From positions 1 through 24,286 of the forward strand of contig JBFFUI010000036.1 in the NCBI GenBank assembly GCA_041571435.1: a stretch of DNA of 24,286 nucleotides, given 5' to 3'. This stretch comes from Sulfurimonadaceae bacterium (lineage in GTDB: Bacteria; Campylobacterota; Campylobacteria; Campylobacterales; Sulfurimonadaceae). The number at the start of each line of letters is the position of its first letter. The stretch's first letter is position 1. A program made the position numbers and the translations under genes. The notes beneath the pieces are model-generated. The model had not been told where the DNA came from, did not search any database, and worked only from the letters and a program-made list of their open reading frames with translations. This document shows positions 1 through 24,286 of this stretch, one piece after another.

Positions 1-915
1 CGCCTCTTCCTGCACCCCGCCGCTGTCGGTGATGATGAAGCAGGACTTGTCCATCATGTAGATGAACTGCTCATACTGCAGCGGCTCTATGAGATAGACA
101 TTATCAATGTCGCTCAGAAGCGCTTTGACCGGTTTCTGGACGTTGGGGTTAAGGTGCACCGGGTAGACGATGTCAATCTCCGGGTTACTCAGCGCGATCG
201 CTTTAAGCGCCGTGCAGATGTTGATGAACCCCTGCCCGTGGCTCTCCCTGCGGTGGCCCGTGACAAGAATGATCTTTTTATCGTCCTGGATGCTGTAGTT
301 CAGCGTAGCGAGGTGGTCGATGATCTCTGTTTCAAGCTGCTTGTCGGACTTGATCTTCTCCAAGGCTAAAAAGAGCGCATCGATGACCGTGTTTCCGGTC
401 ACATGAATGCTTCGTGCATTGACGTTCTCGCGCAGAAGGTTCGCTCTGCTGGTCTCGGTCGGCGCAAAGTGGTAGGCGGTGATCTGCGTCGTCAACTGAC
501 GGTTCGCCTCTTCCGGCCAAGGCGAGTAGATGTCGCCTGTTCTAAGACCCGCTTCAATATGCGCAACGCGGATCTGCTGGTAGAACGCCGCCAGCGACGC
601 CGCAAAAGTCGTCGAGGTGTCGCCGTGGACAAAGACGACATCCGGTTTAAAATCACTCAATACCGGCTTCATGCCTAAAAGGACGTTGGCGGTGACGTCG
701 TAGAGGTCCTGTCCCGGCTTCATGATGTCAAGGTCATAGTCCGGCACGATCTCGAAAAGCTCGAGCACCTGGTCGAGCATCTCTCTGTGCTGGGCCGTAA
801 CGCACACTTTGGTCTCAAAAAGGTCCGCATGGCGCTGAAACGCTTTGACGAGCGGTGCCATCTTGATGGCCTCGGGGCGGGTACCGAAGACGATCATGAC
901 CTTGCGGCACGTCAC
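1..915 (-). CDS. wecB: UDP-N-acetylglucosamine 2-epimerase (non-hydrolysing), 3' end runs off the window
   Basis: Not in the ORF track because there is no stop in the window. Manual translation from GTG at 915 (AGGGGT RBS upstream) gives [24 protein letters not shown] at the start and [11 protein letters not shown] at the window edge; GTRPE and DSGGxQEEA are WecB signature motifs. Confidence 0.95.
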
Positions 916-1161
916 TTGCGGACCCCTGTTCTTCTGCTGTCGCTGATTACTGTCAAAACCAAGACCACCCTCTCTCTGTTACCGAATCGTACATCGGCAG
1001 TTATAATACGCGATTATAGCCACTGGACGATTAAAACTACATTCGGATTAAACAGGAGAGAACACAAAAGATACGGAAATATGAAAATGAGCCGTCCGGA
1101 TGACGCAGCAATTGAAAGGGCAAAAAGTAAACAAAAACACTCGATTCGCCAACGGTTTTTA

Positions 1162-1170
1162 TGGTATAAT
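1162..1170 (+). promoter_or_regulatory. Extended -10 promoter (TGGTATAAT) for ssrA
   Basis: Perfect TGnTATAAT 38 nt upstream of the mature tmRNA 5' end. Confidence 0.7.
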
Positions 1171-1208
1171 TCCACCATGTAATTTGTACCATCTAACCAT
1201 AATGATCT

Positions 1209-1587
1209 GGGGACGACTTGGCTTCGACAGGAGTAGTTCGGGATCTGGTTGCATGCCCGGCTGAGCATCCGGTTACACGGCTCAACTTGCTTAAACGCAA
1301 ACAACACAAATTACCGCCCAGCTTACGCAGTAGCATAAGTCTTTAACCCCGGCCTTACGGTCGGCGGGCTGCTTCACCTGATGACTCTGGATAGTCAGGG
1401 TTCGAAGTATAACCCTCATGCAGATATATTTTGCGTCTGTCTCAGCGCAAAACGAACCTTTGAGGCTCGTCAGCCCTAACCTTGCACGTTGTGTGAAAGC
1501 TGATTAAACCAAACAACGTCTCTAAGCATGTAGACGCCTTTTTCTAGCTATTTTTGGACTGGGGTTCGATCCCCCACGTCTCCACCA
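1209..1587 (+). ncRNA. ssrA: tmRNA (transfer-messenger RNA)
   Basis: 5' GGGGACGACTTGGCTTCGAC; 3' T-arm GGGGTTCGATCCCC followed by CGTCTCC-A-CCA. The acceptor stem GGGGACG/CGTCTCC has the G3-U alanine identity pair, and an internal tag ORF is present. Confidence 0.97.
1297..1338 (+). other. tmRNA proteolysis tag reading frame ANNTNYRPAYAVA*
   Basis: Resume codon GCA after TTAAAC; the hydrophobic YAVA C-terminus and ANN...PAYA pattern resemble Campylobacterota tags. Confidence 0.9.
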
Positions 1588-1739
1588 ATCAACAATTCAA
1601 CCACAAAACAATCTACAGTTCAAATCACCCGTTCAAAACGACACATACACGTTTTCTGCCGCAGCAGCCCTACAGGCTTGTTATAGTGTCAAGAGAGAGG
1701 CCTGTGTCAGACGAGTGGAGGTTCGGCAGATCGCTCTGC

Positions 1740-2645
1740 CTACAGTTTTGTACCGAAATATGGCCGCGAATATGGCGCGACGTAGCTGTCCGAATCGAAG
1801 TCATACCCGAACGGTACGTAGGTGTATGGCACCTGGTAGTAGTTAAACACTTTGGAGGTCTTCTCCCATCCTGTCGCGCGTACGATCTCGGCGATGCTGA
1901 TACCGAACGCCGCGTAGAGGATGCGCTCTTTTTGCGCATACGCTTCATGGTTCTGATAGCCGCGTGTGTAGTAACCGACTTGGAACTCGCCGTACTTCAT
2001 GAAGTTGTGTCTCATGCTCTCAAAACCGCTGAACTTCAGTGCAAAGACATATTTCATGGAGTTGTACTGCGTAAAGAAGTCCGCTCCCGAATCAAAGTTT
2101 GGCGCATACTCCACACGCATGTCCAGTTTGTTTTTGAGGCTCGGGTAGGTCTCACGGGCATAGTAAAATAGTGAGCCGAGCGTGTTCATGAGCATGTCTT
2201 CGTAGGAGAAACCCTCCGTCTTGCTGAACGAGTCCCCCACTTCCATGATCGCCTGGAAGGTCCATGAGGTCAATGAACCGTAGATAGCTGCTTCGTCACT
2301 CTCCATACCCCAGGACTCATACAGCGAGCCGAAACCCAGTGACCAGAGGTAGGTCGAGTACATATGGCCCAGTTTGTCCGCACCGCCGTACTTGGTGTCG
2401 CCTTCAAACCACCCCTCGTTGTTTGTCCGCATGCCAATGCTGAAGTAGTCCCAGAAGGCGACACCCCAGAGTGTCACCACACCGGCACCAATAAGGTTGG
2501 TGTAGAGGACCCTGTCCATCAGCTCGTCGTGCGTCAGTGCTGTCTCTTGTTCGGGTTGTGACAGCTTCTGTTCAAGCGTCGTTGTCTCGATCTCGCTGGC
2601 GATCAGGGAGACTGAGATCAGCAGTGTGACAATAAAAGCTCTCAT
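1740..2645 (-). CDS. Exported DUF2279/YfiM-like protein
   Basis: 301 aa with an N-terminal signal peptide and ADKLGHMYSTY, EVGDSFSKTEGFSYEDMLMNTLG motifs typical of DUF2279. The start overlaps the trpA stop (ATGA). Confidence 0.7.
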   Translation of the reverse strand: MRAFIVTLLISVSLIASEIETTTLEQKLSQPEQETALTHDELMDRVLYTNLIGAGVVTLWGVAFWDYFSIGMRTNNEGWFEGDTKYGGADKLGHMYSTYLWSLGFGSLYESWGMESDEAAIYGSLTSWTFQAIMEVGDSFSKTEGFSYEDMLMNTLGSLFYYARETYPSLKNKLDMRVEYAPNFDSGADFFTQYNSMKYVFALKFSGFESMRHNFMKYGEFQVGYYTRGYQNHEAYAQKERILYAAFGISIAEIVRATGWEKTSKVFNYYQVPYTYVPFGYDFDSDSYVAPYSRPYFGTKL

Positions 2646-3382
2646 TCGTTGATCTTCGCTTTGATCTCGTCAGCAACGGCAGAACAGCGTTTGATCTTCT
2701 CTGTCAGGGAAATATCGTCCTGAAGCAAGATGTTGACAAAGGCCGAACCGACGATGACACCGTCTGCACCAAGCACCTTCTCTTTGGCCGTCTTCTCATT
2801 CACACCGAAACCGACATAGACCGGTGTTTGCGTGTAGTTTTTGATGGAGGTGATGATGGGCTGCAGGTCTTCGCTCTGGCCGCTGCCGGTGATCCCGGCA
2901 TACGCGACCAGGTAGATGAACTTCTTCGCATCGGAGACAACCTCTTTGACACGGGCATCGCTGTCCGTCGGTGCGACAAAACAGATGTTACTGACACCAT
3001 AGTCATCGAACAGGTTTTGATACGGCAGCGCCTCTTCGTGCGGCAGGTCGGGGATGATCATACCGCTGACGCCGATCTCGTTTGCTTTTTTCAGAAGCGC
3101 TTCCATACCGTACTGGTAAAACGGGTTGAAATATCCCATCCACAGCGTGTCGACTTTCGGTGCGATCTGTTCGGAAAGTTCCAGGACATCGCTGAAGCGA
3201 AGTCCTTTTTCGAGTGCCAGGAAGTTGGCTTTTTCGATCACGGGACCGTCGGCTACCGGGTCAGAAAAAGGGACGCCCAGCTCCAGTGAGTCGACCCCGC
3301 TCTCGCCTAAGGCAAGGGCAAGGTCGACGGTAAATGCTTTTTCGGGAAAACCCGTCGTAATATACGCTACAAGATGTTTCAA
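2642..3382 (-). CDS. trpA: Tryptophan synthase alpha chain
   Basis: LELGVPFSDPVADGPVI, IIPDLP, VGFGV and DGVIVGSA motifs. The real start is probably TTG at 3382 (GGAG RBS 5 nt upstream), giving 246 aa; the ORF-track extension to 3667 overlaps panB. Confidence 0.95.
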   Translation of the reverse strand: MKHLVAYITTGFPEKAFTVDLALALGESGVDSLELGVPFSDPVADGPVIEKANFLALEKGLRFSDVLELSEQIAPKVDTLWMGYFNPFYQYGMEALLKKANEIGVSGMIIPDLPHEEALPYQNLFDDYGVSNICFVAPTDSDARVKEVVSDAKKFIYLVAYAGITGSGQSEDLQPIITSIKNYTQTPVYVGFGVNEKTAKEKVLGADGVIVGSAFVNILLQDDISLTEKIKRCSAVADEIKAKINE

Positions 3383-3431
3383 ACTGTCTCCAAACTGGGG
3401 ATATAAAGTAGAATTGCCATATTTAGACGGA

Positions 3432-3454
3432 ATTGTACCACTTTTGGGTAAAAT
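3432..3454. promoter_or_regulatory. Back-to-back -10 elements for divergent trpA (TGgTACAAT, minus 3440-3432) and panB (TAAAAT, plus 3449-3454)
   Basis: Near-consensus hexamers in the ~100-bp AT-rich divergent spacer. Confidence 0.5.
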
Positions 3455-3485
3455 CACGTAATTTAGATACCTACAAGATGAGAAC

Positions 3486-4280
3486 ATGATGAACACAAAA
3501 CTCTCTATCACGAAAATACAAAAAGCCAAAGGTGAACGTCCGCTGACGATGATCACGGCATATGATGCGCTCTTTGCAAGACTTTTCGACCCCATTGCCG
3601 ACATCATCCTCGTCGGCGACAGCCTCAATATGAGTTTCGGCGGTAAGAAAGATACCCTCAGTGCCACACTGGATCAGATGATCTACCATACCCAGGCGGT
3701 CTGTAACGGTGCAGAGAACTCCTTTGTCATCGCAGACATGCCTTTTGGTACCTACACCAACGCCGACAAAGCGCTGGAGAATGCCACTCGCGTCTTTCAG
3801 GAGTCCCTTGCCGATGCGGTAAAGATCGAAGGGGGCGAGGAGAAGGCGCCGATCGTCAAACATCTTGTCGACAACGGCATCGCCGTCTGCGGCCACATCG
3901 GCCTGCTGCCGCAGTCGGTGCGCGGTGAAGGCGGCTACAAGGTCAAAGGCAAGAGCGAAGAGGAGGCCAAAGCACTGATCACCGATGCACTGGCCATCGA
4001 AAAAGCCGGGGCCTTCTGTATCGTGATCGAAGGGGTGAAAGCCGAGGTCGCGATGCACGTCGCCAAAGCCGTCAAAGTTCCGGTCATCGGGATCGGTGCC
4101 GGCAGCAGTGTTGACGGACAGGTCCTTGTCTTCTCCGACATGCTGGGGCTTTTCGAACCCTTTACACCCAAGTTCGTCAAGAAGTATCTTGACGGTGCCG
4201 CGCTGGTCAAAGAGGCGGTGCAGACCTATAAAGATGACGTCGAGGCGCGCCGGTTCCCCGATGAGATCCACACCTATTGA
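3486..4280 (+). CDS. panB: 3-methyl-2-oxobutanoate hydroxymethyltransferase
   Basis: MITAYDA, ILVGDSL, ADMPFG, AVKIEGG, GHIGLLPQ and IGIGAG motifs. Start at 3486 or 3489. Confidence 0.97.
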   Translation: MMNTKLSITKIQKAKGERPLTMITAYDALFARLFDPIADIILVGDSLNMSFGGKKDTLSATLDQMIYHTQAVCNGAENSFVIADMPFGTYTNADKALENATRVFQESLADAVKIEGGEEKAPIVKHLVDNGIAVCGHIGLLPQSVRGEGGYKVKGKSEEEAKALITDALAIEKAGAFCIVIEGVKAEVAMHVAKAVKVPVIGIGAGSSVDGQVLVFSDMLGLFEPFTPKFVKKYLDGAALVKEAVQTYKDDVEARRFPDEIHTY

Positions 4281-4293
4281 AAGTGCCGGTTGA

Positions 4294-5310
4294 ATGGAAC
4301 GTATAGTCGAGATCGAACAATTTGACGCCGAAGAGGTCAGTGAGTCAAAGCTGCGCCCCGATGCATGGAACGAGTACATCGGCCAGGAGCAGATCAAAAA
4401 GAACCTGAGTGTCTTTATCGAGGCGAGCAAGATGCGCGATGAAGCCCTTGATCATACCCTCTTTTACGGTCCTCCCGGTCTGGGCAAGACCACGCTGGCG
4501 CTGATCATCGCCAATGAGATGGGTGCGAGCATCAAGGTGACAGCAGCACCGATGATCGAAAAAAGCGGTGATCTTGCGGCCATCATGACCAACCTTGATG
4601 AGGGGGACATCCTCTTTATCGATGAGATCCACCGTCTCTCCCCTGCGGTCGAAGAGATCCTCTACTCCGCCATGGAGGACTTCCGTCTCGACATCATCAT
4701 CGGCAGCGGCCCCGCCGCACAGACCGTCAAGATCGACCTCCCCCGTTTTACGCTCATCGGCGCGACGACCCGTGCCGGGATGCTCTCCAACCCGCTGCGT
4801 GACCGTTTCGGTATGAGTTTTCGTATGAACTTCTACTCGCCTGAAGAGCTGGCGAAGATCGTCACACAGGCCTCGGAGAAACTGGACAAAGCGATCATCA
4901 AAGAGGCGGCGCTGGAGATCGCGAAACGTTCACGGGGAACGCCGCGTATCGCCCTGAGACTGCTGCGCCGCGTGCGTGACTTTGCCGATGTCGCCAACGA
5001 GCCAAAGATCCTGCACGAGCGGACAAGTTTCGCCCTCGAACAGCTCGGCATCAATAACTACGGTTTTGATGAGATGGACATCCGTCTTTTGGAGTACCTG
5101 ATGCAGGCCAAAGGACGGCCGATGGGGCTCAGTACCATCGCCGCCGCGCTCAGTGAGGACGAAGGGACGGTCGAGGATGTCCTCGAGCCCTACCTCCTTG
5201 CCAACGGCTACCTGGAACGTACGGCACGCGGACGTGTCGCGACGCAGAAGAGTTACGAGGTCCTGAAGTTCAAGGCGCCCCAAGAGCAGAACACGCTCTT
5301 TGACGACTAG
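4294..5310 (+). CDS. ruvB: Holliday junction branch migration helicase RuvB
   Basis: LRP..EYIGQ, Walker [10 protein letters not shown], Walker [23 protein letters not shown] and RGTPRIA motifs. Confidence 0.98.
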
Positions 5311-5319
5311 GGGCGGCCG

Positions 5320-6360
5320 ATGAAACCGCAGTACATCATACTGACACTACTGGCCATCTCGCTCTACTGGATGTACCTTCTCTACTACCCTTTTTTGCTC
5401 TCCATCATGATCGCCTCGCTTCTGGCGATCTCCACCGCATCGGCACAGCGTCGTCTGGTCCAAAAGAGCGGTTCCGTCCTGATCGCATCGCTCATCTCGA
5501 CCGTGACCCTTGCCGTTCTCTTTTTTGTACCGCTGGGGTACTTTTTGACGACGTTTACGATCTACCTGAGCAACATCGACCTCGTCAGCATCGAAAAGGT
5601 CTATGTCAAAATGATGGACTGGGCACAGCATCTGCCGCACTATCTGCAATTTGCCCAGCCCTTCATAGAAGACGGACTGCGTGAACTCGAGATCAAGGAG
5701 CTTGCGAAACACACCCTCACCATGGCCGGGACCATCGGCAGCTACAGTGCCAACTTTCTTAAAAATGCCCTCTTGATCATCATCTTCTATTTCTTTTCGC
5801 ATTTTTACGGCAAAACGATCTTTGATTATCTCAAATCTGTCATCCAGCTGCCGCAGCAGGATGCGACACTCCTGAGCTTTGAGCTCTCCTCAATGATGAG
5901 CGTCGTCTTCTACTCCATTTTGACCACCGCTCTCTTTGAAGGAGCCCTCTTTGGCATTGCGGTTGCCTTTATGGGGTACAACGGTCTTCTTTTCGGCATA
6001 CTCTACGGGTTTGCTTCGCTGCTGCCGGTCGTCGGCGGGGCGCTGCTGTGGCTGCCGTTCATGATCTTCGAGCTCTCCATGGGCCACACGGGCAGTGCGA
6101 TCTTCATCGCACTCTACTCCATCATCGTCATCTCGATCATTGCCGATACCTTCATCAAGCCGGTCATCATCAAAGAGATCAACTTCCGTATCGTCAAGTC
6201 GGAGGGGCAGAAAAACGAGCTGCTGATCTTCTTCTCTATCGTCGCGGGGCTTGGGGCATTCGGCTTTTGGGGGATGATACTCGGACCGGCCATCACGGCC
6301 TTCTTCCTGGCGCTGCTCAAGCTTATCGAGCAGCACCAGAAACTGGTGAATGAAGCGTAG
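5320..6360 (+). CDS. AI-2E (PerM/TqsA) family transporter
   Basis: 346-aa polytopic membrane protein with LLPVVGGALLWLP and GFWGMILGP motifs. It sits downstream of ruvB, like amaA in Campylobacter. Confidence 0.88.
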   Translation: MKPQYIILTLLAISLYWMYLLYYPFLLSIMIASLLAISTASAQRRLVQKSGSVLIASLISTVTLAVLFFVPLGYFLTTFTIYLSNIDLVSIEKVYVKMMDWAQHLPHYLQFAQPFIEDGLRELEIKELAKHTLTMAGTIGSYSANFLKNALLIIIFYFFSHFYGKTIFDYLKSVIQLPQQDATLLSFELSSMMSVVFYSILTTALFEGALFGIAVAFMGYNGLLFGILYGFASLLPVVGGALLWLPFMIFELSMGHTGSAIFIALYSIIVISIIADTFIKPVIIKEINFRIVKSEGQKNELLIFFSIVAGLGAFGFWGMILGPAITAFFLALLKLIEQHQKLVNEA

Positions 6361-6413
6361 TTTTTTTAATTGAATTAGCATCATTTGTCTACATAGATGA
6401 GTTTTATTGAATT

Positions 6414-6655
6414 CTCTCATACTTTTTTTTGCCGCAAAAAAAGTACACAAAAAAGCTCTCGTGACGGCTTCGAGCCCGATGGCTATCGGGTACCTTCCTT
6501 CCGCTCGCTTTGTTCCTAAAAATCCCTAACTCGCCTACGGCTCAAACAGAGTGATTTTCTTAACGGAACTCCGCTCACTCCACTCAGCTCTGCAGATGCC
6601 ACGACAAGAGCCAAGCGGTGACGCATCTATTTGAATTTAAAAGCTTTCGCTTTTA
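6414..6655. repeat. Structured intergenic repeat element, copy 1
   Basis: Shares 23-bp (6450-6472), 15-bp (6590-6604), 9-bp (6540-6548) and 13/14-bp (6613-6626) blocks with the reverse complement of 6770-7004, and has the same series of hairpins. Boundaries are approximate. Confidence 0.85.
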
Positions 6656-6769
6656 TGAGGCTGTTGTGAACTCTCGCATTTTTCAGTCTGTACTAGGTTA
6701 CTTGGTGTGTATTTTTTGCATTTGTGCGGTTCCAGCATGAACTGTTTTAGAAGTATATATAAATGGGGA

Positions 6770-7004
6770 TTAAAGCAGTTGCTTTAACATTTTATAATGC
6801 GTTACCGCTTAATAAATTCGTGGCATCTGCAGCGTTGACTGTAAGGAGAGAAAAAGCATCAAAAAACGGCATTGTTTGAGCGTAGCGAGTTTTGTCGTTT
6901 TTAGCGAAGGAACGACTGAAAGGAAAGTAGTCGGTAGCCACCGACCGCGAAGCCGTCACGAGAGCTTTTTCGTTTCCTTTTTGGCGGAACAAAAAGGAAA
7001 GAGA
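6770..7004. repeat. Structured intergenic repeat element, copy 2 (inverted relative to copy 1)
   Basis: Matching blocks at 6948-6970, 6818-6832, 6873-6881 and 6797-6810; hairpins at 6770-6787, 6862-6902, 6930-6945 and 6973-7000. Boundaries are approximate. Confidence 0.85.
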
Positions 7005-7073
7005 CGTCGCAAGAAATAAGAGTTGAGCCCATTAAACGCACCGAAAGCAAGGAAGATAATCCCACGAAAAAGC

Positions 7074-7901
7074 CTACGCCTTTTTAACAAGCCTCTTATT
7101 AAAATAGACCCACAGCACGACCGCCGCCACCATCATCATCGCACTGAGCATCTGTCCCATCGTCAGCCATCCGCCAAAGAGAAAACCGAGCTGCACATCG
7201 GGTTGGCGCCAGAACTCTGCGACAAAGCGCATCGCACCGTAGGTAAAACCGTAGAGGAGGATCAGTTCGCCGTTGAAGCGTTTGTAGTTACGGTAAAGAT
7301 AGATCACCGCAAAGACGACGAGCCCCTCCAGGAGCGCTTCGTAGAGCTGGGAGGGGTGGCGCAGCACACCGTCGACATAGATACCCCACGGAAGGTCCGT
7401 AGCCCGGCCCACGAGCTCCTGGTTCAGGAAGTTGCCGATACGCCCGAATATGTAGCCTATCGGCACGGCGATCGCGACCACGTCCATAAGGGTCCCGTAT
7501 GAGACCTCTTTGTGGCGTTTATGGTAGTAGAGCGAGCCCAGGAACCAGCCGATCACGGCACCGTGGTAGCTCATGCCGCGGATCCCGACAAACTCGCCCT
7601 CCGGGTTGAAAGGGTTGAAGATCTGCCACGGATGGGTCAGGTAGTAGCTCGTATTGGCGTCATAGAAGAGGATGTAGCCCAGACGCGCGCCGAGGATGAT
7701 GCCGACCTCGATATAGATAAAGTAGTCATCCAGCTGGCTCTGTTCAATAGGCATTTTGTCGCGTTTGGCAATGCTTTTGGCGGCAAAAAGCGCACTCAGA
7801 AGTGCCAGCACATACATCATCCCGTACCAGTGTACCGGGAAGGAGAAGATCGTAAACGCGATCGGATTAAAATGCTCGTAGATATGATTCCAGTATTCCA
7901 T
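7074..7901 (-). CDS. lgt: Prolipoprotein diacylglyceryl transferase
   Basis: VHWYGMMY, LGARLGY, GMSYHG, GRIGNFLNQELVGR, HPSQLYE and RFVAEFWRQPD motifs. Start ATG 7901 (alternative TTG 7904). Confidence 0.97.
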   Translation of the reverse strand: MEYWNHIYEHFNPIAFTIFSFPVHWYGMMYVLALLSALFAAKSIAKRDKMPIEQSQLDDYFIYIEVGIILGARLGYILFYDANTSYYLTHPWQIFNPFNPEGEFVGIRGMSYHGAVIGWFLGSLYYHKRHKEVSYGTLMDVVAIAVPIGYIFGRIGNFLNQELVGRATDLPWGIYVDGVLRHPSQLYEALLEGLVVFAVIYLYRNYKRFNGELILLYGFTYGAMRFVAEFWRQPDVQLGFLFGGWLTMGQMLSAMMMVAAVVLWVYFNKRLVKKA

Positions 7902-7979
7902 CAATAAAGGCCCTTATTATAGTCGGAAAAGTATATCCAAATACCCTATCAGAAAGTTTACAAACAACCGCTTCGCGTT

Positions 7980-10685
7980 TTAATCCTCAGATCGAAGCGT
8001 CGTTCTCTCCCGCTGTCGCCACCGTATCCACTTGTAGAGCTCCGTCAGAACAAATACCGGCAGCGCGACAAGGATGATAAGTCCCCAATCCTCCCATCCC
8101 AGAGCGGTGGTTTGAAAAGCCTCCTGCAAGAACGGTACGTAGACCACACAGGCCTGAAGCGACACCGTAACGGCGATCGCCAACAAAAGCCACTTGTTTG
8201 TAAAGAAGCCTACCAGGTTGATCGGTTCGCACAGTGAACGGAAGTTGAGGACGATCATCTTCTCAAGGACGATGATCCCTGTAAAGGCGACGGTCTGTGC
8301 AAGCAGAAGAGCGTTTTCGGCGTCCCGCGACAGATAGTGGTGAAAGAGCCAGAGCGTCGCCAGACCGACATAGACTCCGAGCGCTATGATCATCGTCGCA
8401 CCGTAACGGTCGAGAATCGGTTCGTCCACCCCTCTCGGCGGCCGTTTCATGAGCCCCTTTTCCGCCGGTTCGACACCGAGGGCGACTGCCGTCATCCCGT
8501 CGGTGACCAGGTTCATCCAGAGGATCTGAACCGGGATCAGGATCAGTGGTCCGCCCAGCAGGATATTGACAAAGATCGCGATCACCTCGCCACTGTTGGA
8601 GGCCATAAGGTACTGCACGAACTTCTGTATGTTGTCGAATTCGCGACGTCCCTCTTTGACGGCATTGACAATGGAGGCGAAGTTATCGTCGGTCAGTACA
8701 ATATCCGAAGCACTCTTGGCGACATCCGTCCCTTTTTTCCCCATCGCGATGCCGACGTCCGCCTCTTTGAGTGCGGGGGCGTCGTTCACACCGTCGCCGG
8801 TCATGGCGACCACCTCGCCTTGACGCTTGAGGATCTCGACGATCCTGAGCTTGTCCTCCGGGTGGGTCCGGGCAAAGAGCACCTTCTCCTTGAACATCCC
8901 GGTGAGTTCGTCATCTTCCATTGTGGAGAGTTCACTGGAGGTGACCGCACGCTCTGCTTTCAGGCCGATAGCGTCAGCGACGGAAAGCGCCGTGTCAGGG
9001 TTGTCGCCGGTGATCATGATTACCCGGATACCGGCGCTCTCCGCCATACTGATCGCATCCGGGACCTCCGCATGCGGCGGATCGATGATCCCGACAATAC
9101 CGAGCAGGACAAGCTCGTTCTCAACGCTCTCTTCGGAGAGCTTCGTCTCATGAGAAAGCTCACGATAGGCGACGGCCAGTGTCCGCATCCCGCTGACGGC
9201 CATCGCTTGATATGCCGCTACAGCTGCCTCTCTCTGCGCTGTATCGAGCCTCACCGCCCTGCCCGCTTTGAAGACGCCGGTGCTTCGCTCCAGGATCACC
9301 TCCGGCGCCCCTTTGACATAAGCCGTCAACGCCTCTTTGCCATGTACGATGACACTCATCCGTTTGCGTGCGGAGTTGAAAGAGAACTCGCTGACCGTTC
9401 TGTCGCTGTCGTCCTCATAGAGCCACGCTTTGTAAGCGGCAGCAACCAGCGCCGCTTCGGTCGGTTCCCCGATCGCTTCCCAGCCGCCATCACTTTTGCG
9501 GACTTTTGCATGGTTGCAGACCAGAGCGCTTCTTAGCAGCAGCATCAGGCCCGGATACGTTTTGTAATCGATCTTCTTGCCGGCCTCTTCGAAGTGGCCG
9601 GCAGGATCATACCCGCTTCCGGTGACCTCGATCTCCCCCTCCGGCAGCCAGATCTTTTTCACCGTCATCTGGTTTTTCGTCAGTGTCCCCGTCTTGTCCG
9701 TACAGATCGTCGTGGCCGCACCGAGTGTTTCGGCTGCCTGAAGCCGTCTGAGCAGCGCCTTCTGTTTTGCCATCGCCTTGATGCCGAGTGCGAGGGTGAT
9801 GGTAACAACGGCAGGCAGCCCCTCGGGCACCACGGCGACCGCCAGGGCGACGCCGGTCATAAACATCTCGACCGGATCTTTGCCCAGCAGCCATCCTATC
9901 AGGGCGACCAGCAGTGAGATGGCAACCGAATAGGCCCCCAGTTTTCTGCCCAGGACGGCCAACTGTTTCTGCAGGGGCGTCGGCGCTGTTTCGACGCGCT
10001 GCGTCATCTGCGCAATATGGCCGAACTGGGTCTTCATCCCGGTCTCGACGACCACACCGCTGCCCCGTCCGTTGACGACGGCCGTGCCCATCCACGCCAT
10101 GTTCGACTGCTCTTGGAGTGCCCTCTCGTCACGGATCGTGTCGCTGTTTTTGTGCACCGATGCCGACTCTCCGGTCAGCGAGGACTCATCGACTTTCAGG
10201 TTGTAGCTCTCAAGCAGACGCAGGTCGGCAGGGACCTTGTCACCGATCTCCAGCAGGATGATGTCGCCGCGCACAAGCTCCTTCGCATCGATGAGCTGCT
10301 CTTCGGCATCGCGGAGCACTTTTGCCGTAGGATGCAGCATCTGCCGCAGGGCCTCGATGGCGTTTTCGGCTTTAAACTCCTGAACAAAGCCGAGTACCCC
10401 GTTGAGCAGAATGATCACCAGGATCGTCACGGCATCGCCGATCTCGCCGATAGCCAGAGAGATGGCCGCCGCGGCGAAAAGGATCAGGATCAGCAGATCG
10501 GTGAACTGGCGCAGCAGCACCTTGTACCAGGGTGTTTTGTCGATGCGGACCAGTTCATTCGGTCCCTCTTCTGCCGCCTTTTTTTTTGCCGCCTCTTCGC
10601 TCAGTCCCCCTTTGGCATCGCTCTGAAAGGCTGTAACCGCTTCGTCCGACGCTTGTCGGTACCACCCGCCGCTATCTTGTTGCAT
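7980..10685 (-). CDS. Cation-translocating P-type ATPase, P2A (SERCA/PacL-like, probably Ca2+)
   Basis: DKTGTLT phosphorylation site, TGES, VPEGLP, KGAPE, TGDGVNDAPALK, plus membrane SNSGE and NLVTDG ion-binding motifs. Confidence 0.93.
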   Translation of the reverse strand: MQQDSGGWYRQASDEAVTAFQSDAKGGLSEEAAKKKAAEEGPNELVRIDKTPWYKVLLRQFTDLLILILFAAAAISLAIGEIGDAVTILVIILLNGVLGFVQEFKAENAIEALRQMLHPTAKVLRDAEEQLIDAKELVRGDIILLEIGDKVPADLRLLESYNLKVDESSLTGESASVHKNSDTIRDERALQEQSNMAWMGTAVVNGRGSGVVVETGMKTQFGHIAQMTQRVETAPTPLQKQLAVLGRKLGAYSVAISLLVALIGWLLGKDPVEMFMTGVALAVAVVPEGLPAVVTITLALGIKAMAKQKALLRRLQAAETLGAATTICTDKTGTLTKNQMTVKKIWLPEGEIEVTGSGYDPAGHFEEAGKKIDYKTYPGLMLLLRSALVCNHAKVRKSDGGWEAIGEPTEAALVAAAYKAWLYEDDSDRTVSEFSFNSARKRMSVIVHGKEALTAYVKGAPEVILERSTGVFKAGRAVRLDTAQREAAVAAYQAMAVSGMRTLAVAYRELSHETKLSEESVENELVLLGIVGIIDPPHAEVPDAISMAESAGIRVIMITGDNPDTALSVADAIGLKAERAVTSSELSTMEDDELTGMFKEKVLFARTHPEDKLRIVEILKRQGEVVAMTGDGVNDAPALKEADVGIAMGKKGTDVAKSASDIVLTDDNFASIVNAVKEGRREFDNIQKFVQYLMASNSGEVIAIFVNILLGGPLILIPVQILWMNLVTDGMTAVALGVEPAEKGLMKRPPRGVDEPILDRYGATMIIALGVYVGLATLWLFHHYLSRDAENALLLAQTVAFTGIIVLEKMIVLNFRSLCEPINLVGFFTNKWLLLAIAVTVSLQACVVYVPFLQEAFQTTALGWEDWGLIILVALPVFVLTELYKWIRWRQRERTTLRSED

Positions 10686-11883
10686 AACTCTCTTTTCCCC
10701 ACAAACGGATCAGCAGCGTGAAGATCAACGGGACGGTGATCGCGGTAAAAGAGGAGGCTGCGATCAGGGCTGTAAAGAGTTTCAAATCGATGATCGCCGT
10801 ACTGTAGAGCAGCTGGGCAACAATAATCTCCGTCGTCAACCTCGCATCCAGCCCTACCCCGACGATGATCGCCTCACGCAGGCCCATCTTTTTCATCGGC
10901 ACCATCAGCAGGACACCGAAAAGTTTTCCCAATGTCCCGGCGAGATAGAGTACGATTGCCAGCAGAGGTTCCTGAACGAACCCCTCCATATCGGCATTGA
11001 AACCAACCCAGAAGAAGAAGAGGACGCCGAAAAACCCGTAACTCAGCGTCTGTGTCGTTTGGGTAAGCATCTCCCCTTTATGCTCTTCGCGCTCAAAGAG
11101 CGGGCGCATGATCACCCCCGCTGTGATCGCGCCGACGACCATCCCCAGTTCGACATACTCGCCGAAACCGCCGAAACCAAAAAGGATGACCAGCGAAAAG
11201 AGCATCAGTGTGCTCAGATTTTCCGGCTCCCACTTCTGCATCAGGTACGGTATCCATCTATAGAAGGCCCAGGAGACCAGCATAAAGACAAAGATACCGG
11301 CCAGTAGTCCGGCCACCCCGCCGTGGCTCTGACCCGTCTTCGTCCCGATCCAGACCGAGACGATACCGACAAGGATCACTTCGATGATGTCATCGAGCAC
11401 ACCGGCACCGATAATATAAGTTCCGACGCGCGTCTTGATCATCTTGAACTCATCGAGAATCGGTACGATCACCGCTTCGGCTGTCGGCATCCTGGTCATC
11501 CCGATGACGAGGGCGATGGCCCAGCCGTAGCCGTATAGCAGCATTGCCAAGAGACCGAAGAAGAAAGGGATCACTGTGTTCAATACCGTCAGCCAAATGA
11601 TCTGCGTACTTGATTGGCGCATCTGCCCCAGTTCGATCTGGAGTCCGATATAAAAGAGAAGGAAAAGGACCCCAAGATCGGCCAGGAACGAAAAGGTACT
11701 CTCAAACGCCGTCACCGAGTGGATAAAGACAGAAAAAGGCGTATAACTCAGGGCCATCCCGACAAAGAGTGCCGCCAGAATGTTGGGGATACGGAACTTA
11801 GAAAGGAGGTGGCCGAAGGTGTAGGTCAGTACAAATACAAAAGAGAGGGAAAGAAGCAGTCCACCAAGCTCGAATTCGTTCAT
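10672..11883 (-). CDS. Cation:proton antiporter, CPA2 (NapA/KefB-like, no C-terminal KTN domain)
   Basis: About 400 aa, highly hydrophobic, with LGVLFLLFYIGL, GAGVLDDI and FFFWVG motifs. Start ATG 11883 (alternative GTG 11889); overlaps the ATPase start by 14 nt. Confidence 0.88.
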   Translation of the reverse strand: MNEFELGGLLLSLSFVFVLTYTFGHLLSKFRIPNILAALFVGMALSYTPFSVFIHSVTAFESTFSFLADLGVLFLLFYIGLQIELGQMRQSSTQIIWLTVLNTVIPFFFGLLAMLLYGYGWAIALVIGMTRMPTAEAVIVPILDEFKMIKTRVGTYIIGAGVLDDIIEVILVGIVSVWIGTKTGQSHGGVAGLLAGIFVFMLVSWAFYRWIPYLMQKWEPENLSTLMLFSLVILFGFGGFGEYVELGMVVGAITAGVIMRPLFEREEHKGEMLTQTTQTLSYGFFGVLFFFWVGFNADMEGFVQEPLLAIVLYLAGTLGKLFGVLLMVPMKKMGLREAIIVGVGLDARLTTEIIVAQLLYSTAIIDLKLFTALIAASSFTAITVPLIFTLLIRLWGKESYATR

Positions 11884-12065
11884 ATGCACACGCCTTTATG
11901 GCACTGTGATCAGAGAGACCCTTTTTTTTGAGCCGCTCTGATACTGCGCTCTTTTGACTATTGTATTCTCAAACAACTTAAGCAAAAGTGACACCAGGAG
12001 AGGGCGACGCTTCCGCGTCTACCTAAAAAGAGGATAAGTGCCGGCTGAACGTCTCTGCAGCAGGG

Positions 12066-12401
12066 CTAGAACGTGATGACTTTCCAGTCGCTCTGCAGCG
12101 CTTCCGTCAACAGCTCGCCTGTATGCATTGTCGTCACACCCAGAGATTCGAGCTTCGCACTCACGCCGTAGTCGTCTGTGCAGACAATACAGGCTGATGT
12201 CTCGACCCCGCTTTCCTGGACTGTTTTGAGCATTGCCTGAAGCTCGTCACTTTCCGCAAGTACTCTGGCAGACGGCCCCCAGATCATCAGGTGCGCTTCA
12301 TCCCAGTAGCCGCGCGGCAGGATGACACTGCCGTAGAGCAGCACCATCTTCTTGGCCACCTCGACCTCCTCGGTCGACCATACGATCAGCAGCTTGTTCA
12401 C
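12066..12401 (-). CDS. DsrE/DsrF-like family protein
   Basis: 111 aa with a KLLIVWS...HLMIWGPSA...SACIVC pattern. The GTG start overlaps the upstream TAG. Confidence 0.75.
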   Translation of the reverse strand: MNKLLIVWSTEEVEVAKKMVLLYGSVILPRGYWDEAHLMIWGPSARVLAESDELQAMLKTVQESGVETSACIVCTDDYGVSAKLESLGVTTMHTGELLTEALQSDWKVITF

Positions 12402-13693
12402 TATTTTTTCAGCGCTTCAGCGATCAGTTCGATCGGATTCTTGAAGATCGTCTCGACCTCCGCCTGATAGAGCGAGTTATTGATCTGCATACGACAGGCC
12501 GAACACTCTGCCGAAACGACCTCTGCCCCGGTCTCTTTGATCATTGCCGCTTTCGGTACACCTGCCGCCTTGGCAAAATGGTACTTCTCGGTCTGCATCG
12601 TCACCCCGCCGAACCCGCAGCAGGCGTTCGGATCGCTCATCTCGGTCAGTACATAGTTCTGTTTGATAAGAGTCCGCGGTTCGTTGTGAACCCCCTGCAT
12701 TTTTCTGGCGTGGCACGGGTCATGATAGGTCACCACCAGGTCACTTCTGCCCTTGGACGACAGGAGATGTTCAAGATGGGTATGGTGTTCCAGCCACTCG
12801 GTCGCCATAAAGACCTTGTCCTTGAGCTTTTTCGCCCGCTCCAGCCACTCCGGCTGGTCATGGAAAAAGTGCTCATAGTCGATCTTGATCATCGCGCTAC
12901 ACGTGGCTTCGGGAATGATGATGGCCTCAACATCGTCGATAAAGCTCTCGAAATATTCAATGTTCTTTTTCGCATTATGATCGACCGTGTCGAAATCACC
13001 CGTGAAGTAGGCAGGTGCCCCGCAACAGAGCTGTTTTTTCGGGATGAAAGCATCGATCTCAAGCGCCTCCAGAATCTCCAGAAGTCCCTTGCCGATCTCG
13101 GTATAGTTGTAGTTGGCCAGACAGCCGATAAAGATCGCGACTTTGCGTTTGCCGCCATTGTCGATCTTCTCGGGATTGGCATTAAGAAACGAGGTCTTGC
13201 CCATACTCGGCAGCAGACGGTCTTTTTTGATGATCGGCAGTCTGAAACGCGGCTCCATGGAGTTGGTCTCTGCTTTGATCTTGAAACCGCAGGTCTGGAA
13301 GACATAACCCATTTTGAAGAGCACATCCATCGTGAAACGGTGGCGTAGCAGGTAGAAGAAGGCTCTCTTGAACCAGGCTATGCCGAACTTGTCGGCGATA
13401 TCGGCGCGTACCTGTTCGATGACCATGTCCGTTGGTAGTGATTTGGGACAGATATCGACACAGTTGGTACAGAGAAAACAGCTTTCGAAGATATCTTTGG
13501 CATTTTTATCCAGCTCAAGGTTGCCGCTTTGGTAGGCCCCCAACAGATCGATAAACCCGCGCGGCGATGTCACCTCATCGGCATTGACATTGTGGATCGT
13601 ACAGACCGGGATACACATCCCGCACTTGATACACGCATCACTTGTCTCGGCGTAGTTGAAAATATCTTCCGGCCGTTTTTGTACGTTGCCCAT
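12401..13693 (-). CDS. Fe-S oxidoreductase, GlcF/GlpC-like (two 4Fe-4S motifs plus two CCG domains)
   Basis: CIKCGMCIPVC and CFLCTNCVDICP ferredoxin motifs; LCCG, YHDPCH, ACCGFGG and CSACRMQ. The ATG overlaps the hemN stop (TGATG); alternative GTG at 13696. Confidence 0.9.
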   Translation of the reverse strand: MGNVQKRPEDIFNYAETSDACIKCGMCIPVCTIHNVNADEVTSPRGFIDLLGAYQSGNLELDKNAKDIFESCFLCTNCVDICPKSLPTDMVIEQVRADIADKFGIAWFKRAFFYLLRHRFTMDVLFKMGYVFQTCGFKIKAETNSMEPRFRLPIIKKDRLLPSMGKTSFLNANPEKIDNGGKRKVAIFIGCLANYNYTEIGKGLLEILEALEIDAFIPKKQLCCGAPAYFTGDFDTVDHNAKKNIEYFESFIDDVEAIIIPEATCSAMIKIDYEHFFHDQPEWLERAKKLKDKVFMATEWLEHHTHLEHLLSSKGRSDLVVTYHDPCHARKMQGVHNEPRTLIKQNYVLTEMSDPNACCGFGGVTMQTEKYHFAKAAGVPKAAMIKETGAEVVSAECSACRMQINNSLYQAEVETIFKNPIELIAEALKK

Positions 13694-15060
13694 CACACTG
13701 TCTTGCTGAAGGTCTTTTTAGAGCCTGCATGTTTGTTCATGTAGGCGTCGAACACCATTGCGATGTTTCGGATAAGAAGCGTACCGGTCTCCGAGCAGAC
13801 GATCTGGTCGTCGTCGACACGGACCAGTTCTTCATCGATGAAGGGCTGAAGTGCCGGAAGGTCCTCTGCGAAGTAGGTGTTGAAATCCACATCGAAGTCA
13901 GCATTGAAACGTTTGATATCCATCTTGAAATTACTCATCAGCTCCATGATGACATGCTGGCGGATCATGTCGTCTTCACTCAGCGTGACACCGCGTTCAA
14001 ACGGCAGCTTGCCGGCATCAATCGCCGCTTCATAATCCTTCATCTCCTTGAAGTTCTGAGCGTAGTAGTCATTGCCTTCGCCGATCGAGGTGAGACCGAC
14101 ACCGACAAGGTCCGCACCGCCTTTAGTGGTATAGCCCTGGAAGTTACGGTGAAGTTCACCCTTTTCGATCGCTTTGAACAGTTCGTCCTCCGGCTTGGCA
14201 AAGTGGTCCATCCCGATCATCTTGTAACCGTTTTCCGTCAAAAAGTCGATGGTGTACTGCATGATCTGCAGTTTTTCATCCGGCATCGGCAGCGTCGTCT
14301 CGTCGATCTTGCGCATCGTCTTTTTCAGCCACGGCACATGGGCGTAGTTGAAGACGGCAAAACGGTCCGGGTTGAGTGTCAATGAGAGTTTGAGCGTCTC
14401 CTTGAAGGTCTCGAGGCTCTGGTACGGCAAGCCGTAGATCAGGTCGACGTTGACCGAGACCATGTTGTACTTGCGGGCCAGGTCCATCGCTTTTTTCGTG
14501 ATGTCATAGGGCTGAACACGGTGCACGGCGACCTGTACTTTATCATTGAAGTCCTGGATCCCGAAGCTGACGCGGTTGAAGCCCTGCTCGCTCATCACCT
14601 TCATCTGCGCTTCGTCGATGTGACGCGGGTCTATCTCACACGAGATCTCGGCATCGGCGCTGAAGTTCTTGAAATGGCTCTTGATCATCTTGATGATCTC
14701 TTCAAGCTGCTCGGCGCTGAAGAAGGTCGGTGTACCGCCGCCGAAGTGCATCTGTATCACCTCGCGGGAGGTGTCGACATGCTGTGTCAATATCTCCATC
14801 TCGCGTTTTAGGTAGTCGATGTAGCGCATCATCTTATCCTCTTTGGAGGTGAAGACGACATTACAGCCGCAGAAGTAACAGGCATTGCGGCAGAACGGCA
14901 GGTGAAAATAGAGTGAAAGCGGACGCGAGCTCTCTTGTGCATCGAGCTTTTTGAGGTAGTCATCATAGGTGAAAGCATCACTAAACTCCAGAGCGGTCGG
15001 GTAAGATGTGTACCGCGGCCCCGGTTTTGAATATTTGATAAACTTTGCAAAATCCAGCAT
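13693..15060 (-). CDS. hemN: Oxygen-independent coproporphyrinogen III oxidase
   Basis: GPRYTSYPTA, HLPFCRNACYFCGC radical-SAM motif, HFGGGTPT, IGMDHFA and LHRNFQGY. Confidence 0.97.
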   Translation of the reverse strand: MLDFAKFIKYSKPGPRYTSYPTALEFSDAFTYDDYLKKLDAQESSRPLSLYFHLPFCRNACYFCGCNVVFTSKEDKMMRYIDYLKREMEILTQHVDTSREVIQMHFGGGTPTFFSAEQLEEIIKMIKSHFKNFSADAEISCEIDPRHIDEAQMKVMSEQGFNRVSFGIQDFNDKVQVAVHRVQPYDITKKAMDLARKYNMVSVNVDLIYGLPYQSLETFKETLKLSLTLNPDRFAVFNYAHVPWLKKTMRKIDETTLPMPDEKLQIMQYTIDFLTENGYKMIGMDHFAKPEDELFKAIEKGELHRNFQGYTTKGGADLVGVGLTSIGEGNDYYAQNFKEMKDYEAAIDAGKLPFERGVTLSEDDMIRQHVIMELMSNFKMDIKRFNADFDVDFNTYFAEDLPALQPFIDEELVRVDDDQIVCSETGTLLIRNIAMVFDAYMNKHAGSKKTFSKTV

Positions 15061-15130
15061 AAACGTCCTAATTGTGGGAAAATCCCTGATATTTATACGC
15101 GATTATGCCGTTGATGTGTTGAAAACGCGG

Positions 15131-15178
15131 TTAAGCGCTGAGGCTACTTTTCGTAAAAAAGCTCAATGCAGCGCTTAA
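15131..15178. other. Hairpin spanning the stop codon of the last TonB-operon gene
   Basis: Perfect 10-bp inverted repeat TTAAGCGCTG (15131-15140) / CAGCGCTTAA (15169-15178) with partial inner pairing. Confidence 0.4.
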
Positions 15179-15584
15179 AATCACTGCATCTGACACAGCG
15201 GACAAAACGGCGCTCCTCTTTGGGCAGGGTGTAGCTGGCCCCGCTGCCGAAGTCGACGACCCAGGCGTGTGGTGCATTCCATGCGTAGGTGCTGGCAGTC
15301 CAGTAGACCGCATCTTTCTTGTAGTAGACAAAGCCCTTTTTGATCTTCCGGCCGGCGGGACGGGAGATGTCGACGATCGTCGCCATCTCGTTCTCACTCG
15401 GCAGCCACCAGTCGTCAAAGCCCTCAAGTTCAAGTGCTTCACACTCCTCTTTCGCTTCGTTCCAGGTCAGGATGACCCCGCGGTTCTCTGCGACGTCCTG
15501 CCACATAAAGGCGGTAGTCGGGTCGGTAAGCACGCCTGCATATGCGAGGCTGAAACTCCACAAGATGAGGAGAATCGGTCGCAT
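15144..15584 (-). CDS. Exported DUF1566 (Lcl C-terminal-like) domain protein
   Basis: Signal peptide, then TDPTTAFMWQ, TWNEAKEEC, GFDDWWLPSENEM, YWTAS, AWVVDFGSG and FVRCVR, which is the DUF1566 pattern. Confidence 0.88.
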   Translation of the reverse strand: MRPILLILWSFSLAYAGVLTDPTTAFMWQDVAENRGVILTWNEAKEECEALELEGFDDWWLPSENEMATIVDISRPAGRKIKKGFVYYKKDAVYWTASTYAWNAPHAWVVDFGSGASYTLPKEERRFVRCVRCSDFKRCIELFYEK

Positions 15585-18500
15585 CAGTATGCGATCTTCA
15601 CCGAGAGGCTGAACTCTCTTCCCGGTTTGGTCGTCGCCGTCGTCAGGTCGCCCTGCGTGTATTCGACGCTGCTGTCGAGCAGGTTTTGCGCCTTGAACTT
15701 GAGCGAGTAGGTAAAATCGCTATCTTTGAGATAATAGTTGTTCAGCTTCCACTGCGTCACGAAATCAAGCTTTGAAAAAGGCTGTTCGTAGATGTCCTCG
15801 TTTTTGTCGGTCCCCAGAGAGACAATACGTTCGCCGATCTGGTTGAACAAGAGCAGCGCACTGTCACCTTTGTCCGGATCGTCATAGCCCAATGTAAAGT
15901 TCACGACATACGGTGACTGTCCCTGCATCGCCCTGTCTGTTGTCGTCAGACGGCTTGTAAACGCATTGTTCGGGTCACTGTTTAGCTTGATATTGGACTG
16001 GATCAGTGCGACATTGGTCGCAAAGAGCAGTTTGTCGAGGCTCTCACTGATGAAACCGAAACGTTTTCGGTAATCGACCTCGACCCCGTAACTTGTCGCA
16101 GAGTCCGCATTTTGATAGGTCTCCTGGAAAATATTGTCCTGGGAGTCGTCCAGCTTGATCACCTTTTCGATCGGATTGGTAAACTCTTTGGCAAACAGGG
16201 CAAGAGAGAAGACCTCGTCAGCGTTCATATACCACTCGTACTTCAGGTCGTAATGGTTGATATAGGTCGCTTTGAGATCCGGATTTCCGAAGACGATATT
16301 CTCCGTTACCGGATCTTTGTAGCGGCTGTTACTGAACTCACGAAAGTCGGGTCTGCTGATCGTTGACGCATAGGCAAATCGCAACTGCATGTCATCATCG
16401 TCAAAACGGTAGGTCAGACCCAGACTCGGGAAGAGATCCGATGTCTCCAACGGTGCGTACGCGGCGGCGGCATCTGTCAACTGCTGGCGAGAGTCCTCCT
16501 GTCTTACCGACGCCACGATGTCAAAGTCATGTGTCACGGAGAGCAGCTGTTTGAGATAAAATGCCGTCACATCCTGAGTCGCCTCATAGGAGTCGGTGTC
16601 GCGGTAGGACGCCGAGAAATAAAGAGAGCTGGCATACTTGTCGTAGATAGTGTCCATATCTTCGGGCATGTCGTTGAAGTTGTTGCTCAGCATCTTAAAA
16701 CGTCGGCTGTCGAAGTTCCTGCTTTTGTTATAGATAAAGACCCCCGCCTGTGTATAGTTGTCGTTGTCGTTAAACACAAACGGCAGAGTGAAATCGGCAC
16801 GGTAGTTATCGACCGTATCTTCCAGAAGGAAGTAATAATACCAGTTCTTTCTGTCCCAGTTCAGCCCCGAAGTCTGATGCAGATAGTTGTATTCAACGGT
16901 CCCCGGTTCATCGCGCTTCGCTGTCGAGTTTTCTGCAGCCCAGTCGATCTTGATATTGTCAAAATAACCGTCGGTCGAGTTCGTGAACCGCAGCTCGTTC
17001 TCACCGCTGAGCTGGTTCGACATGAGCCCTTTTTCAACGTATTCGTAGTAGGTCTTTTCTCGGTCTTCTGTCGCCCCGGTGTAGTCGATCGACGAAAGTG
17101 TCGTTGTATCGCTGATATGCTGCGACGTAAAGAAGGTGTATTTGATCTTGTTGTTACCGTAATAGTTCATACCAAGATTGACCATCCCGGCAAGCTCGGT
17201 GTTAAAGGTCGTGATGTCTGCCTCCGTGTGGTTGTCATGGTACACCTGTTTCGAATTGAGATCGTAAAAATATTTGTCATAGATTGTGCGGTCGTTCTCA
17301 GCCGTGTTTTTATAGTAGACAGTACCGGACGCACCTAATGTGATATCATCGGTGACCGCAAAACTTTTACCGGCAGAGAGCTCCACCTTCGTACCCGGAT
17401 TGAGGGTCGCACTTTCGTGCTTCAATGTCCGGCTGTTGATCACATCGTATGTGACTGCCGTACTACCGACTGTGTTGCCGCCGCTTATCACGCTCTCAGG
17501 CAGGGCAACCGGATTGTCGCTGTTGGTCGTCCCCTCTTTGCCGGTAGCACTGTTCATGATCACTTCCATGCCCAATGCCGCATAGCCGTCATTGCCTTCA
17601 GGGATATCCTTGCTCTTTATGAGCACCGTTCCGCCCCCGAACGAGGCAGGAAGGTCACCGGTGTAGGACTTCTGTATCGTGATGCTTTCGACAACCGACG
17701 TCGGGAAGATATCCAGCGGAACGACCCTTTTCGTCGGTTCAGGCGACGGTACATGCAGATCGTTGAGCATCACCGTCGAATAACGGTCACCAAGTCCACG
17801 GACATAGACATATTTGCCGCCGACGATGGTGATACCGCTTACCCTTTTGAGTGCCGAAGCGACACTGCTGTCGCCGCTTTTAGAGAACTGTTCGGACCCC
17901 AGGACGTTCCCGACCGCATCGCTGTTACGCTCTTCTGCGATCACTGACGCCACTGATCCCTCGACATGCGGCGCCAGGACAACGAACTCGTCAAGTTCCA
18001 TCGATGCGGGGCTCATTTCGACGATCTTGTTCATACTTTCATCTGCCGCCACAGTGACTTTCAGTGTCTGCGAACTGAAGTCGCTGTGAATAACCGAAAT
18101 CGTCTGTTCCCCGGCCGGCAAAGTCAGTGCAAGGAACCCTTTTGCATCTGTCTTGGCGTCAAAGCTCTGTCCCCTGACAAAGACACGGGCATCGGCAATC
18201 GGTTTCTGGTCTTCCGAAGAGGTCAGTGTCAGCAGTACCGTCCCTTTCTTTGCCGCAAGTGTCTCGGAGACATTGTTATCGGCGGCAGCCGCCTTAGGCG
18301 CTTCATCATCCTCGAATGCTACGCTGTTGCTCTCGTTAAGCGCGACAATGATCTGAGACTCTTTATCTTTTTTGATGACAAAGTTCTTTTTTACAAAGGC
18401 CTTGGGTTTGCCATCGACTTTAGCAACGACCTGGATCTGGTACGAACCGGTCGGCAATACCGCGAAGATATAGCCGTCGGCATCGGTTTTAAAGCTTGCC

Positions 18501-18673
18501 TGACGGGTCGAAAAACCGACGACATCTGCCGTCTGCTGCTGCGCTTTTTTGAAGATGACCGTCTCCTGCTCGGCAAGAGGCTTGCCGTCTTTCATCAGAT
18601 AGAAAGAGAGTTCACCCGTATCGGCGGCCAATAGTGCCGTAACAAACGTTATCAGTATTAGCAGTGTTTTCAT
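15584..18673 (-). CDS. TonB-dependent outer-membrane receptor with N-terminal carboxypeptidase-regulatory-like extension
   Basis: 1029 aa with a signal peptide; TonB-box-like LDEFVV near aa 227; plug motif ALKRVSGITI..YVYVRGLGDRY..VPLDIFP; barrel motifs SRPDFRE, GNPDLK, GQSPY, NLLD; aromatic C-terminal residue (VKIAY). Confidence 0.93.
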   Translation of the reverse strand: MKTLLILITFVTALLAADTGELSFYLMKDGKPLAEQETVIFKKAQQQTADVVGFSTRQASFKTDADGYIFAVLPTGSYQIQVVAKVDGKPKAFVKKNFVIKKDKESQIIVALNESNSVAFEDDEAPKAAAADNNVSETLAAKKGTVLLTLTSSEDQKPIADARVFVRGQSFDAKTDAKGFLALTLPAGEQTISVIHSDFSSQTLKVTVAADESMNKIVEMSPASMELDEFVVLAPHVEGSVASVIAEERNSDAVGNVLGSEQFSKSGDSSVASALKRVSGITIVGGKYVYVRGLGDRYSTVMLNDLHVPSPEPTKRVVPLDIFPTSVVESITIQKSYTGDLPASFGGGTVLIKSKDIPEGNDGYAALGMEVIMNSATGKEGTTNSDNPVALPESVISGGNTVGSTAVTYDVINSRTLKHESATLNPGTKVELSAGKSFAVTDDITLGASGTVYYKNTAENDRTIYDKYFYDLNSKQVYHDNHTEADITTFNTELAGMVNLGMNYYGNNKIKYTFFTSQHISDTTTLSSIDYTGATEDREKTYYEYVEKGLMSNQLSGENELRFTNSTDGYFDNIKIDWAAENSTAKRDEPGTVEYNYLHQTSGLNWDRKNWYYYFLLEDTVDNYRADFTLPFVFNDNDNYTQAGVFIYNKSRNFDSRRFKMLSNNFNDMPEDMDTIYDKYASSLYFSASYRDTDSYEATQDVTAFYLKQLLSVTHDFDIVASVRQEDSRQQLTDAAAAYAPLETSDLFPSLGLTYRFDDDDMQLRFAYASTISRPDFREFSNSRYKDPVTENIVFGNPDLKATYINHYDLKYEWYMNADEVFSLALFAKEFTNPIEKVIKLDDSQDNIFQETYQNADSATSYGVEVDYRKRFGFISESLDKLLFATNVALIQSNIKLNSDPNNAFTSRLTTTDRAMQGQSPYVVNFTLGYDDPDKGDSALLLFNQIGERIVSLGTDKNEDIYEQPFSKLDFVTQWKLNNYYLKDSDFTYSLKFKAQNLLDSSVEYTQGDLTTATTKPGREFSLSVKIAY

Positions 18674-19815
18674 AATTCACATTCCCATGAGTTGTTTTGG
18701 CATTTTTCCATGTTTTTACGCAGCTCCGTCGCTTTGTCGAACAGGTCAGGACGTGTCAGTTCTCTGAGCTGCGCTTCGCTTTTTTCGAAGTCCGAGGTCA
18801 TATAATATGCATATGCGAGGGCATAACGGATGTTCTCATCTTCCAGGAGACCGCTGCGTTCCAGCGCACTGGCCGTTGCGACAACACGCTCATACTCGCC
18901 GAATTCGAGATAGATCGCAATGCGCTGTTTGTATTTCTCTTTGGTGTCGTTTAGCTGGGCATTTTTATAGAGCGAAAGCGTAAACTCACGGGCACGGCGC
19001 AGCATCTCCGAGGCTTCTTTGGTGTACTTGGCGTCTTCGATCGACGCCTGGTCAAACAGGTTTGCCGCACTCTGTATCATCTGCTGATCGAGGTAGAGAT
19101 GCGCCAGCATCACCGTCATCTCGGCGTTATCAAAGAACAGCAGATTGCCGCGCTCTGCCAGAATGGTCGCTTTTTGCATTGCACCGCTTTTACGAAGCGC
19201 ACCGATAAAGGATAGGTAGGTCTTGGCATTCGGTTTTTCATTGGCCAGATAGATCTCTGCGTCTTCTAGTGCACTTTGATAGAGTTCCAGCTCAACAAAA
19301 TAGTTGAAACGCTGTTTGTAGACACCTACGTAGTCCGGGAACTTCCGGATCGTCTCTGCCAGCGTGTCCAGCGCCTCTGCATGCTGTTCAAGCTTCCAGT
19401 GGCACTCTGCGCGCAATGCCAGAAGCTGCGATTTAGCTACAGCGATATCGCCCGCTTTGTCAAGGGCATCGATAGTCCCCTGATAATCGTGCAGTTTAAA
19501 GTTATTCTGCGCGATATAGAGATAGATCGTCGGTTCTGTCTGTCCGCTCTCTATCGCCTTGTAAAACTGCTCATTGGCGACTTTATACAGCTGCTGCTTG
19601 GTAAAGATCAGTCCTTTGATCGTATAGTAGAGCACAAAGTCAAAATCCTCTTGCGTCGTATCCGCTTCATTGAGTGTCTCCGCAGCACGGGCATAGTGGC
19701 CGTCTTTCATCAACAGTGCCGCCAGTGCGACATGATCGACTTCATCGTTCTTGCCCTTTTCAGCGGCAAGAAGCGTCAGTTGTAAGACGGTTAATAGTAT
19801 AAAAATTAATTTCAT
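18670..19815 (-). CDS. Exported tetratricopeptide-repeat protein (TtpD-like position)
   Basis: Signal peptide and repeated helical TPR-like patterns (LAALLMKDGHYARA, LAHLYLDQQMIQSAANLF, LAYAYYMTSDFEKS); lies directly after tonB. Confidence 0.8.
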   Translation of the reverse strand: MKLIFILLTVLQLTLLAAEKGKNDEVDHVALAALLMKDGHYARAAETLNEADTTQEDFDFVLYYTIKGLIFTKQQLYKVANEQFYKAIESGQTEPTIYLYIAQNNFKLHDYQGTIDALDKAGDIAVAKSQLLALRAECHWKLEQHAEALDTLAETIRKFPDYVGVYKQRFNYFVELELYQSALEDAEIYLANEKPNAKTYLSFIGALRKSGAMQKATILAERGNLLFFDNAEMTVMLAHLYLDQQMIQSAANLFDQASIEDAKYTKEASEMLRRAREFTLSLYKNAQLNDTKEKYKQRIAIYLEFGEYERVVATASALERSGLLEDENIRYALAYAYYMTSDFEKSEAQLRELTRPDLFDKATELRKNMEKCQNNSWECEL

Positions 19816-19825
19816 TGCTCTTCTC

Positions 19826-20461
19826 TTATTGCAGATCGAATCTGATCTTCTGTTTTGCCCACACTTTTACGGGCTGTCCCTGATACTGTGCCGGTGTGAA
19901 GGTCCAGCTGCGTACACCCGCTTCGGCCACCTCGTCAAATACACCGGCCGGTTCCGACTGAAGCACTTTGACTTTTTCGACCTGACCGTTTTTGCTGATA
20001 AGCAGGTTCATCAGGACATAGCCGGTCACCCCGTTCTTTCGGGCTGCTTTCGGGTACTCCATGGCTGAACGCTGCGCCGGTTTGGGCGCGACGTCGACCG
20101 ATTCTCCGGTCATGACGACATCTTTTCCGACATCACCCAAAAGGGCATCATCCATCCCTGTATCATCACTCATAAACGCGTCAAGACCAGTGTCGATACC
20201 GCCCAGATTGGAACTCAGGTTCGGTGTCGGTGCCGTGCGTTTTGTCTGCGCTTTTTGCGGTTTTGGCTTCGGTTTTGGCTTCGGCTTCGGTTTAGGCTTG
20301 ACCACTTTTTGGATCTCAAAATTGGCCGTGCTCTCTTTTTTCTTTGTCTCGTGGATGCCGCCGGCTTCATTCATCATGATGACGGTGCCAAAGACAAACA
20401 CAACACCAAAGACCATCCACAGTACAGACTTGATGTAGGTCGAAACTGCTGGTTTACGCAC
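19826..20461 (-). CDS. tonB: Energy transducer TonB
   Basis: N-terminal TM helix, KPKPKPKPKPKPKP linker, C-terminal domain YPKAARKNGVTGYV...GVFDEVA...WTFTPA. GTG start. Confidence 0.93.
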   Translation of the reverse strand: MRKPAVSTYIKSVLWMVFGVVFVFGTVIMMNEAGGIHETKKKESTANFEIQKVVKPKPKPKPKPKPKPQKAQTKRTAPTPNLSSNLGGIDTGLDAFMSDDTGMDDALLGDVGKDVVMTGESVDVAPKPAQRSAMEYPKAARKNGVTGYVLMNLLISKNGQVEKVKVLQSEPAGVFDEVAEAGVRSWTFTPAQYQGQPVKVWAKQKIRFDLQ

Positions 20462-20462
20462 C

Positions 20463-20867
20463 TTAACCGACCTCTTTTTTGGTTGCTACCGCAACATCTT
20501 TTGCACCAGAAAGACGGCACTGGTCAACCACATCGATCAGTTTTTCAACCGCGATCGAATCGTCTGTCACAACAAGCACAGACTTCTCAGTGGCCGCACG
20601 TATCATGTCACGAAGTTTCCCCTGGATCGCCCAGGTCTTGACCGGCTGACCGTCCACATAGGTCTCGCCCGTGTTGTCGATGTAGACGCGGATCACCTTC
20701 GATGAAGCGCGGGATGCCGATGAGGCACCCGGTCGTTCGAGGTCGAGCTTCATATCTTTGACAAAGGTCGAGCTCACCATGAAAAAGATCAACAGGATAA
20801 ATACCATGTCGATCAACGGCGACATATCGACATCGCTGACCTGCTCTTTTTTTCTTCTAAACTTCAT
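20463..20867 (-). CDS. exbD: Biopolymer transport protein ExbD
   Basis: DMSPLIDMVFILLIFFMVSSTF transmembrane motif with the conserved Asp. Confidence 0.95.
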   Translation of the reverse strand: MKFRRKKEQVSDVDMSPLIDMVFILLIFFMVSSTFVKDMKLDLERPGASSASRASSKVIRVYIDNTGETYVDGQPVKTWAIQGKLRDMIRAATEKSVLVVTDDSIAVEKLIDVVDQCRLSGAKDVAVATKKEVG

Positions 20868-21474
20868 GATCTTCCTTTATTCCCTCTGTACATAAAATGT
20901 CTTTTATCTGCTCGAGCTCGAGCTCCATCGTATTGCCACGGCGGTCCAGAAGACGGCCGATGATCACACCCGGAACCGCAACGACCAGCCCCAGCTGGGT
21001 TGTAAACAGTGCCTGCGAGATACCGCCTGCGATACCGCCACTCTGGGTGAACAGTGATGCAGATGCCAGAGAGTCAAAGGTCTCGATCATCCCGACCACC
21101 GTTCCCAACAGTCCGATTAGCGGTGCTATGGCAACGATCGTCATCACCATCTTCGAATACTTTTTGATCTCTAGCTCATAGTCGTAAAACTTGTCGTCGA
21201 TCAGTTTACGGGCTGTTTTTGTACCGCCGTACTCCTTGACGATCGCCATGCCGTCTTGAATGGCACTGTCGATGATGCCGACAACCTTGGTGCGCTTGTG
21301 TTCGTGATACTTACGGATGAGGGTACGGACACTTTTACGTGAGCCGCGCTTCAGGGTATGAAACCTGAATCCCAACCCAAACCACAGGAACATGGCTGCG
21401 AAAAAGAGCGGCCACATGACGAAACCGCCACTGCTCATGTAGTCAAAAAAACCCTCGATGTAAATGGCTATCAT
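20857..21474 (-). CDS. exbB: MotA/TolQ/ExbB proton channel protein (short)
   Basis: GGFVMWPL, APLIGLLGTVVGMIETF and GISQALFTTQLGLVVAVP motifs. Confidence 0.92.
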   Translation of the reverse strand: MIAIYIEGFFDYMSSGGFVMWPLFFAAMFLWFGLGFRFHTLKRGSRKSVRTLIRKYHEHKRTKVVGIIDSAIQDGMAIVKEYGGTKTARKLIDDKFYDYELEIKKYSKMVMTIVAIAPLIGLLGTVVGMIETFDSLASASLFTQSGGIAGGISQALFTTQLGLVVAVPGVIIGRLLDRRGNTMELELEQIKDILCTEGIKEDHEV

Positions 21475-22787
21475 TACTTCTGCTTGTTATACTCGTTGAT
21501 CAAATGCAGCGCTGAATGCTCCATCGCATCTTTGATCTTCTCTGCCCATGCACTCAGCATGTTTCCGATAAGCAATATCGGGATCGCAACGATCAGACCC
21601 AGTTCAGTCGTGACAAGTGCGATCGAGATACCGCCTGAAAGCAGTTTAGGGTCACCTGTACCGAATTCGGTAATGATGTCGAAGGTCGCGATCATACCCG
21701 TGACCGTACCCAGCAGACCCAGAAGCGGTGCAACGGCTGCGATCACCATGATGGCCGAACCGAAGCGGTCAAGCCGACTGCTTTCATGCATGATCGACTC
21801 CATCACTACATCTTCAACGTGCTCACGTTCCGCATCAAGGTTTCGGACAGTCGCTTTAAGTACACGCGCCGTCGCCCCTTTCTGCTCTTTAAGGTACGCT
21901 AGGGCTTTTGACTGACCGCCATCCAGAAGTGCTGCCAATGTCGACTGCGGCAATGAAGCCGTTTTCGCGTTTGCACCGACCAGGAAGAGCGTTCTGAACA
22001 GTGCCAGAAGGAGACCGAACAGGCCAAGACCGACAATCACCCAGCCGATGATCCCACCCGAGTTTACGACAGAATAAGCGCTCTTCTCAACCTTGTCATC
22101 GATCTCTTTTGTACTGTTCTCGTAGATAAAGATGTTCAGTGTCTCAGGCATCTTGGATTCTGACAATGCCACCGCTGTCTCAACCGCCTGCGGCTCATCG
22201 TAAAGTTTAAACTTGCCTTCACCTGCCGGAACCAGTGCACCCGCATTTGAGCCGTCGACACCGTAACGGGCGATGTTGCCCACTTTGACCACCGTGCCCA
22301 GTTTCTCGGTACCGTCATTGAGATAGAACGGTGCCTTGGTCACTTCAATCTGTGCCAGCTGCTTGATCAACATATCCGACTGTGCAAAGATCGACTTAAG
22401 CGCTTCTTGGTAGTTCGCTTTGTCTGCCTTGACCGTCACACCGTACGGCTTCAGTGTCGATTGTGCCTGCAGAACAACCGATTCGACCATAGAGACATCG
22501 TCGCTTACGTTTTGTGCATTTTGCTGTGCCGCGTAAAGCATGTCGTTCATCTGTTCGCTTTTGCTCTGTTTTGCAAGAACACTGTTTTGCAGCGCATTGA
22601 GCTCTGCTTTAGCCGCTTCAAGTTTCTGCGCATTCTCTGCGGTTACACGCTCCAGACGCTCAGTAAGCATCTTCTTCTGTGCTTTCATATAGGCAAACTC
22701 TTTTGCATAGGCACGGTCAAGTTGTGTGTCCGTCGCACCAAACAGGGTCGTTGCTAACAGTAGCACTGCCATAAGTAACTTTTTCAT
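21474..22787 (-). CDS. Long MotA/TolQ/ExbB-family protein with periplasmic coiled-coil N-terminus (TtpC-like)
   Basis: Signal peptide, coiled coil, then an ExbB-type C-terminus (GGIIGWVI, APLLGLLGTVTGMIATF, GDPKLLSGGISIALVTTELGL). Confidence 0.88.
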   Translation of the reverse strand: MKKLLMAVLLLATTLFGATDTQLDRAYAKEFAYMKAQKKMLTERLERVTAENAQKLEAAKAELNALQNSVLAKQSKSEQMNDMLYAAQQNAQNVSDDVSMVESVVLQAQSTLKPYGVTVKADKANYQEALKSIFAQSDMLIKQLAQIEVTKAPFYLNDGTEKLGTVVKVGNIARYGVDGSNAGALVPAGEGKFKLYDEPQAVETAVALSESKMPETLNIFIYENSTKEIDDKVEKSAYSVVNSGGIIGWVIVGLGLFGLLLALFRTLFLVGANAKTASLPQSTLAALLDGGQSKALAYLKEQKGATARVLKATVRNLDAEREHVEDVVMESIMHESSRLDRFGSAIMVIAAVAPLLGLLGTVTGMIATFDIITEFGTGDPKLLSGGISIALVTTELGLIVAIPILLIGNMLSAWAEKIKDAMEHSALHLINEYNKQK

Positions 22788-23545
22788 TATTTCACCTCCG
22801 TCACAACTAGCGCATTCGGCAATGTGAAGTAACCTGTGCGTATCTGCTTTTTAAATGCATCAAAGAGTGAAGCGATCTGATCTTTTTTCTCTTTTTCGAT
22901 GACCTGCTTGTACTCCCAGTTTGCACCGTTTTTCACAACATAACCCATCTCTTCGTCGGGTGTTTTGAAATACATCATCATGGTACCGACGCGGGCTACT
23001 TCGGCAAGACGGTCCTGCCCGTTAAGCGTGATAGTCTGTTTGAAGATACCGTTCTCTTTGCTCATACGAATGGCATCACCGTAAGAGTTCCATGTCAAGA
23101 CCAGCCCTTTTTGTGCTGTGATCTCATCGTTTTCAACCTGCTTCTGAATACGCTGGATATCCGCGATGCGGTCCGCTGTTTTGAACGGGATCTGCACACG
23201 GATATCTTTTTCCAGCGATGCAAGCGCGTCAAGGACCAACGGTTTCAGACCGACAGAGTTCTTGCCGGTTTCCTGGACCTCTTTTTTCACTTTAGCCATC
23301 TCGGCAGAGAGCTGTTTGATACGAAGGTCTTCTCTTGCGATCATCGCTTCAAGATCATTTTTTTGCAGGCGAAGAGATTTCATCGAGCCTTTGAAGGCAT
23401 CTTTCTCATCTGCGATTGAACTGTCAAGCTGCTCCACTTCGGCACGAAGTTTCATCAGCGATTCCGCCATATTGTCGCTGTTTGCCATCAATGACGTACC
23501 AGCGATCAACAAAGACAAAGCAATATTTTGCATTTTTGTAGACAT
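22787..23545 (-). CDS. DUF3450 family exported coiled-coil protein (TtpB-like)
   Basis: Likely start ATG 23545 (GGGGA RBS), giving 252 aa. Signal peptide, coiled coil, and IPFKTADRI, RVGTMMMYFKTPD and C-terminal FTLP motifs. First gene of the TonB cluster. Confidence 0.82.
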   Translation of the reverse strand: MSTKMQNIALSLLIAGTSLMANSDNMAESLMKLRAEVEQLDSSIADEKDAFKGSMKSLRLQKNDLEAMIAREDLRIKQLSAEMAKVKKEVQETGKNSVGLKPLVLDALASLEKDIRVQIPFKTADRIADIQRIQKQVENDEITAQKGLVLTWNSYGDAIRMSKENGIFKQTITLNGQDRLAEVARVGTMMMYFKTPDEEMGYVVKNGANWEYKQVIEKEKKDQIASLFDAFKKQIRTGYFTLPNALVVTEVK

Positions 23546-23574
23546 GGATTCCCCAAGTAAATTAAGATGGTGAA

Positions 23575-23628
23575 ATAATAGATGAGAGGGGTTACGCATA
23601 CGTTACTTCTATGCAACATTTTGGTTAC
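23575..23628 (-). promoter_or_regulatory. Pho-box-like tandem direct repeats plus -10 (TATTAT)
   Basis: Plus-strand GTTAC at 23591, 23602 and 23624, and GCAAC at 23613 (exact 11-bp period). On the minus strand the last GTAAC is followed by exactly 10 nt and then TATTAT (23580-23575). Confidence 0.65.
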
Positions 23629-23881
23629 ATTGTCAATTTAAAAAGCTTCAACGCTGTAAAACAGCTTGCAAAGCCCTAAAAACAGGGTTTTTCATTGTCT
23701 CTGAATTGTTACATAGATCAGGTCATTGAGATGTTTTGCTGTAGAGATAGGACGATATCACCGCAGCCATTATGCTGTTTTTATGAAAAACATCGTGTAG
23801 CTTATGTTGATGTTCAAAGTTTCTGTTTACGAGATGATAGAGCAAGAAGAAGAGTGGTTAGGCATAACGCCTAAGCGGTAA

Positions 23882-23909
23882 TAAAACAGGAGGATATCCC
23901 TCCCTGTTT
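23882..23909 (-). terminator. Probable intrinsic terminator after the upstream partial gene
   Basis: Minus strand AAACAGG(G)AGG-GATAT-CCTCCTGTTT-TA, 10 nt after the stop. A second hairpin TTAGGC-N5-GCCTAA lies at 23858-23874. Confidence 0.65.
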
Positions 23910-23919
23910 GGAGTCGGCG

Positions 23920-24286
23920 TTACGGTGCCGGAGTCTCCAGTGGATCGTTTGAACCCGCTTTACCTTTCCAGATAGCCGTCTCAGTTGCACCGGCACATGT
24001 AATGTCGTCGTCAACATTCAATGTCCCTGCACCTGTATAGAGCGTATTAGTTACAAAGAAATCATACGCCGTGTTCTCACCAACCGGGTTTGTATCCGGC
24101 TTGGAGTTCAGGTCGCTGTAAGTCGTCGCATCAGTCAATGCAAGGGCCGTATCTTTGAAACAAACATCACCGTCAACGTGTTTTGCGCCAGTATCGTAAG
24201 CGTCTGTCCCTCTAAAGTGGACCTGTTCTGTATCAACTGACTTATCGCTGATAAACTTGACGTTACTCCATTTGAAACCGGCATCA
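23920..24286 (-). CDS. C-terminal 121 aa of an unknown Asp/Thr/Gly-rich protein; 5' part outside the window
   Basis: The frame is open to the window edge: DAGFKWSNVKFISDKSVDTEQVHFRGTDAYDTGAKHVDGDVCFKDTALALTDATTYSDL...PLETPAP*. A terminator follows. Confidence 0.8.
   Translation of the reverse strand, partial: DAGFKWSNVKFISDKSVDTEQVHFRGTDAYDTGAKHVDGDVCFKDTALALTDATTYSDLNSKPDTNPVGENTAYDFFVTNTLYTGAGTLNVDDDITCAGATETAIWKGKAGSNDPLETPAP

Follow-up and report, generated by a model that had tools for sequence, protein, structure and literature searches.

Two hairpin-rich sequences, related to one another and facing in opposite directions, lie between the 3' ends of two convergent ORFs (5320-6360 on the + strand and 7074-7904 on the − strand; presumably AI-2E and lgt, names that we adopt from an earlier, sequence-only reading of the same DNA) in a contig of a Sulfurimonadaceae bacterium. 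The window, by which we mean the whole 24,286-nucleotide stretch analyzed here, raises the question of whether this pair is peculiar to one locus or an instance of something more widespread, and whether what is kept in it is a sequence, a reading frame, or the shape of a single strand.

The inverted pair and its family

The repeated module, herein E1, is ∼240 nt long and complete in both copies, which are arranged tail to tail: copy A spans 6414-6657 on the + strand (covariance model R1, 252.1 bits, E = 5e-65; nhmmer E = 4e-75) and copy B 6768-7005 on the − strand (R1, 229.2 bits, E = 8e-59). BLAST aligns the two with 72.9% identity over 192 nt (E = 1.9e-18), and a repeat search detects inverted arms of 85 nt and 31 nt between them. 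The homology of the pair, as first noticed from the sequence alone, is thereby confirmed, as are the three blocks of 23, 9, and 15 nt that were said to be identical between the copies. The same reading held that the pair is not a recent duplication; this is upheld by an identity of only 73% between the copies and by their membership in a dispersed family.

That family was delineated with BLAST, nhmmer, and the covariance model. The genome of the window (G000; 2.16 Mb in 66 contigs, 47.7% G+C) contains nine E1 copies according to nhmmer and the model: two in the window, two in tandem at C33, two in tandem at C46, two at C3, and one at C6; one of the C46 copies has an insertion of ∼95 nt and the C6 copy an internal deletion. 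A BLAST search of related genomes recovers E1 from 15/15 other members of the genus; outside it, 9 of the 21 further genera of the family and 1 of the 24 other families are positive. R1 gives at least 445 matches in 31 of 61 related genomes; every one of the 15 other genus genomes is positive, with 2 to at least 35 matches per genome in the genus, 9 of the 21 other genera of the family have 1 to 9 matches each, and 6 of the 24 other families are positive (in all, 15 of 45 genomes outside the genus). The inverted pair is therefore real, but it is one arrangement among the many of this family and not a special unit of the locus. In an exact-pattern scan with one genome per species, matches with the family-length spacer (33 to 35 nt) were confined to Campylobacterota-type contigs, whose titles name Sulfurimonadaceae, “Helicobacteraceae bacterium,” Campylobacterales, or Campylobacterota; pattern matches with longer spacers come from unrelated phyla and so look like chance. 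Plasmid and phage collections gave no blastn match to E1, and none of four pattern matches in IMG/VR was confirmed by the covariance model.

When the whole window is compared with Rfam 15 at the gathering threshold, only the tmRNA (1209-1587) passes. The eight matches obtained for 6300-7150 at E ≤ 10 are all far below gathering and represent noise, IS605-orfB-II reaches 15 bits on the window against a gathering score of 88 (E = 9.6, chance level), and six full units from four genomes have no match at E ≤ 1. The supposition that the element is undescribed in Rfam thus holds for the element region and for the full units alike, and a search of the literature found no description of such a repeat in these bacteria. 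E1 is a previously undescribed, many-copy, intergenic family of structured repeats of Sulfurimonadaceae and some related families.

Fold, covariation, and strand

We extracted 140 unique E1 copies, 92 of them full length; 56 nonredundant copies were aligned with MAFFT, and the fold, with its 12 helices and 63 pairs, was tested on this alignment against 500 shuffles. Standard pairs are formed in 86.8% of cells (shuffled, 75.0 ± 0.4%), 43 of the 63 pairs are changed on both sides (shuffled, 28.8), the number of cells changed on both sides is 458 (shuffled, 164), and the covariation score is 0.324 (shuffled, 0.130); 0/500 shuffles reach the observed value in each case. The count of further pair types is not above that of the shuffles (89 versus 86.3; reached by 107/500). 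Moving the partners by one to three columns gives covariation scores of 0.042 to 0.065 and pairing of 38 to 47%. Selection on single-stranded structure had been proposed from the two window copies; in this larger alignment compensation lies far above both the shuffles and the slid controls, in support of that proposal. The folding energies of the single window copies are ordinary (z = −1.15 and −1.02), so the structural evidence is covariation and not stability. The E1 fold, rather than its sequence, is preserved by selection in Sulfurimonadaceae.

From 5' to 3', the module consists of an A/T hairpin (H1), a three-way junction (P2/P2b), hairpin P3, the arm P4-P7, and hairpins P8 and P9. H1 (6420-6445, + strand, in copy A, with loop GCCGC; 6973-7000 in copy B) has nine pairs, five of them doubly changed, and is paired in 87.8% of cells across the 56 copies; these are the two terminal A/T hairpins of the earlier description, found where it had placed them. 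The central domain (copy A, 6459-6604, +), which comprises helices 2 through 10 of the tested fold, is formed by the P2/P2b closing stem around P3 and the arm, and P2 includes a G.U pair that is invariant (56/56 copies). Within this domain, P3 (6475-6490, +) is a 6-bp hairpin in which 6/6 pairs are doubly changed and 98.2% of cells are paired (56 copies), and the interrupted arm P4-P7 (∼6494-6586, +; ∼90 nt) has a tip of variable length, longer in some copies. P8 (helix 11; GCG-GTGA-CGC, 6616-6625, +, in copy A; 6799-6808, − strand, in copy B) has a 3-bp stem and a GNRA-type loop that reads GTAA, GTGA, GAAA, or GGAA in 92/92 copies; because its stem is nearly invariant, covariation speaks neither for nor against it. 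The 3' hairpin P9 (helix 12; TAAAAGC-TTTC-GCTTTTA, 6638-6655, +, in copy A; 6770-6787 in copy B) has seven pairs, five of them doubly changed, with 96.4% of cells paired (56 copies). The individual observations from which this structure had first been surmised are all present in the sequence: CCCGAT-ggct-ATCGGG (6475-6490) against GTCGGT-ggct-ACCGAC (6945-6930), AAAATC/GATTTT against AAAAACG/CGTTTTT, the hairpin TAAAAGC-N4-GCTTTTA, and the TCGTG/CACGA closing stem.

E1 is intergenic and noncoding. Frames of 40 to 66 codons do cross both window copies, and translated copies cluster together, as would suit a type I toxin/antitoxin or small-protein cassette with conserved mRNA structure. The frames differ, however, and are shifted or broken by indels and stops between copies, such that no conserved reading frame was found; a 36-codon reverse frame in copy A extends over only 13 codons in copy B (by eye), and what is conserved is concentrated in loops and paired columns and follows no codon pattern. 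We consider a cassette of this kind highly improbable.

RNAalifold predicts mirror-image structures for the two strands, which differ in their finer signals. In favor of the forward strand (the + strand in copy A), all 92 of 92 copies have a GNRA loop in P8, and G.U cells outnumber A-C cells in H1, P2, and P9 (hand tally). The reverse strand has the lower alifold consensus energy (−91.2 versus −73.8 for the forward strand), the inner arm contains ∼94 A-C cells (G.U on the reverse strand) versus ∼23 G.U cells (hand tally), and, read on the reverse strand, the P9 loop has the form G..A in 64 of 92 copies and the P7 loop the form G.A in 63 of 92. Because the GNRA loop and the G.U pair are invariant, we lean toward the forward strand as the functional one.

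Our preferred reading, to which we assign a probability of about 0.5, is that E1 is a module of an undescribed family of structured, nonautonomous interspersed repeats, found in Sulfurimonadaceae and some related families, that acts as RNA. The elements would be transcribed, and their roles might be those of autonomous small RNAs or of intergenic insulators or stabilizers at the RNA level; in this they would be like bcr1 of the Bacillus cereus group and other bacterial repeats that are transcribed and show compensation.

Units, orientation, and turnover

The ∼240-bp element that was first delimited is correct as a module but is usually the left half of a unit of ∼520 to 540 nt, the remainder of which includes a second structured module, E2; E1 also occurs alone. 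The flanks of E1 are conserved too: most copies run into a region termed D1, then into alternative middle modules, some of whose hairpins carry compensatory changes (by eye), and then into E2. Whole units of ∼510 to 520 nt recur in G002. In the window, the 110-nt spacer between the copies (6658-6767, − strand; ATCCCCATTTATAT...TGCTGGAACCGCACAAATG) resembles a diverged, truncated D1 tail of copy B, and it aligns with the D1 region 3' of E1 in 34 other copies, the similarity being weak and judged by eye. Upstream of copy A, the flank at 6390-6413 (+) includes a semiconserved motif, TTATTGAAT; an anchored flank profile of 64 copies gives the family consensus as ..CCTTGACTTCTCTC, ∼8 nt 5' of H1. 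Loci with two copies are tail to tail in 18 cases, head to head in 0, and tandem in 8, with a tandem spacing of 495 to 553 nt.

E2 has an A/T hairpin, H1', that resembles H1 in inverted orientation and shows TA-to-CG covariation at several pairs. We considered whether E2 is a diverged, reversed E1; in 31 downstream halves devoid of a reverse E1 copy, the E1 HMM made only three marginal matches, in the H1-like region (E = 0.6 to 1), and homology between the two modules is consequently not supported beyond the hairpin. The units thus have similar A/T hairpins in inverted orientation, and CTTGAC/GTCAAG-like motifs, near their roughly defined ends. Hairpins near both unit ends are also one reason for reading the units as remnants of ssDNA transposons, that is, nonautonomous HUH (Y1) derivatives of the IS200/IS605 or REP/RAYT kind; as in the single-stranded transposition of IS200/IS605, folded ssDNA would be excised and inserted at the replication fork, with the hairpins serving as enzyme recognition sites.

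E1 is oriented with respect to replication. The complete genome G003 has dnaA at 387-863, and of its 14 copies 12 run in the direction leading away from the origin, with the terminus assumed at the midpoint, and in the genome of the window 7 of 8 informative copies have their forward strand on the G-rich strand as judged by contig GC skew; tandem and clustered copies are included, so that the counts are not independent. In general, the G-rich strand is the leading strand. The forward strand of most copies (12/14 and 7/8) lies on the lagging-strand template, a polarity that fits ssDNA transposition. It also fits a family of host small-RNA genes, each E1 being an independently transcribed, trans-acting RNA that the host retains and not mobile DNA, since highly expressed genes are typically codirectional with replication. 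With the neighboring gene there is no such relation: of 29 copies whose flanks extend for 1 kb or more, 12 share the strand of the gene at their 5' end, 12 are opposite to it, and 5 have no such gene. A co-orientation with the upstream gene seen in the genome of the window (7/9, with rough ORF calls) disappears in these 29 copies from several genomes.

Comparison of the AI-2E/lgt locus among the 16 genus genomes, leaving out G005 and G013 (AI-2E match absent from the fetched locus), reveals two, one, or zero copies, which answers the earlier call for a presence/absence comparison. Two copies are found in the genome of the window only; G002 carries a single full unit that runs from the lgt side, and G001 and G003 carry a single copy apiece. 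In six genomes the spacer, 190 to 310 nt long, lacks the element; three others (G010, G014, and G008) have a small extra gene there, and G006 has other inserted sequence. G002 is the nearest relative of the window's genome, with 97% protein identity at this locus. Its lgt-side copy nevertheless departs from copy B in 68 of the 227 positions of the core, with 10 doubly compensated pairs, and so represents another subfamily. The C3a locus likewise has a nonorthologous subfamily copy in G002 (52 of 229 positions differ). Three further G002 units lie between genes that are only 28, 72, and 48 nt apart in the genome of the window, and at another locus E1 of the latter is replaced in G002 by an unrelated segment of ∼850 nt with an ORF.

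None of three filled/empty site pairs of G002 and the window's genome shows a clean insertion junction, the filled and empty spacers being unalignable throughout and hence no junction readable, and none shows a target-site duplication. Over 24 units, the longest word shared by the two flanks averages no longer than in mismatched flanks (6.33 versus 6.29), a result in keeping with ssDNA transposition and at odds with a MITE derived from a DDE transposon, whose copies would each be flanked by such a duplication; the ends of the element are only roughly defined and might conceal a duplication of 2 to 4 nt. The description of E1 as a mobile repeat is borne out insofar as copies are gained, lost, and swapped between species; mobility as such is something we infer from this presence/absence and replacement.

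E1 copies that share a genome are old: their pairwise identity has a median of 0.68 to 0.79, and very few pairs reach 0.9, which is unlike the burst of an active transposon. Some of the pairs above 0.9 are split matches of a single copy.

Orthologous copies, by comparison, change slowly. At C33a, C33b, and C46a, 27 of 652 core positions differ between the genome of the window and G002, versus 145 of 934 four-fold degenerate sites in seven flanking genes, a rate ∼4-fold lower (Fisher p = 4.7e-14; three copies, two loci). Paired and unpaired columns are equally slow (15/341 and 12/311), and 11 of 13 single changes in stems break pairs. Over short times, then, conservation is plain, and compensation belongs to the deeper divergence of the subfamilies. 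On these three copies at two loci, orthologous E1 copies appear to be under purifying selection, which gene conversion could mimic.

Such apparent constraint on paired and unpaired positions alike fits the small-RNA-gene alternative, which would also account for old, diverged copies that each retain the fold and for an orientation independent of the neighboring gene; differences in copies between species would then stem from ordinary duplication, loss, and recombination. Against it stand a copy number that, within a single genus, may be as low as 2 or as high as 35 or more depending on the species, the two loci at which nonorthologous subfamily copies are flanked by proteins 97% identical, and a tandem and inverted modularity (18 tail to tail, 0 head to head) that resembles repeats and not small-RNA genes. 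Nor is a promoter or terminator evident: a promoter scan of the window region returned 0 sites, and of the two terminator-like sites in 6250-7150 (shuffled, 0.8 ± 1.0) one, hairpin P3 of copy B, is internal to the element. The element ends lack a G+C-rich stem with a T-run, and the earlier judgment that E1 is not a simple terminator stands. We regard a family of small-RNA genes as possible, if unlikely.

Partner proteins and relation to known elements

Flanks of ∼113 loci have no recurrent protein-coding neighbor, the largest nonrepeat cluster comprising three loci, and no TnpA or TnpB adjoins E1 at any of them. The window had been noted to lack a transposase and a target-site duplication; no transposase recurs in these wider flanks either, and the 24 units show no duplication above the control. 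Elsewhere in the genus, the TnpB Zn-ribbon is present in 1 of 16 genomes, the IS110 DEDD domain in 7 of 16 (absent from that of the window), and a Y1_Tnp (HUH) protein of 260 aa in 11 of 16.

The presence of Y1_Tnp in most of the genus is a further point in favor of ssDNA transposon remnants. The Y1 gene adjoins no E1, however; its flanks form a separate 28-bp inverted repeat that bears no relation to E1 and has no dispersed copies, and Y1_Tnp does not track E1 across genera (within the family, it is present in 3 of 9 genera with E1 and in 5 of 12 that lack E1). No partner of the RAYT or IS kind was found to track E1. Of the partners proposed earlier (HUH or RAYT proteins, or RTs), Y1 and an RT do co-occur with E1 in the genus, but Y1 fails as a tracking partner. 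The fold is, moreover, far more complex than known transposase-binding hairpins, near-identical copies are lacking, and an invariant GNRA loop together with an invariant G.U pair is suggestive of RNA. E1 thus resembles IS200/IS605 ends, PATE, and omega-RNAs in its subterminal hairpins, replication polarity, and lack of a target duplication, and departs from them in having no adjoining TnpA/TnpB (∼113 loci), a TnpB in only 1 of 16 genomes, an uncorrelated Y1, and no Rfam match. An origin of the units as ssDNA transposon remnants seems to us doubtful.

The RT is of retron type (527 to 550 aa; best PADLOC matches are retron RTs, E = 1.6e-43), is single copy, and occurs in 15 of 16 genus genomes, the exception being a 56%-complete assembly; 0 of 45 genomes outside the genus have it at E ≤ 1e-20. 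E1 could be pictured as a mimic of retron msr-msd that this genus-specific RT uses in trans as a template RNA, possibly spreading copies. The topology would agree, as far as can be judged from the general architecture of retrons (∼240 nt; a closing stem and two hairpins, one short and one long), and E1 counts peak in the RT-bearing genus (2 to at least 35 matches versus 1 to 9). This coincidence is a lead, not evidence; the association concerns a single clade and has no statistical weight. Unlike msr-msd, E1 does not adjoin the RT, and its copies number in the tens. The RT has an upstream spacer of its own (∼230 nt), where a retron RT would normally have its cognate ncRNA, and E1 is absent there: R1 finds none near the RT at G000:C52, and four other RT loci have only a 15-bit partial match. 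At least 15 genomes have E1 and no RT. A retron-like template RNA is, in our estimation, very unlikely.

Under the preferred reading of E1 as a module of nonautonomous, RNA-acting repeats, spread and exchange would depend on a trans-acting activity encoded elsewhere, on homologous recombination after DNA uptake, or on both. A bolder proposal is that the E1/E2 units form a new class of structured mobile element of ∼0.25 to 0.55 kb, propagated and maintained by virtue of the fold and having no adjacent protein gene. The RNA might be copied in trans by the retron-type RT, as in a bacterial SINE, or RNA or ssDNA might process itself, and the replication polarity would reflect the integration step; we view this as a distinctly long shot.

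Among described repeats, bcr1 of the B. cereus group provides the closest comparison in kind: it is a repeat of ∼155 bp whose position varies between strains and which is flanked by 5-bp direct repeats, and it is transcribed, with a two-hairpin RNA structure kept by compensatory changes (PMC3184786). E1, too, is multicopy, intergenic, variable between genomes, gene-less, and folded into a structure that compensation preserves (for bcr1, PMC3184786). It differs from bcr1 in length and complexity (∼240 nt versus ∼155 bp, and a three-way junction among 12 helices versus two independent stem-loops), in often forming units of ∼520 to 540 nt, in showing no flanking direct repeat, in the apparent purifying selection on its orthologs, and in its replication polarity; the comparison is one of description, not of sequence. 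REP/BIME, ERIC, BOX, and Correia-type repeats, which are stem-loop sequence families, are intergenic, arranged in inverted or tandem mosaics, and foldable when transcribed (PMC3184786; PMC2267715), and to that extent E1 shares with them its intergenic location, modular mosaics, and folding potential. E1 is set apart from these families by a much more complex covarying fold, by invariant loop motifs, and by the lack of a tracking RAYT or IS. As a class, they are simple hairpins of 35 to 200 nt or TIR-bearing MITEs. We class E1 with the structured interspersed repeats, as a new variant of unusual complexity.

Structured RNAs of this size and covariation are rare, and this one is absent from Rfam. 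E1 unites traits that are usually separate, namely repeat-like turnover, apparent purifying selection, replication polarity, and the lack of a tracking transposase, and its carriers are environmentally important sulfur oxidizers with up to at least 35 matches per genome in the genus. Its nature as RNA or ssDNA, and the activity that moves it, could reveal a new family of regulatory RNAs or a new mode of nonautonomous spread. The covariance model can meanwhile annotate several hundred intergenic regions that are now blank. Many E1 copies lie near contig ends, and E1 may for this reason explain contig breaks in these assemblies.

Candidate partner genes: reverse transcriptase and Y1_Tnp

Two genes were considered as candidate partners in the spread of E1, the ~240-nt structured interspersed repeat. 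The window's own genome (G000) carries a single gene for a retron-type reverse transcriptase (RT) of 527 aa (contig C52:2515-4095, + strand), identified by its RVT_1 domain (residues 12 through 187) and by retron RT models (E = 1.6e-43); the protein continues into a long C-terminal extension with a hydrophobic segment. The ~230-nt spacer immediately 5' of the gene (C52:2278-2514) could harbor the ncRNA of the RT. Of the 16 genus genomes, 15 carry this RT, and a search of 45 other genera did not detect it.

The second gene encodes a RAYT-like Y1_Tnp protein of 260 aa (contig C1:182-961, - strand) and is bordered by a perfect 28-bp inverted repeat (C1:148-175 and 1001-1028), which has no further occurrence in the G000 genome. 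C1 and the start of C52 share a 141-nt overlap; the Y1_Tnp gene therefore lies within a few kilobases of the RT gene. The nearest relative, G002, has the same neighboring arrangement, with about 3 kb between the two genes.

A mini-insert in hairpin loops

Some E1 copies carry a mini-insert of ~45 to 50 nt (CACGAYKCGRMATTTAGT...GCTTTAGC) within the loop of H1, the A/T hairpin on the E1 5' side. It is found in G000 at C46:~2035-2072 and 2587-2624, and at nine loci in other genomes, among them L053, L061, L118, and L143. In a single unit, a sequence judged by eye to be related occupies the loop of H1', the H1-like inverted hairpin of the second module, E2. One G002 copy has the reverse complement of the mini-insert in place of the E1 core. 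Across 12 loci, three of which are overlapping views of the C46 site, both orientations occur, so the mini-insert is possibly a small nested element with hairpin loops as its target.

Other contents of the AI-2E/lgt spacer and of other loci

In the AI-2E/lgt spacer of three genomes (G010, L174; G014, L164; G008, L162), the repeat is replaced by a small gene, about 120 codons long in G010, whose putative product looks by eye like a truncated hemoglobin. The G015 spacer (L170) holds a short tandem run, GGGTTAAGGGTTAAGGGTTAAG; the G012 spacer is nearly identical apart from lacking this run. At another locus (L027:~640-1515), a pair of E1 copies in direct orientation, separated by 1.1 kb, flanks two small ORFs, which by eye resemble a putative RelB/RelE-type antitoxin-toxin pair. 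The window itself also contains a full-length tmRNA gene (1209-1587, + strand; Rfam RF00023, 137 bits).
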